A model generated the notes under the pieces. It made no database searches. It worked only from the letters and a program-made list of their open reading frames with translations, and was not told the DNA's origin. From a virus (taxonomy: Duplodnaviria; Heunggongvirae; Uroviricota; Caudoviricetes), in the IMG/VR virus record IMGVR_UViG_3300045988_024527, positions 1 through 64,000 of that record: a stretch of 64,000 bases of DNA; one strand, written 5' to 3'. This document shows, one piece after another, positions 1 through 64,000 of this stretch. The position numbers were made by a program, and so were the translations under genes. Positions within the stretch are counted from its first letter, which is position 1, and every line of letters starts with the position of its first letter.

Positions 1-218
1 AGAGAAATGAAGGTGGATTACATCCAACGCAGAAGCCTGTTTCGCTGATGAAAGCACTAATAGAACTAACTACTCAAGAAGGACAGCTAGTGATAGACCC
101 ATTTAGTGGTAGCGGTTCAACTCTTGTGGCAGCAAAAGAGCTTGGCAGAAATTATATAGGCTTCGAGTCTAACCCAGCATATGTAGAAATAAGCAAAAAA
201 AGATTAGAAGATAAATAA
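1..218 (+). CDS. DNA methyltransferase, C-terminal fragment (5' end outside window)
   Basis: Frame ending at TAA 216-218 translates ...[44 protein letters not shown]; the DPFxGSG(S/T)T motif is typical of N6-A/N4-C DNA methyltransferases. Confidence 0.7.
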
Positions 219-224
219 TTACTT

Positions 225-262
225 AAGTGACAGTATATTATTATCTGTCACTTTATTTATTT
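225..262 (+). terminator. rho-independent terminator-like hairpin
   Basis: Stem aagtgacag (225-233) / ctgtcactt (245-253) followed by T-rich tatttattt. Confidence 0.5.
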
Positions 263-284
263 AGTCTATCCTACTGTCTATTTT

Positions 285-464
285 ATGAATTTTTATCAAC
301 GCACTGACAGCCTCATACTTGGTCATCATTAGCATCCTTCAGATAAAGATTTTAACATTGGTCATAGGAAAAGCCTTAAGTTCTCTCAAGAACTAAAAGA
401 TGAACTTGACAAATGTGTTTTGCTATGTTCAAATTGCCATAAGGTAAGACATGCAAAGTATTAG
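285..464 (+). pseudogene. decayed HNH endonuclease remnant
   Basis: Frame 333-464 translates HPSDKDFNIGHRKSLKFSQELKDELDKCVLLCSNCHKVRHAKY (C-terminal HNH-type CxxCH motif) with no start codon; upstream ATG 285 frame hits TAG at 330-332. Confidence 0.45.
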
Positions 465-601
465 TTAGCAGATTACTTAGACGACCTTATCGGGTCTCCG
501 TGTAAGGAGGTGGTCTGTATCTCATGTTTTCCAGAACATGTAAATAATCTGAGAAGGGGCTTTACAGTGTTGAGATAATACGGTAAGCTTCGAATTATAG
601 T

Positions 602-684
602 ATGGGACGATGTTAAGACTCTAAGGCATGAGCAACGGCTTCCAACACCGTTTCAAAGGGGTTCAACTCCTCCGTCCCATGCCA
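602..684 (+). tRNA. tRNA-Trp (anticodon CCA), non-canonical long D-arm
   Basis: 7 bp acceptor atgggac/gtcccat, T-loop ttcaact 662-668, anticodon loop ttccaac with CCA at 642-644, encoded 3' CCA 682-684; 83 nt with about 7 extra nt in the D region. Confidence 0.5.
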
Positions 685-697
685 AAGTCTTATTAGG

Positions 698-785
698 GGT
701 AGGTAGCGGCTAATGGTAGCCAAACTGTCTTGAAAACAGTTGCCACTGTAGAGATACGGTGAGGGTTCGACTCCTTTACTTACCG
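698..785 (+). tRNA. tRNA-Ser (anticodon UGA), class II long variable arm
   Basis: Acceptor ggtaggt/acttacc, anticodon stem actgt/acagt with loop cttgaaa (TGA 731-733), long variable arm, T-loop ttcgact 766-772. Confidence 0.7.
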
Positions 786-1040
786 CCTAATAAGATTTAA
801 TTCCCGCGCTCGTCTAACAAGCTCGGTTTTTACTCGTGTATTGTCGTACACACTGACAAAGCACCTAGTAGGTGTCACGGAGAAGAGATAATATCAAGCT
901 CTCCAAAGGTTCTAGTCACCGGATTAAACAAGACTATGCAAAGACCTTTCTAGGTCTTTTTAGAGGGCTTCTAAGGTTATTACAGCTTGTTGTGGAACCT
1001 TGTTGCTTAGGTTCTTAGAAGTTCTCTAAAAAGGTTTAAT

Positions 1041-1118
1041 GGGAGATTGACGGTAATTGGTAAACCTATCTCGCTTAGAACGAGATGTTTGAGGGTTCGA
1101 ATCCCTTGTCTCCTACCA
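1041..1118 (+). tRNA. tRNA with anticodon UAG (Leu-type anticodon, short variable arm)
   Basis: Anticodon stem tctcg/cgaga with loop cttagaa (TAG 1076-1078), T-arm gaggg-ttcgaat-ccctt, acceptor gggagat/gtctcct with two G-U pairs, CCA 1116-1118. Confidence 0.5.
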
Positions 1119-1125
1119 AGTTAAT

Positions 1126-1201
1126 GCAGGTGTAGCAAAATGGTTATGCGGCTGACTCTTAATCAGTAAGACGATGGGTTCAATTCCCTCCACCTGTACC
1201 A
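1126..1201 (+). tRNA. tRNA-Lys (anticodon CUU)
   Basis: 76 nt; acceptor gcaggtg/cacctgt, anticodon loop ctcttaa (CTT 1158-1160), T-loop ttcaatt, CCA 1199-1201. Confidence 0.65.
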
Positions 1202-1206
1202 AAAAT

Positions 1207-1282
1207 GGGGTCATAGTTTATATGGTTAAAATTCGAGTTTTGCAAACTTGGGAACTGAGTTCAATTCTCAGTGACTCCACCA
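1207..1282 (+). tRNA. tRNA-Ala (anticodon UGC)
   Basis: 76 nt; acceptor ggggtca/tgactcc with G3-U70, anticodon stem cgagt/acttg with loop tttgcaa (TGC 1240-1242), T-arm ctgag-ttcaatt-ctcag, CCA 1280-1282. Confidence 0.8.
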
Positions 1283-1288
1283 ATTAGT

Positions 1289-1363
1289 GCATCCATAGTT
1301 TAAACGGGAAAATTACAGTCTTCCAAACTGAGGTTGAGGGTTCGATTCCCTCTGGATGCTCCA
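1289..1363 (+). tRNA. tRNA-Gly (anticodon UCC)
   Basis: Acceptor gcatcca/tggatgc, anticodon loop cttccaa (TCC 1322-1324), T-arm gaggg-ttcgatt-ccctc, CCA 1361-1363. Confidence 0.8.
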
Positions 1364-1370
1364 AATTAAT

Positions 1371-1447
1371 GCTGCTTTCGTATAATTGGCTATTACACAT
1401 CCCTTGTAAGGATGGAAATGCAGGTTCGAGTCCTGTGAGCAGCACCA
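1371..1447 (+). tRNA. tRNA-Thr (anticodon UGU)
   Basis: Acceptor gctgctt/gagcagc, anticodon stem catcc/ggatg with loop cttgtaa (TGT 1405-1407), T-loop ttcgagt, CCA 1445-1447. Confidence 0.8.
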
Positions 1448-1542
1448 ATTCAGAGGTCAAGTGAAAGACCGCTGGTGTCAACTGAAGACCGTAACAAATT
1501 CCACGGAGTTGAGTTAGCGGCACAACTTCAGACCTCTTTCAC

Positions 1543-1617
1543 ACTCGCTTAGTTTATATGGTAAAGCCCCATCCTTACAAGTTGGTGAAAAAGGTTCAAG
1601 TCCTTTAGTGAGTACCA
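1543..1617 (+). tRNA. tRNA-Val (anticodon UAC)
   Basis: Acceptor actcgct/agtgagt, anticodon loop cttacaa (TAC 1576-1578), T-arm aaagg-ttcaagt-ccttt, CCA 1615-1617. Confidence 0.7.
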
Positions 1618-1618
1618 T

Positions 1619-1696
1619 GTTCCAGTATCCCAATTGGCAGAGGATGCAAGCTCAAACCTTGTACTAGTGACGGTTCGAATCCGTCTTGGAACACCA
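1619..1696 (+). tRNA. tRNA with anticodon CAA (Leu-type anticodon, short variable arm)
   Basis: Acceptor gttccag/ttggaac, anticodon stem gcaag/cttgt with loop ctcaaac (CAA 1653-1655), T-arm gacgg-ttcgaat-ccgtc, CCA 1694-1696; 78 nt, variable region only about 6 nt. Confidence 0.55.
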
Positions 1697-1712
1697 ATTT
1701 TAGGAGAGCACT

Positions 1713-1820
1713 ATGAGTGATAAGTCCATCGCAAAAAAGTTTAGAGCGTCATATCTAAACAGACGTAAAAACAAAGTTTGTGAAAAACTGTATGGTGTTC
1801 TCGTAGGTAAGCAGGATTAG
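1713..1820 (+). CDS. hypothetical small protein (35 aa), MSDKSIAKKFRASYLNRRKNKVCEKLYGVLVGKQD
   Basis: ATG 1713 preceded by aggagag SD; stop TAG 1818-1820 lies inside the start of tRNA-Arg; below ORF-track size cutoff. Confidence 0.25.
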   Translation: MSDKSIAKKFRASYLNRRKNKVCEKLYGVLVGKQD

Positions 1821-1886
1821 TTCAAATGGATAGAGCAACAGTCTACGAAGCTGTTAATAGGGGTTCGAATCCCTTATCCTGCGCCA
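1811..1886 (+). tRNA. tRNA-Arg (anticodon ACG)
   Basis: 76 nt; perfect acceptor gcaggat/atcctgc, D-stem gttc/gagc, anticodon stem acagt/gctgt with loop ctacgaa (ACG 1845-1847), T-loop ttcgaat, CCA 1884-1886. Confidence 0.85.
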
Positions 1887-1904
1887 GATAAGCAAGAGGA
1901 ATTT

Positions 1905-2147
1905 ATGCAAACATTAATCGTCGTTGCACATGAAAACCCCAATAGTATTGAGTTTGTAAGGGTTCCCACTATAGATACCCACATTTTCTTGAAAGTCGGA
2001 TGGGAATGCGACCCAATAAAAGTAGGGAAATTTCTTGGTCATTACTTTGGTGGAAGACAATTTAAAAGTATCAATTTTGAGACAGTGTTACCAGAAAACT
2101 CAGAAACAGATAATAATACTTACCTCCTTACGAGGATTAGACAATGA
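1905..2147 (+). CDS. hypothetical protein (80 aa) embedded in tRNA array
   Basis: ORF track; abuts the next ORF; no recognisable motif. Confidence 0.35.
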   Translation: MQTLIVVAHENPNSIEFVRVPTIDTHIFLKVGWECDPIKVGKFLGHYFGGRQFKSINFETVLPENSETDNNTYLLTRIRQ

Positions 2148-2701
2148 GATACTTAAAATATGCTTCATGGATTTTCCTAGCTTTACTAGAACCATTTGCA
2201 GCAGCCCTAGCAGTCATCTTAGCACCTTTCGTAGTTCCATTCTACAGTGAGAAGAAAGGACATCTACCTTTTGGATTCAGATGGATGGAGACCTACGACA
2301 ACCCGATTGATGGTGATGAAGGTCACGTTAAAAGATGGGCTAAGATTAGAAAGATTGGTAAGCTGGGTGTCTACATGCAGAGAGTTGGATGGCTCTGGAG
2401 AAACAAAGCTTATAACTTCTCTTACCATGTATTAGGAAGAGATGTAAAAGATGTTACTAAGTGGAAAGGTAATATCAACGTAAGTTCTAACCCTGAAGAT
2501 AATCAGACTGGTTATCTCCTAATGTGGAACAGTAATGCTTGGGGATTATTCGCTTTTATCCCATCAATTAAAGTCTTTGGTAAACAGTTTTACTGGAGAA
2601 TTTATATTGGATGGAAACTAAAAAGTGTTGTCCCAGAAGAAAGAGCATTCTCAAGGGAAAGAGTTATGTTGGCATTCTTTATTCATCCACTGAGAAAGTA
2701 A
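2144..2701 (+). CDS. hypothetical membrane-anchored protein (185 aa)
   Basis: ORF track; hydrophobic N-terminus IFLALLEPFAAALAVILAPFVVPF, Trp-rich body; function not recognised. Confidence 0.5.
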   Translation: MRYLKYASWIFLALLEPFAAALAVILAPFVVPFYSEKKGHLPFGFRWMETYDNPIDGDEGHVKRWAKIRKIGKLGVYMQRVGWLWRNKAYNFSYHVLGRDVKDVTKWKGNINVSSNPEDNQTGYLLMWNSNAWGLFAFIPSIKVFGKQFYWRIYIGWKLKSVVPEERAFSRERVMLAFFIHPLRK

Positions 2702-2709
2702 AGATTTAA

Positions 2710-2785
2710 AGGGGATTAGTTTACAAGGTTAAAACCTCGGTCTTTGAAATCGAAGAAGTTGGTTCAATTCCAACATCCCCCGCCA
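2710..2785 (+). tRNA. tRNA-Gln (anticodon UUG)
   Basis: Anticodon stem tcggt/atcga with loop ctttgaa (TTG 2744-2746), T-arm gttgg-ttcaatt-ccaac, acceptor with A1-C72 mismatch, CCA 2783-2785. Confidence 0.7.
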
Positions 2786-2787
2786 AT

Positions 2788-2866
2788 GCTCCATTACTCC
2801 AATTGGCAGAGAGGCCAGACTTAAAATCTGTGTTATGTATCGGTTCGAATCCGATATGGAGTACCA
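2788..2866 (+). tRNA. tRNA with anticodon UAA (Leu-type anticodon, short variable arm)
   Basis: Acceptor gctccat/atggagt, anticodon loop cttaaaa (TAA 2822-2824), T-arm atcgg-ttcgaat-ccgat, CCA 2864-2866; 79 nt, variable region about 7 nt. Confidence 0.5.
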
Positions 2867-2871
2867 ATTTT

Positions 2872-2947
2872 AGCGGTATAGCATAACTGGCAATGCAACA
2901 GTCTCTGAAGCTGTCCTATTAAGGTTCAAATCCTTATGCCGCTGCCA
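2872..2947 (+). tRNA. tRNA-Gln (anticodon CUG)
   Basis: 76 nt; acceptor agcggta/tgccgct, perfect D-stem gcat/atgc, anticodon stem acagt/gctgt with loop ctctgaa (CTG 2905-2907), T-loop ttcaaat, CCA 2945-2947. Confidence 0.75.
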
Positions 2948-2978
2948 CTTCTAAGGGTTCTTACGAGAGTCCTTAAAT

Positions 2979-3054
2979 GTGGCCTTATCATAAATGGTAA
3001 TGACCCATGCTGTGAACATGGTCTATACGGGTTCAAATCCCGTAGGTCACCCCA
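2979..3054 (+). tRNA. tRNA-His (anticodon GUG)
   Basis: 76 nt; acceptor gtggcct/aggtcac, D-stem tcat/atga, perfect anticodon stem ccatg/catgg with loop ctgtgaa (GTG 3012-3014), T-arm acggg-ttcaaat-cccgt, CCA 3052-3054. Confidence 0.8.
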
Positions 3055-3059
3055 ATTTA

Positions 3060-3136
3060 TAGCCCAAGTAGCTTATATGGTTAAAGCGCGTGTCTGAAAA
3101 ACATGAGAAGAGGGTTCAAATCCCACTGGACTACCA
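3060..3136 (+). tRNA. tRNA-Phe (anticodon GAA), imperfect acceptor stem
   Basis: D-stem gctt/aagc, anticodon stem cgtgt/acatg with loop ctgaaaa (GAA 3096-3098), T-loop ttcaaat 3115-3121; best acceptor pairing tagccca/tggacta has one mismatch and irregular spacing. Confidence 0.45.
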
Positions 3137-3152
3137 ATTTCAAAGGTGCTTA

Positions 3153-3887
3153 ATGAAAGAGATGACAGAACAAGGTAAGGAGATTTTTAATCTCTTAAAA
3201 ACCGGTAAAGGGTTTTCTAACCCACTTATTACTGGTGCAGCAGTTCTCGGTGGAACCGTAGCTGCCTCTACATCACTTGTAAGCTCTATTAGCTCTGTAA
3301 CAGACCCTACAATGAAGGAGAAACTTGTTGCTGCTGGACTTACAACAGTCCTTCTAAACAGTTTTACAACAAGCCTGACAAGCACTACAGCAACCACTAA
3401 GACCTTAACAGATTATGGTCAAAAGTCTATTGATGAGTTTTCATCACGTATGCAGGTAGCAAAGGGATACTCCAATGTTATGGGTGCAGCAGGAGAACAA
3501 GTTGGTTGTACACCATTCAGTGGTATTATGGGTGTTGCTACAGAGTATGGTCAAAAAGCTATTGACATGATTAACAGTACACTAGATAGTGTTAATGGTG
3601 TGTTAAGTGACTTACAAGACGCTATTGACAAGGGTCTTGATACTGTTTCTGATTTAGCTAACCAAGCTGTCAGTAAGATTAATGAAGGTATTTCAAAGAT
3701 TACAGCTTATGCAGATGAAGTTGTGCAGATGATTGAAGAAGAAGCTGCCCTTATTGCAGAGTACCTTAAAACGAATATCAATGGGTTCTTAGCAGGTATC
3801 TTACCAGACTGGTTTGATGATGCCTGTAAAACTGGTGTAATTGACACTATTGCAACACCAGAAATGAAGAGCGCATTACAGAAATAA
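3153..3887 (+). CDS. hypothetical protein (244 aa) embedded in tRNA array
   Basis: ORF-track frame 3090-3887; start moved to ATG 3153 (SD-like aaagg upstream) because 3090-3136 overlaps tRNA-Phe; Ser/Thr-rich N-terminus, no recognised domain. Confidence 0.5.
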   Translation: MKEMTEQGKEIFNLLKTGKGFSNPLITGAAVLGGTVAASTSLVSSISSVTDPTMKEKLVAAGLTTVLLNSFTTSLTSTTATTKTLTDYGQKSIDEFSSRMQVAKGYSNVMGAAGEQVGCTPFSGIMGVATEYGQKAIDMINSTLDSVNGVLSDLQDAIDKGLDTVSDLANQAVSKINEGISKITAYADEVVQMIEEEAALIAEYLKTNINGFLAGILPDWFDDACKTGVIDTIATPEMKSALQK

Positions 3888-3888
3888 T

Positions 3889-3981
3889 GGAAGATTAACC
3901 CTAAAAGGTAAGGGAGCAGTTTGCTAAACTGCCAGTAGCTGAGAAATCGGTGTACCAGTTCAAGTCTGGTATCTTCCTCCA
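3889..3981 (+). tRNA. tRNA-Ser (anticodon GCU), class II long variable arm
   Basis: 93 nt; perfect acceptor ggaagat/atcttcc, perfect anticodon stem gcagt/actgc with loop ttgctaa (GCT 3923-3925), about 21 nt variable arm, T-arm accag-ttcaagt-ctggt, CCA 3979-3981. Confidence 0.85.
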
Positions 3982-3985
3982 ATTT

Positions 3986-4061
3986 GAATCCGTGACAGAA
4001 ATGGCTATGTGCCTGTCTGCAAAACAGGTTTATAATGGTTCAAGTCCCTTCGGATTCTCCA
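3986..4061 (+). tRNA. tRNA-Cys (anticodon GCA)
   Basis: 76 nt; perfect acceptor gaatccg/cggattc, perfect anticodon stem cctgt/acagg with loop ctgcaaa (GCA 4019-4021), T-loop ttcaagt, CCA 4059-4061. Confidence 0.8.
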
Positions 4062-4098
4062 AGTTATTTTACTCTCTCTCAATTAAAATAATAATAAT

Positions 4099-4158
4099 GC
4101 CCTGCTATAAGTATTCTTCCTTTCGCTACCGAAGAGTATTTTTAGACAGGGCTTTTTT
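4099..4158 (+). terminator. terminator-like long hairpin ending the tRNA array
   Basis: gccctg (4099-4104) pairs cagggc (4147-4152), followed by tttttt 4153-4158. Confidence 0.45.
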
Positions 4159-4233
4159 ACAGAGTTATACTTTATAGGAAGACTTATACAGTATGTCTCT
4201 GACGTACATTGTGGTTTCTCCTTGACGGTCTCT

Positions 4234-4257
4234 GTGCCGTCTTTTTTAAGGGGAAAC
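4234..4257 (+). terminator. rho-independent terminator
   Basis: Stem gacgg/ccgtc with loop tctctgtg, then tttttt 4252-4257. Confidence 0.55.
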
Positions 4258-4283
4258 AATATTAATTATTTGGAGAAAACATA

Positions 4284-4484
4284 ATGAGCGAGAACGTTTA
4301 TAAAGAACTTTATGAAGCTAACAAGAAGTTAGAGTTTATGCAGAATACTATCATGGCAATTGCAGACAGATTATCTGTAGCAACAGGTATTGATATTAAA
4401 GAAGCATCTATGGATGCACTTCTTGATGCTGTTGATGCAAAGTTCGAAGTTAAGAAAGAAGAGACTGCTACAGACTCTGAATAA
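4284..4484 (+). CDS. hypothetical small protein (66 aa) immediately upstream of terminase large subunit
   Basis: ORF track; ggag SD before ATG; position would suit a small terminase subunit or accessory protein but no motif recognised. Confidence 0.4.
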   Translation: MSENVYKELYEANKKLEFMQNTIMAIADRLSVATGIDIKEASMDALLDAVDAKFEVKKEETATDSE

Positions 4485-4505
4485 TTCTATTTGCGGAGGC
4501 GCTTA

Positions 4506-6107
4506 ATGGACTTAAATGCTGTTAAGCAGAAGCGAGTGGAAGATGTTAGGAAAGTCCTAGCTGGAGAGTTGGGGCTTTCTGATGAAGTAAAAGAAATTAT
4601 TAAATCATTCGGTAAAGACCCCTCTAAATTCCTTCCAACTCAAATTCTGACTTTATTAAGATACACACCAGACCAAGTTCGCCTCATCTTTAAATTGATG
4701 ACTGATAAGAACTATGTAGCCCCTCAGCCGGGTTCTCAAGAGGTCTTTTTAAACACTAATGCTGACTTGGTTCTCTATGGTGGTGCTGCTGGTGCTGGTA
4801 AAACTGCTGCATTGTTAATGGACTCTTTAAGATTTATTGAAGACCCTAACTATAATGCTGTATATTTCCGTCGAAATACAACACAGTTACAAGGTGGTTT
4901 ATGGCCTGCTGCAAAGAAACTATTTGGTAAGTTTGGTGGGATTCCTCACGAGCAGAAAATGACTATCACATTCCCTTCTGGGGCAACTATCAAGTTTACC
5001 TACCTAGAACTTGAAAAGCACGCTGAAGGTCATCAGGGTATTGAATACTCAGCTATTTACTTTGACGAAGGTACACACTTCTCTGCTTCACAGATTTCAT
5101 ACCTACAAACCCGTCTACGTTCTGGTGCTGAAGGTGATTCATACATGAAGATTTCCATGAACCCAGATAGAGACCACTTTATTTATGATTGGGTAGAGCC
5201 ATTCTTAGATGAAGAAGGTTATCCAGACCCTGAAAAGTGTGGTCGTATTCGTTGGTATGTAATGAATGATGGTGTGATGGTTTCTGATTGGGAGAGAGAC
5301 AAGATTCTTGAAATGTTCCCTCTTGAGATTCCTCAAACATACACATTCATCTCTGGTACGATTGATGATAACCCAATCCTTGACTTCTTAGAACCTAAGT
5401 ACCGTGGTAAGTTGGAAAACAACACCCCTGTAAACGTTGCAAGACTTCGTTTCGGTAACTGGAAAGCTCGTGCAGAAGGTTCAAACTATTGGCAAAGACA
5501 ATGGTGTGAGATTGTTGATTCACTCCCAGAAGATGTATTTGATGTTAGAGCATGGGACTTAGCAGCAACTTTACCATCTGAGATTAACCCTAATCCAGAC
5601 TGGACAGCAGGTGTTAAGATGGGTAAATCTAAAAAAGACGGTTGCTATTATATCATTGATGTAGTAAGATTTAGAGATAGACCCTCTGGAGTCGAAACAC
5701 AAATTAATTTGACTGCTGAAAGTGACGGTAAGCGAACTGGTATTTTTATCCCTCAAGACCCAGGCGCTGCTGGTAAATCCTACGCAACATCCCTCATCAG
5801 GAAACTTGCCGAGAAAGGCTATCGTGCAAGAGCCAAACCAACAAATAAAGATAAAGTTACCCGCTTTGCGGGATTTTCTGCTGCTTCTGAAGCTGGACTT
5901 GTAAAAGTCTTGAGAGGTAGTTGGAATGAAGCTTACTTTCAAGAGCTTGAAGGCTTTTGTGGTGATGGCAAAACTAAAGATGACCAAGTGGATGCTACCA
6001 GTGATGCTTTCAACAGTCTTAACGAAGTTAAATTATTCAAGCCACCATCAATGGGTGCTCACACAGACTTAGTGAGAGGAAACCCATATGAGGGGCTTAG
6101 ACGTTGA
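4506..6107 (+). CDS. terL: terminase large subunit
   Basis: Walker A LVLYGGAAGAGKTAALL, acidic nuclease-like C-terminal half, position ahead of portal; start placed at ATG 4506 (ggagg SD) rather than track start 4491. Confidence 0.85.
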   Translation: MDLNAVKQKRVEDVRKVLAGELGLSDEVKEIIKSFGKDPSKFLPTQILTLLRYTPDQVRLIFKLMTDKNYVAPQPGSQEVFLNTNADLVLYGGAAGAGKTAALLMDSLRFIEDPNYNAVYFRRNTTQLQGGLWPAAKKLFGKFGGIPHEQKMTITFPSGATIKFTYLELEKHAEGHQGIEYSAIYFDEGTHFSASQISYLQTRLRSGAEGDSYMKISMNPDRDHFIYDWVEPFLDEEGYPDPEKCGRIRWYVMNDGVMVSDWERDKILEMFPLEIPQTYTFISGTIDDNPILDFLEPKYRGKLENNTPVNVARLRFGNWKARAEGSNYWQRQWCEIVDSLPEDVFDVRAWDLAATLPSEINPNPDWTAGVKMGKSKKDGCYYIIDVVRFRDRPSGVETQINLTAESDGKRTGIFIPQDPGAAGKSYATSLIRKLAEKGYRARAKPTNKDKVTRFAGFSAASEAGLVKVLRGSWNEAYFQELEGFCGDGKTKDDQVDATSDAFNSLNEVKLFKPPSMGAHTDLVRGNPYEGLRR

Positions 6108-6123
6108 TAGCTAGGTGAGAAGA

Positions 6124-7590
6124 ATGGCAGATATTACAGAAACACAAGAAAGCTTACCACCATTTAGAATGGGTGAAGTAGGTTCTTTGGGTCTGAAGGT
6201 TAAGAATGGAAGAATCTATGAAGAACCTCGTCAGGCACTAAGGTTCCCTGAAAGTATTAAAACTTTCCAATTAATGATGCGTGACCCTGCTGTAGCAGCA
6301 TCTGTAAATATTATTAAGATGTTTGTCAGAAAAGTCAACTGGAGATTCGTACCTCCAAAGGGAAAAGAGCAAGACCCTAAAATGCTTGAAAGAGCAGACT
6401 TCTTTAATTCTTTAATGGATGACATGGAGCATGATTGGGCAGATTTTATTAATTCTGTAATGTCATTCTGCACTTATGGGTTCTGTGTTAACGAGAAAGT
6501 TTATAAGAAGCGTCAGGGTAAGAAAGGAAAGTACCAGTCAAAATTTGATGATGGTCTAATTGGATGGGCTAAATTACCAATCAGAAACCAGTCAACGCTT
6601 GATAAGTGGTATTTTGATGAAGACTTTAGAAAAGTTACTGGTGTTAGGCAGAATCTGAGAAATGTTTCACATATTGCTGGAGCAATTAATCTTGGAGAAA
6701 GACCACTAACAAGAAAACTCCCACGAGCTAAATTCATGCTGTTTAAGTATGACGATGAATATGGAAACCCAGAAGGTCGTTCACCACTACTTAATGCCTA
6801 TGTGCCGTGGAAGTATAAAGTTCAGATTGAAGAGTACGAAGCAGTCGGTGTTTCAAGAGACTTGGTAGGTATGCCAAAAATTGGTTTACCACCAGATTAT
6901 CTGGATGAAAATGCAGAACCTGAAAAGAAAGCTTTCGTACAATACTGCAAAACTGTTGTTAACGATATGATTGCTAATGATAGAGCAGGTTTAATCTGGC
7001 CTAGATATATCGACCCAGATACTAAAGAGGATATTTTTGAGTTCTCATTAGTTTCTAGACAGGGTGCTAAAGCATACGATACAGGTTCTATTATTGACAG
7101 ATATTCCAAGCAGATTATGATGGCATTTATGTCAGATGTTCTTGCTATGGGTCAGTCAAAATATGGTTCATTCTCTCTTGCAGATTCTAAGACAAGCTTA
7201 CTAGCAATGTCAGTAGATATTCTACTGAAGCAAATTAAGAACGTAATTAACCGTGATTTAGTTGCACAGACTTATGCTCTTAATATGTGGGACGATGAAG
7301 AACATGTACAAATCACATATGATGATATCGAAACTCCAGACCTTGAAGCAATTGGTTCTTATATCCAGAAGACTGTTGCAGTAGGTGCTTTGGAAGTTGA
7401 CAAAGAGCTATCTAACAAGCTTAGAGAGCATATTGGCCTTCCTCCCGCTGATGAGTCTCAGCCAGTATCTGAAAAGCTTTCTCCAAATAGTCAAAGCCGT
7501 TCAGGAGATGGTTATAAGACCGCTGGAGAAGGTACTGCAAAGACACCTTCAGCGAAAGACCCAAGCACAGCAAATAAGGCAAATAAATAA
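6124..7590 (+). CDS. portal protein
   Basis: About 490 aa ORF directly after terminase, charged C-terminus; call from size and synteny; start at ATG 6124. Confidence 0.65.
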   Translation: MADITETQESLPPFRMGEVGSLGLKVKNGRIYEEPRQALRFPESIKTFQLMMRDPAVAASVNIIKMFVRKVNWRFVPPKGKEQDPKMLERADFFNSLMDDMEHDWADFINSVMSFCTYGFCVNEKVYKKRQGKKGKYQSKFDDGLIGWAKLPIRNQSTLDKWYFDEDFRKVTGVRQNLRNVSHIAGAINLGERPLTRKLPRAKFMLFKYDDEYGNPEGRSPLLNAYVPWKYKVQIEEYEAVGVSRDLVGMPKIGLPPDYLDENAEPEKKAFVQYCKTVVNDMIANDRAGLIWPRYIDPDTKEDIFEFSLVSRQGAKAYDTGSIIDRYSKQIMMAFMSDVLAMGQSKYGSFSLADSKTSLLAMSVDILLKQIKNVINRDLVAQTYALNMWDDEEHVQITYDDIETPDLEAIGSYIQKTVAVGALEVDKELSNKLREHIGLPPADESQPVSEKLSPNSQSRSGDGYKTAGEGTAKTPSAKDPSTANKANK

Positions 7591-8090
7591 TGGCTGAAGT
7601 TATCTCTATTCCAAATGCTACACGAGTGCATTCGTATAGAGGTGTTCTTATCATTACTGACAAATTATCTGTAGAGGCTGGCTCAAGGGTCAGCCTTTCA
7701 GGTTATGTAAGTGATGGTGGAACCTCTGACGTTTTCACTATTTGCAGGTTACTTGATGCTCCAATGAGTGGAAAACCGTTTATTTCAGGGAATTGTAGTG
7801 AAATTGTTAAAATTCCATTTGACAGTTCATGCCTTTTGGGTGTAAAGTTATATAACTGCGAGAATAAACGTATCAATGTTAATAGCATCGAAGCCGCTTT
7901 CATTACCCTCGACACTGCATTTCAATCTCCAATGACAGTTAATAAAGAAACAAACAGACTTGAATACATTTTTTCACAAAATGATTACAAAGTACTTGTC
8001 AAAGGTAAAGTATATGATATGATTGTAAATGTGGTAGATGAATCTGGTAACCATTCAACAGTCCTTAAACAAAAAGTAAGGTTTAATTAA
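7590..8090 (+). CDS. hypothetical head-associated protein (166 aa)
   Basis: ORF track; between portal and prohead protease. Confidence 0.4.
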   Translation: MAEVISIPNATRVHSYRGVLIITDKLSVEAGSRVSLSGYVSDGGTSDVFTICRLLDAPMSGKPFISGNCSEIVKIPFDSSCLLGVKLYNCENKRINVNSIEAAFITLDTAFQSPMTVNKETNRLEYIFSQNDYKVLVKGKVYDMIVNVVDESGNHSTVLKQKVRFN

Positions 8091-8422
8091 TGGGAACATT
8101 AACTATTGATGGTAAGAATAAAATCCTCGCCACGCTAACCCCAACGACTATTATTTTACACAATGTAGACCCAACGGCAGACCCTACAGCAAATAAGGTT
8201 ACTAAGCCAGTGGCTATTTATTTTTCTGAACCGGATAATGGCTTAATTGCCTCAGAAGATACAGTTAATATTACTGTTCCAGCTTCTGCAACGGTCTCAC
8301 ACTATAGCTTGTGGGATGCTAACGATAAATGCGTGGCAACTGGTGCTCTTAGCAAACCTCAATTCTTTGCTGAAGAAGGTATCTATGTTATCTCTTCAGT
8401 CTCTGTAGATTTAAACAAATAG
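8090..8422 (+). CDS. hypothetical protein (110 aa)
   Basis: ORF track; ATGA overlap with upstream gene. Confidence 0.4.
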   Translation: MGTLTIDGKNKILATLTPTTIILHNVDPTADPTANKVTKPVAIYFSEPDNGLIASEDTVNITVPASATVSHYSLWDANDKCVATGALSKPQFFAEEGIYVISSVSVDLNK

Positions 8423-8433
8423 GGTGAGTAAAA

Positions 8434-9780
8434 ATGAGTTCGAATATCTTCAGACTTGCTGATAGATTATTCAACCAACCTTTACTAGCCACTGAATCAT
8501 TAGCTCACTCAGCAGCAACTTATGTGAATAACAGATTGCTGGGTGATGTCCAAGCAGCAGTAAACTTTGATAAACCCAAAGGTGATGCAAGAAGTCTTTT
8601 AAAAGTAAAAGATGACATTGCTATTATCCCTATTATGGGTGGTTTAACTCATCGTATGACATTCATTGATGCAATGTGTACAGGTGGATTAAGCTCTTAT
8701 GAAGGTTTACGTAGAGGCTTTGACGAAGCTTTAGCAGATGAGTCAATCAAGACTATTGTTCTGCATATTGATTCTGGTGGTGGTGAAGCTTCAGGTTGCT
8801 TTGAATTAGCACGTCACATTATGGCTTCAAGAGGCCAAAAGAAAATTATTGCTTATGTAGATGAGTTCGCTTGTTCCGCTGCATACGCTCTTGCATCTTC
8901 TGCTGAAGAAATTATTGCATCACCAGATGCAGATGTTGGTTCTATTGGTGTAATTATGGTTCATCAGGAATTAACTAAGGCATTTGAAAAGAATGGCGTA
9001 ACAATTAACGTCATCAAAGCTGGTGAGTTTAAAGGTATGGGTTCACCATTCCAAGCACTCTCAGAAGAAAGCAAAGAAAGACTTCAAAAGAGAATTAATG
9101 ATACCTACGCAACCTTTACAGGTTTTGTAGCCGAATCTCGTAATCTCTCTGAAGAAGCTGTAAAGAATACTGAGGCGAATGTTTATTCTGCTCAGGAAGC
9201 TCTTGAACTTGGTTTAATTAACTCAATCATGTCTCAAGATGATTTCTTAAATTACTTACAAGGTTCTGAAGAGGCTCCTGTAAGTTTAAACGTTAACAAT
9301 TCAGGTGAAGAAATGACTGAACAAGAAAAGCAAGAACTAGAAGCTTTGCGTCTTCAGGTTGCTCAAATGAAAGCTAAAGAACAGGAAGCTGCTTTGTCAG
9401 ATTTGACTAATAAGATTTCTGCTTCTGCTGAAGCTTTTGGATTTGATGCAAAAGAAGCTGCAACGACTATTTTAGGTGCTGGTCTTGACAACCCTCTGAG
9501 TGTTCTGTTTATGAATGCTATGGAAGGTGCTAACCAGAAACTTAATGAAACTATCGCGTCTCATGCTTCTGCAATGGAAGAAAAAGAATCAGAAATTACC
9601 AAGCTGAAAGAAACTGCTGGTGCTGTTCTTGAACATTCCAACGCTATGGAAGAAGTGGGTAATGACGGCGAAGCTGATTTGGTTGAAGAAGAAAAAGAAC
9701 CAGCTAAGAATGCTTCCGAAGACACCGCTGAACAACGCAAACTGGCTCTCCAGAATGCTCTAAAATCTCTTATCAAATAA
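8434..9780 (+). CDS. prohead protease (S49/ClpP-like) fused to coiled-coil scaffold-like domain
   Basis: N-terminal IAIIPIMGGL...HIDSGGGEASGCFELARHI...CSAAYALASSAEEIIASPDADVGSIGV resembles SppA/ClpP-fold serine peptidases; C-terminal E/A/K-rich coiled coil. Confidence 0.7.
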   Translation: MSSNIFRLADRLFNQPLLATESLAHSAATYVNNRLLGDVQAAVNFDKPKGDARSLLKVKDDIAIIPIMGGLTHRMTFIDAMCTGGLSSYEGLRRGFDEALADESIKTIVLHIDSGGGEASGCFELARHIMASRGQKKIIAYVDEFACSAAYALASSAEEIIASPDADVGSIGVIMVHQELTKAFEKNGVTINVIKAGEFKGMGSPFQALSEESKERLQKRINDTYATFTGFVAESRNLSEEAVKNTEANVYSAQEALELGLINSIMSQDDFLNYLQGSEEAPVSLNVNNSGEEMTEQEKQELEALRLQVAQMKAKEQEAALSDLTNKISASAEAFGFDAKEAATTILGAGLDNPLSVLFMNAMEGANQKLNETIASHASAMEEKESEITKLKETAGAVLEHSNAMEEVGNDGEADLVEEEKEPAKNASEDTAEQRKLALQNALKSLIK

Positions 9781-9791
9781 GGAACACAATA

Positions 9792-10169
9792 ATGGCATAT
9801 CAAGGTTTTACTAAGTTAGGTAAAAGAGAACCTCTGAATGATATCATTCTTTGGGAACAGGTTACCCCAACAGGCCACTCTCGTAAAGAGTACACTCCAC
9901 AGGCATCTACAGAATACCGTGTAGGTGAAGTTCTGAAAGCAGATGGTACTAAGGTTACAGCAGGGCAAGAAGCTCAGGCTGATTCAGTATGTATCGTTAA
10001 CTTTTATGCAGACCTGCAACTGTCTTACCACGGTCAGTTGAAAGTTGTTGGTATTTACCGTGACGCAGAACTGAAAGACATGCTAACTCTTGAATCAAGC
10101 GTCAATGCTGATGAAGTCAAGAAGGCTCTGGCTGCTAAAGGTATTGATTTCGTACCAACTGGCCTGTAA
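9792..10169 (+). CDS. hypothetical head protein (possible decoration protein)
   Basis: 125 aa ORF between protease and major capsid; codon usage matches capsid gene. Confidence 0.4.
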   Translation: MAYQGFTKLGKREPLNDIILWEQVTPTGHSRKEYTPQASTEYRVGEVLKADGTKVTAGQEAQADSVCIVNFYADLQLSYHGQLKVVGIYRDAELKDMLTLESSVNADEVKKALAAKGIDFVPTGL

Positions 10170-10202
10170 TAACAATAATAAGACATTCTGGAGAATTTTA
10201 CA

Positions 10203-11306
10203 ATGTTGACTAATTCTGAAAAAAGCAGATTTTTCCTTGCTGACCTGACTGGTGAAGTCCAGTCTATCCCAAATACTTATGGGTATATTTCCAACTTAGG
10301 TCTGTTCCGTTCAGCACCAATCACCCAAACTACTTTCCTTATGGACTTGACTGATTGGGATGTTAGCTTGCTTGATGCGGTAGACCGTGATAGCCGTAAA
10401 GCAGAGACTAGCGCACCTGAGCGTGTTCGTCAAATCAGCTTCCCAATGATGTACTTCAAAGAAGTTGAAAGCATTACTCCTGATGAGATTCAGGGTGTAC
10501 GTCAGCCAGGCACTGCAAACGAACTGACTACTGAAGCTGTAGTACGTGCTAAGAAGCTGATGAAGATTCGTACCAAGTTCGATATTACTCGTGAGTTCCT
10601 GTTTATGCAAGCTCTGAAGGGTAAAGTTGTTGATGCTCGTGGTACTCTGTACGCTGACCTGTACAAGCAGTTCGACGTTGAGAAGAAGACTGTTTACTTC
10701 GACCTTGCCAACCCTAATGCTGACATCGACGCTTCTATCGAAGAACTGCGTATGCACATGGAAGACGAAGCTAAGACTGGCACTGTAATCAACGGCGAAG
10801 AAATTCACGTAGTTGTTGACCGTGTATTCTTCAGCAAACTGGTTAAGCATCCTAAGATTCGTGACGCTTATCTTGCACAGCAGACTCCGCTGGCTTGGCA
10901 ACAGATTACTGGTTCTCTGAGAACTGGTGGTACTGACGGCGTTCAGGCTCATATGAACACCTTCTACTACGGTGGTGTTAAGTTTGTCCAGTACAACGGT
11001 AAGTTCAAAGACAAGCGTGGTAAGGTTCACACTCTGGTGGGCATTGATGGTGTAGCAGCAACTGTTGGTGTTGGTCATGCCTTCCCTAACGTATCTATGC
11101 TGGGTGAAGCTAACAACATCTTCGAAGTGGCATATGGCCCATGTCCTAAGATGGGTTATGCAAATACACTTGGTCAGGAACTGTACGTATTTGAATACGA
11201 AAAAGACCGTGACGAAGGTATTGACTTCGAAGCTCACTCTTACATGCTGCCATACTGCACTCGTCCTCAGTTGCTGGTAGATGTTCGCGCTGACGCTAGA
11301 GGCTAA
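10203..11306 (+). CDS. major capsid protein
   Basis: 367 aa ORF after protease/scaffold; strongly biased codons (ctg, cgt, ggt, gac) unlike neighbours, consistent with very high expression. Confidence 0.7.
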   Translation: MLTNSEKSRFFLADLTGEVQSIPNTYGYISNLGLFRSAPITQTTFLMDLTDWDVSLLDAVDRDSRKAETSAPERVRQISFPMMYFKEVESITPDEIQGVRQPGTANELTTEAVVRAKKLMKIRTKFDITREFLFMQALKGKVVDARGTLYADLYKQFDVEKKTVYFDLANPNADIDASIEELRMHMEDEAKTGTVINGEEIHVVVDRVFFSKLVKHPKIRDAYLAQQTPLAWQQITGSLRTGGTDGVQAHMNTFYYGGVKFVQYNGKFKDKRGKVHTLVGIDGVAATVGVGHAFPNVSMLGEANNIFEVAYGPCPKMGYANTLGQELYVFEYEKDRDEGIDFEAHSYMLPYCTRPQLLVDVRADARG

Positions 11307-11326
11307 TATTCTTAAGGGGGTTATGA

Positions 11327-11776
11327 ATGTGTTATACAGGCGACCCAGCCAATAACCCTCTTGATAGAGTAAGAATCCTCTGCACAGACACTAATAATGA
11401 TGAAATTCTTATTGAGCAGTCTGTGCTAGAGTGGTTCTATCTAGAATCTGGAAAGGATGAAAAGAAAGCAGCCATCAAAGCTCTTAAATATTTACTCTTT
11501 CAAGTAGCCAAGATGGGAGATGAGAAGGTTGGTGGTGTTTATTTACGTAACTCTTCCAGATTCAAATCTCTGAAAGCTGTTTATGATGACCTTGTTAAAA
11601 GCTCTGTTTCAGGACTACCCTATGCAGGTGGTATTAATCAGTGTGATATTGACATGCGTCGTCAGAATCCTTGCTCTGTCAAGAAATACACAGAATATGG
11701 TGATGCTGCCAGATACGAAGGCAGGGATTACTGCAACCGTGTTAATGGCGTATTTATTATCGAGCGAGATGAATAA
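11327..11776 (+). CDS. hypothetical head-tail joining protein
   Basis: ORF track; synteny only. Confidence 0.35.
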   Translation: MCYTGDPANNPLDRVRILCTDTNNDEILIEQSVLEWFYLESGKDEKKAAIKALKYLLFQVAKMGDEKVGGVYLRNSSRFKSLKAVYDDLVKSSVSGLPYAGGINQCDIDMRRQNPCSVKKYTEYGDAARYEGRDYCNRVNGVFIIERDE

Positions 11777-12258
11777 TGGTTAAAAGGGTTATTCACCCCG
11801 CTAGAGCAAAATTAGTCGGGGCTATGAAGAACTTGCAAACGGCTAATGCTCAAGTTGGGTATTTTCAAGAACAAGGTCAACATAGCTCTGGTTTTTCTTA
11901 TCCTGCTTTAATGTATTTACAAGAAGTTATTGGAGTCCCTTCAGCTTCTGGTAAAGTATATCGTAGGTTGTTTGAAATCACTATGATGCTAAACAAACAG
12001 ACCTTGTTAGAGCAGACTAAGAAGAATCTATATAAGCAACTTAGCAGTCTCAACACAGACCCTTCAAATACCTTAGAAGCATTTGCAAAGAATGCTCAGA
12101 AGGCAATTAAAAGGGGCTTTGGTAATTCTGCTATCCTCCCTCCTAACGCACCTTCCACAGTCAAGAAAAAAGGCTTTAACGCACCTCTTGTTGAGACAGG
12201 TGACTTAAGAGACAACCTTGCTTATAAAATTTCTACTAAGAAGGGTATTAAGAAATGA
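11776..12258 (+). CDS. hypothetical head-tail joining / neck protein
   Basis: ORF track; synteny only. Confidence 0.35.
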   Translation: MVKRVIHPARAKLVGAMKNLQTANAQVGYFQEQGQHSSGFSYPALMYLQEVIGVPSASGKVYRRLFEITMMLNKQTLLEQTKKNLYKQLSSLNTDPSNTLEAFAKNAQKAIKRGFGNSAILPPNAPSTVKKKGFNAPLVETGDLRDNLAYKISTKKGIKK

Positions 12259-12656
12259 GACTCTTAAACAGACACAGCTTTGTAGTAAAGCGTAAAGTCT
12301 CTGAAGACGGTTATTATAACGATGATGGTGATTGGGTAGCTTCACAAGATATTGTAGAGGTTAACTGTAAAGGTAATATCCAGCCATATATCAAAGGTTC
12401 TGTAAAGAATGGTACACAGATTGCTTTACCGGAAGGTATCAGGCTTACCGATACAAGAATCCTGTATACTACATATAAACTTAGAACTTCAGATGATGTA
12501 GAGTGGAATGAGTCTGATATTGTTATGATTGATGGTCATGAGTATGAAGTATTTATGACTATGGATTGGTCACAACAATTAGCCCATACGTCCCATTATG
12601 AATATATCATTATTAGAAGGGATAAAATGAATGCAGTTAGAAACAGCAGAACTTGA
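12255..12656 (+). CDS. hypothetical neck / tail completion protein
   Basis: ORF track; overlapping start-stop coupling. Confidence 0.35.
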   Translation: MRLLNRHSFVVKRKVSEDGYYNDDGDWVASQDIVEVNCKGNIQPYIKGSVKNGTQIALPEGIRLTDTRILYTTYKLRTSDDVEWNESDIVMIDGHEYEVFMTMDWSQQLAHTSHYEYIIIRRDKMNAVRNSRT

Positions 12657-13230
12657 AAAAGGTCTAGTTAGAACCTTAGTGGATGTTATTGGTCACAGAC
12701 TAGCTCGTGATAAAAATAATAGACCCAATGTAATTAGAGCTTACCCTTCTGATAACTCAAATGACAAAGGTTTAAAACCTGACCAGCCATTTATTACCGT
12801 ATATTGTCAAGATGCTGCAACACCTTATGGTTGGGTTCTTGATAAGTTTGTTGAGGATGATGTAGTTTGCTACAGAATTGCTTTCCAGATTCCTGTATTA
12901 ATTACGGTGAATGGTAAAGGTGCTCACAGTATTATGCTTGAGCTTAAACAACGATTAGAGATGAGTTCAGTCAGAGATTTAATCCTTGAAGAAACAGGGG
13001 CTACAGTACTAGACACTGGAGCAATCCCAAATGATTACACTTATCTCAATACAGATTTCGAAAATTCTGCACCTCTTGTTGTAACTCTTGTAAAAAACTC
13101 AGTCCTGAAAGATGAACGTGGAAGTATTATTGAGCGTGTCATTGTTGATGGTGAGTTGGTTTATGAAGAAGGACAAGAGCCACCAGAATATACTATCCAT
13201 CTAGATGTAGACTCCAAAGGGGTAAAATAA
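12631..13230 (+). CDS. hypothetical tail terminator-like protein
   Basis: ORF track; immediately upstream of putative sheath gene. Confidence 0.35.
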   Translation: MQLETAELEKGLVRTLVDVIGHRLARDKNNRPNVIRAYPSDNSNDKGLKPDQPFITVYCQDAATPYGWVLDKFVEDDVVCYRIAFQIPVLITVNGKGAHSIMLELKQRLEMSSVRDLILEETGATVLDTGAIPNDYTYLNTDFENSAPLVVTLVKNSVLKDERGSIIERVIVDGELVYEEGQEPPEYTIHLDVDSKGVK

Positions 13231-14583
13231 ATGTGGAATCCAATTGTTAATGTAGATATTACATTGAACACCGCAGGAACTACAAGAGAAGGTTTTGGTT
13301 TGCCACTATTCTTAGCTTCAACAGATAACTTTGAAGAAAGAGTCCGTGGCTACACTTCCTTAACTGAAGTTGCTGAAGATTTCGATGAGAGGTCTGCTGC
13401 ATATAAGGCTGCTAAACAACTTTGGAGTCAGACTCCTAAAGTAACTCAGCTTTATATTGGTAGACGCACTATGCAGTACACTGTATCAATTCCTGATGCC
13501 GTTACCGAAAGTACAGACTACTCAATTACTGTCGCTGTTGGTGGTGGAATCTCTCAGCCATACCAGTACACAGCAAAAAGCTCAGATACTGCTGAGAAAG
13601 TTTTGAAACAGTTTAAAACACAGATTGAAGCTGACCCAACAATCAAAGATAAGGTTTCTGTGAACGTAACTGGTAGTGATGCTTCTGCCACAATGATTAT
13701 TACCAAAGCTGGTGATAATGACTTTGTGAAAGTAACAACCACAGCAAAGACTGTATATATTGCAAGTACAACTGCTGACACAGCATCGACTGCTCTGGCA
13801 GCTATTGAAGCTTATTCAACTGACTGGTATTTCATTGCAGCAGAAGACAGAACTCAACAGTTTGTCTTAGCAATGGCTTCTGAGATTCAAGCTCGTAAGA
13901 AGATTTTCTTTACAGCTAACTCTGATGTAACAGCCCTACAAGGCACAGAATTAGCTAGTGCAAATGATGTTCCAGCACAGCTTGCTAAGAATAAGTACAC
14001 TCGTACAGTTTGTTTGTGGCATCACACAGCAGCAGAAGACTATCCAGAAATGGCATACATTGCTTATGGTGCTCCATATGATGCAGGTTCGATTGCTTGG
14101 GGTAATGCACAGCTAACTGGTGTAGCTGCTTCTCTACAGCCAGCTAATAAGAGACCTCTGACAAGCATTCAGAAGTCAGCTTTAGATGCACGTCACTGTA
14201 ACTTTATTGACCTTGATGGTGGTGTTCCAGTGGTTCGTAGAGGGATTACTTCTGGTGGGGAATGGATTGATATCATCCGTGGTGTTGACTGGTTAGAATC
14301 AGACCTGAAAACTTCTCTGAGAGACTTGCTAATTAATCAGAAGGGTGGTAAGATTACTTATGATGATACTGGTATTACCCGTATTCGTCAAGTCATTGAA
14401 ACCTCTCTGCAAAGAGCAGTCAACAGAAACTTCCTGTCATCTTACACAGTTAATGTTCCTAAAGCCTCTCAAGTTGCTTTAGCAGACAAGAAAGCACGTA
14501 TCCTGAAAGATGTTACCTTCGCAGGTGTCTTAGCAGGGGCTATCTTGGATGTTGACTTGAAAGGTACAGTGGCTTACGAATAA
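13231..14583 (+). CDS. putative tail sheath protein
   Basis: 450 aa ORF followed by a 148 aa tube-like ORF, chaperone pair and tape measure; size and order typical of contractile tails. Confidence 0.55.
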   Translation: MWNPIVNVDITLNTAGTTREGFGLPLFLASTDNFEERVRGYTSLTEVAEDFDERSAAYKAAKQLWSQTPKVTQLYIGRRTMQYTVSIPDAVTESTDYSITVAVGGGISQPYQYTAKSSDTAEKVLKQFKTQIEADPTIKDKVSVNVTGSDASATMIITKAGDNDFVKVTTTAKTVYIASTTADTASTALAAIEAYSTDWYFIAAEDRTQQFVLAMASEIQARKKIFFTANSDVTALQGTELASANDVPAQLAKNKYTRTVCLWHHTAAEDYPEMAYIAYGAPYDAGSIAWGNAQLTGVAASLQPANKRPLTSIQKSALDARHCNFIDLDGGVPVVRRGITSGGEWIDIIRGVDWLESDLKTSLRDLLINQKGGKITYDDTGITRIRQVIETSLQRAVNRNFLSSYTVNVPKASQVALADKKARILKDVTFAGVLAGAILDVDLKGTVAYE

Positions 14584-14598
14584 TAGAGGTAAATTGGA

Positions 14599-15045
14599 AT
14601 GGCTATGTATCAGCAATATTCCCCTAAAGACGTTGTATGTAGCTGGAACGGCATTGCTATTGAAGGCTTTGCTCCAGACTCATTCTTGCGTCTACAGAGA
14701 ACATCACCACTTGTGACACCAGTTGTTGGGGCAGGTGGTCAGGTTGCTCTGACAAGAAATGCAGACAAGACAGGTACTATTGAGATTGAGTTAATGCAGA
14801 CTTCTCTCTCTAACCAGATGCTTTCTGCAATTCAAGCTAAACAAGACAATATGGAACTTGAAGAAGATATCTCTTCTAACTTCGTAATCTACGACCCATC
14901 AGGCTCTGTTCTGGCAACTGGTATTAACGCTTGGTTGCAGGAGTTACCACAGATTGAACTTGGTCGTGACCAGAACTCTAAAACTTGGATTTTTGGTTGT
15001 GAGAAGTTAGACTACACTTCTACAATTCCAGCGTCAAGTGTTTAA
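14599..15045 (+). CDS. putative tail tube protein
   Basis: 148 aa ORF after sheath, followed by a strong terminator. Confidence 0.5.
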   Translation: MAMYQQYSPKDVVCSWNGIAIEGFAPDSFLRLQRTSPLVTPVVGAGGQVALTRNADKTGTIEIELMQTSLSNQMLSAIQAKQDNMELEEDISSNFVIYDPSGSVLATGINAWLQELPQIELGRDQNSKTWIFGCEKLDYTSTIPASSV

Positions 15046-15057
15046 TAAATCCTATAA

Positions 15058-15089
15058 GGGGGAGACTTTAAAAGGTCTTCCCCTTTTTT
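15058..15089 (+). terminator. rho-independent terminator after tail tube gene
   Basis: 9 bp stem ggggggagac/gtcttcccc (one G-U), loop tttaaaag, tttttt 15084-15089. Confidence 0.65.
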
Positions 15090-15118
15090 GTTTCTTTTAA
15101 AAGTATTAAGGAATCACA

Positions 15119-15517
15119 ATGAAAACAGAATCTAGAGTAATTAATGGTAAGAAAGTAAATATCGTTCTGCTTGGGGCAAGAGATGGTATTAAGATGTCTA
15201 TGAAGTTGGGTAAAATTGTTGTTCCAACCTTTGCACAGATGCTATCAAGTCTGACTGACAAGGGTAAGAAGGAAGCTCCAATGGTTCCATTTAAAGAGCT
15301 TGTTGAAGCTTGTTTTGACAGAATTGAAGAAATTAACCTTGAAGAAATGGCTACCCTGTTATTTCAAGGAGCAACTGTTGATGACTTCCCACTTAATATT
15401 GATACATACTTCCAAGCAAACTATGGTGAATTTATTGATTACTTAGCATTTGCGCTGGAGGCAAACTTCGGAAGTTTTTTCGAAGCAAGCATTTTCAAAA
15501 GCCTAACTTCTCAGTAA
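15119..15517 (+). CDS. tail assembly chaperone (G-like)
   Basis: 132 aa ORF between tube and tape measure; contains slippery heptamer T_TTT_TTC at 15475-15481. Confidence 0.55.
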   Translation: MKTESRVINGKKVNIVLLGARDGIKMSMKLGKIVVPTFAQMLSSLTDKGKKEAPMVPFKELVEACFDRIEEINLEEMATLLFQGATVDDFPLNIDTYFQANYGEFIDYLAFALEANFGSFFEASIFKSLTSQ

Positions 15518-15758
15518 ACATGGGTAATACTCTACAGACACCACTAACTGATGCTGCTGTAGAGGCAACCTATGAAGAAGCAGACGAGATGAAATTTGTG
15601 CTTGCTATTTATGGTATGGAAGGGTGTAAAGAAACACTTGACCAACTCTTTGCTATGACATTCTCTGATTTATTATCATTGAGACAATTTCTTGAGATTC
15701 AGAGGTCGTATAAAGAGGAAATTGCTTACAACGAACTTAGAAGAGCAGGAAAAATGTA

Positions 15759-15759
<1 letters not shown>
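15439..15759 (+). CDS. -1 frame extension of tail assembly chaperone (GT-like frameshift product; listed ORF 15520-15759)
   Basis: The -1 frame is open from 15439 to the stop at 15757-15759, which overlaps the tape measure ATG; a shift at 15475-15481 would fuse the two frames. Confidence 0.45.
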
Positions 15760-23790
<8,031 letters not shown>

Positions 23791-23792
23791 TA

Positions 23793-24959
23793 ATGGCAGT
23801 AGGTGAAATTCAAATTAGTGCCTTGCCTCAAGCAGCCTTACCAATTGACCTTAGTGATATCTTCCATCTTAAGCAGGGTATTGAGGATAAGAGATGCACT
23901 CTTGAGCAATTACTTGCTCCACACTCAAGCCTAAGAAATAACCCTCATGGTGTTACTAAAACACAAATTGGTTTAGATAATGTTATTAATGCTCTTCAGT
24001 TAGTTGCTGCAAATAACTTATCAGATATTGTTAATGTAGCTGAGGCAAGAGCAAATCTACAGATTATGTCTTCAGAAGAGGTTAATAACCTTGTTCAACA
24101 GCATATTAATGATAAGAGTAACCCACACAATACAACTAAGGCACAGGTTGGTTTAAGTAATGTTCAGAACTGGACAACATCTAACCTTTATAATGAGGAT
24201 GCAGATAAGTACGCTACAGCAAGAGCAGTAAATAACTTGTACAAGGCTGTTCAGGCTTCCTATCCAGTAGGTACTATCCATCTTTCCATGAACTCTGCAA
24301 ACCCTTCTACATATTTAATTTGTGGAGGTACTTGGGAGTTAGTTTCAAGAGGAAGAGCACTTGTAGGTTATGATAGTGATTCTAGGCCAGTTGGTAGTAA
24401 CTTTGGCTCAAGTAGTGTTAGCTTATCTAGTAACAACCTACCATCACATAGCCATTCAATCTACCTAACTGGTGGTGGACATACTCATGGTGCTGCTATT
24501 ACTATCGATGGCTTTGATTACGGCAATAAGAGCACAAACAGTTTCGATTATGGTACTAAAGCCACTAACACTACTGGTGCTCACACCCACTCAGTGAGCG
24601 GTTCAACAAATACCACAGGTAATCACACACATACTGTAGGTGGTCGTTACGGAGGTGACTCTATCGGTGGTAAACTACGTGTTCAGGTATCTGGTACAGA
24701 ACAGGTTTCCAGTGTAGCTGGTGACCACTCACACACTATTAGCGGTTCAACAAATACCACAGGCAATCACCAACACACTGTTGCAATTGGTGCTCACACG
24801 CATACTGTTGCAATTGGTGCTCATACCCATAAAGGCACAGTAACTTTGCAGTCATCTGAGCATACTCACTCAGGTACTACAGGTACTACAGGTGCTGGTC
24901 AAGCATTCAGCGTTGAACAACCATCCTTTGTGGTTTATGTATGGCAAAGAACCGCTTAA
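23793..24959 (+). CDS. tail fibre protein with C-terminal His-x-His repeat domain
   Basis: C-terminal about 180 aa contain repeated HxH motifs (SHSHS, GHTHG, AHTHS, NHTHT, DHSHT, AHTHT); C-terminal domain paralogous to that of 25011-27533. Confidence 0.65.
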   Translation: MAVGEIQISALPQAALPIDLSDIFHLKQGIEDKRCTLEQLLAPHSSLRNNPHGVTKTQIGLDNVINALQLVAANNLSDIVNVAEARANLQIMSSEEVNNLVQQHINDKSNPHNTTKAQVGLSNVQNWTTSNLYNEDADKYATARAVNNLYKAVQASYPVGTIHLSMNSANPSTYLICGGTWELVSRGRALVGYDSDSRPVGSNFGSSSVSLSSNNLPSHSHSIYLTGGGHTHGAAITIDGFDYGNKSTNSFDYGTKATNTTGAHTHSVSGSTNTTGNHTHTVGGRYGGDSIGGKLRVQVSGTEQVSSVAGDHSHTISGSTNTTGNHQHTVAIGAHTHTVAIGAHTHKGTVTLQSSEHTHSGTTGTTGAGQAFSVEQPSFVVYVWQRTA

Positions 24960-25010
24960 AAATTCTTTTACAGGGGGGCTGTACAGCCCTCTTTCTAGAG
25001 GACAAAAATA

Positions 25011-27533
25011 ATGGCAGATTACAAGTTGAGTGAATTAAACTCAATCGATACAATCCGTTCAGATGACCTTCTTCATGTCAGGGTTAAAAAGAGACCTGAA
25101 ATGCTGGGTGATGAAGACCGTCGAATGACCTATCAAGATTTCTTAGCATCTTTTAAGCTTGAAAGATTTGTTCAGATTGCTGGTAGTACTATGACTGGTG
25201 ACTTAGGGATTGTTAAGTTACTTTATGGTGGTAAGGCAGTCTTTGACCCTACAGGCTCTTCTGAGATTACTATGGGGGATGTTTTAAAGACTTTTAAAAT
25301 TAACGCAAACGGACTTAGATTAACTATTGCAGATGCTTCAAGGTCGGCAACTGTTTATCATACCCTGAATAAACCAAGTCCTAATGAGCTTGGGATGAGA
25401 ACTAATGAAGAGAATGATGCAAGATATGCAAGGCTTGCTGTTACAAACACATTCTCTGGGACTCAGAACATTCAAGGTGATGTTAACTTACTTCGCCTTA
25501 GAAACCAAAATGCAAATAATGCACAATATATTGAAGGTGTAGACCTAGATGGTTCAGCTAGATGGTTGGTTGGTATTAGTAAAAATGGCTCTGATGCAGT
25601 TCAGTTGTACAATAACAAATATGACTCAGCTTTGACTATTGCAAGTAATATCTCTGTTAATAAGTCTTTAGCAATCACTGGTCAAGTTCAGCCTTCTGAC
25701 TTCTCTAACTTAGATGCTAGATACTTTACTCAGACAGCATCTAATCAGAGATTTGCACAGTTAGCTGCTAATAATGCTTTTAGCGGTGAAAATACATTCG
25801 GTAAACCTATTTCCGTAAAAGCTAATGAAGCTGCTATCATGTTACAGAATAAAGATGTAGGCGAGGAGTTATTCATCCTAGCAAAAGATAGCGAGTACAA
25901 TAATTTATGGTTTATTGGTAAAGGTGATACAAGCTCTGATATCACATTTTACGATTACAAGGGTAATACCTCTATTACCTTAAACTCGTCTGGCGTAGCA
26001 TTAAATAAGAATGTAAGAATCGCTGGTCAAGTACAACCTTCTGACTGGACTAACATTGACTCTAGATACATTCCGGCAGGGACTTTGAGTAATCTTGCTA
26101 AGATTGACACCAAAAATACCTTCACACAAGGTCAGGTTATTATGGTTGATGGTGAAGGTCTTAAATTACAAGGGGTGACTGATAGTGGTGGACTATTCTT
26201 ACAAGGTTATGACTCATTAAATAACAAAAAATGGTTTATGGGACATAACGGATTTGGAAACTTCACTATCCGTGAAATGGCATTAGGAACCGAACTCTCC
26301 CTAAGAGCAAATAATATTCAGTTTAACAAAAGCATCACAATTACTGGTCAAGTTCAACCTTCTGATTGGACTAACATTGATGGGAGATACTATAACAAAT
26401 CATCTGCTGATAATAGATACCTTAGAGTAAGAAGTACTGGATTCAATACTGGTGGTGCTGGTAAATGGGCTAAGATTGCTACTGTCAGTATGCCACAGGG
26501 TACATCAACAGCAGTGATTGAACTGTTTGGAGGGTCTGGATTTAACTTTGGTGTAATTAACCAAGCCTGTAAAACAGAAATTGTTCTTAGGACAGGAAAT
26601 GGTAACCCAAAAGGTTTAAATGTTGTTGCATGGAAAAACTCACCGAATGGTGTTGTAGACCAAATTGGGTATGTTAACACCTCTGGTGATAACTATGACA
26701 TTTATTGCGTAGTTGGTAGCTATCAAAACGCTACGACAGCTAGGGTTCAGTCATCATCTAATGCAGCAGTAGAACTGTTTGAGACTCCAGAGACCTCTGA
26801 CAACGCTCCATCTGGCTATGTTGATGGGACAATTGCTCACTATTATACGAGTATTTTGAAGCCAACCCCTTCAGATATTGGTGCATACACTAAAGCTGAA
26901 ACTGACCAGAAGATTGCACAGGCAATTAGTGACTCTACAGACCTTAATAAAATCTATCCAGTAGGTATTGTAACGTGGTTTAACAGTAATGTTGACCCTA
27001 ATACTGCACTCCCTGGTCTAACTTGGACGTACCTGAACAATGGTGTTGGCAGGACTATCAGAATCGCAGCAGCAAACGGTTCAGATGTTGCTACAACTGG
27101 CGGTTCAGATTCTGTAACGCTATCTGTTGGTAACTTACCTTCACATACCCACAGTTTCTCAGCTACAACGTCAAGCTTTGACTATGGTACGAAGACATCT
27201 AACAGCACTGGTGCTCATACCCACGCAGTGAGTGGCTCTACTAACCACACTGGTGCTCACCAGCATAGTGTAGGTGGTCGTTACGGTGGTGACTCTATCG
27301 GTGGTAGACAGCGTGTTCAGGTAGAAGGGACAAACCAGATTTCAAGTGTTGCTGGTGACCACTCCCACACACTATCAGGTACTGCTGCATCTGCTGGTGC
27401 TCATGCTCACACAGTAGGTATTGGTGCTCATACCCACACAGTATCTGGTAACACTGGTGGTACAGGTTCTGGTTCAGCATTTAGTGTTACTAACCAGTTC
27501 TACAAGTTAATGGCTTGGGTAAGAACTGCTTAA
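25011..27533 (+). CDS. long tail fibre protein (internal tandem repeats, C-terminal His-x-His domain)
   Basis: 840 aa; three repeats of I(T/A)GQVQPSD(F/W)(S/T)N(L/I)D.RY starting near 25675, 26021, 26341; C-terminus GNLPSHTHS...AHTHAVSGSTNHTGAHQHSVGGRYGGDSIGG... Confidence 0.7.
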   Translation: MADYKLSELNSIDTIRSDDLLHVRVKKRPEMLGDEDRRMTYQDFLASFKLERFVQIAGSTMTGDLGIVKLLYGGKAVFDPTGSSEITMGDVLKTFKINANGLRLTIADASRSATVYHTLNKPSPNELGMRTNEENDARYARLAVTNTFSGTQNIQGDVNLLRLRNQNANNAQYIEGVDLDGSARWLVGISKNGSDAVQLYNNKYDSALTIASNISVNKSLAITGQVQPSDFSNLDARYFTQTASNQRFAQLAANNAFSGENTFGKPISVKANEAAIMLQNKDVGEELFILAKDSEYNNLWFIGKGDTSSDITFYDYKGNTSITLNSSGVALNKNVRIAGQVQPSDWTNIDSRYIPAGTLSNLAKIDTKNTFTQGQVIMVDGEGLKLQGVTDSGGLFLQGYDSLNNKKWFMGHNGFGNFTIREMALGTELSLRANNIQFNKSITITGQVQPSDWTNIDGRYYNKSSADNRYLRVRSTGFNTGGAGKWAKIATVSMPQGTSTAVIELFGGSGFNFGVINQACKTEIVLRTGNGNPKGLNVVAWKNSPNGVVDQIGYVNTSGDNYDIYCVVGSYQNATTARVQSSSNAAVELFETPETSDNAPSGYVDGTIAHYYTSILKPTPSDIGAYTKAETDQKIAQAISDSTDLNKIYPVGIVTWFNSNVDPNTALPGLTWTYLNNGVGRTIRIAAANGSDVATTGGSDSVTLSVGNLPSHTHSFSATTSSFDYGTKTSNSTGAHTHAVSGSTNHTGAHQHSVGGRYGGDSIGGRQRVQVEGTNQISSVAGDHSHTLSGTAASAGAHAHTVGIGAHTHTVSGNTGGTGSGSAFSVTNQFYKLMAWVRTA

Positions 27534-27540
27534 TCCCTTG

Positions 27541-27595
27541 TTGACTGATTGTTAAGATGGTGTTAATATTCTTTATGGGTATTCTCACCATCTTG
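27541..27595 (+). promoter_or_regulatory. sigma70-like promoter with embedded inverted repeat
   Basis: TTGACT 27541-27546, 17 bp spacer, TAATAT 27564-27569; 9 bp inverted repeat aagatggtg (27555-27563) / caccatctt (27587-27595) brackets the -10 and start region. Confidence 0.45.
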
Positions 27596-27612
27596 GCTGA
27601 TGAGGTGATTAA

Positions 27613-27810
27613 ATGCCTACAATCCTAGCAATTCTTCTAAAAAATCTAGGTAGCTTCTTCTGGAAACTCGTTTTATCCCTTCTAAGTGAATACATGATTG
27701 AGAAAGTGTTCTTTAGGCTTGCAAGATATCTTGCGAGTAAGACAGACACACCTATTGATGATGAGTTCGTAGATAACTTAGAAAAAGCTTTTAAGGGGGA
27801 GAATAAATGA
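27613..27810 (+). CDS. small membrane protein (possible holin-like)
   Basis: 65 aa, hydrophobic N-terminus ILAILLKNLGSFFWKLVLSLL, charged C-terminus; downstream of tail fibres. Confidence 0.3.
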   Translation: MPTILAILLKNLGSFFWKLVLSLLSEYMIEKVFFRLARYLASKTDTPIDDEFVDNLEKAFKGENK

Positions 27811-28178
27811 AGTGGCTAGAGGAAGCTTTTAAAAATAATATTGGTGCAATTGTAGTTGGTATTTTTAGTGTTATTGGTATGTATACCACCATGCAAGTCT
27901 CGGATGGTAAGCAAGAAGTGTCTATCACAACAAAGTTACAGCAGTTAGATAATTATTCCAAAAGTAATTATTCAGCTATTCGTGATTTACAGTCTGATAT
28001 GAGGCTGCTTCAGCTAGGGATGGAGAACCAGAAAGTTCAGTTAGAGAATGTTAAGGGTGAGAACGCAAAACTTACCAAAACTCTTGATAAATTCTCTGAC
28101 AGCGTGAACAATTTGGCTCAATCAGTATCAGCCTTGCAAGCTATTACTGAAAAGAACACAAAGAATACTGAAAAGTAA
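27807..28178 (+). CDS. membrane-anchored coiled-coil protein
   Basis: 123 aa; TM segment IGAIVVGIFSVIGMYTT followed by coiled coil; ATGA-coupled to upstream ORF. Confidence 0.3.
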   Translation: MKWLEEAFKNNIGAIVVGIFSVIGMYTTMQVSDGKQEVSITTKLQQLDNYSKSNYSAIRDLQSDMRLLQLGMENQKVQLENVKGENAKLTKTLDKFSDSVNNLAQSVSALQAITEKNTKNTEK

Positions 28179-28184
28179 GATTTA

Positions 28185-28206
28185 AGGCTCCTTTTTACGG
28201 GAGCCT
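28185..28206. terminator. bidirectional terminator between convergent gene blocks
   Basis: Stem aggctcc/ggagcct with T-run after on + strand and A-rich loop for - strand. Confidence 0.6.
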
Positions 28207-28213
28207 TTTTGTT

Positions 28214-29113
28214 TTATTTACCTACTGACAGAGGTGCTTCAATCTTTCCTGCATGTTGGTAGTTATTAATTCCACCAATAAAGTCACTTGCAGTGAGATG
28301 TTTTAAGTCACTTAAAGTGTTAAGTGGGATACCAATCTCAAAAGTAGGTGCATGGAACTCTTCATTGTTCATCAGTTCATAAACCTGCTTCATGTGGTTC
28401 TGATAAATCTGAGTATCTCCAAAGACACCTATCAAGTATCGTGGAGTGTATCCAGTCATCTTACAAAGAACTTCCAGAATAAAACCATAAGATGCAATGT
28501 TAAACGGAAGTCCTAAAAAGGTGTCTACAGAACGCTGATACCATTGCAAATCTACTTCACCTTCGTTGGTGATATAAATCTGAAACAGAACATGACAAGG
28601 TGCTAAAGCCATCGAGTTTGCTGCAATATCTGCTGCATTCCAAGCATTAACAAGCATGTAACGGTCTGTAATATCACCCTTCATCTTCGTTACTAAGGTC
28701 TCTAGCTGGTCTACAACACAACCATTATGACCTTCAAAGTTTCTCCACTGAACCCCGTAGATTCTCCCACCTGCATCCTCTAACCAGTCTTGCTCAGAAG
28801 AATAGTTAGAGCTTAACCAGCGTTTAAAGTCATCTGACCAGATAGTCCAGCGTTCTCCATCATTTTCACCCCAAGTACGGTAACGGAGTTCGCCAAGTTT
28901 ATTCTCACCATTCAGGAACCATAAAGCTTCCCCAATAACTTGCCGTGTAAACACCTGTTTAGATGTTAAGAGCGGGAAACCAGTTCGCATATCAAAACGA
29001 AACTTAGGTGGAGCAAATGTAGAGATAACATCTCCAGTTCGTGTAGTACGCAGTTCACCGACTGATAAAACATAGTTCAGGATATTTTTATAACTTGAAT
29101 CTGCTTGTGACAT
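28214..29113 (-). CDS. thyA: thymidylate synthase
   Basis: LAPCHVLFQIYITNEGEVDLQWYQRSVDTFLGLPFNIASYGFIL matches ThyA active-site region. Confidence 0.85.
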   Translation of the reverse strand: MSQADSSYKNILNYVLSVGELRTTRTGDVISTFAPPKFRFDMRTGFPLLTSKQVFTRQVIGEALWFLNGENKLGELRYRTWGENDGERWTIWSDDFKRWLSSNYSSEQDWLEDAGGRIYGVQWRNFEGHNGCVVDQLETLVTKMKGDITDRYMLVNAWNAADIAANSMALAPCHVLFQIYITNEGEVDLQWYQRSVDTFLGLPFNIASYGFILEVLCKMTGYTPRYLIGVFGDTQIYQNHMKQVYELMNNEEFHAPTFEIGIPLNTLSDLKHLTASDFIGGINNYQHAGKIEAPLSVGK

Positions 29114-29114
29114 A

Positions 29115-29660
29115 TCAAAAGTGTCCTTTTACTTGTGGAACATAAATCTCAAAGGTTGCTTTACCATCATCTGAGGGTCTTGACTGCACCTTTGCAAATA
29201 CACGGCTATCATACAGTTTATCGAAGAAGTTTTCAAAAGGTAAATACACAGTGGCCTCTTCAGTAACCTTATGGAAAACTGTATGGAAAACTACACCAGC
29301 ATACGGCAAAGCATCGACAAGAACACCTGCACCACCAATTACAAAGACATCTTCATCAATAGAGCTATCAAGATACTTCAAAAATGCTCCAAATGACTCT
29401 TTACTGGCTTTAGCATACATTACATCATCTTTGCCAAAGTCTATGCCTAAGTATGGTACAGAGTTTGTTAAGACGAGGTTTGTACGTTCTGGTAAAGGTT
29501 TACTACCCAGAGTCTTAAAAGTTTCATTACCCATCACTACTAAGTTGCCTTTAGTAAGTCTCTTAAACTCTTGCATATCCTGTTTATGTCGAGGCCACGG
29601 CATACCAGTCGGTGTACCAAATTCACCGTTTTCACCACTTGCAAATATTAGTTTAATCAT
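29115..29660 (-). CDS. dihydrofolate reductase
   Basis: MIKLIFASGENGEFGTPTGMPWPRHKQDMQEFKRLTKGNLVVMGNETF is a typical DHFR N-terminus; adjacent to thyA. Confidence 0.8.
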   Translation of the reverse strand: MIKLIFASGENGEFGTPTGMPWPRHKQDMQEFKRLTKGNLVVMGNETFKTLGSKPLPERTNLVLTNSVPYLGIDFGKDDVMYAKASKESFGAFLKYLDSSIDEDVFVIGGAGVLVDALPYAGVVFHTVFHKVTEEATVYLPFENFFDKLYDSRVFAKVQSRPSDDGKATFEIYVPQVKGHF

Positions 29661-29917
29661 TTTGTAAACCCTTTCTTAATGAACCAGTTAATGACACTCT
29701 TCACAACTTTACTACGATGGTAGATAAAATGTGGAGATGGTTGGTATGAACCATAAGCCCAGAAAGCAATGATTTCATTACACCCTGTGCATCGGGTACT
29801 TTCTTCAGCAATATGACCGTTGACTATTTCACTTACCTCACCTTGTAAGTCTGTACACCCACAATGTGGACAACGGATAGGTGTTCCATCAGACTCATAG
29901 CAGTGTTCAATTTTCAT
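29657..29917 (-). CDS. hypothetical zinc-ribbon protein
   Basis: CPHCGC ... CTGC cysteine pairs. Confidence 0.4.
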   Translation of the reverse strand: MKIEHCYESDGTPIRCPHCGCTDLQGEVSEIVNGHIAEESTRCTGCNEIIAFWAYGSYQPSPHFIYHRSKVVKSVINWFIKKGFTK

Positions 29918-30433
29918 CTATTTAACCTCAAAAACTGGCTCAAGAACCAATATAAAGTCTACACAGTCATCTTCTTCATCCAGAATACCATCAAAGTTCT
30001 TAGGAACGAAGTCGAAGAGGCTCATAACAAAACAGTCAGAAGTGACCCTGATAGTTCCTCCCATATTCTCTACAGTCAACACTGTACGACTTTCTTTCAC
30101 CTCCCTCAGAAGATTACCCACAAAGTCATCTAAGAAGTACTTCATCAATGACTTAAAACCTTTAGGGTAATCTGTACCAGAGTATGTTTCAATCTGAGGT
30201 ACAAGCTTAACATTTATACTAGTCTTTGTTAAGAACGTTTTAGAGAACATACTATCAGGTAGCTTACAAACAGTCTTTCCAGTACCTTCATGTTCAATCT
30301 CAACAAAACCAGCTTCGTCGCCACATGTAACTATTTTAAAAGATGCTTCATTCTCATACTGTGAAGTCATAAACTTTTTAAGCATCTCTTTAAGGAAATC
30401 TGCATGAGCATCTTGTAAGTAGATATCAATCAT
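29918..30433 (-). CDS. hypothetical protein (171 aa)
   Basis: ORF track. Confidence 0.4.
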   Translation of the reverse strand: MIDIYLQDAHADFLKEMLKKFMTSQYENEASFKIVTCGDEAGFVEIEHEGTGKTVCKLPDSMFSKTFLTKTSINVKLVPQIETYSGTDYPKGFKSLMKYFLDDFVGNLLREVKESRTVLTVENMGGTIRVTSDCFVMSLFDFVPKNFDGILDEEDDCVDFILVLEPVFEVK

Positions 30434-30446
30434 AGTTAATCACCTA

Positions 30447-30806
30447 TTATGGGAACAAGCACTTAATGTCATCGTTTTTGAAAACAAAACTTGTGTAGTT
30501 GTGACCATCAACATCCAACCAAACAGCCTGAACATCCACACCATCAAGATTCTGGTAAAGCTCTTTGATGAAGTGGTCTTTCACACTCTGACTACTGGTT
30601 GTTTCCAGTTTAATGTTCGAGATTGCTGAACCTACAGCCATGTAGCCCATGACACGTTTCTTCTCAGTATGCTTAATCTTACCATCTTTGTAAGCCATAA
30701 TGAGATTGGAAAGAATCTTTACACCATAATACTTTTCAAGGTGAGTAGGTACACCATAAAAACCTAATGCGAAGTTTTCAGAGTGGATAATGTTTTCACG
30801 TTTCAT
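30447..30806 (-). CDS. hypothetical protein (119 aa)
   Basis: ORF track. Confidence 0.4.
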   Translation of the reverse strand: MKRENIIHSENFALGFYGVPTHLEKYYGVKILSNLIMAYKDGKIKHTEKKRVMGYMAVGSAISNIKLETTSSQSVKDHFIKELYQNLDGVDVQAVWLDVDGHNYTSFVFKNDDIKCLFP

Positions 30807-30807
30807 A

Positions 30808-31137
30808 TTAATCTGCCAACCTTAAATTAAAATTAACACCAAATTTTTCACATACTTCCAACATATACTCAAGGGAAACATTCCCAGTGAGGTGGATTAT
30901 GTTGGATACACGAGCCTGAGAGATACCACAAATTTTAGCAACTTGCTCTTGAGAAAGACCTCTGGATTTAATCTCTCTCTTAAAACGATGTGCAACGAAG
31001 TCTCTCATTTCGTCTACATCCATTGGACAAATATAACTCTCCATTTCAGCCTCTCTGTCAGCCTCCCAATCATCTTGTGGGGCATAAGGGTCAAAAACCT
31101 CATTCATCTTTCTTCTTCCGTTTGCGTGAAGTGTCAA
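30808..31137 (-). CDS. XRE-family helix-turn-helix protein
   Basis: C-terminal GLSQEQVAKICGISQARVSNIIHLTGNVSLEYMLEVCEKFG is a Cro/C1-type HTH; acidic N-terminal extension. Confidence 0.6.
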   Translation of the reverse strand: MTLHANGRRKMNEVFDPYAPQDDWEADREAEMESYICPMDVDEMRDFVAHRFKREIKSRGLSQEQVAKICGISQARVSNIIHLTGNVSLEYMLEVCEKFGVNFNLRLAD

Positions 31138-31312
31138 TCAATGAATCTATGTTTGTAGCCCTAACCTTTTCACGTTCATCATTAAGATAATCATCAAGAG
31201 CCTTTTCAATCTGTGAATCATCTTGACAGATGACTGTAAAGACTGTAAAGCCGTCTGTATCATCAATTATCTTACCATAACCGCTTCTGGGATGTAACTT
31301 TTTAAGAGCCAT
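31100..31312 (-). CDS. hypothetical small basic protein overlapping the HTH gene
   Basis: 70 aa ORF whose 3' end overlaps the start of the HTH gene. Confidence 0.35.
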   Translation of the reverse strand: MALKKLHPRSGYGKIIDDTDGFTVFTVICQDDSQIEKALDDYLNDEREKVRATNIDSLIDTSRKRKKKDE

Positions 31313-31313
31313 A

Positions 31314-31697
31314 TCAAATACCTGTGCAGCTTCTGTTTTCTAAGAAATACTCAACACCATACATAGCTTTTTGCATCAAATCTTCTTTAAACTGGATACG
31401 GTGGTTGAGCATCGCCTGTACATCAATATCGTCATGGTGTTTCTCTTTAATGTTTGCAGATTGCAGGAAATACTCTGCAAGAACACGATACTGATAGTCA
31501 GTTACCTTATCAGTCATCTCTGTCAAAGATTCTTCAGAGATTGGTTTAAGTAACTCGCCTTTAGATAGCGCAACACCTTTTACAATCTGGCAAGTATCTT
31601 CTGGAACACCTGATAAGTCCACATTTGGGAGTTCTGTTGCATTGACTGGTAAATTCATTGCCATAACCATTGCAGCAGCTAATAAAATCTTTTTCAT
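31314..31697 (-). CDS. secreted/periplasmic protein with signal peptide
   Basis: N-terminus MKKILLAAAMVMAMNLPVNA is a typical Sec signal peptide; mature part unrecognised. Confidence 0.5.
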   Translation of the reverse strand: MKKILLAAAMVMAMNLPVNATELPNVDLSGVPEDTCQIVKGVALSKGELLKPISEESLTEMTDKVTDYQYRVLAEYFLQSANIKEKHHDDIDVQAMLNHRIQFKEDLMQKAMYGVEYFLENRSCTGI

Positions 31698-31744
31698 AAT
31701 GACCTCAAAGTTATATTAAATCTTGTATTACGTTGAGTATAAAA

Positions 31745-31787
31745 ATAAGCTATAACACCTGACTTGTCAACAGATTTTATAGCTTAT
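31745..31787 (-). promoter_or_regulatory. candidate promoter inside 11 bp perfect inverted repeat
   Basis: ataagctataa (31745-31755) and ttatagcttat (31777-31787) flank a 21 bp spacer carrying TTGACA on the - strand; weak TATTTT 17 bp downstream; upstream of gene 31314-31697. Confidence 0.4.
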
Positions 31788-31794
31788 TTGGCAG

Positions 31795-32057
31795 ATTTTT
31801 TATAAGGCTACTGCCATCCTTCCATACCAAGCCCTGCCGAACCGAACCATGCTTTGCCATACCGGACAATACCTGACTAGACATCACTTAAAAATCCTCT
31901 TAGAAGACTCTTAAGTGATGTAATCGAATTTTTATGTAGTTTCGATTAACTACCCATACCAAGCCTAACCTGACCGCACCAAACTTTACAACACCACACC
32001 ATACCTGACCATAACAAACCTCATTAAAAGACCCTGTTTAAAGACCTTTTAAAAAGG
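31795..32057 (-). repeat. modular intergenic repeat block A (CA-rich segments plus hairpins H1, H3, H2)
   Basis: Shares H1 (31882-31920), H3 (31922-31953) and H2 (32021-32057) with block B at 33221-33460, modules in different order. Confidence 0.6.
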
Positions 32058-32073
32058 AGCCTCCGAAGAGGCT
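32046..32073 (-). terminator. rho-independent terminator (- strand)
   Basis: Stem agcctc/gaggct with loop cgaa; on the - strand followed by ccttttt. Confidence 0.5.
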
Positions 32074-32084
32074 ACCTAGTCAAC

Positions 32085-32525
32085 TTAGAAAGGTTTTCTA
32101 CGTTGCTTGTTAATGTTAGCTTTCATAGCAGCTAAATGGTTTTGCTGTTCAATCAGTCGTGAACGTTCTTGATGACTAAGTGCCATAGTGTTCACATTCT
32201 CAATTGCTTGAGTGGCTTGTTTTAAAGCACGACCAATCTTACCAGACATTTTACGTTTTGCAATAGTTGCTTGATGTTTAGGTTCAACCACACGATAACC
32301 AACACCCATTGAAGCAACCAGATAAATCTTCTCTTCTTTAAGAAGTTTCTCAATAAACTTCTCAAGTCGGTTTAGACGTGTAAGTGCATAAGCCTTCATT
32401 TCATCTTCGTACTTAACAATGTCACCTTGATAAGTTGGCTTCACAATACCTAAGAAGGTGTCCATCTCAGAATGTGATACAGTGTCACCGTAACTAAACT
32501 TTGCTGCTAATGCTTTTGTATTCAT
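32085..32525 (-). CDS. hypothetical protein (146 aa), repeat-flanked cassette gene 2
   Basis: ORF track; basic C-terminus; no recognised motif. Confidence 0.5.
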   Translation of the reverse strand: MNTKALAAKFSYGDTVSHSEMDTFLGIVKPTYQGDIVKYEDEMKAYALTRLNRLEKFIEKLLKEEKIYLVASMGVGYRVVEPKHQATIAKRKMSGKIGRALKQATQAIENVNTMALSHQERSRLIEQQNHLAAMKANINKQRRKPF

Positions 32526-32527
32526 AA

Positions 32528-33133
<606 letters not shown>

Positions 33134-33220
33134 TTAGTTGATTGTTAAGTTGTTTGTAAAGAACCCTCAACAGAAGACTCTTTAGAAACTTGGTAGATTT
33201 TTAATGTGGCTACTACCATC

Positions 33221-33460
33221 CACCCATACCAGACCTAACTACACCTCACCCCACCTGACCCATACCTCGCATTACCATACCAAACCAGACCCCACCTCAT
33301 TAAAAGACCCTCTTAAAGACCTTTTAAAAAGGTAAGTCTCATTTTAATGTAGCTGAGACTAACTACCCACACCAAACCATAGCATACATCGCATTACCGG
33401 ACAGAACCATACTTTACCAGACATCACTTAAAAACCCTCTTAGAAGACTCTTAAGTGATG
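33221..33460 (-). repeat. modular intergenic repeat block B (CA-rich segments plus hairpins H2, H3, H1)
   Basis: H2 33298-33332, H3 33335-33366, H1 33422-33460; a further hairpin ggtgagta/tactcacc at 33463-33504. Confidence 0.6.
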
Positions 33461-33525
33461 CTGGTGAGTACCCGTTGGTTTATGCTGCTCAGTATACTCA
33501 CCAAATTTTCTATGTCAACAACTTT

Positions 33526-34662
33526 TTATTCGTAATCCCTAATAACTAGTCCAACAGGAAACTGTAAAGAACCCTTACGAGTCATCTTCTGGAACTGAAC
33601 AGTTAGAGGTTTCCCGATAAACTCTTCAGGATGTTCAGCAAGATACTGTTTCTTCTCATGAGTGGTCTTCCATGAGACATCTACAAAGACGTTAGGAAGA
33701 GTCTCTACAACGAACTTGCCATGACCACGTTTATCGGTCTTTACACCAGTAACTTTAAACTCTTCAGTGTGCATCTTCTTATGCTTAATCAAGAAGTATG
33801 AACGGTGACCACACTCGTAGAAAGATTCTTCAGAGATTGAGCGGTACATTGCACCTTCAAACTTAGCTTCAACCCACTTATCATGGGCTTCATCAAATTC
33901 TTCCCAAGAATTTACACGGATAGTCTGTACAGGAACCACTCGACAGGTATCCCCAAGCTCAACAATAGGTGAACTATCAATAACTTCACGACGCTCAGGC
34001 CAAGATTTTGAATTGTCACAGATATCATACCAGTAGAATTTAAGAAGGTGACGGTCTGGATTGTCAGCATTCTTAATCATAGATACAATATCTTCTAAGT
34101 CCCAACCATGAGCATAAATCTCGCCATCAAAGTCTTCAACTTGCGGGTGTAATTTAAGCAACAAAAGCAAATCTGGGATTAGTTCTGCTGGAACGTTGTA
34201 AACAGTATTCTCACGAGAATAAGCCGTAAAACTAACTGAATCAACATCTCTTGAAATTCTACAACGTACACCATCCAGTTTTGGTTGAGCATCAGCAGGA
34301 AATATCAAATACTTTGCATGACTAACCTTTGCAGCATCATGAGCAAGCTGTACACCTACCTTCTCAGTATTCTGTGCAGACTCTTTTGTGTAAGCATAAC
34401 CTTTACGGTCAACTTGCTTTTTATACTTAGCAGCAACTTCAAAGAGAGCTTGCTGTTCAGCATTACGCTCATTCTTTTTACCGATGTTTTTAGGTTCTGC
34501 TGTATACTCTTCAAACATCATCTTGCCATTTTCTTTACCGTAGGTTGTAATAACTTTGTTACCTATAGCACCACATGACCAGATGTTGAAGGAACCGTCT
34601 TTATTTTGTTTGTACAGTGTTGTCATTTTTAACCTCTGAGTGATACCAAGTATTGCAAGCAT
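33526..34662 (-). CDS. ATP-dependent DNA ligase
   Basis: Adenylation motif I AQPKLDGVRCRI (KxDG); 378 aa. Confidence 0.8.
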   Translation of the reverse strand: MLAILGITQRLKMTTLYKQNKDGSFNIWSCGAIGNKVITTYGKENGKMMFEEYTAEPKNIGKKNERNAEQQALFEVAAKYKKQVDRKGYAYTKESAQNTEKVGVQLAHDAAKVSHAKYLIFPADAQPKLDGVRCRISRDVDSVSFTAYSRENTVYNVPAELIPDLLLLLKLHPQVEDFDGEIYAHGWDLEDIVSMIKNADNPDRHLLKFYWYDICDNSKSWPERREVIDSSPIVELGDTCRVVPVQTIRVNSWEEFDEAHDKWVEAKFEGAMYRSISEESFYECGHRSYFLIKHKKMHTEEFKVTGVKTDKRGHGKFVVETLPNVFVDVSWKTTHEKKQYLAEHPEEFIGKPLTVQFQKMTRKGSLQFPVGLVIRDYE

Positions 34663-34819
34663 TACATGCGTAAAGCTCTAAGTCATTTTTATCTGGTTTG
34701 TGGAAACAGTTTGACCCACAACGACACCGGAATAACTTACCATCAACACGAAGAATGAATGTTTCAAGCTCACCATCTTCTGTAAGAACTGCGTTCTTAA
34801 ATTTATCTTCTACAGTCAT
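34601..34819 (-). CDS. hypothetical zinc-ribbon protein
   Basis: CRCGSNCFHK...CNACNTWYH. Confidence 0.4.
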   Translation of the reverse strand: MTVEDKFKNAVLTEDGELETFILRVDGKLFRCRCGSNCFHKPDKNDLELYACNACNTWYHSEVKNDNTVQTK

Positions 34820-35022
34820 TTTCTCTTACCACCAATCTCTACGTCAATAACTTGAACATCGCCAGCAACATCAAACTTATGAATGATGCTTTCAACAGTG
34901 TAAGTCCAACCATCAATACGAACCAACTCACCTTCTCGTGGGACGATTGGGTTACGTTGGGCTACCGTTGTAGTGGAGTGAACAGTATCATAACAGTAGA
35001 TGTAGTTTACTAGAACTTGCAT
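34816..35022 (-). CDS. hypothetical protein (68 aa)
   Basis: ORF track. Confidence 0.35.
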   Translation of the reverse strand: MQVLVNYIYCYDTVHSTTTVAQRNPIVPREGELVRIDGWTYTVESIIHKFDVAGDVQVIDVEIGGKRK

Positions 35023-35031
35023 ATCTTCACC

Positions 35032-35286
35032 TTAAAAGAATAAGTCAGATGCTTTTGGGTTGGTTAAACTAATGCAGTTTTGAAGCATAGCTTCATTGTA
35101 TCCCTCTTGGCAAACTGCGTAGAGTTTATCGAAAGTTTCTTTTGATACTGGGGAGGCTGATAACTCTTGGCATACACTAAGATACCATTCGTAATCTAAG
35201 CCTCTGCTCCAAGCGTCAGCGATTAGTACTGTAGCTTTGTCTTTGCTTCTGATAACTTCATCAGACTTTTCAATTTTACTGTTCAC
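35032..35286 (-). CDS. hypothetical protein (84 aa)
   Basis: ORF track. Confidence 0.35.
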   Translation of the reverse strand: MNSKIEKSDEVIRSKDKATVLIADAWSRGLDYEWYLSVCQELSASPVSKETFDKLYAVCQEGYNEAMLQNCISLTNPKASDLFF

Positions 35287-35448
35287 GATGCTCTACCTCT
35301 CTGTACGTTCGTCGATAGTCTATAATAAGTTGTGCTAATTCGTTGCTTTTAACATTCGAACGTAGCAGTTGCCAATCAAAACCTTTACCGACTCTTCCAT
35401 ATAAACTAAATAATTTTACTTTGCGTTTCATTTTGGTATCCCCAATAC

Positions 35449-35676
35449 TCAGAGGTCAATGCTAATACGTTCACCCTTAAGGACTCCAGTACGGTCTCTT
35501 GCAATCTTACCGTCAACAATAAGGATGTGTGCAGACCTTAAAGAGTCACCATTAAAAGTTTTTACGAACTTACTAGGCATCACTACAATGGACATCTCCT
35601 GAATCAACTCTGGAGTATAGCAATTGTCGTGAAGTTGCTGAATAACGTCTGCAAGTGTCATTTTTGATGTCTCCAA
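35449..35676 (-). CDS. hypothetical protein (75 aa)
   Basis: ORF track. Confidence 0.35.
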   Translation of the reverse strand: METSKMTLADVIQQLHDNCYTPELIQEMSIVVMPSKFVKTFNGDSLRSAHILIVDGKIARDRTGVLKGERISIDL

Positions 35677-35867
35677 TACTCAATGTCAATAAGTTCTTGT
35701 GCAATGCTTTTTAGATTACCTTTCAAGAAAACCTTCTCAGAACCTGAAAGAGATGAATTGTCAATTAACCTGCTCATCCTCTCAAACAACTTCTGTTTAC
35801 GGTTCTTGATAGTTTCCTTTGAAGCACCTTTCATCATCGCTGCATGGGTTCTTCCACGGTGGCTCAT
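35658..35867 (-). CDS. hypothetical basic protein (69 aa)
   Basis: ORF track. Confidence 0.35.
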   Translation of the reverse strand: MSHRGRTHAAMMKGASKETIKNRKQKLFERMSRLIDNSSLSGSEKVFLKGNLKSIAQELIDIEYWRHQK

Positions 35868-35918
35868 AAGCCCTCCTATACAAGATATAGTATAAGGTAC
35901 TCTTCCCTGAGCACCTTG

Positions 35919-36452
35919 TCAACTTAGTTTTGCAAACTCTCCGTGGAGTTTAATAGCAGCTTCACAGTAAGCTTTATAGGCTTCTTCAGGTGTGTCATGG
36001 TGACCTAAAAACATCTTCTTACCTTTATAACTTATCTGTGCGACCCACTTACCGGACTTCTTCTTAAGACTTACACCCTTGTACCCAGATTTATTGGTGA
36101 CTGGTTTACCTTTATTCCAAGCACTTTGAAAATCATCTGCTTCCCTTAAGTTTACAATCCTGTTGTCAAGCGAGTCTCCGTTGATATGGTCAATGATACC
36201 TTTTGGCATCTTGCCATACACGTAAAGCCATGCGAGTCTGTGTGCTTTATGTGCTTTCTTGTCAAAATAGATACTAATCTGTTTATGACCACTTGAATCA
36301 GTCTGGATATTACCTGCCACCTTTCCTGCATAATTACTGTTAAAAACACTAACAGCTCTTGATTTACCTTCTCTACGAAGCCAAGTAAAGACCCCTGTTT
36401 CGGGGTCATAGTGCAGCAGCTCCTTTAAACGTTTTTGTAAAATTAAATCCAT
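35919..36452 (-). CDS. HNH homing endonuclease with AP2-like DNA-binding domain
   Basis: LHYDPETGVFTW ... HRLAWLYVYGKMPKGIIDHINGDSLDNRIVNLR ... SGYKGVSLKKKSGKWVAQISYKGKKMFLGHHDTPEEA; paralogue of 46036-46539 and 59579-60070. Confidence 0.75.
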   Translation of the reverse strand: MDLILQKRLKELLHYDPETGVFTWLRREGKSRAVSVFNSNYAGKVAGNIQTDSSGHKQISIYFDKKAHKAHRLAWLYVYGKMPKGIIDHINGDSLDNRIVNLREADDFQSAWNKGKPVTNKSGYKGVSLKKKSGKWVAQISYKGKKMFLGHHDTPEEAYKAYCEAAIKLHGEFAKLS

Positions 36453-36455
36453 TAA

Positions 36456-39185
36456 TCAATGTACCTCATACCAGCTCTTACCAACCTTTGCTGTACCAGT
36501 TACAAGTGTTTCTTTCCTCAAACCTAAGTTTTTTGAAGCTTGTCCATACATCCAGTCAGCAATTGCTTTCATATCCTGTGTCATACCCTCTGGACATTCC
36601 CAACTATTTTCATCGTGATATGCCAGAAGTAACCTTGCTCCGATAGCTGGTTTTCGAGCATTCAGTTTTGTCAGGCCATCTTCACAGGCTTTTCTTGCTG
36701 CTAGGTTGATGGCCTCATTCTGAATCTGTGCTTCCGAACTCATCAGGAGGTAGTTCAGTAGTTTATGTGGAGATTTGCACCATATCCATGCTCCAGCGAC
36801 CCTGATATAACCACCTTTAGCAATTGAAGAATTCTTCCCAAAAACCTCTTCCAGAGCCTTTTTAGACGCCTTAAAATCGGCTTCTAAGCTATCAAGTAAC
36901 TTCTTAATCTTTGGCAGACGCATATAGTAAGTTTGTTTAGTCAATGCACCTTCTTCCGTAGATGATGCCTTGATAGTTTTTGCAAACTTCTCGTCTCCGG
37001 CTCCAAATAACAGGGCGTAGATGCCATTTTTGCTCTTCTTACGGCCTTTTGTAATCTCGTGAAGAAGTTCCTCATCCTGTGTCTCCCTACAACGAACAAT
37101 ATCTTCTTCCTTGTTCAGACCAAAGTAAATACTGTTCAGTGTATGCGCATCAGTCCCTGTGTAGACTTCATAGAGGTCGTTCTCAGCATCATAACGAAGA
37201 TACTTGTCAGTTTCTGGATTAAGATACTTATTGAGATGCTTGCAATAGTATCTGCCATCCTCTTGCTTAGTGAACTCTACCGACTCTTTACCCTCAGTTA
37301 CTGCTTTAGTGAAGTCTTCATCACCCATAAAGTTACAAAGAAGAACTAGCTGTGCAGAGTTCTGGTCAACTGAAACAATGTTAGTCCCTTCCTCACAAAT
37401 CCAAACCTCCCTCATAGGTGCTCCATAGACAGCAGCACCAGACGGTACGTTTACAATACCATATTGTGTCATACGTCCAGTTGAAGTACCAAACACCATT
37501 GCACCAGCACTAAGGCGACCATCTGGACGAATCTGGTTCAACCAACCTTTTTCATCATCCTTTGAGTTCTCAATAGTTCTGCGTCTGTGCATCAAAGTAT
37601 AGTACTTAGCAATCTTCTGTCCAAGCTCACCTTCAATCGTATCATAAGATGATTCAGTAAGTTTTGGTGAAGTACGGATTAAGCAAGGTTCAAGCAAATC
37701 TGTGTACTTCTTCACAGACCAGTTATGCTCAATGTACTGTACACCTTCATGTTCAACATAACTCAAACCACACCGCTCGACCATTTCCTGCCACTTAGGA
37801 TGCTTTGTAATCATCTTTTTATTGTCTTTGAAACGACAAACTTTGACAGGGCGACCATCTGAGTCTTTCTTGTAGTTCCAGTCATCTGGAATCCAACCAA
37901 CTGATTTCAAGTAGTCTTTAACAACTGCTACCTGAGTCATACGAGAAACTTCAAACTCAATTGGTGTATATGGTGCATCAATCAAACCTGTGTAGCGACT
38001 TGACTCAAGTTCAAAGTGGTTAACAACATGGCTGTTATAGTACTTCACAGTTTTGACTGTTTTTACTGGCTTCCAGTCTTTGCATTTCTTACCAATCTTT
38101 GCATTCAACTCATTGCAAATTGCACGAGCATCCTTCATTGCTACAAAGCCTTCCTTGTACTCTTCACCAGTTACAGAGTTGGTTGGTGTATAGCAATTTC
38201 TCTTTTCAATGTTAAAAATCTTTGTAGTTGGCTTACCAAATGGTTTGATTTCGTATGTCTGCATCTCGCCATTACGTACCTGCTGACGATACTTTGTCTT
38301 AGGGTACTTGGTAATTCTTTTCAGTCCATCTGCATGACCAAATGTTTCAACATACTCATTCCAAGCTTTTGCAAACTCTTCTCCAGTGACTTTACCTTTG
38401 GTCTTAATAGTTGGAGGAAGATGTGGTTCAACCTCTGAAGCAAGCTCATTAGTCAATTTGTCAAGTTCCTTCACATGGAACTCCATAAGCTCTTTATCAG
38501 CTTTCCAGCCATTGATAGCTTGTTGACTCATCCAGAAAGATGTTTCTTTAGCTCGCATATAGGTTTCATAAGTATCTATGCCACACTTCTTAAGCTTGAG
38601 ATACTCATTATCAAGTGCCCGTTTAGCTTTGGCGTTAATACGGATGTCTTCTACAACACGAGTGAAGATTTCTGCATTCCATACACCCCAATGCTCAATC
38701 TCTGGTTTACGAACACCAACACGAGCACCCCATGCAGCCAAACCATGAGCACCTTTATAACCCTTCGGAGTTGGTCTATCCATCCACTGAACACGAGACT
38801 GGATAAGAGAATCCTGAAAGAAATTACTCCACGGTTTACACTTTGGATTATCAAAGTTCCATAAATCAGGTGCAATGTGATTGAAAACCCACCAGTCATA
38901 ACCGAGGCCGTTATGGATACAAAGTCGTTTTGCCTTTAACGCAAACTCAACACCTTCACGTAAACTACCCTTAATGTACTTGGTATACTTGTGACCGAGG
39001 ATAGGCTCATCTGTAAAGACCCATACAGGTGGCTCTTCATCGTCAGATTTATAGTCTGCGAAAGCCATTACGTGCACTTTAGTGAACTCAAGGAGTAAAC
39101 CATCAGTTTCTGTATCACCAACTAAATGTAAGTTTTTAAAATCTACGTTTTCCATTTTTACTCCCTCTAAAATCATTAACCTCAT
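36456..39185 (-). CDS. DNA polymerase (family A-like, with 3'-5' exonuclease domain)
   Basis: 909 aa; N-terminal LVGDTETDGL (Exo I DxE), C-terminal LLAYHDENSWECPEG (motif C-like HDE). Confidence 0.75.
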   Translation of the reverse strand: MRLMILEGVKMENVDFKNLHLVGDTETDGLLLEFTKVHVMAFADYKSDDEEPPVWVFTDEPILGHKYTKYIKGSLREGVEFALKAKRLCIHNGLGYDWWVFNHIAPDLWNFDNPKCKPWSNFFQDSLIQSRVQWMDRPTPKGYKGAHGLAAWGARVGVRKPEIEHWGVWNAEIFTRVVEDIRINAKAKRALDNEYLKLKKCGIDTYETYMRAKETSFWMSQQAINGWKADKELMEFHVKELDKLTNELASEVEPHLPPTIKTKGKVTGEEFAKAWNEYVETFGHADGLKRITKYPKTKYRQQVRNGEMQTYEIKPFGKPTTKIFNIEKRNCYTPTNSVTGEEYKEGFVAMKDARAICNELNAKIGKKCKDWKPVKTVKTVKYYNSHVVNHFELESSRYTGLIDAPYTPIEFEVSRMTQVAVVKDYLKSVGWIPDDWNYKKDSDGRPVKVCRFKDNKKMITKHPKWQEMVERCGLSYVEHEGVQYIEHNWSVKKYTDLLEPCLIRTSPKLTESSYDTIEGELGQKIAKYYTLMHRRRTIENSKDDEKGWLNQIRPDGRLSAGAMVFGTSTGRMTQYGIVNVPSGAAVYGAPMREVWICEEGTNIVSVDQNSAQLVLLCNFMGDEDFTKAVTEGKESVEFTKQEDGRYYCKHLNKYLNPETDKYLRYDAENDLYEVYTGTDAHTLNSIYFGLNKEEDIVRCRETQDEELLHEITKGRKKSKNGIYALLFGAGDEKFAKTIKASSTEEGALTKQTYYMRLPKIKKLLDSLEADFKASKKALEEVFGKNSSIAKGGYIRVAGAWIWCKSPHKLLNYLLMSSEAQIQNEAINLAARKACEDGLTKLNARKPAIGARLLLAYHDENSWECPEGMTQDMKAIADWMYGQASKNLGLRKETLVTGTAKVGKSWYEVH

Positions 39186-39200
39186 ACATTACTGCAAAAA

Positions 39201-39412
39201 ATTATAAAAAGCAAGTTGACAATGCACTTGACAAGGTGTTAATCTTTGCGAAGTGGGTTTTTACTTAAAAGGTTACTTAACAGTTTAACTATACAGATAC
39301 TTTAAAACTCTTAAAAGATTATTTAATAGCTTTTAAAAAGCTTTAAAGTATAACGTATAGAATACGTTAAGATAAAAGATTAAAACTTAATAGTTACTTA
39401 AAAGAGGCTTAC
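39201..39412. promoter_or_regulatory. AT-rich divergent control region between - and + gene blocks
   Basis: Duplicated TTGACA (39216-39221, 39228-39233), TATAAT on - strand (39201-39206), palindromes agctttt.aaaagct near 39328-39342 and taacgta/tacgtta (39351-39370); hexamer spacings are not canonical. Confidence 0.3.
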
Positions 39413-39835
39413 ATGCAGAAAATGTTTGTTCACCCAGACATAGCTGACTTTGTTAGAGCTTTGCAGAAGTTGGAAGAACTTGACATTGCTGCTCAACGGG
39501 AATATGCTCACCATCACAGGAGGATGGTTGATATACAACATGAAATAGAGTTGTCTGAAAACTATGAAGATGACTTAAAATGCTCTGTATTTGAGCATAT
39601 GAAAGATGTTGCTACAGCGAGACGCAAAGCTAAAGACACAGTTGCTTTACTAGATTCTCTTAAAAAGAGGTTGCAAAGTGGTACAGACCTGTGTAATCTA
39701 GCGTCACTGATTAACGATGTTGAAACTTCTTGGGATAGGCACTATTATCCACGTTCTGAAAAGACACTTGACTTTTCTTCATCCGAAAACTTAAAATGTT
39801 CTAGAAAGAAACTTAACCAACTGAGAGAGAAATAA
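39413..39835 (+). CDS. hypothetical protein (140 aa)
   Basis: ORF track. Confidence 0.45.
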   Translation: MQKMFVHPDIADFVRALQKLEELDIAAQREYAHHHRRMVDIQHEIELSENYEDDLKCSVFEHMKDVATARRKAKDTVALLDSLKKRLQSGTDLCNLASLINDVETSWDRHYYPRSEKTLDFSSSENLKCSRKKLNQLREK

Positions 39836-39836
39836 T

Positions 39837-40637
39837 ATGAATATCGATGTAGAAAAGATGCTTGAAGAGAAAGGTGTTGATGAAGCATTCTTAATCAATG
39901 CCGTAGAAAGCATGGCTATGATTCTTCGTGGGAACAACTACACAGAACAGTTTATGCCTGCAAGCTACAACTTGCCTGAAGACAAGTCTGATAACGGTGC
40001 TTTTGCAGAACAGGTTAATATGATGTTGACAGACACTACACTTGCTCTGGCATCTATTGCGGTTGGTGTTGATGCACTTGCTGAGTTCATTTTTTATGAA
40101 ATGCAAAAGAATGACTATATCAGGATGTCAGACGAAGATAAGGAACTGTTGCTGACTAAGGACGCTGATTTCATTATTGATACGCTTATCTCATCAACGA
40201 GTGCTGTAATGGCTGCTCTTGAGAAGCGAATGGAAGAGAAGTTGTCACGATATGAAAAACTTGATTGGGGTGTAGAAGAACTAAGCCCACGAATCAAAGA
40301 GATTATACAGCAAACTAAAGATTCTTTGGAAGAAGCTGTTGAAAATGACTCTGTAGCTGATATAGAACCACTTCAGGTGAAAGTTGCACTGATGATTCCA
40401 GCTATCTCTACGATGATGAATATCGTTGCACTAATCCAGCTTTCACAGATGATGGGTGTGAGTATGGAGTTCATTGAGGAAATGACTGGTGGTGTTAGTA
40501 TGCAAGCAATCAATGATGTTTTGGTGAACATTGGTGCTTCAATCATTGAAGAGAAACTACGCATTAACTTCGGTGATGATTTTGTGAAGCAAATCTCAGC
40601 TATGGCTGAAAAAGAGTATGCTGACCAACTGCACTAA
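39837..40637 (+). CDS. hypothetical acidic protein (266 aa)
   Basis: ORF track; coupled to upstream ORF. Confidence 0.45.
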   Translation: MNIDVEKMLEEKGVDEAFLINAVESMAMILRGNNYTEQFMPASYNLPEDKSDNGAFAEQVNMMLTDTTLALASIAVGVDALAEFIFYEMQKNDYIRMSDEDKELLLTKDADFIIDTLISSTSAVMAALEKRMEEKLSRYEKLDWGVEELSPRIKEIIQQTKDSLEEAVENDSVADIEPLQVKVALMIPAISTMMNIVALIQLSQMMGVSMEFIEEMTGGVSMQAINDVLVNIGASIIEEKLRINFGDDFVKQISAMAEKEYADQLH

Positions 40638-40654
40638 GTCTTTATAAATCTTAC

Positions 40655-40680
40655 AAGCCTCCTTAGTTGGGGGCTTTTTA
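40655..40680 (+). terminator. rho-independent terminator
   Basis: Stem aagcctcc/gggggctt, loop ttagtt, T-run. Confidence 0.55.
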
Positions 40681-40698
40681 GTAATTAATGGAGATAAA

Positions 40699-41442
40699 AT
40701 GAGTAATATTATAGCATTTACTGGAAAGGCGCGTTCTGGAAAAGACACCTCATGTTCTATTGTGAAGAACATCTTAGAGGATGAGCACGGCTACAATGTT
40801 GCAGTAATGGCCTTTGCAGACAACCTTAAACTATCTGCATCAAAGATATTTGACCTAACTTGGAATGACCTGTATGGTGAAACTAAAGAGACTCCGCAAG
40901 TATTTGACTTATCATATCATGAACTGATGTTTAAAGTTACGGAAGCTATGGAGTTCACCTTCAGGGATGAACGTTACCATATGGACTTCAAGCTTATGTC
41001 AGAGTTAACCGGACGATTAATCATGGAGCTTAAGAAGGTTGCTAAACCGACTCTATTGACACGTCTGGGGTTTAGCAAGAAGTATAAATTCTCATCAAGA
41101 CAAATTCAACAGATTTGGGGTACTGAAGTTATCCGTAAAGTTATGGGTGACAAATTCTGGGCTAAAGACCTTGAAAAAAGAATGGTTAGATTCCATGAAA
41201 TGTGCTCACTTAGAAATCAATATGGTTTTGTCTTAATCAGTGATTTAAGATTTGACTCTGAAGCTGAATGGCTGAGTAGATTTGCACACCAAACTATTGA
41301 AGTAAAAAGAGACAATGTGGACAAAGTTTCATCACATGTTTCAGAAAATGGGATTTCTACAAAATATGAGCGTGACATTATTCATAATAATGGTACTCTT
41401 GCAGACCTTGAGAACAAGCTAAGAGCCATCATTAAAGTTTAA
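40699..41442 (+). CDS. deoxynucleoside monophosphate kinase-like protein
   Basis: N-terminal P-loop IIAFTGKARSGKDTSCSIV resembles T4 gp1-type dNMP kinases. Confidence 0.6.
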   Translation: MSNIIAFTGKARSGKDTSCSIVKNILEDEHGYNVAVMAFADNLKLSASKIFDLTWNDLYGETKETPQVFDLSYHELMFKVTEAMEFTFRDERYHMDFKLMSELTGRLIMELKKVAKPTLLTRLGFSKKYKFSSRQIQQIWGTEVIRKVMGDKFWAKDLEKRMVRFHEMCSLRNQYGFVLISDLRFDSEAEWLSRFAHQTIEVKRDNVDKVSSHVSENGISTKYERDIIHNNGTLADLENKLRAIIKV

Positions 41443-41450
41443 AAGAGAGA

Positions 41451-41651
41451 ATGAAGATGAGAGTAAAAGACAATTTTAAAGTTATTGACCACCGTTTAGT
41501 GGAACTCTCATCTCTTTCCAATGAGGTAATGATTGAACGTCTTAAGAGAGTTGAATCACGAAGGAAAGAGATTGCAGATGAAATTCATGAACTGGACAAG
41601 ATTGAAAATGGATTGAAGGCAGAACTACAACGAAGAGGTGCTAATGTCTAA
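41451..41651 (+). CDS. hypothetical coiled-coil protein (66 aa)
   Basis: ORF track. Confidence 0.35.
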   Translation: MKMRVKDNFKVIDHRLVELSSLSNEVMIERLKRVESRRKEIADEIHELDKIENGLKAELQRRGANV

Positions 41652-43629
41652 AGGTCGTAAATTGAAAGAGGCTGGTCAGTTTATTGGTCATTGTGCATGT
41701 CCACGTTGTGGTTCATCAGATGCTGGTTCAATCTATCATCATGACGATGATTCTTATTCGATGACTTGCTTTAGCTGTAACAAAGGTTTCCCAGAGTGGG
41801 ATTTTGATAAAGGACAAATCGTGAGCACTTATTATACTGGTTCAGATAATAAAAACCGTACTTTCCGTGGAATGGATTTAGAAGATGTCAAAGAAAACCT
41901 TGAAGCAATGGACTTGAAAGACAGGAAAATTCCTGCAAAAGTCCTTGAACGTTTAGGTATCAAGGTTGACATTGACAGTGACGGTGAAATTGACGCACAT
42001 TTCTACCCAACTTACAAACGCAATGAAGATGGCAAGCTAGAACATGTTGGCTACCGTGTTCGTCACCGTTACCCAGAAGACCATCCAAAAGAACACCTAC
42101 GAGGTAAGCTAAAAGACTTCTCAGGTGGTGTTGGAGACATTAAAGGTGAACTGGCAATGTTCGGTTCATGGATTGCTCCAGAAGGTGGTAACCGTCTATT
42201 CATCTGGGAAGGTGAGATGGAATGTGCGACAGCAATCTATATGACTTCTCTTGCGATTAAAGATAAGTCTCGTCGTAAGAATTACTGTCACGTATCTGTT
42301 CCATCAGGTGCAAACATTAAGTCTATCAAAGACAACTATCAGTACATCACATCATTTGATGAGATTTACTTGTGCTTTGATAACGATGAAGCAGGTGCTA
42401 AAGCTACCAAAGAGGCTGCTGGTATCCTCCCTATTGAGAAGGTTCGTTTATTCCAGTATCCAGAAGGTGTAAAAGACCTTAACGAATGGTGGACAAAGTT
42501 CTATAAAGAGAAAGATACAGTTCTGGAAGGATTTAAGCAGCGTATCTACAATGCACCTCGTTACTGTCCTGCTGGTATCAAGAACTTCGCAGATGGTTTT
42601 GAGGCAATGAAGAATCGTGGTCAGATTCCATTGATACCTTTCCCAGAATCTTTCGGAGATTTGAACAGGCTGACTTATGGCGGTTACGGTTTAGGTGAGA
42701 TTACAACTCTGGCAGCACCATCTTCAGTGGGTAAATCAGCATACACTCGTGAAATGATTTACACAGCTTGGAAAGATACCGATTACAATATTGGTGTAAT
42801 TCCTGTAGAAGATACTTATGAAGAGTTGATGGAGATGCTCTGTGCAATCCACCTGAGCAAGCAGATTTCTGAGATTCCTTATGACGAACGTGATTGGGAT
42901 GAATTGAAGGAAGCACACGCAGAACTGTCTAAAGGTCGTCGTATCCACATCGTAGACCATCAAGGGGCAATTGACCAAGATAACTTGCTGGAATTTGTTG
43001 ACTATCTTGTTAACAGCTTGGACTGTAAGATTATTATTCTTGACCCTATTACGTTGGCTCTGTCACGTTCAGATACTGATGAAGAGGAAGTTTTATCTGA
43101 GCTATTGCGTCGTTGTAAACGCTACCAGTATGCACAAGTGAACGTCTGTCACGTTCGTAAGAGTGCAGGTGGTCAGAAGGCTAACTCTGAAGGTGGGGAT
43201 ATCTCTGAAGAGGATATTAAAGGCTCTGGTGCGTATTTCCAGATTTCTATGAACAACATTCTGTTAATGCGTAACAAGGTTGACCCAGACCCTGTTAAGA
43301 AAAACTTGACAAAAATCAAGTTAACTAAATGTCGTCGTCACGGTAAGTCAACGGGTATTGCTGGTCATACTTGGTACAATCCAGATACAGGACGCCTCAT
43401 CAAAGCATCTGGTTGTGGGGTAGACATTGATGGTGCAGCAGAAAATATTCGCCAACAGTTTGGTATTGGTGAAGCTGAAGACCATTACGATGACTCTTTG
43501 CCACATTATGAGGATGAAGTGTTTGACCGTGAGACTGGTGAAGTCTATACTGAAGAGCAGCGTCAAAGCTCAACGATTCCACCTGTATTAAGTGAGGATG
43601 CAGATGACTGCCCATTCGAAACTGAGTGA
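41638..43629 (+). CDS. bifunctional DNA primase / DnaB-like helicase
   Basis: N-terminal zinc ribbon CPRCGSSD...CFSCNKGF, TOPRIM-like LCFDNDEAGAKATKEAAG, helicase Walker A LAAPSSVGKSAYT. Confidence 0.75.
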   Translation: MLMSKGRKLKEAGQFIGHCACPRCGSSDAGSIYHHDDDSYSMTCFSCNKGFPEWDFDKGQIVSTYYTGSDNKNRTFRGMDLEDVKENLEAMDLKDRKIPAKVLERLGIKVDIDSDGEIDAHFYPTYKRNEDGKLEHVGYRVRHRYPEDHPKEHLRGKLKDFSGGVGDIKGELAMFGSWIAPEGGNRLFIWEGEMECATAIYMTSLAIKDKSRRKNYCHVSVPSGANIKSIKDNYQYITSFDEIYLCFDNDEAGAKATKEAAGILPIEKVRLFQYPEGVKDLNEWWTKFYKEKDTVLEGFKQRIYNAPRYCPAGIKNFADGFEAMKNRGQIPLIPFPESFGDLNRLTYGGYGLGEITTLAAPSSVGKSAYTREMIYTAWKDTDYNIGVIPVEDTYEELMEMLCAIHLSKQISEIPYDERDWDELKEAHAELSKGRRIHIVDHQGAIDQDNLLEFVDYLVNSLDCKIIILDPITLALSRSDTDEEEVLSELLRRCKRYQYAQVNVCHVRKSAGGQKANSEGGDISEEDIKGSGAYFQISMNNILLMRNKVDPDPVKKNLTKIKLTKCRRHGKSTGIAGHTWYNPDTGRLIKASGCGVDIDGAAENIRQQFGIGEAEDHYDDSLPHYEDEVFDRETGEVYTEEQRQSSTIPPVLSEDADDCPFETE

Positions 43630-43885
43630 TAGTTATAAAAGAGAGGGGTTCACACCCTTCTTTGAAGAAAAAAGTTTAAATAAATTTCAGGAAGAGTGTT
43701 TGACAAAGATTGATAGGTTCTATAGAATGCTCCTCATGAAATGCGATGGGGAAGTTGAGGTAAAAGAAGATTTCCACCAGAGTATGATTACAGTCATCAT
43801 TGCGCTGCCTCAGCATAATATTAGTTGGCTGTTTATAATTAAAGAAAATGTGTTTGAATATCAAGTATATCGGAGAATATCATGA
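43604..43885 (+). CDS. hypothetical protein
   Basis: ORF-track frame 43592-43885; start uncertain, overlaps primase-helicase 3' end. Confidence 0.3.
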   Translation: MTAHSKLSDSYKREGFTPFFEEKSLNKFQEECLTKIDRFYRMLLMKCDGEVEVKEDFHQSMITVIIALPQHNISWLFIIKENVFEYQVYRRIS

Positions 43886-44031
43886 AACACTCTAAAGCAT
43901 TTGAAAAAGTTTTTGGGGATTCCTTAAAAGCCACTGCTGGAAAACCAGCAAAATACTATGAAGAAAAACGTGTAAGAACTGGAAAAACTGCACGTAAAGC
44001 AGCTTCTAAAGATAAGCACAACTTCCAGTAA
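43882..44031 (+). CDS. hypothetical small basic protein (49 aa)
   Basis: ATG 43882, stop 44029-44031; MKHSKAFEKVFGDSLKATAGKPAKYYEEKRVRTGKTARKAASKDKHNFQ; below ORF-track cutoff. Confidence 0.3.
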   Translation: MKHSKAFEKVFGDSLKATAGKPAKYYEEKRVRTGKTARKAASKDKHNFQ

Positions 44032-44038
44032 TTAGTAT

Positions 44039-44067
44039 TTGACAATAGAGTATCAACAAACTAGAAT
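44039..44067 (+). promoter_or_regulatory. sigma70-type promoter
   Basis: TTGACA 44039-44044, 17 bp spacer, TAGAAT 44062-44067; about 35 nt upstream of gene 44104. Confidence 0.55.
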
Positions 44068-44103
44068 TGGTACTCTTCATAAATTGAGATAGAGGTTTAA
44101 ATA

Positions 44104-44961
44104 ATGTCTAAAGTTGTTAAAATGAAAGCTCCGGTAGAGAAGTACAATGGTACTGAACGTCAAACTCTGCGTTACCTTCTGAAAGATGTATGGTTTTATT
44201 ACCTGAACACTTCACCACGTCCGGGGAAAGGTAAATCCATTGACAAGAAATTCCCAGGAAAAGACTGTAACTACAGCGTATCAATTCTGGCAGAAGACGG
44301 TAACAAACTGTTTAAAGAGTTTACTAAGTCTAAGAAAAATCCAGAAGGCTGGGATAAAGTCACTACTGAAGCAGTTGATGCAGACGACTTCGAAGAGAAG
44401 TTTGGTTGTAAACCACCTTTTGAAGCAGACACTTACTACATCTTGAAAGTAAGTCGTGCAGCAGCTTATAAAGATGGTGCTGTATGGACAGCTAAACAGT
44501 CATTCCCTGTTATGCTTATTGAAGAAGTAAATGGTAAGCGTGTAGCTGTTAAGCAGCCGATGAAGAAAATCAAAGCTCAAGCATCTGATAAACATGAAGA
44601 TGATAAGAACTATGATGTAATTCATCCAGATATTGCAGTTGGCAACGGTTCTTTTGGTAGTGTGATTCTTTCTACTCACTTCTACACTTTTGAGAACAAT
44701 GTTCTGACAAAACCTATTCAGGAACAGTTTATCATTGATACTCTTGTACCTTACACTGGTGGTAACGGTGCTAACGGTGAACCTGAACTGGATGAAGATG
44801 AACTGGCTATGCTTGGTCTTGATGGTGTTGAAGATAACGGTGAAATCACTGAAGAAGACGCAACAGACCACAAACCTTCGAATAATTCTGATGATGGTGA
44901 CGATGAAGACTTGCCAGACCCAGATGACGAAGAAGATGAAGACTTCGATACAGAAGACTAA
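44104..44961 (+). CDS. putative single-stranded DNA-binding protein (acidic C-terminal tail)
   Basis: 285 aa with C-terminus DDGDDEDLPDPDDEEDEDFDTED as in phage SSBs; in replication cluster; not verified. Confidence 0.4.
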   Translation: MSKVVKMKAPVEKYNGTERQTLRYLLKDVWFYYLNTSPRPGKGKSIDKKFPGKDCNYSVSILAEDGNKLFKEFTKSKKNPEGWDKVTTEAVDADDFEEKFGCKPPFEADTYYILKVSRAAAYKDGAVWTAKQSFPVMLIEEVNGKRVAVKQPMKKIKAQASDKHEDDKNYDVIHPDIAVGNGSFGSVILSTHFYTFENNVLTKPIQEQFIIDTLVPYTGGNGANGEPELDEDELAMLGLDGVEDNGEITEEDATDHKPSNNSDDGDDEDLPDPDDEEDEDFDTED

Positions 44962-44980
44962 TCTCTAAAAGTTACTTTAA

Positions 44981-45007
44981 AGCCCTGTACTTAGTATGGG
45001 GCTTTTT
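44981..45007 (+). terminator. rho-independent terminator
   Basis: Stem agccc/gggct with T-run 45003-45007. Confidence 0.5.
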
Positions 45008-45023
45008 CATATGGAGAGCCATA

Positions 45024-46070
45024 ATGGAGAAGTACACATTAACAAAACTTCCCGATTCAGTTACACATGTCTTTATTGACTCTGACAGTATTGCCTATAA
45101 AGGTGCTTGTGTAGTTGAGAAAGCAAAATATAAATACGTCAATAAACTCACAGCAGAAGAATCTGAGCCATTTGATAATGCGAAAGATGCTGCAAGATGG
45201 TTAGCAGACCAGAGAATCCTTGTGGAAGAGCTTGGCCTGACATTTGATGAAGATGAATGGGAAAGACAGACTTGGAAAGAAGCGAAGAGTGAAAAAGAAG
45301 CTATCATGGCTACTCAACAGGTGCTTCAGGAATGGCTTAAGGTTGTTGGTAAAGAGAGAACTTGGGTAGGTTACTTAACAGAGAAAGGTGTGCATAAACA
45401 CAAAGACATTAAAGGTCTTGAGCACCAATATCAAGGTAACCGCAAAGATGCTGTCACACCAACACACTTAGTTGCTTGTCGTGAGTATCTTCTGTCAAGA
45501 CCAGAGTTCAAATTAATTCTTGATGGATTTGAAGCTGACTCTATCGTTATTGCTAAAGCTGAAAAGATGGGAAAAAAGGCTGCCTTAATGAGTATTGATA
45601 AAGACCTTCGCCAAGCTGAAGGGACTTACTGTATTGATATGACCTATGAAAAGTCGCCTTTGATTTTCATTGCTGATAACAATGTTGGTGAAATTTGGGA
45701 TTGTCCAATAAAATCGACACCAAAAGCTAAGAAGACAGTTGGGGTAGGTTTTAAATTTCTTTGTTACCAAGCTGTGGCTGGTGATAATGCGGATAATTAT
45801 TTTGGTTTAAAGGGTGTTGGTAAGGTTACTATAATGAAAGCCCTTGAAGGTAAAACCACCTACAAAGAGTGTCTTGATGCAATTTATGAACTTTATGCTA
45901 AGAAAGAGTCATACACTTATGTCTCGTGGGATGGTCAAACAATTACCAGAACACCTTTAGAGTTAATGCAGCAACACTTTTTCTTAGCTTATCAGGAAAG
46001 AAACAAGAAAGATGATTTCACTTTTGATAAGTATGGATGGACACCAAATGTTAACCCAACAAACTCTTAA
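45024..46070 (+). CDS. 5'-3' exonuclease / flap endonuclease (RNase H-like)
   Basis: Acidic motifs DSDSIAYKG, DGFEADSIV, DKDLRQ and H3TH-like AVAGDNADNYFGLKGVGKVT. Confidence 0.7.
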   Translation: MEKYTLTKLPDSVTHVFIDSDSIAYKGACVVEKAKYKYVNKLTAEESEPFDNAKDAARWLADQRILVEELGLTFDEDEWERQTWKEAKSEKEAIMATQQVLQEWLKVVGKERTWVGYLTEKGVHKHKDIKGLEHQYQGNRKDAVTPTHLVACREYLLSRPEFKLILDGFEADSIVIAKAEKMGKKAALMSIDKDLRQAEGTYCIDMTYEKSPLIFIADNNVGEIWDCPIKSTPKAKKTVGVGFKFLCYQAVAGDNADNYFGLKGVGKVTIMKALEGKTTYKECLDAIYELYAKKESYTYVSWDGQTITRTPLELMQQHFFLAYQERNKKDDFTFDKYGWTPNVNPTNS

Positions 46071-46539
46071 AGAATACCTACACTATGACCCCGAAACAGG
46101 GGTCTTTACTTGGATTAAGAAGTCTGCTAGACACACAAAAATTGGCTCTGTTGCAGGTACAAACTTAAGAGGGTACACCAGAATTTATTTGTTTGGTAAG
46201 GGTTATTATGCACATACTCTAGCTGTTCTGTATATGGATGGATACCTACCTGAGTGTGTTGACCATAAAAATCATGTAACACTAGACAATCGATGGGTAA
46301 ACCTTAGGGCATGTACATTATCAGAGAACCAATGCAATAGGTTGCTCAATAAGAACAATAAATCAGGTGTTAAAGGTGTGTACTACAAAAAACAGTATGG
46401 TAAGTGGTCTACACAGATAACTTTTAAGAAGAAAGTTTACTTCTTCGGAAACTATGACACTATTGATGAAGCAGCAGAGGTTGTAAATAGGGAACGCCAA
46501 CGTTTACACAAAGAGTTTGCTAATAAAGGTGATGAATGA
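46036..46539 (+). CDS. HNH homing endonuclease with AP2-like domain
   Basis: LKEYLHYDPETGVFTW ... HTLAVLYMDGYLPECVDHKNHVTLDNRWVNLR ... SGVKGVYYKKQYGKWSTQITFKKKVYFFG; start uncertain (track 46012). Confidence 0.7.
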   Translation, partial: DGHQMLTQQTLKEYLHYDPETGVFTWIKKSARHTKIGSVAGTNLRGYTRIYLFGKGYYAHTLAVLYMDGYLPECVDHKNHVTLDNRWVNLRACTLSENQCNRLLNKNNKSGVKGVYYKKQYGKWSTQITFKKKVYFFGNYDTIDEAAEVVNRERQRLHKEFANKGDE

Positions 46540-47036
46540 GAAAAATAAAAGGTTTTGGCAATTGCCCTGAATATGGACATTGGGTTTCACTATGTGGTGA
46601 AGTTGACCCAGCAAAGCACTTTGGTTTTGTCTACCTAGTGTACTGCAAAAAGACTGGACAGTACTACTTGGGTAAAAAACAGCTTAATAGTGTGACCAAA
46701 AGAAAAGTTGCTGGTAAGACTCGGAAGAAGGTAGTCACTAAGGAAAGTGATTGGATGACTTACGAGACTTCTTCTGAGTATATCAAAAAAGATATTGAAA
46801 GCTTTGGAAAAGAATCTTTTGACTTTTATATTATTCAAACCTACTACACAAAAGGTGGCCTAGTTTATGGTGAAGCAAACCTTCAACATAAGTTCGATGT
46901 AATGACAAAAAGGATTGACTCGAAGCTCAGACTCTTCTACAATGCCAATATTGCAGCAATTAAGTTTATTACTAAAGAAACTTATGAAGATGCTGAAAAA
47001 AGAATCCATAAGGTAATGAAAGCAAATTGTGCTTGA
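46536..47036 (+). CDS. GIY-YIG-like endonuclease
   Basis: GFVYLVYCKKTGQYYLGKKQ resembles the GIY-(10-11)-YIG motif; directly downstream of HNH gene. Confidence 0.5.
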   Translation: MRKIKGFGNCPEYGHWVSLCGEVDPAKHFGFVYLVYCKKTGQYYLGKKQLNSVTKRKVAGKTRKKVVTKESDWMTYETSSEYIKKDIESFGKESFDFYIIQTYYTKGGLVYGEANLQHKFDVMTKRIDSKLRLFYNANIAAIKFITKETYEDAEKRIHKVMKANCA

Positions 47037-47042
47037 TAACTA

Positions 47043-47306
47043 TTGAGAGAGAATAAAATGTTTAACAAAAGTAAAGCTGTGAGCCATGTAGCAAAAGTTG
47101 ACAGCAAGATTGAAGAACTTGAGCGCATTCTTGCAAATGCTAAAGAGTCAATAATTAAAGAAGTTGAAGCTGTTGAATCTCAAATGCAGCACCTAATGCT
47201 TAAACGCCAAGAGCTACGTGAGCATCTAGAATATATTGAAACACGAGAGCTAAAAGTTAACAGATATTTTAAGGAGTCCGAATGTTTAACTCAAGAGAAT
47301 CAGTAA
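47043..47306 (+). CDS. hypothetical coiled-coil protein (87 aa)
   Basis: ORF track. Confidence 0.35.
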   Translation: MRENKMFNKSKAVSHVAKVDSKIEELERILANAKESIIKEVEAVESQMQHLMLKRQELREHLEYIETRELKVNRYFKESECLTQENQ

Positions 47307-48037
47307 AAAACTGGAACCTTCGTTGTGGAAACACTCAAAAACAACCTTACAGTAATGAGTATTGGGAATCTTTAAAATCTCAATCTCTGTGTATGCTTGA
47401 AGAAGCAAAAGAGCTTGTAAAAGCAATTGAAGAGAAAGACCCCATTGAGACACTGGATGCTCAGGCAGATTTGCAATATGTTCTTGACGGTTTGATTTAC
47501 CTGTCACAGCATGACCATAACGGTGCTATGAAAGCTGTTTGCCATAATAATGACCTGAAGTACACAGATAACTATGAAGAAGCTTTAAAACGTCTTGCAG
47601 ACATTGAAAAGCGTACTGGTCAAGAGTGTATTATCAGAATGTCAGTAGTTGATGGTAAAGAGTGGTATGCAATTGTTCGTGCAGCAGATGGGAAGATTAT
47701 GAAGCAATCGAATCTCCCTAAAGTACAGCTTGGTGAATACATTGTAGAACTTGAAAGCCAAGAACTTTTTGTGGTAGTATCTGAGACATGCGTTATCTGC
47801 AAAGGTCTTGTAGGTAGCTTAAAGGATTTGGGTGTAGATGGTTTTGTAGAAGTTAATCCAATTACCTCTAAAGCAGATAAAGACTTCTGTAAAGAGAATG
47901 GACTATGGATTGCAGATATTGTCTACTATGATGGTGAGCAGTTCCATGTAACCTCATACCCGAAACTGAATTATGATGCTAATAACCTGAAGTGCTGGTT
48001 AAAAGGGGTTGGTTATAATGGATTCACAGAACATTAA
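47282..48037 (+). CDS. MazG-like NTP pyrophosphohydrolase domain fused to unknown C-terminal domain
   Basis: N-terminal LEEAKELVKAIEEKDPIETLDAQADLQYVLDGLIY fits the all-alpha EExxE...D pattern; about 150 aa C-terminal region unrecognised. Confidence 0.4.
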   Translation: MFNSRESVKNWNLRCGNTQKQPYSNEYWESLKSQSLCMLEEAKELVKAIEEKDPIETLDAQADLQYVLDGLIYLSQHDHNGAMKAVCHNNDLKYTDNYEEALKRLADIEKRTGQECIIRMSVVDGKEWYAIVRAADGKIMKQSNLPKVQLGEYIVELESQELFVVVSETCVICKGLVGSLKDLGVDGFVEVNPITSKADKDFCKENGLWIADIVYYDGEQFHVTSYPKLNYDANNLKCWLKGVGYNGFTEH

Positions 48038-48341
48038 TAAAGAGGGTGTGGCTCAGAAGAGCCACTTCTCAAACTACAATATTTCTATGACGGTGTTTAT
48101 GAATGACCCGTTACTTGAAAAGTATGGTGAGACTCCAGATACACTTCTGGACAATGAACAAGTTTTAAAAGCAGTCCTGTACAAATACGGGATTGATATT
48201 GAGAAAGAATATTCTTTTGAAATCTGCCAACACAGAAATACTTTCGGTAAAGTCGTGATGGCTCCCCTCTTTATGGGTGTAGAAAGAACTGACGATGGTT
48301 GGTGGTATCTAAAAAGAAACTTGGAGAAATACCGTGTCTAA
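48009..48341 (+). CDS. hypothetical protein (110 aa)
   Basis: ORF track. Confidence 0.4.
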   Translation: MVIMDSQNINKEGVAQKSHFSNYNISMTVFMNDPLLEKYGETPDTLLDNEQVLKAVLYKYGIDIEKEYSFEICQHRNTFGKVVMAPLFMGVERTDDGWWYLKRNLEKYRV

Positions 48342-48672
48342 AGCAAAAAAGCTATCTTATGATGACATTATCTCAGGTGCTAAATTAGGTGTTGATAGTA
48401 TCGGACAAGATGTTAAGCACGGAGACACAGTTATGTACTGTGATGACCAAAGAGGGAGAAGTGCAATCTTGTTTGGAAGAATTGTTTGCAAGATGCGAGG
48501 CAATTACGTTGTTGCAGACATGGATGTGAATGTTACACAAAAACTTGAAACACTTATGGATGATAATACATCATCATGGTTCTCCCTGAATTGTATGCAC
48601 ACTTCTTCAGTCACAAAAGTAAGTGATAAGTTTTACGATATGTGGCAGAATGAGCAAATTTTCAAGATTTAA
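48334..48672 (+). CDS. hypothetical protein (112 aa)
   Basis: ORF track. Confidence 0.4.
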   Translation: MSKAKKLSYDDIISGAKLGVDSIGQDVKHGDTVMYCDDQRGRSAILFGRIVCKMRGNYVVADMDVNVTQKLETLMDDNTSSWFSLNCMHTSSVTKVSDKFYDMWQNEQIFKI

Positions 48673-48678
48673 ACTAGG

Positions 48679-48700
48679 GAGCCTCTTCGGAGGCTCTTTT
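48679..48700 (+). terminator. rho-independent terminator
   Basis: gagcctc-ttcg-gaggctc followed by tttt. Confidence 0.6.
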
Positions 48701-48718
48701 CATCTGTAGGATTCAAAA

Positions 48719-50953
48719 ATGATTAAGACAATTAAAAAATCAAATGGTACAGTAGTAAACTTTGACCCAGAAAGACTGAATAAGTGGGCATCATGGGCAG
48801 ATAAGCGTGGAATTATCTGGTCAGAAGTCACTATGGAAGCTATGAAACGTGTCTATGAGGGTTGCACTACAAAAGAGATGCACCAAGCCATGATTGATGT
48901 TTGTGTTGATAAACAAACTCAAGAGTACTCAGATATGGCTGGGCGGCTACTTCTGGGGATTATCTACAAAGAAGCCTTTGGAGGCTTTACTAAGGTTCCT
49001 ACGCTGGTTACCTTCGTTAAAAACATGGAGAGAGCAGGACTTTGGGAGAAGATGGATTATTCACAGGAAGAGCTTGAATACCTGCAAGGTTACATCGTAC
49101 ACTCAAAAGATATCTCTTACGGTTATGCAGTCTTGAAACAGTTCAGAGACAAGTATGGTATCCGTGATATTAAAACGGGAAGACTGTTTGAGTCACCACA
49201 ATTTATGTTTATGGGTATGGCTATGAAAGCCTTTGAGAAGCAACCAAAGCACCGTAGACTGCAAGATGTTATCAAGCTGTACACTTACCTATCTGACCTG
49301 AAGATTAACGCTCCTACACCTTATTTAAACGGTTTAAGAGCAACTAAATCAGGCTATGCGTCATGCTGTTTGATTAAGGCAAATGACACTGCCGAATCTC
49401 TCGGTATTGCTGCAAAGGTTGCTTATGATATGACCACAAAGCAAGCTGGTATTGGTATGCTGATGGAGACACGTACTATTGGTGATGGTATCCGTCAAAA
49501 TACGATTGAGCACATGGGTAAGCTACCTTATTACAAGCTTGTACGTTCATCTGTAGAGGCAAACAAACAGAAGAGTCGTGGTGGTTCAGCTAATAACTTC
49601 TACACTGCTCTAGACCCGCAGATTGAAGATTTACTGCGTTTGAAGCACCCTACAACGGTTCCTTCTAAACGTATTAATGAGATGGACTACTCATTCGGCA
49701 CAAACGATTATTTCTGGCAGTGTGTTCAGTATGATACAGATTGGTTGCTATTCTCTTACAAAGATGCACCAAAACTCTATGACATGTTCTACACAGCATC
49801 TGCTGATGAGTTTGCTATGGCAGTTGGTCACGCAGTACATTCAGGAGTTAAGCACAGACGAGTCAAGGCTCGTGAAATTGCTAAGCTGTTTATTCAACAG
49901 CGTTATGCTACAGGTCGTGTGTATCCATTCTTCACTAACAATGCAAACACACATACACCATTTAAAGAACCATTGAAGATGTCAAATCTTTGTATGGAAA
50001 TTGTGTTGCCAGTGTATGGTTTTGAGAAAGAGACAGACCTTTACAGAGATGATGCTGTGAAAGAGGATGGTGAGGTGGCTCTTTGCTTCCTAGCTAGTTT
50101 GGTTGCAGGGAGAATTTCAGAAGATGAATACGCTGACGTTGCTTATTATGCTCTTGCAATGGTTGACTCCGTTATTGACCTTATGGATTATCCGTATCCG
50201 TCGATGCGTAACCATGTTCAGAAGCGTCGTTCTGTTGGGATTGGCCTTACAAATGTGGCTCATTACCTTGCGAAGAACTACGTGAACTACTCTTCACGAG
50301 CAGGTAAAACGAAACTTCATGAACTTGCAGAGATGCACTCTTACTATCTGCATGAAGCCTCTCTGAGACTTGCTAAAGAGCGTGGCGTTCCAGAGTACAT
50401 GAAGTTCACTAAGTATCCTGAAGGCTGGGTTCCTCCAAAGACAGCTAACAAGAAGATTGATGAAAAGCATGATGCAAAACTACGATATGATTGGGATGAC
50501 TTAGCACAACGTATCAAAGAAAATGGTGGAATCCGAAACTCTGTATTAGAAGCTTACATGCCTAATGAGAGTTCTTCACTAGCAACTAATACGACAAATG
50601 GCTTGTACCCAATTCGTGACTTTATTTTAACTAAAAAATCTGCAACTGGTAACGTACTGTTTATTGTTCCAGATTATGAAGAGTTGAAGTATGTCTATGA
50701 GATTGCTTGGGATATTGACACCTTTGATATGATTGATTGTTATGCAATTGTTCAAAAGTTCACTGGTCAAGCTATCTCTTCAGACTTCTATGTTGACTAT
50801 GCAAAGTCTAAGAAGGTATCATTGGCTCAAGCTTTGAAGTACATGATTTATGCCAACTTGGTAGGTATGAAAACCATGTACTACCTTAACAGTCGCATTG
50901 GTGTAGGTAAATCTGCACTGCAAGATGCTTATTGCGAGGGTTGTGGTGTTTAG
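48719..50953 (+). CDS. nrdA: ribonucleotide reductase class I large subunit
   Basis: 744 aa; N-terminal ATP-cone-like KKSNGTVVNFDPERLNKW; active-site region PFKEPLKMSNLCMEIVLP; C-terminal CEGCGV. Confidence 0.85.
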   Translation: MIKTIKKSNGTVVNFDPERLNKWASWADKRGIIWSEVTMEAMKRVYEGCTTKEMHQAMIDVCVDKQTQEYSDMAGRLLLGIIYKEAFGGFTKVPTLVTFVKNMERAGLWEKMDYSQEELEYLQGYIVHSKDISYGYAVLKQFRDKYGIRDIKTGRLFESPQFMFMGMAMKAFEKQPKHRRLQDVIKLYTYLSDLKINAPTPYLNGLRATKSGYASCCLIKANDTAESLGIAAKVAYDMTTKQAGIGMLMETRTIGDGIRQNTIEHMGKLPYYKLVRSSVEANKQKSRGGSANNFYTALDPQIEDLLRLKHPTTVPSKRINEMDYSFGTNDYFWQCVQYDTDWLLFSYKDAPKLYDMFYTASADEFAMAVGHAVHSGVKHRRVKAREIAKLFIQQRYATGRVYPFFTNNANTHTPFKEPLKMSNLCMEIVLPVYGFEKETDLYRDDAVKEDGEVALCFLASLVAGRISEDEYADVAYYALAMVDSVIDLMDYPYPSMRNHVQKRRSVGIGLTNVAHYLAKNYVNYSSRAGKTKLHELAEMHSYYLHEASLRLAKERGVPEYMKFTKYPEGWVPPKTANKKIDEKHDAKLRYDWDDLAQRIKENGGIRNSVLEAYMPNESSSLATNTTNGLYPIRDFILTKKSATGNVLFIVPDYEELKYVYEIAWDIDTFDMIDCYAIVQKFTGQAISSDFYVDYAKSKKVSLAQALKYMIYANLVGMKTMYYLNSRIGVGKSALQDAYCEGCGV

Positions 50954-51008
50954 TTTTAACAACTATGAGGGTCGTAAAAGACCCTCTAAAAATAACTTTG
51001 GAGAGACC

Positions 51009-51266
51009 ATGAAAGATTTAATAGAAAAACATGAGCGACCTATATACTTGCTCCACAAGCCTCGGAAAACGATGTACTATGTGAGTAGCACAGACATGAT
51101 GATAAAACAAAATGATGACTCATGGGTTGCTGGTATCTCTTACATCTCTATAGCAGATGGTAAAATCTACGCAAGACCTTATGAGATGTTTAACAAAGAG
51201 AATTGGGAAGTTTTAGACAGAAAACAAGCCTTAGAAATGATAAAGAAAGGAGAAATCACGCTATGA
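51009..51266 (+). CDS. hypothetical protein between nrdA and nrdB
   Basis: ORF-track frame 50925-51266; start moved to ATG 51009 with ggagag SD; stop overlaps nrdB ATG. Confidence 0.35.
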   Translation: MKDLIEKHERPIYLLHKPRKTMYYVSSTDMMIKQNDDSWVAGISYISIADGKIYARPYEMFNKENWEVLDRKQALEMIKKGEITL

Positions 51267-52336
51267 TTAACCAGCACCCAATCTTTTTAGGTGGTGAGAG
51301 AAAAACTTTTGACTCACTTAATAAGCACTACCCAAAAATCTTCGAACTTTATAAACAACAAAAAGCACAAGACTGGTCAGAAGATGAGTTCCCTTTTGAA
51401 CAATCACGTCTTGATTTTGAGAGTGTCCCAGCATCAATGTCAGGGGTAATGCTTGAGATTCTTAAGTGGCAGTGGGAAGCAGATACTCAAGTCGCTAAAA
51501 GTTTAGCGTTTGCCTTTGCACCATTCATCTCCGATGACATCTATGCGACTGCAATTATGAAGCAGTCTGAGATTGAAAACCTACATGCTCTTACTTACTC
51601 AGAGATTGTAAGGCAATGTATTAAAAACCCTGAAACAATCTTAGATGAGATTAACCAGAATGTTGCTGTACAAGACCGATTAAAAACTGTGAATCGTGTT
51701 CTTGAAGAATTACTGGATGAAGGTATAAACTATCGTCTGAGTTATGTGCGTGACTCACTTCTGGACAAAGACCCTTTACACTTCCATAAAGTGATTCTAA
51801 AAGGTCTATTTGCAGTGACTGCACTTGAAGGTATTTCTTTTATGGCATCTTTTGCATGTACTTTTGCACTTGATGCTCAAGATAAATTTCAAGGTATTGC
51901 TCAAGCTGTACAGAAAATTATGCTTGACGAAATCCTTCACACTAAAATTGATATTGAAGTTTTAAAAGAAACTTTAAGAGATGATGAGTGGCAAAAAGCT
52001 TTCCAACAAATTCTTCCAGAGATTAAAGTAATCTTAGATGAAGTAGTTGAAAGTGAAGAGAAATGGTCGTATTATATCTTCTCCGAAGGACGTGCTGTAG
52101 TTGGGTTAAATACAAAGCTTCTTCATGAGTGGGTTTACTATAATGCTGCCCCACTGTATGATATGTTTGGCATTCCCAGAGATTTTGTAGCTCCTAAAGA
52201 ACCACCTTTGAAGTATATGATTAAGAAGATGGAAATTGATAAAGAGCAGAATGCTAATCAGGAGCAACAGAACGGTGCGTATTTATTGAATACTGTTGTA
52301 GATGATTTGAATAGTGGATTTTTAGAGGTTCCTTAA
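51263..52336 (+). CDS. nrdB: ribonucleotide reductase class I small subunit
   Basis: Start at ATG 51263 (aaggag SD); ferritin-like helices with E/H ligands (SEIVRQC, MLDEILH); follows nrdA. Confidence 0.75.
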   Translation: MINQHPIFLGGERKTFDSLNKHYPKIFELYKQQKAQDWSEDEFPFEQSRLDFESVPASMSGVMLEILKWQWEADTQVAKSLAFAFAPFISDDIYATAIMKQSEIENLHALTYSEIVRQCIKNPETILDEINQNVAVQDRLKTVNRVLEELLDEGINYRLSYVRDSLLDKDPLHFHKVILKGLFAVTALEGISFMASFACTFALDAQDKFQGIAQAVQKIMLDEILHTKIDIEVLKETLRDDEWQKAFQQILPEIKVILDEVVESEEKWSYYIFSEGRAVVGLNTKLLHEWVYYNAAPLYDMFGIPRDFVAPKEPPLKYMIKKMEIDKEQNANQEQQNGAYLLNTVVDDLNSGFLEVP

Positions 52337-52578
52337 TGACTTATGTAATTTACTCCAAAACTGGATGCCCTCAGTGTGAGACTGCAAAGAATTTTGCGAA
52401 AGCTCGTGGTATTGACCATGTTGTGAGAATGTTAGGGCAGGATTATGAACTGCCAGACCTGATGGATATTGCACAGATGCCAGTTCGTCAGATGCCATTC
52501 ATCATGAAAACTGACGGTCAAAACCTAAAACCTGTTGGAACGCTACAGAATTTTATGGCAGAGGTGAATAATGCTTAA
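52336..52578 (+). CDS. nrdH: glutaredoxin-like protein (NrdH-type)
   Basis: 80 aa, N-terminal YVIYSKTGCPQCETAKNF (CxxC redox motif), coupled to nrdB. Confidence 0.6.
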   Translation: MTYVIYSKTGCPQCETAKNFAKARGIDHVVRMLGQDYELPDLMDIAQMPVRQMPFIMKTDGQNLKPVGTLQNFMAEVNNA

Positions 52579-52777
52579 ACGCATTTTGGAAGGTTTTGTT
52601 GTTGATGCACCAGTGATTGTGATTGGTATGTTGATTGTTAACCTATTTACTGACTTTGAACAAGGTTCATTGTTTGGAGCCATGTTACTATGGGTTATCT
52701 TCGAAATATTAGAGATACAGCTAGGCATCAATGAAAAACTAAGAAAACTCGTTTCAAAGTTTTCTAAAAAGATTTAA
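52571..52777 (+). CDS. hypothetical small membrane protein
   Basis: 68 aa, hydrophobic. Confidence 0.3.
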   Translation: MLKRILEGFVVDAPVIVIGMLIVNLFTDFEQGSLFGAMLLWVIFEILEIQLGINEKLRKLVSKFSKKI

Positions 52778-52784
52778 AATGAAA

Positions 52785-52806
52785 GGGTCTCTTCGGAGAC
52801 CTTTTT
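52785..52806 (+). terminator. rho-independent terminator
   Basis: gggtctc-ttcg-gagaccc (one G-U) followed by ttttt. Confidence 0.6.
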
Positions 52807-52825
52807 AGCATGTAAAGGGGCAATA

Positions 52826-54022
52826 ATGAACAAAGTACAGATTATTAAAAAGAATGGCTCACTTGAAGAACCTGATATCAAAAAAGTTTTAGCAGCAGTA
52901 ACTAAGTCAGCTAACAGAGTTGGATATAAAGAACTCCCACCAGATGTTACCCAAGCTCTTGAGTCAGCATTTATGAGGATTCTGGTAAAGTCCACTAAGC
53001 AGAATAATTTACTCATCTCAGTCAATGATATCCACAGCATTGTTGAGGGTGCTTTGGCAGAAGTCAATCACGAGATTTATGAGTCTTACTCAACATATAG
53101 AAATTACCGGAAAGAGGTTGCTCAAAATTGGGATGAGCTTTACCAAAAGACTAGAGACACGCTCTTCTTAGGTGACCGTGAAAACGCTAACTTTGACAGC
53201 AGTTTAATTTCTACAAAAGGTTCAATTATTCGTGGTTATCTGACTAAAGAAATCTTTAAACAGTACCATTTAACACCAGAGGAACTTGAAGCCATTGAAA
53301 AAGGGTTTATCTATATCCATGATTTAAGAGACCTAATTTTTGGTGGTATCAACTGTTGCCTGTTTGACATTGGTAAAGTACTGAAAGGTGGCTTTGAAAT
53401 GTCTGGCATCGAATACTGTGAACCGAAGTCTGTGCTGTCAGCCTTACAGGTTATTGGTGATGTAGTTCTTTCAGCAACTGCACAGCAATTTGGTGGCTTT
53501 ACTTTAGCAGAGATTGATAAGGTACTTGTACCGTATGCTAAGAAGTCTCTACGCTATCATGCTGAGAAAGCAGCATCTTACGGTATTCCTAAAGAACATT
53601 ACCACAATTATGTCATGGAGCAGCTACAGATTGAACTGACTCAAGGTTTCCAGTCACTTGAAATGAAACTAAACACTGTACCTTGTAGTCGTGGGGATTT
53701 TGCATTTACAACTTTGACATTTGGGTTACTTGACTCAGATATGTCTAATGAAGATAATCGACTGCAATACATGATTGCAAGTACTCTCCTAGATGTTCGT
53801 ATGAATGGACAAGGTAAGAGCAAGAAGCCTGTTGTATTCCCTAAACTGGTTTATATTTATGACCAGAAGAGACACGATGAGAATATCTGTCAAGGACACC
53901 TGTACAGTAAAGCCATTGAGTGTTGCTCTAAAGCGATGTATCCAGATTTCTTAAGTGTATCTGGTCATGGTGCTGTAGCAGAGGCTTTTGAGCGTTCTGG
54001 TAAGGTTATTTCACCGATGGGT
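52826..54022 (+). CDS. nrdD: anaerobic ribonucleotide reductase, exon 1
   Basis: 399 codons ending ...ERSGKVISPMG; reading frame hits stop 3 nt into the proposed intron. Confidence 0.8.
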
Positions 54023-54764
54023 TAACAGGCTCTATAGCTCATCTAAAACGTGCCTAAACAGGGAAACTCTACAGATGTAGACAATCCTGTGCTAAATGAT
54101 GTACGATGTAAGAAACTATACAACATAGGAGTCTTACATGCCAAACTATCACGTCACTGAAGATGGAAAAGTCTTTAGGGAAAATGGTGTAGAACTTACG
54201 CAGTGGAAATCCAACACTGGGTATATGAAAGTGAGGTTTTACGGTAAGAAGAATCGTGACATGTATGTCCACAGGTTAGTTGCTGAGAAATATGTACCTA
54301 ACCCGAATAATCTTCCAATTGTAAAACATAAGGACGATAACAAACTAAATAACCACGCATCTAACTTAGAATGGGGTACTCATTCTGAGAATGCTAAAGA
54401 GGGTTATGAGAACGGATGTTACAAGTTCCACAAGCGTTCATATGCCGTGAAAGCCACACACAAAGTGACAAAGGAAGTTATTGTTGCTAAGTCAATACGA
54501 GAGTTATCCAATATACTTGGACACAATCGCAAGACCATCTCTTCAATATTGAAGGGTGTAAAAGAGCATAATAACTTCGAATATGAGTTTGAATACATCT
54601 AAATGCCGAACGACTAACCGTGATGAATGTAGCGGTGTAGGGTCAAGCGACTCGAAATGGTACGCTACTTAGAAATAAGTAGAAGATATAGTCTGGACTT
54701 ACTGGCGACAGTAAGCAGCTTGAATAAAGCGGGGTAAGCTTAGCGAACTTACCTGAACAACAAG
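54023..54764 (+). other. group I self-splicing intron interrupting nrdD
   Basis: Exon 1 ends in U (54022) and intron ends in G (54764); exon tail gatgggu can pair intron gcucauc (54037-54043) with U-G at the splice site; joining gives ...SPMG|CRAFLSPYLNDNGEEFYVGRANIG...; intron carries an HNH ORF. Confidence 0.65.
54138..54602 (+). CDS. intron-encoded HNH homing endonuclease
   Basis: VHRLVAEKYVPNPNNLPIVKHKDDNKLNNHASNLEWGTHSENAK is an HNH_3-type motif; located inside the nrdD intron. Confidence 0.8.
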   Translation: MPNYHVTEDGKVFRENGVELTQWKSNTGYMKVRFYGKKNRDMYVHRLVAEKYVPNPNNLPIVKHKDDNKLNNHASNLEWGTHSENAKEGYENGCYKFHKRSYAVKATHKVTKEVIVAKSIRELSNILGHNRKTISSILKGVKEHNNFEYEFEYI

Positions 54765-55712
54765 TGTAGAGCGTTTTTATCACCATATCTTAACGATAAT
54801 GGGGAAGAGTTCTATGTAGGTCGTGCTAACATTGGTGCTGTGTCTTTGAACTTACCAATGATTTACCAGTATTCTAAAGAGAATGGTTTAGATTTCTGGA
54901 AAGAGCTTGATAAGTACCTAGAGATGATTCGTAGTTTCCACAAGAAACGCTATGAAATGATTGCCAATATGCCAGCAAGTTCTAACCCTCTTGCATTTAC
55001 ACAAGGTGGTCTGTACAAAGGAACTAAGAAGCCTACTGACAAGGTTGGTTGGGATATTGTGAAGTCCTTCACAGCTTCTTTTGGGGTTACTGCGCTTGAT
55101 GAGCTATCTGTTCTTGCTGAAGGTAAACGACTTCATGAAGTTGGAAGCTATAGTTTTGCATATGATGTTCTGGCATACATCAATATGAAAACTGAAGAGT
55201 TTAAGAACGAAGATGGCTTCTTGTATGCGGTATATGGCACTCCAGCAGAATCACTTTGTGGAACTCAGTTAAAACAGTTCAGAGATATGTTTGGCGTTAT
55301 TAAAGGTGTCTCTGACAAGGAATACTTTACAAACAGTTTCCATATGAATGTTGCAGCAGACATCTCACCATTTGAGAAGCAGGACTTAGAAGAGCCATTC
55401 TTCCATATCTGTAGAGGTGGTAGAATCCAGTATGTAAGGGTAGCTAACCCAGAAAACTTACCAGCACTTAAAAGTTGTATTACAAGAGGGATGTTGAAGG
55501 GTTTTTATCAGGGACTTAACTTTGACTTAGCAATCTGTGAACATTGTGGTAACAGACCAAAAGCTGATGTTGAAGAATGTGAGGTTTGTCATTCACATGA
55601 TATCTCTGTGATTAACAGGGTGTGCGGATACTTATCATTCACAAAAATTAAAGGCCAGTCTCGAATGAATGACGCTAAGATGGCAGAAATTAAGGATAGG
55701 ATTTCTATGTAA
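54765..55712 (+). CDS. nrdD: anaerobic ribonucleotide reductase, exon 2
   Basis: In-frame continuation with C-terminal cysteine cluster CEHCGNRPKADVEECEVCHSHD and glycyl-radical motif RVCGYLSF. Confidence 0.8.
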   Translation, partial: CRAFLSPYLNDNGEEFYVGRANIGAVSLNLPMIYQYSKENGLDFWKELDKYLEMIRSFHKKRYEMIANMPASSNPLAFTQGGLYKGTKKPTDKVGWDIVKSFTASFGVTALDELSVLAEGKRLHEVGSYSFAYDVLAYINMKTEEFKNEDGFLYAVYGTPAESLCGTQLKQFRDMFGVIKGVSDKEYFTNSFHMNVAADISPFEKQDLEEPFFHICRGGRIQYVRVANPENLPALKSCITRGMLKGFYQGLNFDLAICEHCGNRPKADVEECEVCHSHDISVINRVCGYLSFTKIKGQSRMNDAKMAEIKDRISM

Positions 55713-55721
55713 AACTTGACA

Positions 55722-55760
55722 AGGTGATGTGGGTCTTGATAGGCTTACATCACCTTTTTA
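55722..55760 (+). terminator. rho-independent terminator
   Basis: 9 bp stem aggtgatgt/acatcacct followed by ttttt. Confidence 0.6.
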
Positions 55761-55865
55761 TTGGATGTTATATATGGCAGAGAGTATTATTGGGTTGTTC
55801 ATAGGTTCTGTCTTACTAGGGTTCTTTTTAGGACTCTCTTATTGTGAGTTGAGAGGCAAGTTAAA

Positions 55866-56066
55866 ATGTTTAAGATATCAAAAACGATGATATACATACT
55901 CCGCACTCTAACCTTCTTCTTTGGGGTTAGTGTTATGGTATGGGGTTTTTCAGACCCACAATGGAGTTTCTCATATCATGGTCAGATGGACTTATGGTCA
56001 TGCTTCAAACCATTTTTAGGGTTAGCTATAGCATTCAGTGCATTACCAACTAAGGTGAAATTATGA
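55866..56066 (+). CDS. hypothetical small membrane protein
   Basis: 66 aa, two hydrophobic segments. Confidence 0.35.
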   Translation: MFKISKTMIYILRTLTFFFGVSVMVWGFSDPQWSFSYHGQMDLWSCFKPFLGLAIAFSALPTKVKL

Positions 56067-56458
56067 TTAAGTTGAGCCAAAAACAGTTAGAGTGGATTAA
56101 GGATTACACCTCAGAGTGTGGCTCTTGTGAAAAGAATCACGTAAGGTACTCAACATTCCACACGGTCTTCACATTGTACATCAGCGACAACGTTCTAAGT
56201 GATTCTGTAGAAGATGGTGTAACATTACCGAATGAGCTACTTGATAAATTAGCTGTAGTCACTGGAACTTGGTCTGAAGAAGACGGTCATGAACTATCTA
56301 ACGATGTTGTCTTCTACAGTCTTGAAAACATTATGAATCCAGAGTACATTATGCTAATGACTTGTGCACAAGACTGTGTGCCATTACAAAACTTCATTAA
56401 AGAGCACTGTGAAGAGTTTATTACTAAACAGGTTCCCTGTCAGGTGGTGTTTGAATGA
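56063..56458 (+). CDS. hypothetical protein (131 aa)
   Basis: ORF track. Confidence 0.4.
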   Translation: MIKLSQKQLEWIKDYTSECGSCEKNHVRYSTFHTVFTLYISDNVLSDSVEDGVTLPNELLDKLAVVTGTWSEEDGHELSNDVVFYSLENIMNPEYIMLMTCAQDCVPLQNFIKEHCEEFITKQVPCQVVFE

Positions 56459-56517
56459 GTAAAACAATTCGAAGAAAAGGTTTAAAGAGCGTTTATATGT
56501 ATTGGTGAGGTAACTAG

Positions 56518-57003
56518 ATGAATTACATGGAGATTAGACCATTTGACACAGCTAATGGTGAAGGGGTTCGTGTAAGCCTCTTCGTAGCTGGCTGTAAACA
56601 TCACTGTGAAGGCTGCTTTAACAGGGAGTCTTGGAAGTTTAATGCTGGTAAAGAGTTTACTTATGCAAACCTCTACGGCATCATTAAGTTAATGGATGAT
56701 AAGGCCATTAGTGGGTTGTCAATACTTGGTGGAGAGCCTCTGGATGACAGAAACATTCAAGAGGTCACCAACATATGCAAACGTATTAAAACTGTTTACC
56801 CAGAAAAATCTATATGGCTTTGGACAGGTTTTCAGTTACACGAAAAAATCCACCTAGATGTGATGAAATATGTTGACGTGGTGATTGATGGTAAGTATGA
56901 TTCTTCTAAACCAACGAACAAACCATATCGTGGTTCAGACAACCAAAACTTGTGGAGAAAAGAATATGGGTGGCAAGGCGACTGTCAGTGGAGAGCAGAG
57001 TAG
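56518..57003 (+). CDS. nrdG: anaerobic ribonucleotide reductase activating protein (radical SAM)
   Basis: CKHHCEGCFN (CxxxCxxC radical-SAM cluster motif); 161 aa; near nrdD. Confidence 0.8.
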   Translation: MNYMEIRPFDTANGEGVRVSLFVAGCKHHCEGCFNRESWKFNAGKEFTYANLYGIIKLMDDKAISGLSILGGEPLDDRNIQEVTNICKRIKTVYPEKSIWLWTGFQLHEKIHLDVMKYVDVVIDGKYDSSKPTNKPYRGSDNQNLWRKEYGWQGDCQWRAE

Positions 57004-57049
57004 CTACTCCGGTAAGTGGACTTATAATATTAACTCACTTGATGAGTGG

Positions 57050-57244
57050 ATGGTAAAGACCCATGAGAAGTTTGGGAAAAGTGGGTTAGTAGCTCTAGCA
57101 GAGGTTGTTAAACGTGTTACTTTCCACGTTGATTCAGAAAGCGCATTTAATGATGGACAGACATTTTTCACTGACGTAGCATACGGAGATGTTCAAGTTG
57201 GTATTGAAAAAGAAGAACTAGACCAGTTCTGTATTAAACTTTAA
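57050..57244 (+). CDS. hypothetical protein
   Basis: ORF-track frame 56885-57244 trimmed to an internal ATG to avoid overlap with nrdG; start uncertain. Confidence 0.25.
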   Translation: MVKTHEKFGKSGLVALAEVVKRVTFHVDSESAFNDGQTFFTDVAYGDVQVGIEKEELDQFCIKL

Positions 57245-57259
57245 TGAGAGAGACTAAAA

Positions 57260-57517
57260 ATGGGAATTTTAGGTAATATGAAAGCTGGCTTCTTGAAGCC
57301 ACTGGCAAAAGCAGCAGCAATCATTGCTATGACTGGAAAGCAGGTTGGTGTCGATGCTTCAGCAGTTGCACAAGTTCTTGCAAGCCAAATTGAACAGCAG
57401 CCTTACATCTACGTAGGACGTGGAAAAGGTGGTAAAAAACAAGCACATCGACCAACTGGTGCAGCAGCAATTAAACGTGCAGCTAAGAAAGCTCGTAACC
57501 GTAAACGCAACAAGTAA
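57260..57517 (+). CDS. hypothetical protein with basic C-terminal tail
   Basis: 85 aa; C-terminus AAIKRAAKKARNRKRNK. Confidence 0.35.
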   Translation: MGILGNMKAGFLKPLAKAAAIIAMTGKQVGVDASAVAQVLASQIEQQPYIYVGRGKGGKKQAHRPTGAAAIKRAAKKARNRKRNK

Positions 57518-57528
57518 GGATAACCAAA

Positions 57529-57840
57529 ATGGAAAAGATTTATAACACTCGTAAAATTCAGATTTCTATTCTGTGTCAGTTTATGGCTGATAAGCACAAT
57601 TCACATTATTGTGGCACAGGTTTCCTTACTCTTGGCGGCGGTTACATTAGCTTCAAAGAGGCTGTAAAGATGTACAATGAGCACCCTGAAGATGATAAAG
57701 AGCTGAAGCAGCTTAAACTTTCTTATGATAAGAAACGTAAGAAAATAATCTGCTTGAACAACCTTATCAAGCCAACTGAAAAGGTCTATGATGCAATTGG
57801 TGAAGAAGGTTTCTTCAAAGTATTGAAATTAGTTCAGTAA
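57529..57840 (+). CDS. hypothetical protein (103 aa)
   Basis: ORF track. Confidence 0.35.
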   Translation: MEKIYNTRKIQISILCQFMADKHNSHYCGTGFLTLGGGYISFKEAVKMYNEHPEDDKELKQLKLSYDKKRKKIICLNNLIKPTEKVYDAIGEEGFFKVLKLVQ

Positions 57841-57853
57841 GAGTCTATGATTA

Positions 57854-57877
57854 GGGAACTGTAAAGGTTCCCTTTTT
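57854..57877 (+). terminator. rho-independent terminator
   Basis: gggaac-tgtaaag-gttccc followed by ttttt. Confidence 0.6.
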
Positions 57878-57891
57878 ATTTTGGAGATAAT

Positions 57892-58407
57892 ATGTACCTG
57901 TCAAACCTGAAACGTTCGGCTGCAATGTCAGTGTTAAGGCTCAGCTTTGAGGAACGTCAAGAGTTCATTGACTCCCACCAATATGACCCTTCCAACTCCA
58001 ATCACATGATTCTCTGGAATCGTGAGAGTACTCGTGAAAGAGCACTATTCCGCTATTACCCACATTACACCATAGATAACCTGTATGAATGTTTTGTTGT
58101 GAAGAACACCATTACAGTACTCAATAAGCTTTGCAGATACACAGGTAACCAGTCCTTCACATTAGGCCACCACAAGCCTGTTACAAAAGGTGGTGAACAT
58201 CACTGTGCAAACTGGTTTATCCAGACTAAAGCTGATAATCAGAAGCAAGGAGATAGACTTTTAAGCACCTCTAAGATGACCTATGAAGAGCAAGAGAAAT
58301 ATATCAAAAACAATATGCCAGATGTGCTTGACAACAGCTATACAGATTTGGCAATATCTCTCCTGTTGAAGTTCGAGACAGTTTATAGGGCAACTTACAA
58401 TGGCTAA
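57892..58407 (+). CDS. putative HNH-type nuclease
   Basis: LGHHKPVTKGGEHHCANWFIQTKADNQKQG resembles an HNH core (H-H...GG...N...N). Confidence 0.35.
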   Translation: MYLSNLKRSAAMSVLRLSFEERQEFIDSHQYDPSNSNHMILWNRESTRERALFRYYPHYTIDNLYECFVVKNTITVLNKLCRYTGNQSFTLGHHKPVTKGGEHHCANWFIQTKADNQKQGDRLLSTSKMTYEEQEKYIKNNMPDVLDNSYTDLAISLLLKFETVYRATYNG

Positions 58408-58678
58408 AGCAGATTGGGAAATAAAAGACCTAATAAGTGATGCTGGAAATGGTTGTGAGATGTATATGATTCGTGGCCATATACCAGACCCATTAGCTCT
58501 TGAGATGATTGACCGTCACACAAACGGATTCTACAAAGAACTAGGTGAACCAAATGTTGAACGCACTTGGACAAAACCAGTACCAGATAGCACAGGCAAC
58601 TGTTCAGTAATCTATCACATTGTGAATCCACAAAAATGCAAAACAGCTATGGCTGTGACATTCGTAACTTTTGATTGA
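58400..58678 (+). CDS. hypothetical protein (92 aa)
   Basis: ORF track. Confidence 0.35.
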   Translation: MAKADWEIKDLISDAGNGCEMYMIRGHIPDPLALEMIDRHTNGFYKELGEPNVERTWTKPVPDSTGNCSVIYHIVNPQKCKTAMAVTFVTFD

Positions 58679-59570
58679 GAGTAAAACTATGAAAACATCT
58701 ATCCGTGTTATAATTCATTCACCGACAAAAGGGTCTCATGAAGAAGAGTTTAACCTCATCCAGTTCCCTTCTGGTGAGATTGGTGGACACTTTTCACAAG
58801 AGCTTGTTGACTTTACTGCTCACGCAGCATCATCCATCAACAATGTGATTATGATTGTAAAAGGTTATGATAAAGACACATTGTTTGCTGTGGCACTTGC
58901 TAAAGAAGCAATTGATGATTTAGTTCCTCATGAATATGCCTTAAAGACTGTCATTTTTTACTACTTACCAAATGCACGATATGACCGTCACATGTTTAAA
59001 GGTGATGCAGCAGCTTTGAAGGTTTTTGCTAAACAGGTTAATGCAATGGGGTTTGGTGCAGTCTGTGCAGTTGACCCTCACAGTTATGTACCAGACAACC
59101 TATTTAACTGCTTCCAAAGCATTCCTCAAAAGGAAGTCGCAGTTCACTATGCGAATGACCCTCTGGTTGATTACTTAGTAGCCCCAGATGCAGGTGCTTC
59201 TAAGAAGATTGCAGAGACTGCTAAAGAGGTGGATAAACCATACATCACAATGTCTAAAGTACGTAACCTTAAGACTGGTGAAATTACTGGTATGCGAATC
59301 CTTGATGATGTTGATTTGACCGATAAAACTGTTATGATTCTCGACGATATCTGTGATGGTGGTCGAACATTCATAGAAGCAGCTAAACATCTTCGTGAAG
59401 CAGGTGCAAAACGTGTGGAACTCTATGTAACACATGGTATCTTCTCTAAAGGTGTTGAAAACCTTCTTGACAATGGTATTGACCACATTTACACTACAAA
59501 CTCTTTAGGGGAAGCTAAAGACCGTGGCTTAACACATTATGGTCAAGTTACTGTAGCAAACCTTGATTAG
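58671..59570 (+). CDS. ribose-phosphate pyrophosphokinase (PRPP synthetase)-like protein; candidate ADPR-pyrophosphate synthetase
   Basis: PRTase-fold signature DKTVMILDDICDGGRTFIEAAKHL and overall Prs-like layout (about 300 aa). Confidence 0.65.
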   Translation: MIESKTMKTSIRVIIHSPTKGSHEEEFNLIQFPSGEIGGHFSQELVDFTAHAASSINNVIMIVKGYDKDTLFAVALAKEAIDDLVPHEYALKTVIFYYLPNARYDRHMFKGDAAALKVFAKQVNAMGFGAVCAVDPHSYVPDNLFNCFQSIPQKEVAVHYANDPLVDYLVAPDAGASKKIAETAKEVDKPYITMSKVRNLKTGEITGMRILDDVDLTDKTVMILDDICDGGRTFIEAAKHLREAGAKRVELYVTHGIFSKGVENLLDNGIDHIYTTNSLGEAKDRGLTHYGQVTVANLD

Positions 59571-59578
59571 GTATTAAA

Positions 59579-60070
59579 ATGGATAAGGGTTACTTCGAAA
59601 AATACCTAATATACGAACCGGAGACAGGTTTACTAATTTGGAAAGTAACCCTTTGCAATACCGCTATTGCTGGTAATGTTGCTGGCACAAGGTCTAAGAA
59701 GGGTTATATCCAAGTCCAGATAAATAAGAAGAGGTACTATGCACATAATATTGCATGGATTATGTCTGGAGGTGAGATACCAAGTGGATATGAGATAGAC
59801 CACATAGACCTTGATAAATCTAATAATAAGTTGGAGAATTTAAGACTTAGCACAAAATCACAAAATCAGAGGAATAGGGGTATATACAAGAATAATAAAA
59901 CTGGTGTGAAGGGTGTAAGTTTTTGTAAACAAACAGGTCTTTACAAAGCAAGAGTCATGCTTTACCATAAAGAATACTTTTGTGGAAGATTTAAAACGGT
60001 AGAAGAAGCAAAAGAAGCTGTAATTAAAAAGCGAATAGAACTTCATGGTGAGTTTGCAAGACATAACTAA
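59579..60070 (+). CDS. HNH homing endonuclease with AP2-like domain
   Basis: YLIYEPETGLLIW ... HNIAWIMSGGEIPSGYEIDHIDLDKSNNKLENLR ... TGVKGVSFCKQTGLYKARVMLYHKEYFCGRF; third copy of this family. Confidence 0.75.
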   Translation: MDKGYFEKYLIYEPETGLLIWKVTLCNTAIAGNVAGTRSKKGYIQVQINKKRYYAHNIAWIMSGGEIPSGYEIDHIDLDKSNNKLENLRLSTKSQNQRNRGIYKNNKTGVKGVSFCKQTGLYKARVMLYHKEYFCGRFKTVEEAKEAVIKKRIELHGEFARHN

Positions 60071-60088
60071 GAGAGAGAGAGATAAAAT

Positions 60089-61870
60089 ATGAGTAAGTCA
60101 CTTTACGCAGTACCAGCAGGTCTTAATGCAGATGCTTACAAGGCATCACATATATATCAGTATCCAGATGCTACGCAATATCTTATGTTGAACCTGACAC
60201 CACGTAGTGACAAATGGTTTAACAGCCCCTTAGCAATTGATGGTGTAGTTGCTTTTGGTATTCAACGTTTTGTTAAAGATTACTTGATAGACCACTGGAA
60301 CGCCACTTTCTTTGAACGTGACAAAAAAGAAGCCATTGACGAAATCTTAGAAGTCATGAATGGTGTTCTGGGTAAAGATGCTATCGGTCGAGAGCATTGG
60401 GAAGCACTTCACGACTTAGGTTATCTACCAGTTGAAGTATACGCTGTAGAAGAAGGCACAGTCGTCCCTATGCGTGTCCCAATGATTGTCTTCCAGAACA
60501 CTGTTTCAGGTTTCCATTGGGTAGCAGGTTATCTGGAAGATGCTTTCTCTGCTGAGATTTGGAAGGCTTGCACTATTGCAACTATTGCATTGCATTACAA
60601 ACGTATCTGTAAGAAGTGGGCTGACCTTACTTGTGACAACGACTTGCATTTACCTTATCAGTGCCATGACTTTGCTATGCGTGGTATGTCCGGCTTTACT
60701 GATGACGCATTTAACGCTGTAGGCCACTTAACCAGCTTTAAAGGGACTGATAGCTTCCCTGCTGTATATACAGCTAAACGAATCTATGGACAGTCCTACC
60801 CAATCTCTGATATTGGTAGCTCTGTACCAGCCACTGAGCACTCTGTAATGTGTGCAAACATTGCTTGGGAAGGTGGTAATGAGTTGATTGAAGAAGAAAG
60901 ACGCTTTAAAGGTGAGTTACAAACCTTCCGTCGTTTCTTAACAGAAACTTATCCAACTGGTATTGCAAGTGTTGTTTCAGATACTTATAACTTCTGGAGA
61001 ACTGTGTCAGAAATCTTACCAGCACTCCGTAAAGAAATTATGGAACGTGATGGCAAACTGGTAATTCGCCCTGACTCTGGAGACCCTGTACATATTGTCA
61101 CAGGTTATAAAGCAATCCACTTAGAGTGTGCTAAGAAGGCTTATTACGAGCACCTAAGCAAGCTAGAGGCAAGTGACACAATGTTGAATGCTATTCTGAA
61201 CATGAAGCTTGAAAACATCAACTATGGTATTGCTGGATGGCTACTGTCAGAAGGCTACGAAATGGTTGTTGACAGAGAAGACTTTGAAGTTGCTGATACA
61301 GTGCTGTTGAAAAATGCTTATATGGTTGGTTCTGCAAACGTTGTAACACGTCCTGTAGCGGAGATTGATGGAGCTATCAAGACACTGTATAACATCTTTG
61401 GGGGAACTATTAACTCTAAAGGGTTTAAGGTACTGGATGAGCATATCGGCCTTATCTATGGTGACTCTATCACGCTGGAACGTGCAAACGAAATCCTGAA
61501 GCGTCTGTATGAAATGGGTTTTGCAAGCTCTAACGTAGTGTTTGGCGTAGGCTCTTACACTTACCAGTACATGACTCGTGACACCTTTGCATTTGCTGTC
61601 AAAGCAACTCTTGCAAGCATTGGTGGTAAAGAGATTATGCTTGCAAAAGACCCTAAAACAGATAGTGGTGTTAAGAAATCTGCCTTTGGTGGTGTAGCAC
61701 CTATGTGGGATGGTGACAAGCTGAAAGCTATAGATGGCTATGGATTCCAGAGTTTTGCAGATGTACTTGACCACCCAGCTTGTGCCTTACGTTTAGTCTT
61801 TAGTGACTCTGAGCAGTTCGGTTACACAACTCTTGGGGATATTCGAAATAATATTGACAAGCAGCTTTAA
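60089..61870 (+). CDS. nicotinamide phosphoribosyltransferase (NAMPT)-like protein
   Basis: 593 aa; type II PRTase-like regions (HDFAMRGMSG, SVPATEHSVM, GLIYGDSIT); paired with Prs-like gene. Confidence 0.7.
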   Translation: MSKSLYAVPAGLNADAYKASHIYQYPDATQYLMLNLTPRSDKWFNSPLAIDGVVAFGIQRFVKDYLIDHWNATFFERDKKEAIDEILEVMNGVLGKDAIGREHWEALHDLGYLPVEVYAVEEGTVVPMRVPMIVFQNTVSGFHWVAGYLEDAFSAEIWKACTIATIALHYKRICKKWADLTCDNDLHLPYQCHDFAMRGMSGFTDDAFNAVGHLTSFKGTDSFPAVYTAKRIYGQSYPISDIGSSVPATEHSVMCANIAWEGGNELIEEERRFKGELQTFRRFLTETYPTGIASVVSDTYNFWRTVSEILPALRKEIMERDGKLVIRPDSGDPVHIVTGYKAIHLECAKKAYYEHLSKLEASDTMLNAILNMKLENINYGIAGWLLSEGYEMVVDREDFEVADTVLLKNAYMVGSANVVTRPVAEIDGAIKTLYNIFGGTINSKGFKVLDEHIGLIYGDSITLERANEILKRLYEMGFASSNVVFGVGSYTYQYMTRDTFAFAVKATLASIGGKEIMLAKDPKTDSGVKKSAFGGVAPMWDGDKLKAIDGYGFQSFADVLDHPACALRLVFSDSEQFGYTTLGDIRNNIDKQL

Positions 61871-61884
61871 AAGTATATGATAAG

Positions 61885-61907
61885 AGGCTCCTACAGGAGC
61901 CTTTTTA
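61885..61907 (+). terminator. rho-independent terminator
   Basis: aggctcc-taca-ggagcct followed by ttttt. Confidence 0.6.
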
Positions 61908-61923
61908 ATTTCTGGAGAAAACT

Positions 61924-62259
61924 ATGAAAATCAAAGAGATGAACATCAACATTGTCTTAGAAGAACGTTGGGAGAACATCAAGAAGCCTGAAGATGGTCA
62001 TAAGTTCCTTAACAAAATCTTGGTAGCAGCTAAAGAAGAACTGACTGGCAAGGTCGCAGCAGCAATCACAATAAAGGTCTGTGTAAAAGGTCTTCCGCAA
62101 CATCACCAATTTGCACTTGACGAGTTTAAAGAAAGCTTCTACAATCCAAACAAACAGATGCTTGAAAGTAACTTTGCAGTGTCTACAAGTATCGTCCATG
62201 ACAGAAGCTTTATCCTTTACAAAAATATGAGAGGTGAGTCATGCAAGCATATTGGATAG
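61924..62259 (+). CDS. hypothetical protein (111 aa)
   Basis: ORF track. Confidence 0.4.
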   Translation: MKIKEMNINIVLEERWENIKKPEDGHKFLNKILVAAKEELTGKVAAAITIKVCVKGLPQHHQFALDEFKESFYNPNKQMLESNFAVSTSIVHDRSFILYKNMRGESCKHIG

Positions 62260-62417
62260 AAATTTTACTGTCACTTGGTAGTGTAGCAATACTTGTTTGC
62301 CTTCTTTGTAAGTACTATGCAGAGCACAAAAAATGTGACTTCTGTAATGGGGAAGGTTATACAAGAGCAGGTTGTTGCCCTATGTGTGGTGGTTCTGGTA
62401 AAATGTTTAATAAGTAA
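62241..62417 (+). CDS. small membrane-anchored Cys-rich protein (58 aa)
   Basis: ATG 62241; TM segment IEILLSLGSVAILVCLL then CDFCNGEGYTRAGCCPMCGGSGK (DnaJ-like CxxCxGxG repeats); below ORF-track cutoff. Confidence 0.3.
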   Translation: MQAYWIEILLSLGSVAILVCLLCKYYAEHKKCDFCNGEGYTRAGCCPMCGGSGKMFNK

Positions 62418-62444
62418 TTTAACAGTAAACTAAGAGGAAAGTAT

Positions 62445-64000
62445 TATGCGCATGGTAAATGACCACGCAGAAGTGATTAAGAGTTCAACTTCTTTGGAGA
62501 CATCTCAAGCACAGATTACAATGACACCTGAAATGTTCAGCCTTTTGAGTTCTGGTGTATACACGTTTAAAGAAAGGGCAGTGATTCGTGAACTGTCATG
62601 TAATGCAGTAGATGCTCAGAAAGAAGCTGGAAAAGAGAACATCCCGTTCCATGTGCATTTACCTACTCGATTTGAGCCTTACTTTGAAGTCCGTGACTTT
62701 GGAACTGGTTTAACCCACGACAAAGTAATGAGTTTGTATCTGAACTACGGGGCTTCTACGAAGAATGACTCTAATGATTACATTGGTGCAATGGGTATCG
62801 GCTCAAAATCCCCATTTGCAATTGCTCAGTCCTTCACAGTGTCTAGCTATGTTGATGGTGTTGTTAATAAGTACTCAGTTTACCTTGAGAATGGTATCCC
62901 TCAAGTAACTAAGCTTACTACTAACCAAACAAATGAACCTAATGGTTTAGCGGTACGTGTGGCAGTTGCTGACCACCGTATTTCAAAGTTCTTTGAAGAG
63001 GCTGGTCACGTATACTCATACTTTGCTGTAAAACCAGAAAGTAATATTGTATATGATGACGTATTAGCAGACATGAATGTCATTGCTCGTGAAGAAGGTG
63101 TTTATGACGCTATGATTCATAAGCAAAGCTGGCGTTCTAGTGGTAACAGGACAGAGTTTAATGTGGTGATGGGTAATATTGCCTATCCAGTTAATATGGA
63201 AGCATTACTTGGTGATGATTTCTTCAAAGTCTTGCCAGAGTTTTTCCGTAGGAGCGTAGACCTTGTAAACATCTACATGCCTATTGGTTCAGTGGCTATT
63301 GCAGCTTCTCGTGAAGCATTGCAGATGAATGACACGACAAAAAATGTTATCATTGAGGCTACTAAAAAGATAACTGAAGCCATTACAAAGGATGTTATCA
63401 AGAAAGTTAACAGCCAACCTACACTCATGGATGCTGCACAGGCTTATGCTGAGTTACGTTTGAACTCACGAGAGATGTTTAATGTTGTGTGTCCAAAGCT
63501 AGAGTGGGGAGGCGTTAAGCTTGATTCTCTGGAAGAAGAATTGTTAAACATTCGTCGTGGAATTATCTACGCAGAAGACGGCTCAGTCATCTATGAACGT
63601 GACGGCAAAGGTAATATTAAGGTTGATAGGAACGGAAACAACATCCCTAAAGTAGATTATCTTTATAACCCAGTTGCTTATGTCAAGTTCAACTCTTTAG
63701 AGAGTAAGATTCGTGCAACAGCACTTTCCTACACTCAAGAGGCAAGTATGTTCAATATCTTTGGTGCAATGCGTAAAAGCCAAATTGAACAGTTTTTGTT
63801 CGTGATTAATGACCGTCGCAATAAAAACGGTACTGAGAAGACTGTAGGACGCAATCAAATCTTGCGTGGTGCATGTCGAGACTACGCTAACGAGTCAGGT
63901 CTGTTCCACAGATACAATGGTATTGTGTTTGTATTCTCGACTGAAAAAGAGTTAGATGATTTAATCAATCTACACAAACTTGATAAAAGCTTGTTAAAGA
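62445..64000 (+). CDS. rIIA: rIIA-like protein with GHKL-type ATPase motifs (3' end outside window)
   Basis: Open frame from ATG 62445 (aagagga SD) to the window end, absent from ORF track; EVRDFGTGLTHDKV and GAMGIGSKS resemble HATPase_c boxes. Confidence 0.45.

Follow-up and report, generated by a model that had tools for sequence, protein, structure and literature searches.

The tRNA gene cluster of a Felix O1-like Escherichia coli phage, with a tRNA-Trp-like element and conserved spacers

The window, a 64-kb stretch of phage DNA analyzed at its full length, carries a dense tRNA gene array in which ARAGORN recognizes 16 tRNA genes, all on the + strand, between positions 698 and 4061. All 16 score above the gathering cutoff of the Rfam tRNA model (29 bits), with values ranging from 33.2 bits for tRNA-Ser(UGA) to 59.8 bits for tRNA-Arg(ACG), and no further tRNAs are found in the window beyond the array. 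The genes form three clusters, placed as in an earlier note on this DNA. The first (602-1886) begins with a tRNA-like element at 602-684, followed by the genes for tRNA-Ser(UGA) (698-787), tRNA-Leu(UAG) (1041-1118), tRNA-Lys(CUU) (1126-1201), tRNA-Ala(UGC) (1207-1282), tRNA-Gly(UCC) (1289-1363), tRNA-Thr(UGU) (1371-1447), tRNA-Val(UAC) (1543-1617), tRNA-Leu(CAA) (1619-1696), and tRNA-Arg(ACG) (1811-1886). The second (2710-3136) comprises tRNA-Gln(UUG) (2710-2785), tRNA-Leu(UAA) (2788-2866), tRNA-Gln(CUG) (2872-2947), tRNA-His(GUG) (2979-3054), and tRNA-Phe(GAA) (3061-3136), and the third (3889-4061) comprises tRNA-Ser(GCU) (3889-3981) and tRNA-Cys(GCA) (3986-4061). Nine junctions between tRNA genes are tight, with spacers of 1, 2, 4, 5, 5, 6, 6, 7, and 7 nt: the five genes of the 1041-1447 block lie 5-7 nt apart, and a single nucleotide separates tRNA-Val(UAC) from tRNA-Leu(CAA). 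Within the first cluster, some of the genes are separated by longer non-tRNA stretches of 253, 95, and 114 nt. The 3' CCA is encoded in 15 of the 16 canonical genes, the exception being tRNA-Ser(UGA), which ends in CCT; the element at 602-684 ends in GCCA. Thus, the very short spacers and the nearly universal CCA ends that the note had described are borne out, as are 16 of the 17 + strand tRNA genes it had counted, the 17th (602-684) being missed by both programs.

Three protein genes are interleaved with the tRNA genes, namely those for an 80-aa protein (ORF80; 1905-2147), a 185-aa DUF7338 protein (2144-2701), and a 244-aa DUF7217 protein (3153-3887), all on the + strand. Each of these previously noted reading frames matches a conserved phage family, and the picture of a phage tRNA array interspersed with conserved protein genes holds. 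The region is 98% identical to phage EC6, and the window belongs to a Felixounavirus. It is matched by 294 phage records, nearly all from enterobacterial Felixounavirus-like phages, with at least 80% of the region covered in 209 of the 294, and the annotated relatives share the gene order of the array.

The element at 602-684 (+ strand) has the anticodon CCA, an A1-U72 pair, a discriminator G, and an encoded CCA end, and on comparison of its sequence variants we read it as a putative non-canonical tRNA-Trp. That it is instead a decaying pseudogene or a chance tRNA-like fold, rather than a working tRNA, might be argued from the silence of both programs (no ARAGORN call even with a relaxed threshold and no Rfam match at E ≤ 1), from a single-sequence fold with a z-score of only -1.6, and from its departures from the standard form. 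These include a connector of 7-8 nt between the acceptor and D stems, as against 2 nt in standard tRNAs, and, as read from the sequence, a bulged D stem and an anticodon stem closed by a C-A mismatch. We consider this unlikely in view of the comparative evidence: across eight distinct variants, the 20 pairs of the cloverleaf are paired in 99.4% of cells, six pairs show compensatory changes distributed over the D, anticodon, and T stems, and none of 500 shuffles performed equally well. Furthermore, the anticodon, U33, G73, and the CCA end are invariant across all variants. The Felixounavirus records that we inspected have no annotated tRNA-Trp, whereas the Erwinia relatives carry a canonical one. 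An identical copy of the element lies unannotated in the Felixounavirus REP5.

Two of the spacers in the first cluster are themselves conserved. The 253-nt spacer (788-1040, + strand), found in 254 phage records, is tripartite: its 5' part is a variable hairpin with a U-run behind it (~803-837), a ~130-nt core that is invariant in all relatives comes next (~835-965), and a long hairpin (~960-1033) with a folding z-score of -3.5 completes it. The 95-nt spacer (1448-1542, + strand), found in 260 records, folds with -30.7 kcal/mol (z = -3.0); its structure has inner stems enclosed by an outer stem of 7 bp, and its apical region, GUCAACUGAAGACCGUAACAAAUUCCA, does not vary. Neither has a match in Rfam. 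The 95-nt element also occurs in two Vequintavirinae-like sequences, immediately upstream of the ORF80-DUF7338 pair, where its outer stem changes from AGAGGTC/GACCTCT to AGATGTC/GACATCT, a compensatory change read by eye; the automatic alignment had misregistered this stem and credited it with no compensatory pairs. A covariance model of the element (R1) found no matches besides Felixounavirus-like and Vequintavirinae-like phages.

It is quite conceivable, although in our judgment somewhat short of an even chance, that these spacers are mere processing or terminator hairpins or DNA-level sites with no RNA function of their own. In its 5' part, the 253-nt spacer indeed has a terminator-type hairpin with a U-run, the helices of its core show no variation by which their pairing could be tested, and both elements are restricted to one or two phage groups. 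On the other hand, the core is unchanged in 12 diverse variants even though the neighboring genes have diverged to about 80%, and the 95-nt element is about 82% conserved between two subfamilies whose adjacent ORFs are only 32% identical. In the long hairpin of the larger spacer, two pairs have changed on both sides and six on one side only, mostly to G-U, a pattern that fits an RNA read from the + strand. There is also a precedent in T4, where the stable RNAs rnaC and rnaD end the tRNA cluster; 788-1040 shows no similarity to rnaC or rnaD.

Among the interleaved proteins, ORF80 matches phrog_14202 (E = 7.5e-40), and its stop codon overlaps the start codon of the DUF7338 gene (ATGA). Its homologs are 66-90% identical, and a more distant one in the Vequintavirinae phage TH18 (32% identity) retains the 4-nt overlap with DUF7338; Felix O1 itself lacks ORF80. 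The DUF7338 protein is predicted to have a strong, single N-terminal transmembrane segment and then a basic globular domain (~150 aa), in which W, R, N, and D motifs are conserved. It has no fold match in the PDB and no recognizable RNA-related or enzyme fold. The pair may constitute a translationally coupled cassette for a membrane-anchored protein. DUF7217 (Pfam PF23854, E = 5.8e-87) is an all-helical protein, with an AlphaFold2 model of long helices at pLDDT 65, from a family whose members, all stand-alone proteins, fall into just 24 clusters at 50% identity. In Erwinia phage Panisse its homolog precedes the terminase gene; in the Erwinia Kolesnikvirus it opens the terminase/portal module, with the tRNA array ending right before it; and in Ackermannviridae it carries the annotation of a structural protein and has no tRNAs nearby. 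Judging from these gene neighborhoods, DUF7217 probably leads the late packaging/structural module.

The earlier note had suggested that tRNA or translation could be a target of the embedded proteins. This idea finds no support in the analysis: DUF7217 belongs with the structural module in relatives, and we regard the idea as very improbable even for the best candidate, DUF7338, alone or with ORF80 and the 95-nt RNA. DUF7338 owes that status to its position beside tRNA genes in several phage lineages: in four groups its gene is located either among tRNA genes or no more than about 1 kb downstream of them, namely the Felixounavirus-like phages, the two Vequintavirinae-like sequences (in the order 95-nt RNA, ORF76, DUF7338), many Straboviridae, and the Pseudomonas Otagovirus VCM, whose protein is only 28% identical. 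We roughly estimate that such a position would arise by chance with a probability of 3-11% in each lineage, and the basic character of the protein would also suit the proposal. Yet the membrane anchor and the want of a known RNA-binding or enzyme fold speak against it, as do the homologs with no nearby tRNA in Aeromonas PX29, Serratia Totoro, Klebsiella MJ359, and many small phage contigs; conversely, the Erwinia Kolesnikvirus keeps 26 tRNAs without DUF7338. Co-transfer of array cassettes could by itself produce the linkage. A role of DUF7338 as the phage holin, under which name it appears in records such as MZ327262 and Citrobacter phage HP1, is scarcely more probable. The single transmembrane segment and the location beside or near a lysozyme gene in Aeromonas PX29 and Salmonella STP4-a are compatible with it, and no holin has ever been assigned in Felix O1 (PMC3185647). 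However, the protein matches no Pfam or PHROG holin family, its sizeable globular domain bears conserved motifs, and in the window it sits within the tRNA operon and not beside a lysis gene; nor is it among the holin candidates of the Felix O1 authors, which were chosen by loose criteria only (PMC3185647). The interleaved genes appear to be passengers on the tRNA transcripts, but this leaves the repeated linkage of DUF7338 to tRNA arrays unexplained.

As to why the array is maintained, two selective reasons can be weighed. Compensation for codon usage, with tRNAs supplied for A/U-ending codons that are poorly decoded by the GC-richer host, is a serious contender, though we would put it at less than an even chance. 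The phage has a GC3 of 0.32, as against 0.57 for the E. coli sample (54 window ORFs compared with 41 E. coli K-12 genes), and nine of 17 anticodons have U at the wobble position. The earlier note's statement that the set covers codons favored by an AT-rich genome holds for eight of the 17 cognate codons, which are more than 1.4-fold enriched relative to the K-12 sample (ACA 4.5-fold, TCA 3.6-fold, AAG 2.7-fold, CTA 2.2-fold, and TTA 2.0-fold, along with GTA, GGA, and GCA, all within 1.5- to 4.5-fold). The enriched AAG is served by the tRNA-Lys(CUU) of the window, with an anticodon that E. coli K-12 is not known to have. The statement fails for five cognate codons that are depleted (CAG 0.62, CGT 0.57, AGC 0.49, CAC 0.67, and TGC 0.62) and for the two most enriched codons, AGA (13.8-fold) and AGG (7.2-fold), which have no matching tRNA in the window; over all codons, the difference is not significant (Mann-Whitney p = 0.10). 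The Felix O1 study concluded in favor of codon compensation for seven tRNAs (PMC3185647).

A slightly less probable alternative is that the array serves mainly as a near-complete replacement set when host tRNAs are depleted or cleaved, be it by host shut-off or by anticodon-nuclease defense. Amino-acid coverage, stated as 17 for the window, holds whether or not the codons are enriched, and with the Pro, Glu, Met, Asn, Tyr, Asp, Lys, and Ile tRNAs encoded upstream in relatives the Felix O1 array would reach all 20. The REP Felixounaviruses substitute for a host tRNA-Ser that is missing in Syn61-delta3, and phage-carried tRNAs are stated to evolve so as to escape host-defense RNases (PMC13596443). 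Against this, no defense system is known to be countered by the array.

Just upstream of the tRNA-Trp-like element lies a promoter-like region (561-598, + strand) with two overlapping candidates, TTTACA-17-TAAGCT (561-589) and TTGAGA-17-AATTAT (570-598), the latter being listed by a consensus scan; in more distant relatives the first hexamer is a perfect TTGACA. Promoter-like sites are not enriched (13 found versus 10.3 expected in shuffles), and promoter function at 561-598 is therefore something we only infer, as are the timing, the processing route, and the protein roles in the scheme that follows. Downstream of the last tRNA gene, a long hairpin followed by U6 (4099-4158, + strand; -25.4 kcal/mol, z = -6.3) looks like an intrinsic terminator at the end of the tRNA operon, and hairpin scanning and folding reveal a second such hairpin, GACGGTC...GCCGTC followed by T6 (4224-4250, + strand). 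Host RNA polymerase would transcribe the array from sigma-70-like promoters, of which 561-598 is one candidate, into long tRNA-mRNA precursors terminating at these two hairpins, shortly before the packaging genes; the variable hairpin and U-run after tRNA-Ser (~803-837) could mean that the array is transcribed as two or more units. The tRNAs would then be freed by RNase P and 3' exonucleases of the host, and the 1-7 nt spacers and encoded CCA ends are consistent with E. coli-style maturation. Since the 3' end of tRNA-Ser(UGA) is encoded as CCT, the host CCA-adding enzyme would have to restore its terminal A. The mature tRNAs may supplement the host pool or stand in for it, which would allow efficient translation of the AT-rich phage genes without dependence on the tRNAs of the host. 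Taken together, the locus very probably represents the downstream portion of a tRNA operon from a Felix O1-like coliphage, with 16 canonical tRNAs, one Trp-like tRNA, expression by the host machinery, and passenger ORFs.

The Felix O1 array, including its interleaved ORFs, was published in 2010, with a codon analysis and a total of 22 tRNAs that fall into four clusters (eight, eight, five, and one; PMC3185647), and our finding is in this respect an ordinary one: the array is already known as the tRNA gene cluster of Felix O1-like E. coli phages. The function of one of its members has also been demonstrated by others. The tRNA-Ser(UGA) of the window is 100% identical to that of REP5, and the REP5-12 Felixounaviruses are reported to infect Syn61-delta3, an E. 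coli strain lacking the matching host tRNAs, by expressing a viral tRNA-Ser(UGA) that decodes TCR codons during infection (PMC12269064, PMC13596443). What is new beyond the published array is minor, namely the unannotated Trp-type tRNA and a few conserved, unannotated RNA elements. The remaining spacer, a 114-nt insertion (1697-1810, + strand), is variably present among relatives: it occurs in EC6 and Felix O1, and in most relatives it is lacking, the match being split into two pieces with 97% covered. It contains a 32-aa basic ORF (1713-1811) with an AGGAG ribosome-binding site, which matches phrog_13848 (E = 3.5e-15).

In the 64-kb window, ARAGORN identifies 16 tRNAs, every one on the + strand and between 698 and 4061, and all 16 also reach the gathering score of the Rfam tRNA family RF00005 (33.2-59.8 bits versus a cut-off of 29). 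They lie in the three clusters described in the earlier note (602-1886, 2710-3136, and 3889-4061, the first of which opens with an additional tRNA-like element at 602-684), and the ORFs interleaved with them are likewise present: ORF80 at 1905-2147, the 185-aa DUF7338 protein at 2144-2701, and the 244-aa DUF7217 protein at 3153-3887. Nine tRNA junctions have spacers of only 1-7 nt, and the 3' CCA is encoded in 15 of the 16 canonical genes, the exception being tRNA-Ser(UGA), which ends in CCT. The encoded CCA ends and short spacers fit a presumed maturation of the host type, in which RNase P and 3' exonucleases process the precursor; for the CCT end, terminal repair by the CCA-adding enzyme would presumably be required.

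The region from 480 to 4260 is 98% identical to Escherichia phage EC6 and has nucleotide matches in 294 phage records, with at least 80% of the region covered in 209 of them. Their hosts are Escherichia, Salmonella, Shigella, Citrobacter, and Erwinia, and nearly all are Felixounavirus-like phages. In the annotated relatives, the tRNAs and ORFs follow the same order as in the window and are succeeded by a 66-aa ORF (4284-4484 in the window), the large terminase TerL (4491-6107), and the portal gene (6115-7590). Homology and gene order thus identify the array with the locus known from Felix O1, EC6, and REP5. The Felixounavirus clusters (Felix O1, PMC3185647; EC6, REP5-12, phiWec172) share with it the tRNA order, the interleaved DUF7338 and DUF7217 genes, and the terminase and portal genes that follow, whereas Felix O1 differs in the absence of ORF80. 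The initial observation on the array is therefore confirmed and its interpretation partly supported, but the locus represents a known type of feature in a phage group that has already been sequenced and published (Felix O1 genome paper, Whichard et al. 2010, PMC3185647); a later comparison counted 17-23 tRNAs in each Felixounavirus genome (PMC8300805). The residual novelty lies in an odd, unannotated tRNA-Trp, two conserved RNAs without an Rfam family, and the linkage of the DUF7338 cassette to tRNA arrays; none of the records inspected annotates the Trp-like gene or either structured spacer.

At the upstream edge, homology to the relatives begins only at position 461, and the relatives carry approximately eight further upstream tRNAs (Pro, (Glu), Met, Asn, Tyr, Asp, Lys, and Ile, with Arg-UCU in some). 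The window itself opens within a truncated gene, of which only the C-terminal 71 aa of the product, an N6/N4 DNA methylase (PF01555, E = 9e-26), are encoded; its best phage homologs, from Vibrio and Mycobacterium phages, are only ~55% identical. Next, at 324-470, only the 3' part remains of an HNH homing endonuclease gene that Alf5 and other phages have in full at this site. The tRNA-Arg(UCU) of REP5 occupies the exact position of this remnant; because REP5 has a tRNA where the window has the remnant and the methylase tail, a methylase insertion has apparently taken the place of part of the array in the genome sampled here. More generally, the array is an insertion hotspot: among Felixounaviruses, it is interrupted at differing sites by HNH endonuclease genes or other ORFs, comparable to segB in T4 (e.g., in NC_042096.1 and MZ150758.1 and in two further related loci, L122 at 4314-4727 and L004 at 2477-2905). 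The whole array is also present at 96% identity in GU169904.1, a 147-kb GenBank record labeled "Staphylococcus phage SA1"; as the array is not expected in a Staphylococcus phage, this record is probably chimeric or mislabeled.

At least one of the tRNAs is known to function. The tRNA-Ser(UGA) gene is 100% identical to that of REP5, and REP5-12 are Felixounaviruses that reportedly infect Syn61-delta3, an E. coli strain without serT and serU, by means of their viral tRNA-Ser(UGA) (PMC12269064; PMC13596443). That this tRNA allows Felixounaviruses to infect recoded E. coli is already known, and the array in itself adds nothing new.

The earlier note had counted 17 tRNA-like genes, and the software reproduces 16 of these. 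The remaining element, at 602-684, yields no ARAGORN call at either the default or a relaxed threshold and no Rfam match at E<=1. We aligned it across 43 related loci, which reduce to 17 distinct sequences when flanks are included and to 8 distinct variants of the 83-nt element. The resulting cloverleaf has an acceptor stem of 7 or 8 bp, a connector of 7-8 nt between the acceptor and D stems (against 2 nt in standard tRNAs), a D stem composed of CUC/GAG and one G-C pair with GG in its loop, an anticodon stem whose closing position is a C-A mismatch and whose 7-nt loop reads YU-CCA-AM (including U33), a T loop of the form TTCRAMT, and a discriminator G followed by CCA (end GCCA). Across the alignment, 99.4% of the cells in its 20 pairs are paired, and both sides have changed in six pairs, of which the anticodon stem has four and the D and T stems have one each; no shuffle out of 500 was as good, and sliding the partners abolishes the signal. 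Four stems, three of them with compensatory substitutions, a loop with U33, and a 3' CCA mark the element as a tRNA-like cloverleaf, such that a count of 17 is defensible as 16 canonical genes plus a non-canonical one recognized by covariation. Its sequence also contains the anticodon CCA, G73, and A1-U72, by which tRNA-Trp is recognized in E. coli. The annotations of Felix O1 and of the other Felixounavirus records inspected include no tRNA-Trp; the Erwinia relative Panisse has a canonical one. These features point to a non-canonical tRNA-Trp-like gene under selection, with TrpRS as its putative charging enzyme. Standard tRNA finders miss this conserved Trp-like gene in a phage group widely used for therapy and typing. 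If it is counted, the tRNAs of Felix O1 would serve all 20 amino acids, a point of relevance to genetic-firewall designs that make assumptions about which codons such phages decode unaided.

The proposal that the tRNAs cover codons favored by an AT-rich genome holds in part. GC3 is 0.32 in 54 long ORFs of the window (16,361 codons), against 0.57 in a host sample made up of 41 annotated genes of E. coli K-12. Eight of the codons cognate to the array are enriched in the phage (ACA 4.5x, TCA 3.6x, AAG 2.7x, CTA 2.2x, TTA 2.0x, GTA 1.6x, GGA 1.6x, and GCA 1.5x), but five others (CAG, CGT, AGC, CAC, and TGC) are depleted to 0.5-0.7x, the window lacks a tRNA for the most enriched codons of all, AGA (13.8x) and AGG (7.2x), and the difference over all codons is not significant (p = 0.10). 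Codon compensation is hence only partly supported, and the near-complete amino-acid coverage would fit equally well with a set that replaces host tRNAs that are missing or under attack.

With regard to expression, a sigma-70-like promoter candidate lies at 561-598, directly 5' of the Trp-like gene, and more distant relatives have a perfect TTGACA at this site. As the promoter-like scan as a whole was not above chance, we only infer a promoter here. The motif AAGGAGGTGGTCTGTATCTC occurs just 5' of this candidate, at 497-530, and recurs in a tRNA-array spacer of Panisse (~3060-3085), where the flanks are not alignable. After tRNA-Cys, at the other end of the array, there are two elements resembling intrinsic terminators, each a stable G+C-containing hairpin with a U-run: one at 4099-4158 (-25.4 kcal/mol, z = -6.3, then U6) and one at 4224-4250 (-10.3 kcal/mol, then U6). 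In the E. coli tRNA-mRNA operon thrU-tyrU-glyT-thrT-tufB, the tRNAs and the mRNA share a precursor that is cut by RNase P and RNase E. That operon, however, belongs to the host and has just one protein gene, placed last, and co-transcription of the phage array is putative.

Two spacers within the array stand out by their conservation. The larger one, of 253 nt (788-1040), is found in 254 phage records. In its first part, as read by eye, a hairpin with a U-run is kept even as the sequence varies. This is joined to a core of ~130 nt that is invariant across 12 diverse variants whose neighboring genes are only ~80% identical. The helices of the core show zero variation and hence give no covariation signal for pairing. 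In the long hairpin, two pairs have changed on both sides and six on one side, the latter mostly to G-U, as expected of an RNA from the + strand. The invariant core has no sigma-70 promoter at 9 or more of 12 matches, and the element has no homolog in the Panisse array. A 48-aa GTG-initiated ORF at 872-1018 was considered and rejected: it has no ribosome-binding site, its invariance is at the nucleotide level with no synonymous change, and its variable part is unconserved as protein. The smaller spacer, of 95 nt (1448-1542), occurs in 260 records and folds with z = -3.0. At ~82% identity, it reappears in two Vequintavirinae-like sequences, directly between tRNA-Gly and an ORF76-DUF7338 pair, and in both, when read by eye, its outer stem displays a compensatory G-C to U-A change; the automatic alignment places this stem out of register and scores the compensatory pairs as 0. 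Across 40 loci, among them T4-like, Otagovirus, and Kolesnikvirus arrays, a covariance model of the element recovered only the window and these two sequences, and neither an exact-core search of IMG/VR nor a fuzzy motif search returned further occurrences. A hammerhead was also considered for this element and rejected by eye, as the CUGAAGA motif is found without the GAAA and three-helix arrangement.

Comparison with known RNAs at E<=1 in Rfam gave no credible match for either spacer among known RNAs and ribozymes, the sole hit being a chance-level one to a plant microRNA family (27.5 bits versus a threshold of 52). GOLLD and ROOL are structured non-coding RNAs that adjoin tRNA genes in phage genomes, with sizes of ~600-800 nt as opposed to the 95 and 253 nt seen here; provided that both are in the release searched, the lack of a match indicates that the spacers are neither. 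The closest analogy is the T4 tRNA cluster, with its eight tRNAs, segB, rnaC, and rnaD, which similarly combines a tight array with an interleaved gene and a pair of small stable RNAs whose function is unknown. Some T4 tRNAs lack an encoded CCA, and local alignment scores of the spacers against rnaC and rnaD remain within the range of shuffled sequences. The two spacers may be stable functional RNAs, or they may be only signals for processing or termination.

The interleaved proteins had been suggested as possibly acting on tRNA or translation, an idea for which the analysis gave no support. The protein encoded at 2144-2701 is a clear member of DUF7338 (PF24027, E = 1.6e-61, 207.6 bits versus a gathering cut-off of 27), with a strongly hydrophobic N-terminal helix (19-residue hydropathy maximum of 2.24 at residue 9; helix at 2-33 in the model) and a basic domain of ~150 aa. 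Within this domain, W, R, N, D, and G residues are invariant at several sites, as in the consensus motifs WMETYDNPIDGD, WLWRNKAYN, and GWKLK; the model has no structural neighbor in the PDB. Its gene shares a strand with tRNA genes and sits among them, or no more than ~1 kb downstream, in several phage groups: Felixounavirus-like phages, the two Vequintavirinae-like sequences, many Straboviridae (although T4 itself lacks it, many others have it in the region of the tRNA cluster), the Pseudomonas Otagovirus VCM (28% identical; Pfam E = 3.5e-48), and some unclassified viral contigs (L060, L063, and L066). Since a rough estimate places only 3-11% of positions per genome so near a tRNA, such linkage is unlikely to have arisen by chance, unless the cassettes travel together with tRNAs. 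The association is nevertheless not obligate in either direction: homologs in Aeromonas PX29, Serratia Totoro, Klebsiella MJ359, and many small phage contigs have no tRNA within 3-6 kb, and Erwinia relatives retain a large tRNA array without DUF7338. The membrane anchor argues against a direct action of DUF7338 on tRNA; given this, the tRNA-free homologs, and the placement of DUF7217 in a structural module, we regard it as very unlikely that the embedded proteins act on tRNA or translation. Some records instead annotate DUF7338 as a holin. It has the one or more transmembrane segments expected of holins, and in PX29 its gene adjoins a lysozyme gene, but it matches no known holin family, only DUF7338 and phrog_2143 (of unknown function) being found. 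A role in forming membrane holes through which endolysin is released is considered unlikely.

ORF80 overlaps the start codon of DUF7338 by 4 nt, and phage TH18 has a 32%-identical ORF80 homolog with the identical 4-nt overlap; the two genes form a translationally coupled cassette, and DUF7338 recurs in or beside the tRNA arrays of four phage lineages. One might then view the odd tRNA-Trp, the 253-nt and 95-nt RNAs, and the ORF80-DUF7338 cassette as an unannotated accessory set that cooperates with the tRNAs rather than as passengers, and such a set might, for example, process the precursor, regulate the array, or counter host defenses that target tRNAs. We consider this joint reading improbable. 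The two Rfam-negative conserved RNAs and the tRNA-array-linked DUF7338 family offer cheap experimental targets. Further upstream, between tRNA-Leu(CAA) and tRNA-Arg(ACG), a 114-nt insertion (1697-1811) encodes a very basic 32-aa ORF, MSDKSIAKKFRASYLNRRKNKVCEKLYGVLVG, with an AGGAG ribosome-binding site and a match to phrog_13848; the insertion is shared with EC6 and Felix O1 and missing from most relatives.

The protein encoded at 3153-3887 belongs to DUF7217 (PF23854, E = 5.8e-87, 291.8 bits versus a gathering cut-off of 29). Its model is a bundle of long helices of modest confidence (pLDDT 65), too generic for a fold search. A full-library phmmer search reveals a small family of 24 clusters at 50% identity, all of them stand-alone proteins of ~220-290 aa, with no informative fusions. 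In Panisse, a Kolesnikvirus, an array of 26 tRNAs ends directly before a 45%-identical DUF7217 homolog annotated as "putative structural protein"; next come a small ORF, the terminase, and the portal gene. In Ackermannviridae, no tRNAs lie near the homolog, which is 25-29% identical and carries the annotation "unknown structural protein [Dickeya virus Limestone]". On account of the Kolesnikvirus gene order and the Ackermannviridae annotation and context, DUF7217 is most plausibly the gene that opens the packaging/structural module, and it appears embedded in Felixounavirus only because tRNA-Ser(GCU) and tRNA-Cys follow downstream of it. A role in the virion is suggested by the annotations of its homologs; with 244 aa, the protein is too small for any of the three gel bands to which the Felix O1 study, which also has a shotgun list of structural proteins, assigns a size (82, 51, and 40 kDa; PMC3185647).

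In Panisse, a 418-nt gap of the array contains an unannotated long tRNA-like sequence (~2526-2695), in which an acceptor strand GGGTGATT is followed by GGTTCGAATCC and then by AATCACTC-G-CCA, with a large internal insertion. Finally, the start region of the terminase gene (4491-4508) has two candidate initiation codons. The longest ORF begins with a TTG at 4491 that lacks a ribosome-binding site, and translation more likely starts at the ATG at 4506, which has GGAGG upstream. Both starts occur as annotations in Felix O1 records.

Follow-up and report, generated by a model that had tools for sequence, protein, structure and literature searches.

A probable tRNA-Trp(CCA) gene of non-canonical architecture was identified at positions 602 to 684, on the forward strand, of a 64,000-nucleotide stretch of Caudoviricetes DNA (IMG/VR record IMGVR_UViG_3300045988_024527, positions 1 to 64,000; hereafter the window). 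Its sequence and encoded 3' CCA, its conservation and covariation, and a model built from its family (R1) suggest that the element is a real, selectively maintained gene derived from tRNA-Trp, and that it probably serves as the working tRNA-Trp(CCA) of the phage; the probability of this reading is put at about 60%. The gene is without prior annotation in the public records and literature examined, and it was unannotated among the 60 listed of 234 matching phage records. A second irregular tRNA of the same cluster, tRNA-Phe(GAA), is an ordinary phage tRNA.

Genomic setting

The window represents a Felixounavirus (Felix O1/EC6-like) tRNA cluster. In the related phages SP-012, Wc4 and P778 (entire cluster read), canonical tRNAs for 19 amino acids were found. 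A canonical Trp tRNA was absent from the window and from FSL SP-012, Wc4 and P778, and Table 1 of the Felix O1 paper is likewise without one. Trp is the single amino acid for which Felix O1-like phages possess no canonical tRNA. Public records mark several other tRNAs of the cluster as pseudo or OTHER. Relatives also encode a DUF2828/DUF7788 protein upstream of the tRNA cluster, which is labelled 'RNA-binding protein' in P778; a Pfam scan of this protein matched DUF7788 and DUF2828 and nothing else.

Architecture of the Trp element

The Trp element is 83 nt long, compared with approximately 76 nt for the neighbouring tRNAs, and it retains the main features of a canonical tRNA: a 7-bp acceptor stem, an unpaired discriminator, a 3' CCA, a D arm with G18G19, and a T-Psi-C-type loop. 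The 5' strand of the acceptor stem occupies positions 602 to 609, where ATGGGAC (602 to 608) pairs perfectly with GTCCCAT (674 to 680) and G609 probably forms an eighth pair with C673. Between the acceptor and D stems lies an extra loop, or connector, of sequence ATGTTAAGA (610 to 618), which includes the 6-nt insertion TTAAGA (613 to 618); relative to a canonical cloverleaf the excess is 6 to 7 nt, TTAAGA together with a bulged A. The D arm (619 to 633) consists of a stem formed by 619 to 621 and 630 to 632, possibly extended by a G617-C633 pair, and a loop at 622 to 629 (TAAGGCAT) with an invariant GG at 625 and 626. The anticodon arm (634 to 652) has a 5-bp stem (634 to 638 with 648 to 652) and the anticodon CCA at 642 to 644, flanked by T641 on the 5' side and A645 on the 3' side. 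Its loop comprises 9 nt (639 to 647), or 7 nt if the C639·A647 mismatch is counted as closing; this mismatch is conserved across the family as C·A or C·C, and under the 7-nt reading the positions T33 and A37 are present. A variable loop of 5 nt (653 to 657) is followed by the T arm (658 to 672), in which a 4-bp stem (658 to 661 with 669 to 672, one pair being G·U) encloses the T loop TTCAACT (662 to 668). The element ends with the 3' acceptor strand (673 to 680), the discriminator G681, and the encoded CCA (682 to 684). The perfect acceptor stem and CCA anticodon that the original prediction had described at this site are both present in the sequence. Its estimate of approximately 7 additional nucleotides around the D arm agrees with the length of the element and with a 7-nt gap that falls at the extra loop when E. 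coli trpT and tRNA-Trp genes of three phages are aligned to it.

Both RNAalifold and the minimum free energy (MFE) fold pair G609 with C673, which gives an 8/4 configuration, and the cloverleaf is no more than 2 kcal/mol less stable than the MFE structure. G609, A657 and C673 are invariant, so covariation is uninformative between this configuration and a 7/5 arrangement with an A657·C673 mismatch. From the predicted folds, the element probably carries acceptor and T stems of 8 and 4 bp instead of 7 and 5. It also lacks the two-nucleotide U8/N9 connector; instead, 8 to 9 nt (609/610 to 618) precede the covarying D stem. Because this core connector has been replaced, the L-shape of the molecule may be disturbed.

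Conservation and covariation

A search of phage records revealed the Trp element at a coverage of at least 80% in 231 of 234 matching records, and its holders include Felixounavirus, Mooglevirus, Suspvirus, and a Yersinia/Pectobacterium clade. The gene order Arg(tct), Trp element, Ser(tga) is kept in three loci from other genomes (L006, L074, and L060). In P778, the element aligns (77.6% over 76 nt) and its flanks do not. When eight Felix-like sources were searched with model R1, each gave a single match, at 88 to 111 bits. This model, built from the family, aligns to canonical tRNAs end to end, and its best matches outside the family include two canonical tRNA-Trp genes, in L065 (40 bits) and in Erwinia phage phiEa21-4 (35.3 bits).

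Among 12 distinct homologues, 99.6% of the cells of the cloverleaf were paired, and double changes were found in 8 of the 20 pairs. The fold is not due to chance: the observed score was reached by none of 500 shuffles, and slid controls gave only 30 to 50% pairing. RNAalifold independently recovered the same cloverleaf in the 8/4 configuration, which rejects the earlier suggestion that the structure was a mis-fold. Compensatory changes occur in all four stems. In the acceptor stem, pairs 1:72 (A-U, G·U, G-C) and 2:71 (U-A, C-G) covary. The D stem, paired in 18 of 18 sequences, varies at 620:631 (T-A, A-T, G-C), 621:630 (C-G, T-A) and 619:632 (C-G, T·G); a divergent metagenomic copy (L074) raises the number of compensated D-stem pairs by two. 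Compensatory double changes affect four of the five anticodon-stem pairs (AACGG/CCGTT, GTAAG/CTTAC, GTAGG/CCTAC, ACTTG/CAAGT), and in the T stem 658:672 is G-C, or T-A in two loci (L024 and L044). Since a dead gene would not keep pairing in all four stems, the element is unlikely to be one. Mismatches in the stems are confined to a few lineages, namely T·T in SP-012, G·G in L058, and two acceptor mismatches in L074.

The unpaired positions behave differently from the stems. Among 18 distinct sequences, no change was found in the CCA anticodon, T33, A37, G73 or the 3' CCA, and GGTTCRA is invariant throughout the family. The extra loop is near-invariant, with one substitution (T611C, in PC79-13) in the 18 sequences; its motif GAYGTTAAGA is conserved at least as well as the T loop, whereas all of the stems drift.

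Trp identity and detection by tRNA finders

In enterobacteria, TrpRS recognizes its tRNA by the anticodon C34 C35 A36, by G73, and by A1-U72. The Trp element of the window carries the CCA anticodon, G73, and A1-U72; in other lineages the last is G·U or G-C. E. coli has one trpT gene, and the comparison sequence used for it was verified at 100% identity. The element is identical to this gene in A1-U72, in G73, and in GAGCA (the 3' D strand and the next base). In phage phiEa21-4, a Kolesnikvirus, a canonical tRNA-Trp is found instead of the odd-shaped element, and the anticodon arm CGGC-CTCCAAA-ACCG, including the C31·A39 mismatch, is common to both. With the canonical tRNA-Trp(CCA) of E. coli and phiEa21-4 the element shares the YUCCAAM loop, G73, the 7-bp acceptor, G18G19, the GGTTCRA T loop, and the 5-nt variable loop. 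It differs in having 6 to 7 extra nucleotides between the acceptor and D stems, in lacking U8, in its probable 8/4 instead of 7/5 acceptor and T stems, and in being missed by Rfam RF00005 and default ARAGORN.

The element was not called by ARAGORN with default settings or in intron mode, and gave no match to RF00005 at the gathering threshold (29 bits) or at E<=10. ARAGORN in mitochondrial mode alone called a Trp(cca) tRNA, at 603 to 680. When 6 nt inside 610 to 620 were deleted in silico, each of six different deletions produced a default ARAGORN call of tRNA-Trp. The 6-nt insertion is the sole barrier to detection. The covariance-model check proposed with the original prediction was passed by the Phe candidate and not by the Trp candidate.

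tRNA-Phe

The tRNA-Phe(GAA) at 3061 to 3136 (forward strand; anticodon at 3096 to 3098) was found by ARAGORN and by Rfam (RF00005, 3062 to 3132, 39.8 bits, the gathering score being 29), and is annotated as such in most public records. It is a bona fide, ordinary phage tRNA-Phe. Its D, anticodon and T arms had all been described as good. The D and anticodon arms are indeed regular; the T stem (3111 to 3114 with 3122 to 3125) contains three G-C pairs and an A·A mismatch. The acceptor stem is composed of six pairs (3061 to 3066 with 3127 to 3132), a bulged A3067, and the closing pair G3068-C3126, with an 8-nt 5' strand against a 7-nt 3' strand. There are eight nucleotides ahead of U8, and the T-stem CCC is followed by just eight. 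Neither an uninterrupted 7-bp acceptor nor a 5-bp T stem is present, and the ARAGORN fold needs a 3-nt connector, an A·C pair, and a T stem of four positions. Comparison of six distinct variants showed a G-C closing pair in four of them and T-A in the other two; all six keep the bulged A, and every one has purine·purine at 50:64. Judged from these variants, the bulged-A acceptor and the 4-layer T stem are an inherited, covarying trait of the family.

An acceptor mismatch and irregular spacing had been predicted for this tRNA; both are present and turned out to be distinct, the spacing being family-wide and the mismatch seen in the window alone. At position 3063, the window has C in place of the T of close relatives, creating a C3·A70 mismatch with A3130. 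This state was absent from approximately 250 phage-database matches and from every fetched locus, and the best phage-database matches to the region all differ by one base over 96 nt. The mismatch is either a private substitution or a sequencing error. The odds are about even that it is a genuine polymorphism by which the tRNA-Phe of this isolate is weakened or altered, possibly as an intermediate between T-A and C-G. Both end states of pair 3:70 exist in other lineages, T-A in the Felix O1 type and C-G in Michonne and L060, and the 5' strand of the window, AGCCCAAG, is that of L060, while its 3' strand is that of Felix O1. Against this, the state was seen in the window alone, and on present data a single-base difference is indistinguishable from a sequencing error.

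Discussion

Structural variants, pseudo-tRNAs and mis-folds had been offered as explanations of the two irregular tRNAs. The first is upheld for both: the Trp and Phe architectures are conserved across phage genera with compensatory substitutions, and comparison with orthologous phage tRNAs traced the Trp element through nearly all matching records and the Phe bulge through all six variants. In neither case did software return a canonical cloverleaf with other boundaries.

If the Trp element is a working tRNA, it would share a transcript with its neighbours in the tRNA cluster, RNase P would cut the precursor at A602, and the 3' end would be trimmed to the encoded CCA. The host TrpRS would then charge it by way of the CCA anticodon, G73 and A1-U72, and the charged tRNA would read UGG. 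Felix O1-like phages would thereby own a tRNA for every one of the 20 amino acids. That the extra loop hardly varies hints at a partner that recognizes its sequence, something that plain decoding would not require.

That loop is also central to the strongest alternative, which we consider unlikely: the element could be a tRNA mimic with a non-translational role, retaining tRNA shape and Trp identity in order to be bound by a host tRNA-targeting defence nuclease (as a decoy or inhibitor), by TrpRS, or by a phage protein, with the extra loop as a handle and no Trp delivered to ribosomes. A loop that varies no more than the T loop does, amid drifting stems, and the loss of the canonical core connector, would fit such a role. 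Published irregular 8/4 tRNAs with an extra loop were not charged in vitro, and non-translational roles have been proposed for them (PMC5389517; PMC7609411); phage tRNAs that neutralize defence systems are cited in PMC12916289. However, the anticodon, U33, A37, G73 and the 3' CCA are all invariant, and a decoy would have to keep the full set only for a target that reads every element of it. Moreover, the element fills exactly the one gap in a 19-amino-acid tRNA set, its place in the sister genus is taken by a normal tRNA-Trp, and no Trp-tRNA-specific partner protein or defence system was found in the present analysis. The remaining explanation, a decaying pseudogene killed by the insertion and persisting through close kinship of the phages, might account for the rejection by tRNA finders, the sporadic mismatches in single lineages and the flags on other cluster tRNAs, but it is very improbable given the compensatory double changes in eight stem pairs across genera (and more in L074), the alignment of the P778 element without its flanks, an anticodon and discriminator that never change, and retention in almost every matching record.

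Allo-tRNAs are characterized by a long variable arm, a long D stem with a tetraloop, and Ser identity elements. The Trp element was rejected as a member of this subgroup, given its 5-nt variable loop, its D stem of 3 to 4 bp with an 8-nt loop, and its Trp-type identity. YrlA (Rfam RF02553), a bacterial Y RNA-like RNA, is a tRNA-mimicking ligand of Ro60/Rsr. It resembles the Trp element as a tRNA-like RNA, and relatives encode the DUF2828/DUF7788 protein upstream of the cluster; the Trp element differs in its free acceptor ends with CCA, its full anticodon arm, and the lack of a Ro-binding helix. An assignment to YrlA/Y RNA was rejected, as 602 to 684 has no RF02553 match at E<=10 and its ends pair into an acceptor stem that leaves GCCA free. 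The only YrlA match in the Rfam scan at E<=10 is a weak one at 3000 to 3122, scoring 17.3 bits where the gathering score is 69.

Among non-canonical tRNAs, the 8/4 and 9/3 forms described by Mukai et al. in 2017 include phage and bacterial (8/4) tRNA-Ser and tRNA-His, allo-tRNAs, and '(8/4) tRNA1 with an extra loop (E-loop)' (PMC5389517). The 12-layer acceptor branch (8+4) predicted for the Trp element would match theirs, and the element also resembles them in the extra loop that separates the acceptor stem from the D stem, in its place in a polycistronic tRNA cluster, and in being missed by standard tRNA finders (PMC5389517). The published 8/4 tRNAs differ in being Ser/Sec-like (long variable arm, long D stem) or His tRNAs. 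The E-loop tRNAs come from Acidobacteria-like soil metatranscriptomes and have non-matching identity elements (PMC5389517), whereas the Trp element has a 5-nt variable loop, a coherent set of Trp identity elements, and an enterobacterial host. In vitro, E. coli enzymes failed to aminoacylate the closest precedent in the literature, which combines the 8/4 form with an extra loop (PMC5389517). For the tRNA-Phe, the nearest analogue is the 'modified 8/4 with one bulge nucleotide' (PMC5389517), whose bulge lies at 51a in the T stem and not in the 5' strand of the acceptor.

In sum, the Trp element is best read as a tRNA-Trp gene that probably works in decoding. It is possible, though not likely, that its invariant extra loop is a functional module and not simply tolerated. 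The tRNA-Trp would then be a dual-purpose molecule whose altered elbow and core either evade or block a host tRNA-targeting defence nuclease while UGG is still decoded, or offer a handle for a phage-encoded factor. A full tRNA set of its own would be useful to the phage if host tRNAs are scarce or under attack. If the element is charged and used in translation in E. coli or Salmonella, it would provide a natural enterobacterial system with a tRNA of non-canonical core.

Results

Positions 400-4200 of the window are 98% identical to Escherichia phage EC6 and match 294 phage records, most of them for phages of Escherichia, Salmonella, Shigella and Citrobacter that belong to the subfamily Ounavirinae; by sequence, the window matches the Felix O1-like myophages. 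These are the classic Salmonella typing phages, which now serve as biocontrol and therapy agents, and hundreds of their genomes have been sequenced. The annotations examined and the genome papers count 22-26 tRNAs, and Trp is absent from every one. In the window, ARAGORN and Rfam alike report 16 tRNAs between 698 and 4061, both including the tRNA-Phe at 3061-3136.

The non-canonical tRNA-Trp(CCA) candidate, here called the Trp element, occupies 83 nt at 602-684 on the plus strand. Its acceptor strands, ATGGGAC (602-608) and GTCCCAT (674-680), are fully paired and are followed by G681 and an encoded CCA, as in most neighboring tRNAs of the cluster. The CCA anticodon (642-644) is flanked by T641 and A645, and the MFE fold of the single sequence is already a cloverleaf. 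When the element is aligned with trpT of E. coli and three tRNA-Trp genes of phages, a gap of 7 nt opens in the D region; the trpT sequence used is 100% identical to the annotated tRNA-Trp in 5,426 genomes, which carry a median of one copy each. ARAGORN called the element Trp(cca), at 603-680, in its mitochondrial mode (-mt) and in no other. Thus, the original prediction of a perfect acceptor stem, a CCA anticodon and about seven extra nucleotides in the D region proved accurate.

Standard searches miss this element. Rfam did not detect 602-684 at the gathering threshold or at E<=10, default ARAGORN made no call there, and its relaxed -ps and intron modes returned nothing or spurious calls (Pyl at -ps80; on the opposite strand, an intron-containing Pro). 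Each block of 3-10 nt starting at 606-623 was then deleted in silico and default ARAGORN was re-run; tRNA-Trp(cca) was called for seven of the 144 deletions, six of 6 nt within 610-620 and one of 5 nt at 615-619. Therefore, an insertion of ~6 nt, most simply TTAAGA at 613-618, is the sole barrier to detection.

With a 116-nt query, the Trp element was matched in 234 phage records, and coverage was at least 80% in 231 of these. Felixounavirus, Mooglevirus (Michonne, ESh19) and Suspvirus (SUSP2, PC79-13) all carry it, as does a more distant Yersinia/Pectobacterium clade (P778, Wc4, Arno162). Between P778 and the window, the element aligns with 77.6% identity over 76 nt, whereas the flanks do not align. 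Pattern scans of IMG/VR and metagenomes recovered only the Felix-type phage group plus one divergent metagenomic copy (L074); the other matches were a few chance coding ones (W-D-D-V-K-T) and two unrelated canonical tRNA-Trp genes. A pattern scan of 185,579 genomes of bacteria or archaea found no copy of the element, and no version of canonical length carrying its 3' half was recovered. All 60 matches listed of the 234 leave the gene unannotated, the features under the match being "none", the adjacent tRNA-Ser, small hypothetical ORFs or "promoter". No annotation in the records examined mentions the gene, nor do the Felix O1 and wV8 genome papers, and the literature, searched for a Trp tRNA in Felixounavirus or Felix O1, yielded nothing relevant. 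R1, a covariance model derived from the family, matches once in every one of the eight Felix-like sources searched, at 88-111 bits, and aligns end to end with ordinary tRNAs at 15-40 bits. The best matches outside the family include canonical tRNA-Trp genes, in L065 (40 bits) and in Erwinia phage phiEa21-4 (35.3 bits).

The CCA anticodon, T33, A37, G73 and the 3' CCA are invariant in the 18 distinct sequences of the element, and A1-U72 and G73 are common to the window copy and E. coli trpT. The identity set of TrpRS consists of A1-U72, G73 and the anticodon. The element always lies between tRNA-Arg(tct) and tRNA-Ser(tga). A canonical Trp tRNA is absent from the window, FSL SP-012, Wc4 and P778, and the whole clusters of the last three cover the other 19 amino acids with canonical tRNAs. 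The genome paper on Felix O1 lists no canonical Trp tRNA in its Table 1 (PMC3185647). In phiEa21-4 (Kolesnikvirus), a tRNA-Trp of 76 nt is annotated; its anticodon arm, CGGC-CTCCAAA-ACCG, is the Felix-type arm, C31·A39 included. Within the 50 kb fetched from this phage, R1 has no match at family level, and its sole strong match is this canonical tRNA-Trp. Based on the identity elements, the fixed position, the missing Trp in a set of 19 amino acids and the phiEa21-4 counterpart, the Felix-type element is read here as the family's tRNA-Trp with a derived insertion. The phiEa21-4 record also contains an unannotated 86-nt tRNA-like element in the gap 3' of tRNA-Arg (L081 23959-24044). Its acceptor is perfectly paired over 7 bp (AGTGATT/AATCACT), its T arm is GGTTCGAATCC and its end is CGCCA, but it has no CCA anticodon; R1 matches it at 19.8 bits.

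The extra loop stands where the U8/N9 connector normally builds the tRNA core, and its GAYGTTAAGA segment shows one substitution among the 18 distinct sequences. This invariance suggests that the loop has a binding partner or a specific role in the tertiary structure. The RNA could thus also act as a tRNA mimic or in counter-defense, a view that we regard as unlikely. Next to the loop, the D stem (619-621/630-632) is paired in all 18 sequences and supported by covariation (T-A, A-T and G-C at 620:631; C-G and T-A at 621:630; C-G and T·G at 619:632). E. coli trpT has the same GAGCA, made up of the D-stem 3' strand and the next base, and the GG of the D loop does not vary. A G609-C673 pair forms in both the RNAalifold and the MFE structure, giving an acceptor stem of 8 bp and a T stem of 4 bp (8/4); the bases deciding between this and a 7/5 arrangement with an A·C mismatch are invariant in the family. 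The element probably adopts the 8/4 arrangement, as far as the folding models go.

Three other pairings of the extra loop were considered. ATGTT/GGCAT (610-614 with 625-629) was rejected as the main fold: its changes are one-sided only, PC79-13 and L064 carry mismatches, and it reaches -15.3 kcal/mol versus -22.1 kcal/mol. T611-A634 plus G612-C633 with a 6-nt bulge can pair in all sequences, with one C-G variant, and is a possible alternative fold; it costs ~14 kcal/mol and competes with the better-supported, covarying 634:652 pair. TAAGAC of the loop (614-619) is exactly complementary to GTCTTA (687-692) in the 3' trailer directly past the CCA. This complementarity is kept in most Felixounavirus and Mooglevirus sequences and lost in SUSP2, P778, Wc4, L057, L066, ESh19 and L074; it was rejected as a family pairing and is probably due to chance or specific to a lineage.

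The cloverleaf pairs in 99.6% of cells across 12 distinct sequences, with compensatory double changes in 8 of 20 pairs. None of 500 shuffles reached its covariation score, sliding the partners lowers pairing to 30-50%, and RNAalifold returns the same cloverleaf with no structure supplied. The anticodon stem, for example, occurs as AACGG/CCGTT, GTAAG/CTTAC and GTAGG/CCTAC, and as ACTTG/CAAGT in L074. This pattern of change indicates that the Trp candidate is a selected gene. Minor lineage-specific stem mismatches do occur (T·T in SP-012, G·G in L058, two acceptor mismatches in L074), as might be expected of a pseudogene, but compensation in all four stems makes that explanation unlikely. A relationship to YrlA/Y RNA, an idea taken from the upstream DUF2828 protein, was rejected as being without Rfam support.

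That protein (~470 aa) is encoded directly upstream of the tRNA cluster in relatives (L005 1-1273, L006 1-1023, L052 1-1365), outside the window; Pfam finds only DUF7788 and DUF2828 in it, and the P778 annotation reads 'RNA-binding protein'. The window itself opens with the C-terminal end of an N6/N4 DNA methylase (3-218, plus strand; PF01555, 91.6 bits), and 3' of it lies an HNH endonuclease remnant (282-464, plus strand; ...CVLLCSNCHKVRHAKY*) interrupted by an in-frame stop. In relatives, intact HNH genes or additional tRNAs occupy this site 5' of the Trp element. A sigma-70-like site (TTGAGA-17-AATTAT, 570-598, plus strand, 9/12 matches) ends 4 nt 5' of the Trp element, and the AYO145A record annotates a promoter there. 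It was not taken as promoter evidence, since promoter-like sites in the region are not above shuffled expectation.

The tRNA-Phe (3061-3136, plus strand) scores 39.8 bits with Rfam and is annotated as such in most public records. The comparison covered six distinct variants, found in Felixounavirus, Mooglevirus, Suspvirus, Kolesnikvirus and one metagenome. All six have eight nucleotides 5' of U8 and only eight 3' of the T-stem CCC, and all fit a model in which the acceptor has six covarying pairs, A3067 is bulged and invariant, and the eighth nucleotide forms the closing pair with position "65" (G-C in four of the variants, T-A in the other two). Positions 50:64 are purine·purine throughout. 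The bulged-A model was preferred to an ungapped 8-pair acceptor and to a G49-C65 T-stem pair, both of which hold in some lineages only; the 49:65 pair fails in three of the six variants. ARAGORN can draw the molecule only with an A·C pair, a T stem of four positions and a connector of 3 nt. The acceptor mismatch and the irregular spacing originally noted are both present but are separate matters, the bulged A being common to the six variants and the mismatch seen only in the window. Pair 3063/3130 is T-A in Felix O1-type relatives, C-G in Michonne and L060, and C·A in the window; over 96 nt, all of the best matches among 251 phage records show a one-base difference from the window. Either a sequencing error or a substitution private to the window accounts for C3063·A3130. 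Mispairs at position 3:70 of a tRNA can influence alanine identity. The tRNA-Phe of the P778 clade (L006 4378-4454, L074 2281-2357) has canonical spacing and adjacent acceptor U·U mismatches (4:69 and 5:68); thus, irregular acceptor stems recur in this phage group.

Several other elements of the cluster were observed. The tRNA-Ser(TGA) (698-787, plus strand) is the weakest Rfam tRNA match (33.2 bits); at a relaxed threshold, the tRNA-Sec model gives it 39 bits, above its own tRNA score and below the gathering score of 47. Some records label it tRNA-OTHER, and both ARAGORN and the record annotation miss its Wc4 homolog (L050 4613-4701). Several public records flag the tRNA-His(GTG) (2979-3054, plus strand) as pseudo, 'tRNA-OTHER' or 'Pseudo-GTG'; in our reading, it has G1-C72, C73 and T2978 at position -1, so that it does not encode the G-1 usual in bacterial tRNA-His. 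The 95-nt tRNA-Thr/tRNA-Val spacer (1448-1542, plus strand) forms a long, stable hairpin whose ends pair (AGAGGUC/GACCUCU), with an MFE of -30.7 kcal/mol (z = -2.9; 1 of 200 shuffles equally good). No Rfam family matches this hairpin; it is kept in Felixounavirus and Mooglevirus, is not found in P778 or L074, and is impossible in phiEa21-4 because the Thr-Val gap there is only 7 nt. The 250-nt non-coding gap from tRNA-Ser to tRNA-Leu (788-1040, plus strand) contains a long hairpin at ~955-1035, with a whole-region z of -2.1 and only sub-threshold, microRNA-like Rfam matches; Michonne has an HNH endonuclease gene in its place.

Discussion

The closest precedent for the Trp element is found among the non-canonical tRNAs of Mukai et al. 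(PMC5389517). These include an 8/4 tRNA with an extra loop, located between the acceptor and D stems (PMC7609411), that showed no in vitro aminoacylation by the E. coli enzymes tested (PMC5389517). The Trp element shares the extra loop and, probably, the 8/4 split, and differs from the tRNAs of that study in its short variable loop, its coherent Trp identity set and its enterobacterial host. The bulge of the tRNA-Phe lies in the acceptor 5' strand, whereas that of Mukai et al. is at 51a in the T stem (PMC5389517).

As a tRNA-Trp, the Trp gene would be co-transcribed with the tRNA cluster, and the ends of the mature RNA would be made by RNase P and 3' trimming. The RNA may then be charged by the host TrpRS and decode UGG, completing a self-sufficient phage tRNA set.

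In sum, a conserved phage tRNA can escape standard tRNA finders, and a bulged acceptor stem, as in the tRNA-Phe, can be a stable inherited trait and not an error. The Trp element offers a natural, readily testable extra-loop, probably 8/4, tRNA in an E. coli/Salmonella system, where TrpRS, EF-Tu, RNase P, modification enzymes and ribosomes could be used to test the limits of tRNA-core alteration; it also bears on phage tRNAs in counter-defense and on orthogonal tRNA design. With the Trp gene recognized, the family would be described as having a full 20-amino-acid tRNA set instead of 19 amino acids covered.

Follow-up and report, generated by a model that had tools for sequence, protein, structure and literature searches.

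Leucine tRNA genes without the long variable arm in a Felix O1-like phage, probable substrates of the host LeuRS

Only one bacterial exception to the long-armed form of tRNA-Leu has been studied biochemically, a single Streptomyces gene. This natural type I tRNA-Leu(CAA) of S. coelicolor is chromosomal, has a 5-nt variable loop (ACAGC), A73 and U8-A14, carries C48 and not U48, coexists with long-arm isoacceptors, and is leucylated by a bacterial LeuRS (PMC6614811). The minimum for leucylation was determined experimentally as a variable loop of 5 nt including nucleotide 48 (PMC6614811). In E. coli, tRNA-Leu genes are 85-87 nt long and have a variable arm of 13-15 nt. The determinants described for E. 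coli LeuRS are A73, A14, A15-U48, G18G19/U55C56, U54-A58 and A20a (review PMC9976931; listed in PMC6614811). According to the review, leucylation by this enzyme is uncorrelated with the sequence or fold of the arm, and arm-deleted variants are active. The premise of an earlier note on the DNA analysed here, namely that the long arm is an identity element for LeuRS, therefore goes against most published work on E. coli-type LeuRS (PMC9976931).

Two further cases resemble the genes reported below. Animal mitochondrial tRNA-Leu, for example human mt-tRNA-Leu(UUR), also combines a short variable region and Leu anticodons with the A73 and A14 determinants (PMC9976931). However, it has a dedicated mitochondrial LeuRS and a floppy, reduced structure, whereas in the phage tRNAs the D and T loops are of full size, with G18G19 and UUCGAAU. 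In a mycobacterial tRNA array, tRNA-Leu(UAG) has a short loop and its chromosomal isoacceptor a long one, as mentioned in one sentence by Behra et al. 2019 (PMC6582537). This is the same phenomenon, given there with no further analysis and no link to phages generally or to LeuRS identity; we confirmed a similar short-loop tRNA-Leu in Mycobacterium phage prophiT49-2. When the literature, with few subscription journals included, was searched for earlier accounts of armless tRNA-Leu in phages, just the Streptomyces study and this remark came up.

The window, meaning the whole stretch of 64,000 nt that was analysed (from IMG/VR record IMGVR_UViG_3300045988_024527), belongs to a Felixounavirus (Felix O1-like) and matches phage EC6 at 98%. 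On its plus strand, a cluster of 16 tRNAs called by ARAGORN extends over 698..4061, many of them 1-8 nt apart, with small ORFs between. Orthologous annotated clusters are present in FSL SP-010 and in Felix O1 (Table 1, PMC3185647). The Felix O1 paper of 2010 lists the same tRNA genes and is silent on the missing arm (PMC3185647). In some deposited records of related phages, neighbouring genes are labelled tRNA-OTHER or pseudo. Under relaxed ARAGORN thresholds, no credible tRNA was found in an uncalled tRNA-like element at 600-685 or in the other spacers. A scan of 200-4400 gave no excess of sigma-70 promoters (13 versus 9.3 ± 3.0 in shuffled sequence) or of terminators (3 versus 3.0).

Three genes of the cluster, all on the plus strand and all recognised by both ARAGORN and the Rfam model RF00005, are type I tRNA-Leu. 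tRNA-Leu(UAG), at 1041..1118, is 78 nt long including the encoded CCA, with its anticodon at 1076-1078, A73 at 1115, and a variable region of 5 nt, TGTTT, at 1086-1090. tRNA-Leu(CAA), at 1619..1696, starts after a gap of 1 nt behind a tRNA-Val and is likewise 78 nt with CCA; its anticodon occupies 1653-1655 and its variable region, ACTAGT (6 nt), 1663-1668. tRNA-Leu(UAA), at 2788..2866, is separated by 2 nt from the preceding tRNA-Gln(UUG) and is 79 nt with CCA; the anticodon lies at 2822-2824 and the variable region, GTTATGT (7 nt), at 2832-2838. In the ARAGORN folds, each has a 7 bp acceptor stem, a 5 bp T stem, the T loop UUCGAAU, a 7-nt anticodon loop, a discriminator A and an encoded CCA, and no extra stem forms in the variable regions. 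The covariance model RF00005 scores 44.5 (UAG), 43.6 (CAA) and 47.5 bits (UAA) against a gathering score of 29, with full-length matches (model positions 1-71 of 71) and E-values of 2e-7 to 4e-8. The three short calls are thus far beyond chance. Coordinates, lengths of 78-79 nt, variable regions of 5-7 nt and CCA ends agree exactly with those of the earlier note, and the anticodons that it had assigned by hand-folding were returned by the programs (tag, caa and taa in ARAGORN at these positions), with no program fold placing a different one. In type II (class II) tRNAs the variable region exceeds 10 nt and folds into a stem-loop; with 5, 6 and 7 nt and no stem, the three genes are not filed there. 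Instead, all of them combine a Leu anticodon, a variable loop of at least 5 nt, A73 and A14, the features that define type I tRNA-Leu.

The folds are not equally regular. The greatest irregularity is in tRNA-Leu(UAG), whose D region has one extra nucleotide and whose D stem is weak, and in tRNA-Leu(UAA) the top pair of the anticodon stem is mismatched (C27-U43). Both features weigh against a functional reading.

The long variable arm is used by SerRS and TyrRS, and the two tRNA-Ser of the same cluster, tRNA-Ser(UGA) (698..787, +, 90 nt) and tRNA-Ser(GCU) (3889..3981, +, 93 nt), have normal long arms in ARAGORN. The short form is therefore Leu-specific and not a property of the program, and the tRNA-Ser genes are an internal contrast, in which the arm is retained for an isotype whose synthetase depends on it. 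The same pattern was found in a wider survey. Among 233 IMG/VR loci, the short form made up 84 of 197 tRNA-Leu, versus 1/191 tRNA-Ser and 1/86 tRNA-Tyr. The two independent samples were alike in this respect (Leu 49/109 and 35/88; Ser 0/96 and 1/95; Tyr 1/51 and 0/35). About 40% of the tRNA-Leu sampled from viral contigs are armless. Arm loss would be possible in Leu and not in Ser or Tyr because the arm is a determinant for SerRS and TyrRS and not for bacterial LeuRS. A loss restricted to Leu agrees with the published view that the arm is dispensable for E. coli LeuRS (PMC9976931).

Cultured phages also have armless tRNA-Leu, with examples from hosts in the Proteobacteria, Actinobacteria and Myxococcota. 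Where bacterial genomes were examined as controls, every short tRNA-Leu lay in a giant tRNA array or on a small MAG contig; none was found in the 26 ordinary chromosomal loci bearing Leu genes. Short tRNA-Leu cluster together by sequence, the nearest neighbour being itself short in 49 of 73 cases versus 30 ± 5 expected. They also differ in composition from the long ones: position 9 is G in 60/61 long tRNA-Leu, while roughly half of the short ones have A there, and position 13, G or A in the long form, is mostly C in the short. The commonest variable-loop motif of the phage short form is ACAGU, one base away from the ACAGC of S. coelicolor, the one hint of a common descent with that gene.

The three genes were compared position by position with E. 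coli leuQPV, leuW, leuX and leuZ. By sequence, all three carry A73, U8, A14, A15 and U48 (the last variable base), from which the tertiary pairs U8-A14 and A15-U48 would form, as well as G18G19, A20a, U54-A58 and U55/C56. The Leu-type D arm consists of a 3-bp stem and an 11-nt loop. It is the same as in E. coli, position for position, in the CAA and UAA genes (for CAA, a 3-bp stem followed by A14 A15 U16 U17 G18 G19 C20 A20a G21 A22), and the UAG gene has the E. coli pattern with the one extra nucleotide. D-arm architecture, A14, A15, G18G19, A20a, U48, A73, T-loop tertiary positions and anticodons are shared with the type II tRNA-Leu of E. coli; the differences from the host isoacceptors are the absence of the arm and anticodon-loop positions 32, 37 and 38. 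Unlike the chromosomal S. coelicolor gene with its C48, the window tRNAs are phage-encoded, combine U48 with an E. coli-type D arm, and would need an enterobacterial LeuRS.

These features extend to a wider set of short tRNA-Leu, 75 distinct sequences taken from phages and arrays: all 75 have A73, and 73 of them have U48. Stem positions are paired in 94% of cases versus 56 ± 1% in shuffles, and several compensatory pair types occur at 16 of the 17 stem pairs. The anticodon loop has 7 nt, with U33 and a purine at 37. The variable region counts 5 nt in 65 sequences, 6 in 7 and 7 in 3, and never less than 5, whereas 4-nt variable regions are common in other isotypes from the same loci.

It could be that such genes belong to another type I isotype and have shifted anticodons, or that they are gene-finder artefacts or pseudogenes, with Leu anticodons by chance. 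Anticodon-shifted tRNAs do occur (PMC8450103), and the tRNA-OTHER and pseudo labels on neighbours in some deposited records point the same way, but the probability of this explanation is close to nil. Among 983 short-variable viral tRNAs, a Leu-type body (D arm, U48 and A73 together) was found in 39, of which 38 have a Leu anticodon (Fisher p about 2e-57); all three window tRNAs have this body. A Leu-type D arm is shared by 68-75% of the Leu genes with a long arm and by 56-69% of the short ones, compared with 0-1% of all other isotypes, and the short body comes with five different Leu anticodons. For the orthologues in Shigella phage Sf14, the isotype models of tRNAscan-SE 2.0 ranked Leu first, with scores of 67.4, 49.1 and 60.2 (PMC12482277). 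Neither G3-U70 (AlaRS) nor the anticodon of another synthetase was found in the three window genes. Identity set, body-anticodon linkage, isotype scores and the strong covariation effectively refute a mis-fold, a pseudogene or a shifted anticodon. Isotype was also assigned by nearest neighbour among 571 canonical bacterial tRNAs, after masking of the anticodon and the variable region. This placed correctly only 2 of the 13 non-Leu controls from the window; as its positive control failed, whole-sequence comparison of this kind is uninformative. The altered identity proposed in the earlier note finds no support either, because all E. coli LeuRS determinants are present in the three tRNAs, to which the 38/39 linkage and the Sf14 isotype models add. 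Its term "non-canonical" holds for architecture, type I instead of type II, and not for identity.

A more serious doubt concerns charging. Fan et al. 2019 (PMC6614811) saw no charging of the type I tRNA-Leu(CAA) from S. coelicolor by E. coli LeuRS (EcLeuRS) and called the enzyme type II-only. The same study attributes to its leucine-specific domain a preference for large variable loops, and in a crystal structure its C-terminal domain contacts arm nucleotides 47f-47i (PMC6614811), so that charging efficiency may drop when the arm is missing. The short tRNAs might then be poor substrates or non-substrates of enterobacterial LeuRS, and serve as tRNA-like decoys, regulators or primers, or be relics. 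The irregular D arm of tRNA-Leu(UAG) would agree with this, as would the stable tRNA-like RNAs of T5-like and Felix O1-like tRNA regions. Nevertheless, we regard it as very unlikely. If LeuRS exerted no selection, it would be difficult to account for the conservation of the complete E. coli identity set in 75 diverse sequences. In addition, the anticodon loops are canonical, with 7 nt, U33 and purine 37, the anticodons suit over-used codons, and the 5-nt floor of the variable loop equals the leucylation minimum. The rejected Streptomyces tRNA lacks U48, and arm-deleted E. coli tRNA-Leu is active (PMC9976931); the rejection may thus not extend to the phage tRNAs, which keep U48. The conversion of T5 tRNA-Leu(UAG) into an amber suppressor was considered as functional proof and set aside: the T5 gene is the 85-nt form with a long arm, and the evidence is therefore not transferable. 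CRISPRi-ART on the Felix O1-like phage SUSP1 was also set aside, as it contains nothing at the level of tRNAs.

The three genes are kept at 90-100% identity across about 270-340 sequenced phage genomes. tRNA-Leu(UAG) had matches in 343 phage records, among them two alleles (100% and about 90% identity) and T5-like homologues at about 76%. tRNA-Leu(CAA) matched 313 records, and was found at 84% in Erwinia Kolesnikvirus and at 76-77% in Mycobacterium and Streptomyces phages. For tRNA-Leu(UAA) there were 273 records, 216 of them at 99% or more. The orthologues in Felixounavirus, Mooglevirus and Kolesnikvirus are short as well; long-arm Leu homologues at these positions, named in the earlier note as evidence that would speak against it, were not found among them. 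In Tequintavirus, long and short Leu(UAG) swap at one locus, T5 having the 85-nt long form and DT571/2-type relatives the short one.

Taken together, we infer that the three genes are probably genuine, functional type I tRNA-Leu elongators, charged by the host LeuRS and decoding UUA, UUG and CUA. The phage lineages would have lost the long variable stem-loop and kept everything that enterobacterial LeuRS reads. The three tRNAs would be co-transcribed with their neighbours and then processed, CCA addition being unneeded because CCA is encoded, and leucine would be attached by the host LeuRS. The UAA anticodon is expected to read UUA and UUG, CAA to read UUG, and UAG to read CUA and its wobble partners. 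The codons so decoded would be the A/U-rich Leu codons, used 2-3 times more by this 39% G+C phage than by E. coli. Fractions of Leu codons are 0.26 for UUA, 0.28 for CUU, 0.11 for CUA and 0.15 for CUG in the phage, versus 0.13, 0.10, 0.04 and 0.50, respectively, in E. coli. A translational benefit was credited to the UUA tRNA in the Felix O1 paper (PMC3185647).

A further proposal supplements charging by LeuRS and does not exclude it: arm loss was selected because it makes a functional tRNA-Leu invisible to host effectors that recognise type II tRNAs by the long arm. The Leu-decoding pool would then be kept when host tRNA-Leu is attacked, by MenT-like nucleotidyltransferases, Schlafen-like or VapC-like nucleases, or something undiscovered. 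We consider this possible but rather unlikely. The MenT3 toxin does anchor on the long variable loop, the deletion of which protects tRNA-Ser and the graft of which sensitises tRNA-Met, but it prefers Ser over Leu (PMC11541572). Eukaryotic antiviral Schlafens are reported to cut type II tRNAs including tRNA-Leu(UAA), and VapC52 is reported to cut tRNA in the variable or anticodon loop. A bacterial Schlafen defence paper, considered as support for type II-directed cleavage, was rejected, as the enzyme studied cuts at 30/31 in the anticodon arm and no type II preference is reported for it. Phage tRNAs and tRNA arrays are now seen as anti-defence (PMC10264068, PMC11555353, PMC12803027). Among nuclease-resistant phage tRNAs (T5; van den Berg et al. 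2023, Azam et al. 2024), there are differences from host isoacceptors that could keep host effectors from recognising them; anticodon-loop differences are found in the window genes as well, where the phage loops CUUAGAA and CUCAAAC correspond to UUUAGGU and UUCAAAA in the host. What is documented for these tRNAs is that mutations in the anticodon loop counter known anticodon nucleases (Lys, Tyr and others); neither whole-arm loss nor a Leu-directed effector is described in the literature searched. The strong enrichment of the short form in viral loci and mobile tRNA arrays over ordinary chromosomal loci, its separate sequence clusters and the long/short exchange in Tequintavirus are all consistent with selection. 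However, no bacterial effector against tRNA-Leu, or against type II tRNAs as a class, was found for Enterobacteria in the literature searched. Phage tRNA-Ser and tRNA-Tyr retain the arm, so that the phage would still be exposed at those isotypes, and a neutral loss permitted by LeuRS accounts for the Leu-specificity equally well. The suggestions of the earlier note, that such tRNAs are decoys or replace host tRNAs cleaved by anticodon nucleases, may hold; to our knowledge, no Leu-specific host nuclease is known.

If the three tRNAs are charged as proposed, armless phage tRNA-Leu would be natural, evolution-tested minimal substrates for bacterial LeuRS. They would put the claimed restriction of E. 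coli LeuRS to type II tRNA-Leu to a sharp test, with the prediction that A15-U48 separates the acceptable type I substrates from the others. The short form is a simple sequence marker of tRNA genes derived from phages or mobile elements, and calls of short tRNA-Leu in phages should not be discarded as pseudogenes during annotation. The cause of arm loss in phages may be streamlining or counter-defence. If the loss is adaptive, it would point to undiscovered host defences against type II tRNAs, for example Leu- or type II-directed ones in Enterobacteria, and if counter-defence is the true cause, the presence of armless tRNA-Leu in a genome would mark an arms race in which type II tRNAs are contested.

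ARAGORN called 16 tRNA genes in the window, all on the + strand and within positions 698-4061. Three are short genes with leucine anticodons: tRNA-Leu(UAG) at 1041-1118 (+), tRNA-Leu(CAA) at 1619-1696 (+) and tRNA-Leu(UAA) at 2788-2866 (+), with variable regions of 5 (TGTTT), 6 (ACTAGT) and 7 nt (GTTATGT). Coordinates and anticodons are identical to those folded by hand in the earlier note, which had allowed that its anticodons might be mis-assigned. In the ARAGORN cloverleaves, all three have a 7-bp acceptor stem, a 5-bp T stem with loop UUCGAAU, a 7-nt anticodon loop, a discriminator A and an encoded CCA. End-to-end matches of all three to the Rfam tRNA covariance model, at 43.6-47.5 bits (gathering score 29), agree with these calls. 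Two tRNA-Ser genes of the cluster, at 698-787 (+; tRNA-Ser(UGA), 90 nt) and 3889-3981 (+; 93 nt), have an ordinary long arm. In this cluster tRNA-Ser(UGA) alone lacks a complete encoded CCA (its 3' end is GCC, then U). In Rfam it scores best with the tRNA-Sec model, and its 39 bits fall short of the gathering score of 47 set for that model.

The cluster region shares 98% identity with Escherichia phage EC6. Coverage of the 3.8-kb query reaches 80% or more in 209 phage records, almost all from Felix O1-like phages (Felixounavirus and Ounavirinae relatives). Many of these carry the annotation "tRNA-Leu (x3)". The Felix O1 genome paper of 2010 gives the three genes lengths of 78, 78 and 79 nt and Cove scores between 46 and 58, without mention of their arm (PMC3185647); the word "variable" appears nowhere in a computational study, from 2025, on tRNAs of the related Shigella phage Sf14 (PMC12482277). 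The genes are known and annotated; their architecture is unremarked in the accessible literature.

The three tRNAs were compared position by position with the tRNA-Leu genes of E. coli K-12, in which the D arm is laid out as U8, N9, a 3-bp stem, N13, A14 A15 U16 U17 G18 G19 N20 A20a G21 A22, the 3' strand of the stem and N26. tRNA-Leu(CAA) and tRNA-Leu(UAA) have exactly this D arm, and that of tRNA-Leu(UAG) differs from it by an added nucleotide and by weaker pairing in the stem. U48 (the last variable base, and the partner of A15), U54, A58 and A73 are present in all three. The features kept are the E. coli LeuRS identity set of Giegé and Eriani (PMC9976931) and Fan et al. (PMC6614811). None of the three has the G3-U70 pair of AlaRS, or an anticodon read by another synthetase. 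The earlier note had taken the long arm for a LeuRS identity element, and its lack for a possible sign of altered identity, decoys or substitutes. For E. coli-type enzymes that premise is wrong, since the published identity set leaves the arm out and is intact here without it; the architecture, with variable regions of 5-7 nt, is nevertheless non-canonical, as it had stated.

In the anticodon loop, tRNA-Leu(UAG) (1076-1080) and its Sf14 orthologue have A37 after G36 (loop CUUAGAA), whereas the host isoacceptor has G37 (loop UUUAGGU), the m1G37 site in E. coli. In the phage tRNA-Leu(CAA), C38 disrupts the A36-A37-A38 motif. Judging from these loops, the modification state, and hence the reading properties, of the phage Leu(UAG) and Leu(CAA) may differ from the host's.

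The main trivial alternative, that a short "tRNA-Leu" is another isotype carrying a mutated anticodon, has a precedent in human Leu-CAA-5-1 (PMC8450103). A whole-sequence nearest-neighbour isotype classifier failed its positive control and was discarded; the decisive test was that of identity features, and it excludes a shifted anticodon. Among long-arm tRNA-Leu, 68-75% have the Leu-type D arm, as do 56-69% of short tRNA-Leu and 0-1% of other isotypes. A Leu-type body, defined as this D arm with U48 and A73, was found in 39 of 983 short-variable viral tRNAs, 38 of them with a Leu anticodon (Fisher p about 2×10−57), and the genome control gave a Leu anticodon on 8 of 8 such bodies. For the Sf14 orthologues, Leu is top in the tRNAscan-SE 2.0 isotype models for all three (67.4, 49.1 and 60.2; PMC12482277). 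The only Leu-type body without a Leu anticodon, in the contig L065 (IMGVR_UViG_3300045996_000252), is a short tRNA with D region TAGCCCAACATGGCAGAGGCG, variable loop ACAGT, A73 and the anticodon UAC (Val). Since LeuRS ignores the anticodon, this tRNA could have GUA codons translated as Leu; alternatively, it may be an error.

BLAST with each window tRNA-Leu returned ungapped homologues far beyond the Ounavirinae. Short tRNA-Leu of 74-78 nt, as called by ARAGORN, recur across the fetched phage loci: in T5-like DT571/2, Acinetobacter phiAbaA1 and Streptomyces JXY1, three each in Erwinia phiEa104 (one with an AAG anticodon) and Aeromonas AhSzw-1, two each in Mycobacterium prophiT49-2 and Myxococcus Mx1, and one beside two long ones in Rhodococcus Trina. 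The tRNA-Ser and nearly all tRNA-Tyr of the fetched phages keep their long arms.

To lessen bias in the estimate, IMG/VR was sampled with a pattern requiring two adjacent tRNAs that share a T-loop, and nothing more. In the first sample (120 loci, 1234 tRNAs), 49 of 109 Leu, 0 of 96 Ser and 1 of 51 Tyr were short; without the tRNAs carrying the search motif, short Leu were still 27 of 82. A second sample, drawn with another T-loop motif (976 tRNAs from 113 new loci), gave 35 of 88, 1 of 95 and 0 of 35, making 84/197 (43%) for Leu, 1/191 for Ser and 1/86 for Tyr in the samples combined. In bacterial genomes, the first pattern yielded 9 short among 50 Leu, confined to four loci: a 4.5-kb MAG contig, and three contigs of Acidobacteriota MAGs that hold 11, 29 and 31 tRNAs within 8 kb (the genome-locus median being 3). 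At 26 ordinary bacterial Leu-bearing loci, none of 41 Leu was short. The one prior mention of this kind that we found in the accessible literature is a single sentence on a tRNA-Leu(UAG) with a short loop, carried by a mycobacterial tRNA array (Behra et al. 2019, PMC6582537).

Other arm anomalies were seen at these loci. The tRNA-Tyr(GUA) of Mycobacterium phage prophiT49-2 (L005, 3311-3388) has 78 nt and seemingly lacks the full long arm, a rare exception to arm retention in Tyr (1 of 86 in the viral samples). Opposite to the short Leu is tRNA-Ile(UAU), of 90-93 nt with a variable region of 21-26 nt, in two Acidobacteriota MAG tRNA arrays (L159, 1444-1533; L211, 1342-1434) and also in viral loci. 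Variable regions of at least 9 nt were seen in 35 of the 971 tRNAs of the first viral sample that are not Leu, Ser or Tyr.

Evidence of selection on the short form comes from 75 distinct, very diverse short tRNA-Leu sequences. Positions of the acceptor, anticodon and T stems are paired in 94%, versus 56±1% when shuffled (maximum 59%), with several pair types at 16 of 17 stem pairs. A73 is present in 75/75 and U48 in 73/75. Most of the variable regions (65) are 5 nt long, 7 are 6 nt and 3 are 7 nt; 4 nt, though common in other isotypes at the same loci, occurs in none of the 75. By experiment, the shortest loop with good leucylation is 5 nt, including nucleotide 48 (Fan et al., PMC6614811).

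When clustered by stems and T loop only, with neighbours taken outside the same locus, 49 of 73 short tRNA-Leu had a nearest neighbour that was also short, against 30±5 when the labels were permuted (at most 47 in 2000 permutations). At position 9, 60 of 61 long tRNA-Leu have G and about half of the short ones have A; position 13 is mostly C in short and G/A in long. There are at least two short body types, UA-NCC-C-AAYUGGCAGA-GGN and the T5/Aeromonas-like UG-AUG-G-AAUUGGCAUA-CAU. Within Tequintavirus, phage T5 (L254, 11625-11709, - strand) has an 85-nt long-arm Leu(UAG) where DT571/2 (L002, 11997-12073) has an unrelated short one of 77 nt, in a shared slot, both adjoining tRNA-Ala. Taken together, and as an inference from short sequences, this pattern suggests that one lineage or a few, carried by phages, spread by exchange; many separate local deletions seem less likely. 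The HNH endonuclease gene hegC separates tRNA-Leu and tRNA-Ser in T5, and none is found at that place in DT571/2.

Other folded elements lie near the window genes. Just upstream of tRNA-Ser(UGA), a tRNA-like element at 600-685 (+), not called by ARAGORN, has a cloverleaf-like RNAfold structure (-28.4 kcal/mol, z = -3.1). When it is folded by hand, the acceptor AUGGGACG/CGUCCCAU has 8 bp (A1-U72), the discriminator is G and CCA is encoded; the T stem has 4 bp and the T loop is UUCAACU, and the anticodon-like loop CUUCCAACA, of 9 nt, includes CCA. Neither relaxed-threshold ARAGORN nor the Rfam scan supported this fold. Its A1-U72, G73 and CCA resemble the E. coli tRNA-Trp identity set, and ARAGORN called no tRNA-Trp in the window. 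The spacers 930-1040 and 1448-1542 (+) have unusually stable folds (z = -3.2 and -3.0) and may be processing hairpins or stable RNAs comparable to those that are annotated, among the T5 tRNAs, as "stable RNAs of unknown function". A weak Rfam match to MIR473 at 946-1045 is presumably due to chance.

The phage has 39.3% G+C, and UUA, CUU, CUA and CUG make up 26%, 28%, 11% and 15% of its Leu codons, as compared with about 13%, 10%, 4% and 50% in E. coli. Anticodons UAA, CAA and UAG would read UUA/UUG, UUG and CUA, with their wobble partners, and the codons covered are the side of the Leu box least well served by the host. Codon compensation is also the reading of the Felix O1 (PMC3185647) and Sf14 (PMC12482277) papers. 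According to Fan et al. (PMC6614811), a type I tRNA-Leu(CAA) of S. coelicolor was not charged by E. coli LeuRS, an enzyme that they call type II-only. The variable loop of that tRNA, ACAGC, places C at position 48 (PMC6614811), so that it is without the A15-U48 determinant, which the coliphage tRNAs keep. Because of this difference, we expect E. coli LeuRS to accept the phage tRNAs, perhaps at lower efficiency.

The Leu-specificity of arm loss follows readily from the use of the arm by SerRS and bacterial TyrRS, and not by LeuRS. It is attractive to suppose that the arm was shed as a counter-defence, as MenT3 is an effector that reads the long arm (PMC11541572) and eukaryotic Schlafens are reported to cleave type II tRNAs; yet the bacterial Schlafen studied shows no type II preference, and for Enterobacteria the accessible literature yielded no effector directed at Leu or type II tRNAs. 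Neutral loss or streamlining is enough to account for the missing arm in phages. The three tRNA-Leu fit best, as phage members, into the rare "type I tRNA-Leu" kind. Short tRNA-Leu are frequent in phages and mobile tRNA arrays and characteristic of them, which appears to be unreported.

Follow-up and report, generated by a model that had tools for sequence, protein, structure and literature searches.

In phage lambda, the two overlapping open reading frames (ORFs) G and T lie between the tail tube and tape measure genes, and the second of these, which is in the -1 frame and has no start of its own, is expressed as part of a minor fusion product (GT) that sets a fixed ratio of the short to the long protein. 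Both this ratio (~30:1) and the interactions of the proteins have been shown experimentally (Levin et al. 1993; Xu, Hendrix and Duda 2004, 2013, 2014; PMC5009743). For phage P2, the shift from E to E+E' is reported to take place at TTTTTTG, without downstream structure (Christie et al. 2002, cited in PMC3091744). In Felix O1-type phages, the frameshift site is already known, as it has been both annotated and published. Joined two-piece CDSs are present in GenBank for Salmonella phage Mushroom (KP143762, same genus as the phage studied here), Moogle (NC_027293) and Michonne (NC_028247, Citrobacter), a chaperone frameshift is stated in genome announcements (PMC4319497, PMC5543628) and a GTTTTT motif close to the 3' terminus of TAC-N genes was described in 2025 as conserved in 231 Andersonviridae phages and also in Vandenendeviridae (PMC12846349).

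We analysed the corresponding locus in a stretch of 64,000 nucleotides of viral DNA, further called the window, which is 97.7% identical to Felix O1 and 98.3% identical to phage phiWec172 (over 14500-16500). On its sequence, the phage of the window is a Felixounavirus, i.e. a Felix O1-like myovirus of a genus placed in the Ounavirinae, Andersonviridae. The gene order from 5' to 3' is sheath, tube, chaperone, -1 ORF, tape measure and Dit-like protein (Table 1), and as in lambda the pair of overlapping ORFs is flanked by the tube and tape measure genes. The frameshift annotated in Felix O1-like phages (Mushroom, Moogle, Michonne, Mijalis) is located in the homologous gene, at an identical heptamer with identical flanks (AGTTTTTTCGA), its -1 ORF likewise ends where the tape measure gene begins, and the fusion predicted from it is the same; the position given in the Michonne note 'ribosomal slippage (47149)' falls within that phage's homologous heptamer. 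Nothing material differs between that annotated site and the window, most records of the genus just lacking the join. Being already annotated and published, the site is an ordinary one, though real and strongly conserved. With P2 the window shares a contractile tail, a T-rich U6N heptamer, the -1 direction and a position just before the tape measure gene. Unlike in P2, the last base of the heptamer is C instead of G and the proteins measure 132 and 213 amino acids instead of 91 and 142; moreover, the order sheath, tube, chaperone sets the window apart from P2. Lambda differs in being a siphovirus that slips on G_GGA_AAG, and its ratio and protein interactions are experimental findings, whereas we infer those of the window by analogy.

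An earlier note on this DNA had read the site as a programmed -1 frameshift in the tail assembly chaperone, and the phase of the heptamer, the gene context, the match to PF21822, the conservation of the site and the absence of a Shine-Dalgarno sequence before the second ORF all support this reading. We consider it very probable that the chaperone gene carries a programmed -1 ribosomal frameshift of the lambda G/GT (P2 E/E+E') type.

Table 1. Features of the chaperone locus, in coordinates of the window, and peptides predicted for the fusion protein
Feature	Position	Strand	Evidence or remark
Tail sheath	13231-14583	+	phrog_205; Pfam DUF3383
Tube-like virion protein	14599-15045	+	phrog_280; Pfam KPP10_Orf10
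Short chaperone ORF (G / TAC-N), 132 aa, standard decoding	15119-15517	+	Phage_TAC_15, phrog_1613
Internal Shine-Dalgarno-like GGAGG, 13 nt 5' of heptamer	15457-15461	+	Candidate dnaX-type stimulator
Slippery heptamer T_TTT_TTC	15475-15481	+	Sequence and phase
-1 extension (T / TAC-C part), 92 codons and stop	15481-15759	+	Predicted fusion
Nucleotide-invariant block CGAAGCAAGCATTTTCAAAAGCC	15482-15504	+	0 frame EASIFKS, -1 frame RSKHFQKP
Nominal ATG of separately annotated 79-aa ORF	15520-15522	+	Shine-Dalgarno pairing, alignment
Tape measure protein (chaperone client)	15759-18002	+	phrog_4036; Pfam TMP_3, 62 bits
Predicted -1-frame peptide spanning or after the shift site, upstream of Met-15520: HFQKPNFSVNMGNTLQ...			
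Predicted tryptic -1-frame peptide of the fusion, encoded upstream of Met-15520: HFQKPNFSVNMGNTLQTPLTDAAVEATYEEADEMK			
Predicted GluC junction peptide of the fusion: ANFGSFFRSKHFQKPNFSVNMGNTLQTPLTDAAVE			

The family of the short ORF was assigned via Pfam and PHROGs, and these profile matches make the assignment secure: it matched Pfam PF21822 (E 1.7e-19, 71.0 bits against a gathering cutoff of 22), with residues 9-124 aligning to positions 1-124 of the 127 in the profile, as well as phrog_1613, tail assembly chaperone (E 2.9e-48). A search of its sequence against PDB sequences gave no match. The ORF is preceded by its own Shine-Dalgarno sequence (AAGGA, -6.1 kcal/mol). A strong intrinsic terminator (15056-15085, + strand; 13-bp stem with 6 GC pairs, followed by a T-run) lies between the tube and chaperone genes and is likewise annotated in the Michonne record; it would leave the chaperone and tape measure genes less strongly transcribed than the sheath and tube genes.

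Counting codons from the ATG at 15119 confirmed that the heptamer is in the zero frame of the chaperone ORF, as claimed before, in the phase X_XXY_YYZ: the bases TTTTTTC are distributed over the codons AGT (15473-75), TTT (15476-78) and TTC (15479-81), encoding Ser-Phe-Phe, and form the only zero-frame X_XXY_YYZ heptamer of the gene. The -1 frame was found to be open from 15439, just after a TGA (15436-38), to a TAA at 15757-59, in agreement with the earlier note, and thereby overlaps the chaperone ORF by 79 nt (15439-15517). Its end at the tape measure start was verified as well, the stop codon sharing one base with the tape measure ATG at 15759-61 (TAATG). Beyond the chaperone stop, the -1 frame stays open for 80 codons and the +1 frame for 3 codons only. 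The 71 long ORFs of the window contain 61 in-phase X_XXY_YYZ heptamers in 17,984 codon positions (0.34% per codon), corresponding to a chance expectation of about 0.09 in the 26-codon overlap. Of these 61, only the heptamer at 15475 leads into a long -1 ORF, of 94 codons compared to at most 34 for the others, and it is the sole in-phase TTTTTTN in the 71 ORFs. The class H_HH.U_UU.Y, to which U_UU.U_UU.C belongs, ranks among those on which -1 shifts are most efficient in E. coli; IS elements make use of U_UU.U_UU.C, and it is under-represented in the genes of E. coli (PMC4066793).

According to the proposed mechanism, the majority of ribosomes would translate the chaperone ORF up to its stop and release the 132-aa chaperone. 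In a minority, the tRNA-Phe on UUU in the P site and the one on UUC in the A site (15476-15481) would slip back one base onto UUU UUU (15475-15480). Both codons are read by tRNA-Phe(GAA), which would re-pair either perfectly or by G-U wobble, and the -1 frame would then be read from CGA (15481) until the stop codon TAA (15757-59). The predicted fusion, join(15119..15481,15481..15759), would count 213 aa, consisting of the N-terminal 121 residues shared with the short form and a C-terminal part of 92 residues; the 79-aa ORF 15520-15759 matches phrog_4963, 'tail assembly chaperone' (E 2.8e-55). By analogy with lambda (PMC5009743), the shared N-terminal part may coat the tape measure protein, and the rare long form may recruit the tube protein through its C-terminal part. 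If the parallel holds further, a fixed short:long ratio would be needed to start tail polymerisation, and neither form would stay in the virion. In the literature we found no experimental proof or direct protein evidence for the fusion in Felix O1-type phages, and the main text of the PhageMaP essentiality paper on the Felixounavirus Bas63 contains nothing on the chaperone. The window also carries 16 phage tRNA genes clustered at 698-4061 (+ strand), one of which (3061-3136) encodes a tRNA-Phe(GAA) that decodes both codons of the slippery heptamer.

To assess conservation, the locus was compared with those of Felix O1, Mushroom, phiSUSP1, Moogle/Michonne, Yersinia phage P778 and Hafnia phage SarahDanielle, and further with those of Erwinia phage phiEa21-4, Alteromonas phage PT11-V22, Pectobacterium phage phiTE and the rV5-like phage FV3, with chaperone protein identities to the window from 100% down to about 28%. 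In a protein-guided codon alignment, the heptamer occupied one and the same column in 9/9 lineages, including those with 27-31% identity. It has the form T_TTT_TTC, or T_TTT_TTT (a T7 run) in the Alteromonas phage, and GTTTTTT is nucleotide-invariant across the compared lineages. The -1 extension continues for 70-89 codons past the chaperone stop in every compared lineage, and in none of them does the +1 frame stay open beyond 11 codons. The -1 ORF ends at the tape measure start, or within a few bases of it, in the Ounavirinae-level lineages as well as in the Yersinia, Hafnia and Alteromonas phages. Moreover, all 29 viral contigs that were found by the chaperone profile, and thus sampled independently of the heptamer, carry it. 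The conservation that the earlier note attributed to the G/GT arrangement accordingly extends, with heptamer and -1 ORF present in all nine lineages, far beyond the genus. The site adds another case, confirmed by conservation, to the near-universal frameshift in tail chaperones. It also shows the retention of a U6Y heptamer from Ounavirinae to Vequintavirinae and an Alteromonas myovirus, a point already made in PMC12846349. In phiTE (L039:1956-3373), the -1 extension ends at 2225, and an annotated terminator and two additional small ORFs separate it from the tape measure gene, which is at 3373, so that the chaperone and tape measure genes are non-adjacent there. A second candidate shift site in the overlap, the tetramer U_UUC at 15493-15496 (ATT TTC), is kept in the Ounavirinae-level lineages; we rejected it as the main site because it is absent in phiTE, FV3 and the Alteromonas phage and because tetramer shift sites are ~10-fold weaker (PMC4066793).

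As the residues Ser/Cys-Phe-Phe are themselves conserved, part of the nucleotide conservation stems from the protein, and the heptamer might in principle be a functionless by-product of this motif. We attribute next to no probability to such a coincidence, since the synonymous choices that create the slippery form (the wobble T and TTT) have a probability of 0.17-0.29 per lineage, given the amino acids and each lineage's own codon usage, and are nevertheless fixed in all nine (joint probability 1.4e-6 if the 9 lineages are independent and ~1e-3 for five independent ones). Phe codons a few positions upstream of the heptamer alternate between TTT and TTC from lineage to lineage. In phiTE and FV3, the Phe pair is preceded by Cys (TGT) instead of Ser (AGT), a replacement that the heptamer outlasts because the wobble T is retained. 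Furthermore, the heptamer always coincides with a long open -1 frame, and TTTTTTC is otherwise avoided in the window.

Constraint on the nucleotide sequence sets in at the heptamer. Among six Ounavirinae-level lineages, third-position identity averages 0.46 over the gene and reaches 0.92 in the alignment segments starting at 15473-15479. From 15473 on, 7/7 columns with an invariant residue have a third-position identity of 1.0, compared to 0.27-0.67 in the preceding columns. The 20-23 nt after the heptamer are invariant in six lineages with chaperone identities of just 41-81%, and in a DNA search the sole stretch still aligning to Erwinia phages was 15464-15504 (92.7%). The -1 peptide R[SRG]K[HL]FQKP, which lies upstream of ATG 15520, is conserved in the six Ounavirinae-level lineages too. 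Together, this synonymous freeze and the conserved -1 peptide form the signature that is expected if a second frame is decoded from the heptamer onward, and the invariance of 15482-15504 may be explained by such dual-frame coding. That the frameshift signal goes beyond the heptamer, with the block (CGAAGCAAGCAUUUUCAAAA, ~20 nt) as a structure-free 3' stimulator operating with a lineage-specific upstream GGAGG, seems to us unlikely; in that case it might act, for example, via mRNA-rRNA or nascent-peptide effects.

The onset of this constraint also bears on the alternative that two separate proteins are made and no fusion, the 79-aa ORF being translated from ATG 15520 by termination-reinitiation. 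In Felixounavirus this ATG follows the chaperone TAA at 2 nt, a geometry that fits coupling, Moogle has a GGAAGG 12 nt before its ATG, and most GenBank records, including RefSeq Felix O1, list two CDSs. Against this stands that the synonymous constraint begins at the heptamer, 45 nt before the ATG, and that the -1 frame is open and its peptide conserved upstream of the ATG. There is also no Shine-Dalgarno sequence at 15520: pairing of the 17 nt before the ATG with the anti-Shine-Dalgarno sequence has an energy of +0.7 kcal/mol, compared to a median of -5.85 over 70 genes of the window, which ranks it among the weakest 1.4% of genes, and pairing is equal or better at 88.5% of random positions. 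Nor is the ATG conserved, as Met-15520 aligns with Leu in Moogle and P778, with Val in the Hafnia phage and with a gap in phiEa21-4. In phiEa21-4, the Alteromonas phage and phiTE, which miss the ATG, the first start codon of the -1 ORF lies 87-114 nt past the chaperone stop (114 in phiEa21-4). Synthesis of two unfused proteins is thus very improbable, and efficient independent initiation at 15520, named in the earlier note as an outcome that would refute the frameshift, is unlikely given the lack of a Shine-Dalgarno sequence and of conservation. Like T of lambda, the second ORF has no initiation signals of its own, with the caveat that in this genus an ATG is present 2 nt after the stop; ATG 15520 probably represents an internal Met of the fusion. 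Some termination-reinitiation may occur at the TAAACATG junction in Felixounavirus, and it cannot be the mechanism of the family.

In E. coli, A_AAA_AAG is the most slippery class of heptamer, and in dnaX it is combined with an upstream Shine-Dalgarno sequence and a downstream hairpin. Like dnaX, the window possesses an internal Shine-Dalgarno-like element upstream of its heptamer (Table 1); unlike in dnaX, a downstream hairpin is lacking, the Shine-Dalgarno element is not conserved in the family and the shift lengthens the product, while that of dnaX shortens it. The GGAGG pairs with the anti-Shine-Dalgarno sequence at -9.3 kcal/mol, stronger than 90% of the ribosome binding sites of the window's genes, and its distance falls inside the 6-17 nt searched in PMC4066793, positions from which such an element is known to stimulate -1 shifts. 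Its presence in just 4/9 lineages (Felix, SUSP1, Moogle and FV3; weakened or absent in P778, the Hafnia phage, phiEa21-4 and phiTE) makes it at most an optional enhancer. A downstream stimulatory structure, for which the earlier note had proposed a check, was found neither in a single fold of 15475-15570 (z = -0.63) nor by RNAalifold of six lineages, which gave a consensus energy of -1.25 kcal/mol, no covariation and no conserved structure. The hairpin 5-9 nt downstream that marks the structure-stimulated type (IS3, IS911, viral pseudoknot) is absent. An 8-bp hairpin at ~15530-15565 was discarded, being located ~50 nt downstream of the heptamer and not conserved. As no conserved downstream structure is present, the efficiency of the shift is probably low, though the P2 site is likewise structure-free.

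From the T6 run alone, the sequence cannot separate ribosomal from transcriptional slippage, in which RNA polymerase would add an extra U on T6 and the resulting U7 mRNA would encode the same 213-aa fusion. The invariant element is indeed a homopolymer run, GTTTTTT, extended to T7 in the Alteromonas phage, and it is preceded by a weak, terminator-like hairpin (15455-15471); a hairpin followed by a T-run reportedly stimulates slippage in some systems, as ascribed to Penno et al. in 2015. In addition, the DNA record of phage CL1 has exactly the +1 T form, which indicates that the run is indel-prone in some process, either biological or sequencing. We nevertheless regard transcriptional slippage as improbable. 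A T6 run is short, and is made less likely as a substrate by this shortness, as bacterial RNA polymerase usually needs about 8-9 or more (PMC5009743); an A/T run of that length, with or without a conserved upstream hairpin, does not occur at this site. The hairpin itself was rejected as a family feature because it is not conserved in folds of the nine lineages (z from -3.0 to +1.8; absent in the Hafnia phage, phiEa21-4 and FV3). Furthermore, the phase of the heptamer fits X_XXY_YYZ perfectly and its class is one that experiments have shown to be efficient in ribosomal slippage (PMC4066793), and in the homologous phage systems that have been tested (lambda and P2) the slippage is ribosomal. Hence we infer ribosomal slippage at the heptamer.

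The CL1 record concerns an Escherichia phage (OK040806.1; L043:801-1442) in which the sequence homologous to 15119-15759 has T7 for T6 exactly at the slippery run, so that both parts are joined in one ORF of 213 codons, annotated as a single 'tape measure chaperone'. It is the only single-frame match among the fusion-protein matches listed, the other full-length matches listed needing two frames. The T7 may reflect either an error in sequencing the homopolymer or a true variant, and we think it doubtful that it is real and viable. If true, CL1 would make the fusion by standard decoding, which would bring the need for a balanced short:long ratio into question. The 'other mechanism' of T4-like chaperones (Vladimirov/Davidson 2022), which as described in PMC10885494 amounts to separate short and long gene copies, was considered as well and is inapplicable here.

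With ribosomal -1 slippage as the preferred reading, the annotation would be corrected by treating the 79-aa 'gene' 15520-15759 as the C-terminal part of the 213-aa joined CDS, and this correction applies likewise to RefSeq Felix O1 as well as to the majority of some 300 related records. Since Felix O1-like phages find wide application for Salmonella and E. coli (typing, biocontrol, therapy), correct models of their structural genes are of some value.

Other slippery sequences occur in the window as well. In-phase A_AAA_AAG heptamers are present on the + strand at 16046-16052 in the tape measure gene and at 45572-45578 and 48345-48351 in two other ORFs. Each is followed by just 5-8 open -1 codons, so that a slip would truncate the protein, and these sites are probably tolerated background. 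TTTTTTC itself occurs 10 times on both strands of the window, compared to 25.6 +/- 5.4 expected from dinucleotide shuffles, and only twice on the + strand; selection against runs that are slippery or prone to indels would fit this ~2.5-fold depletion.
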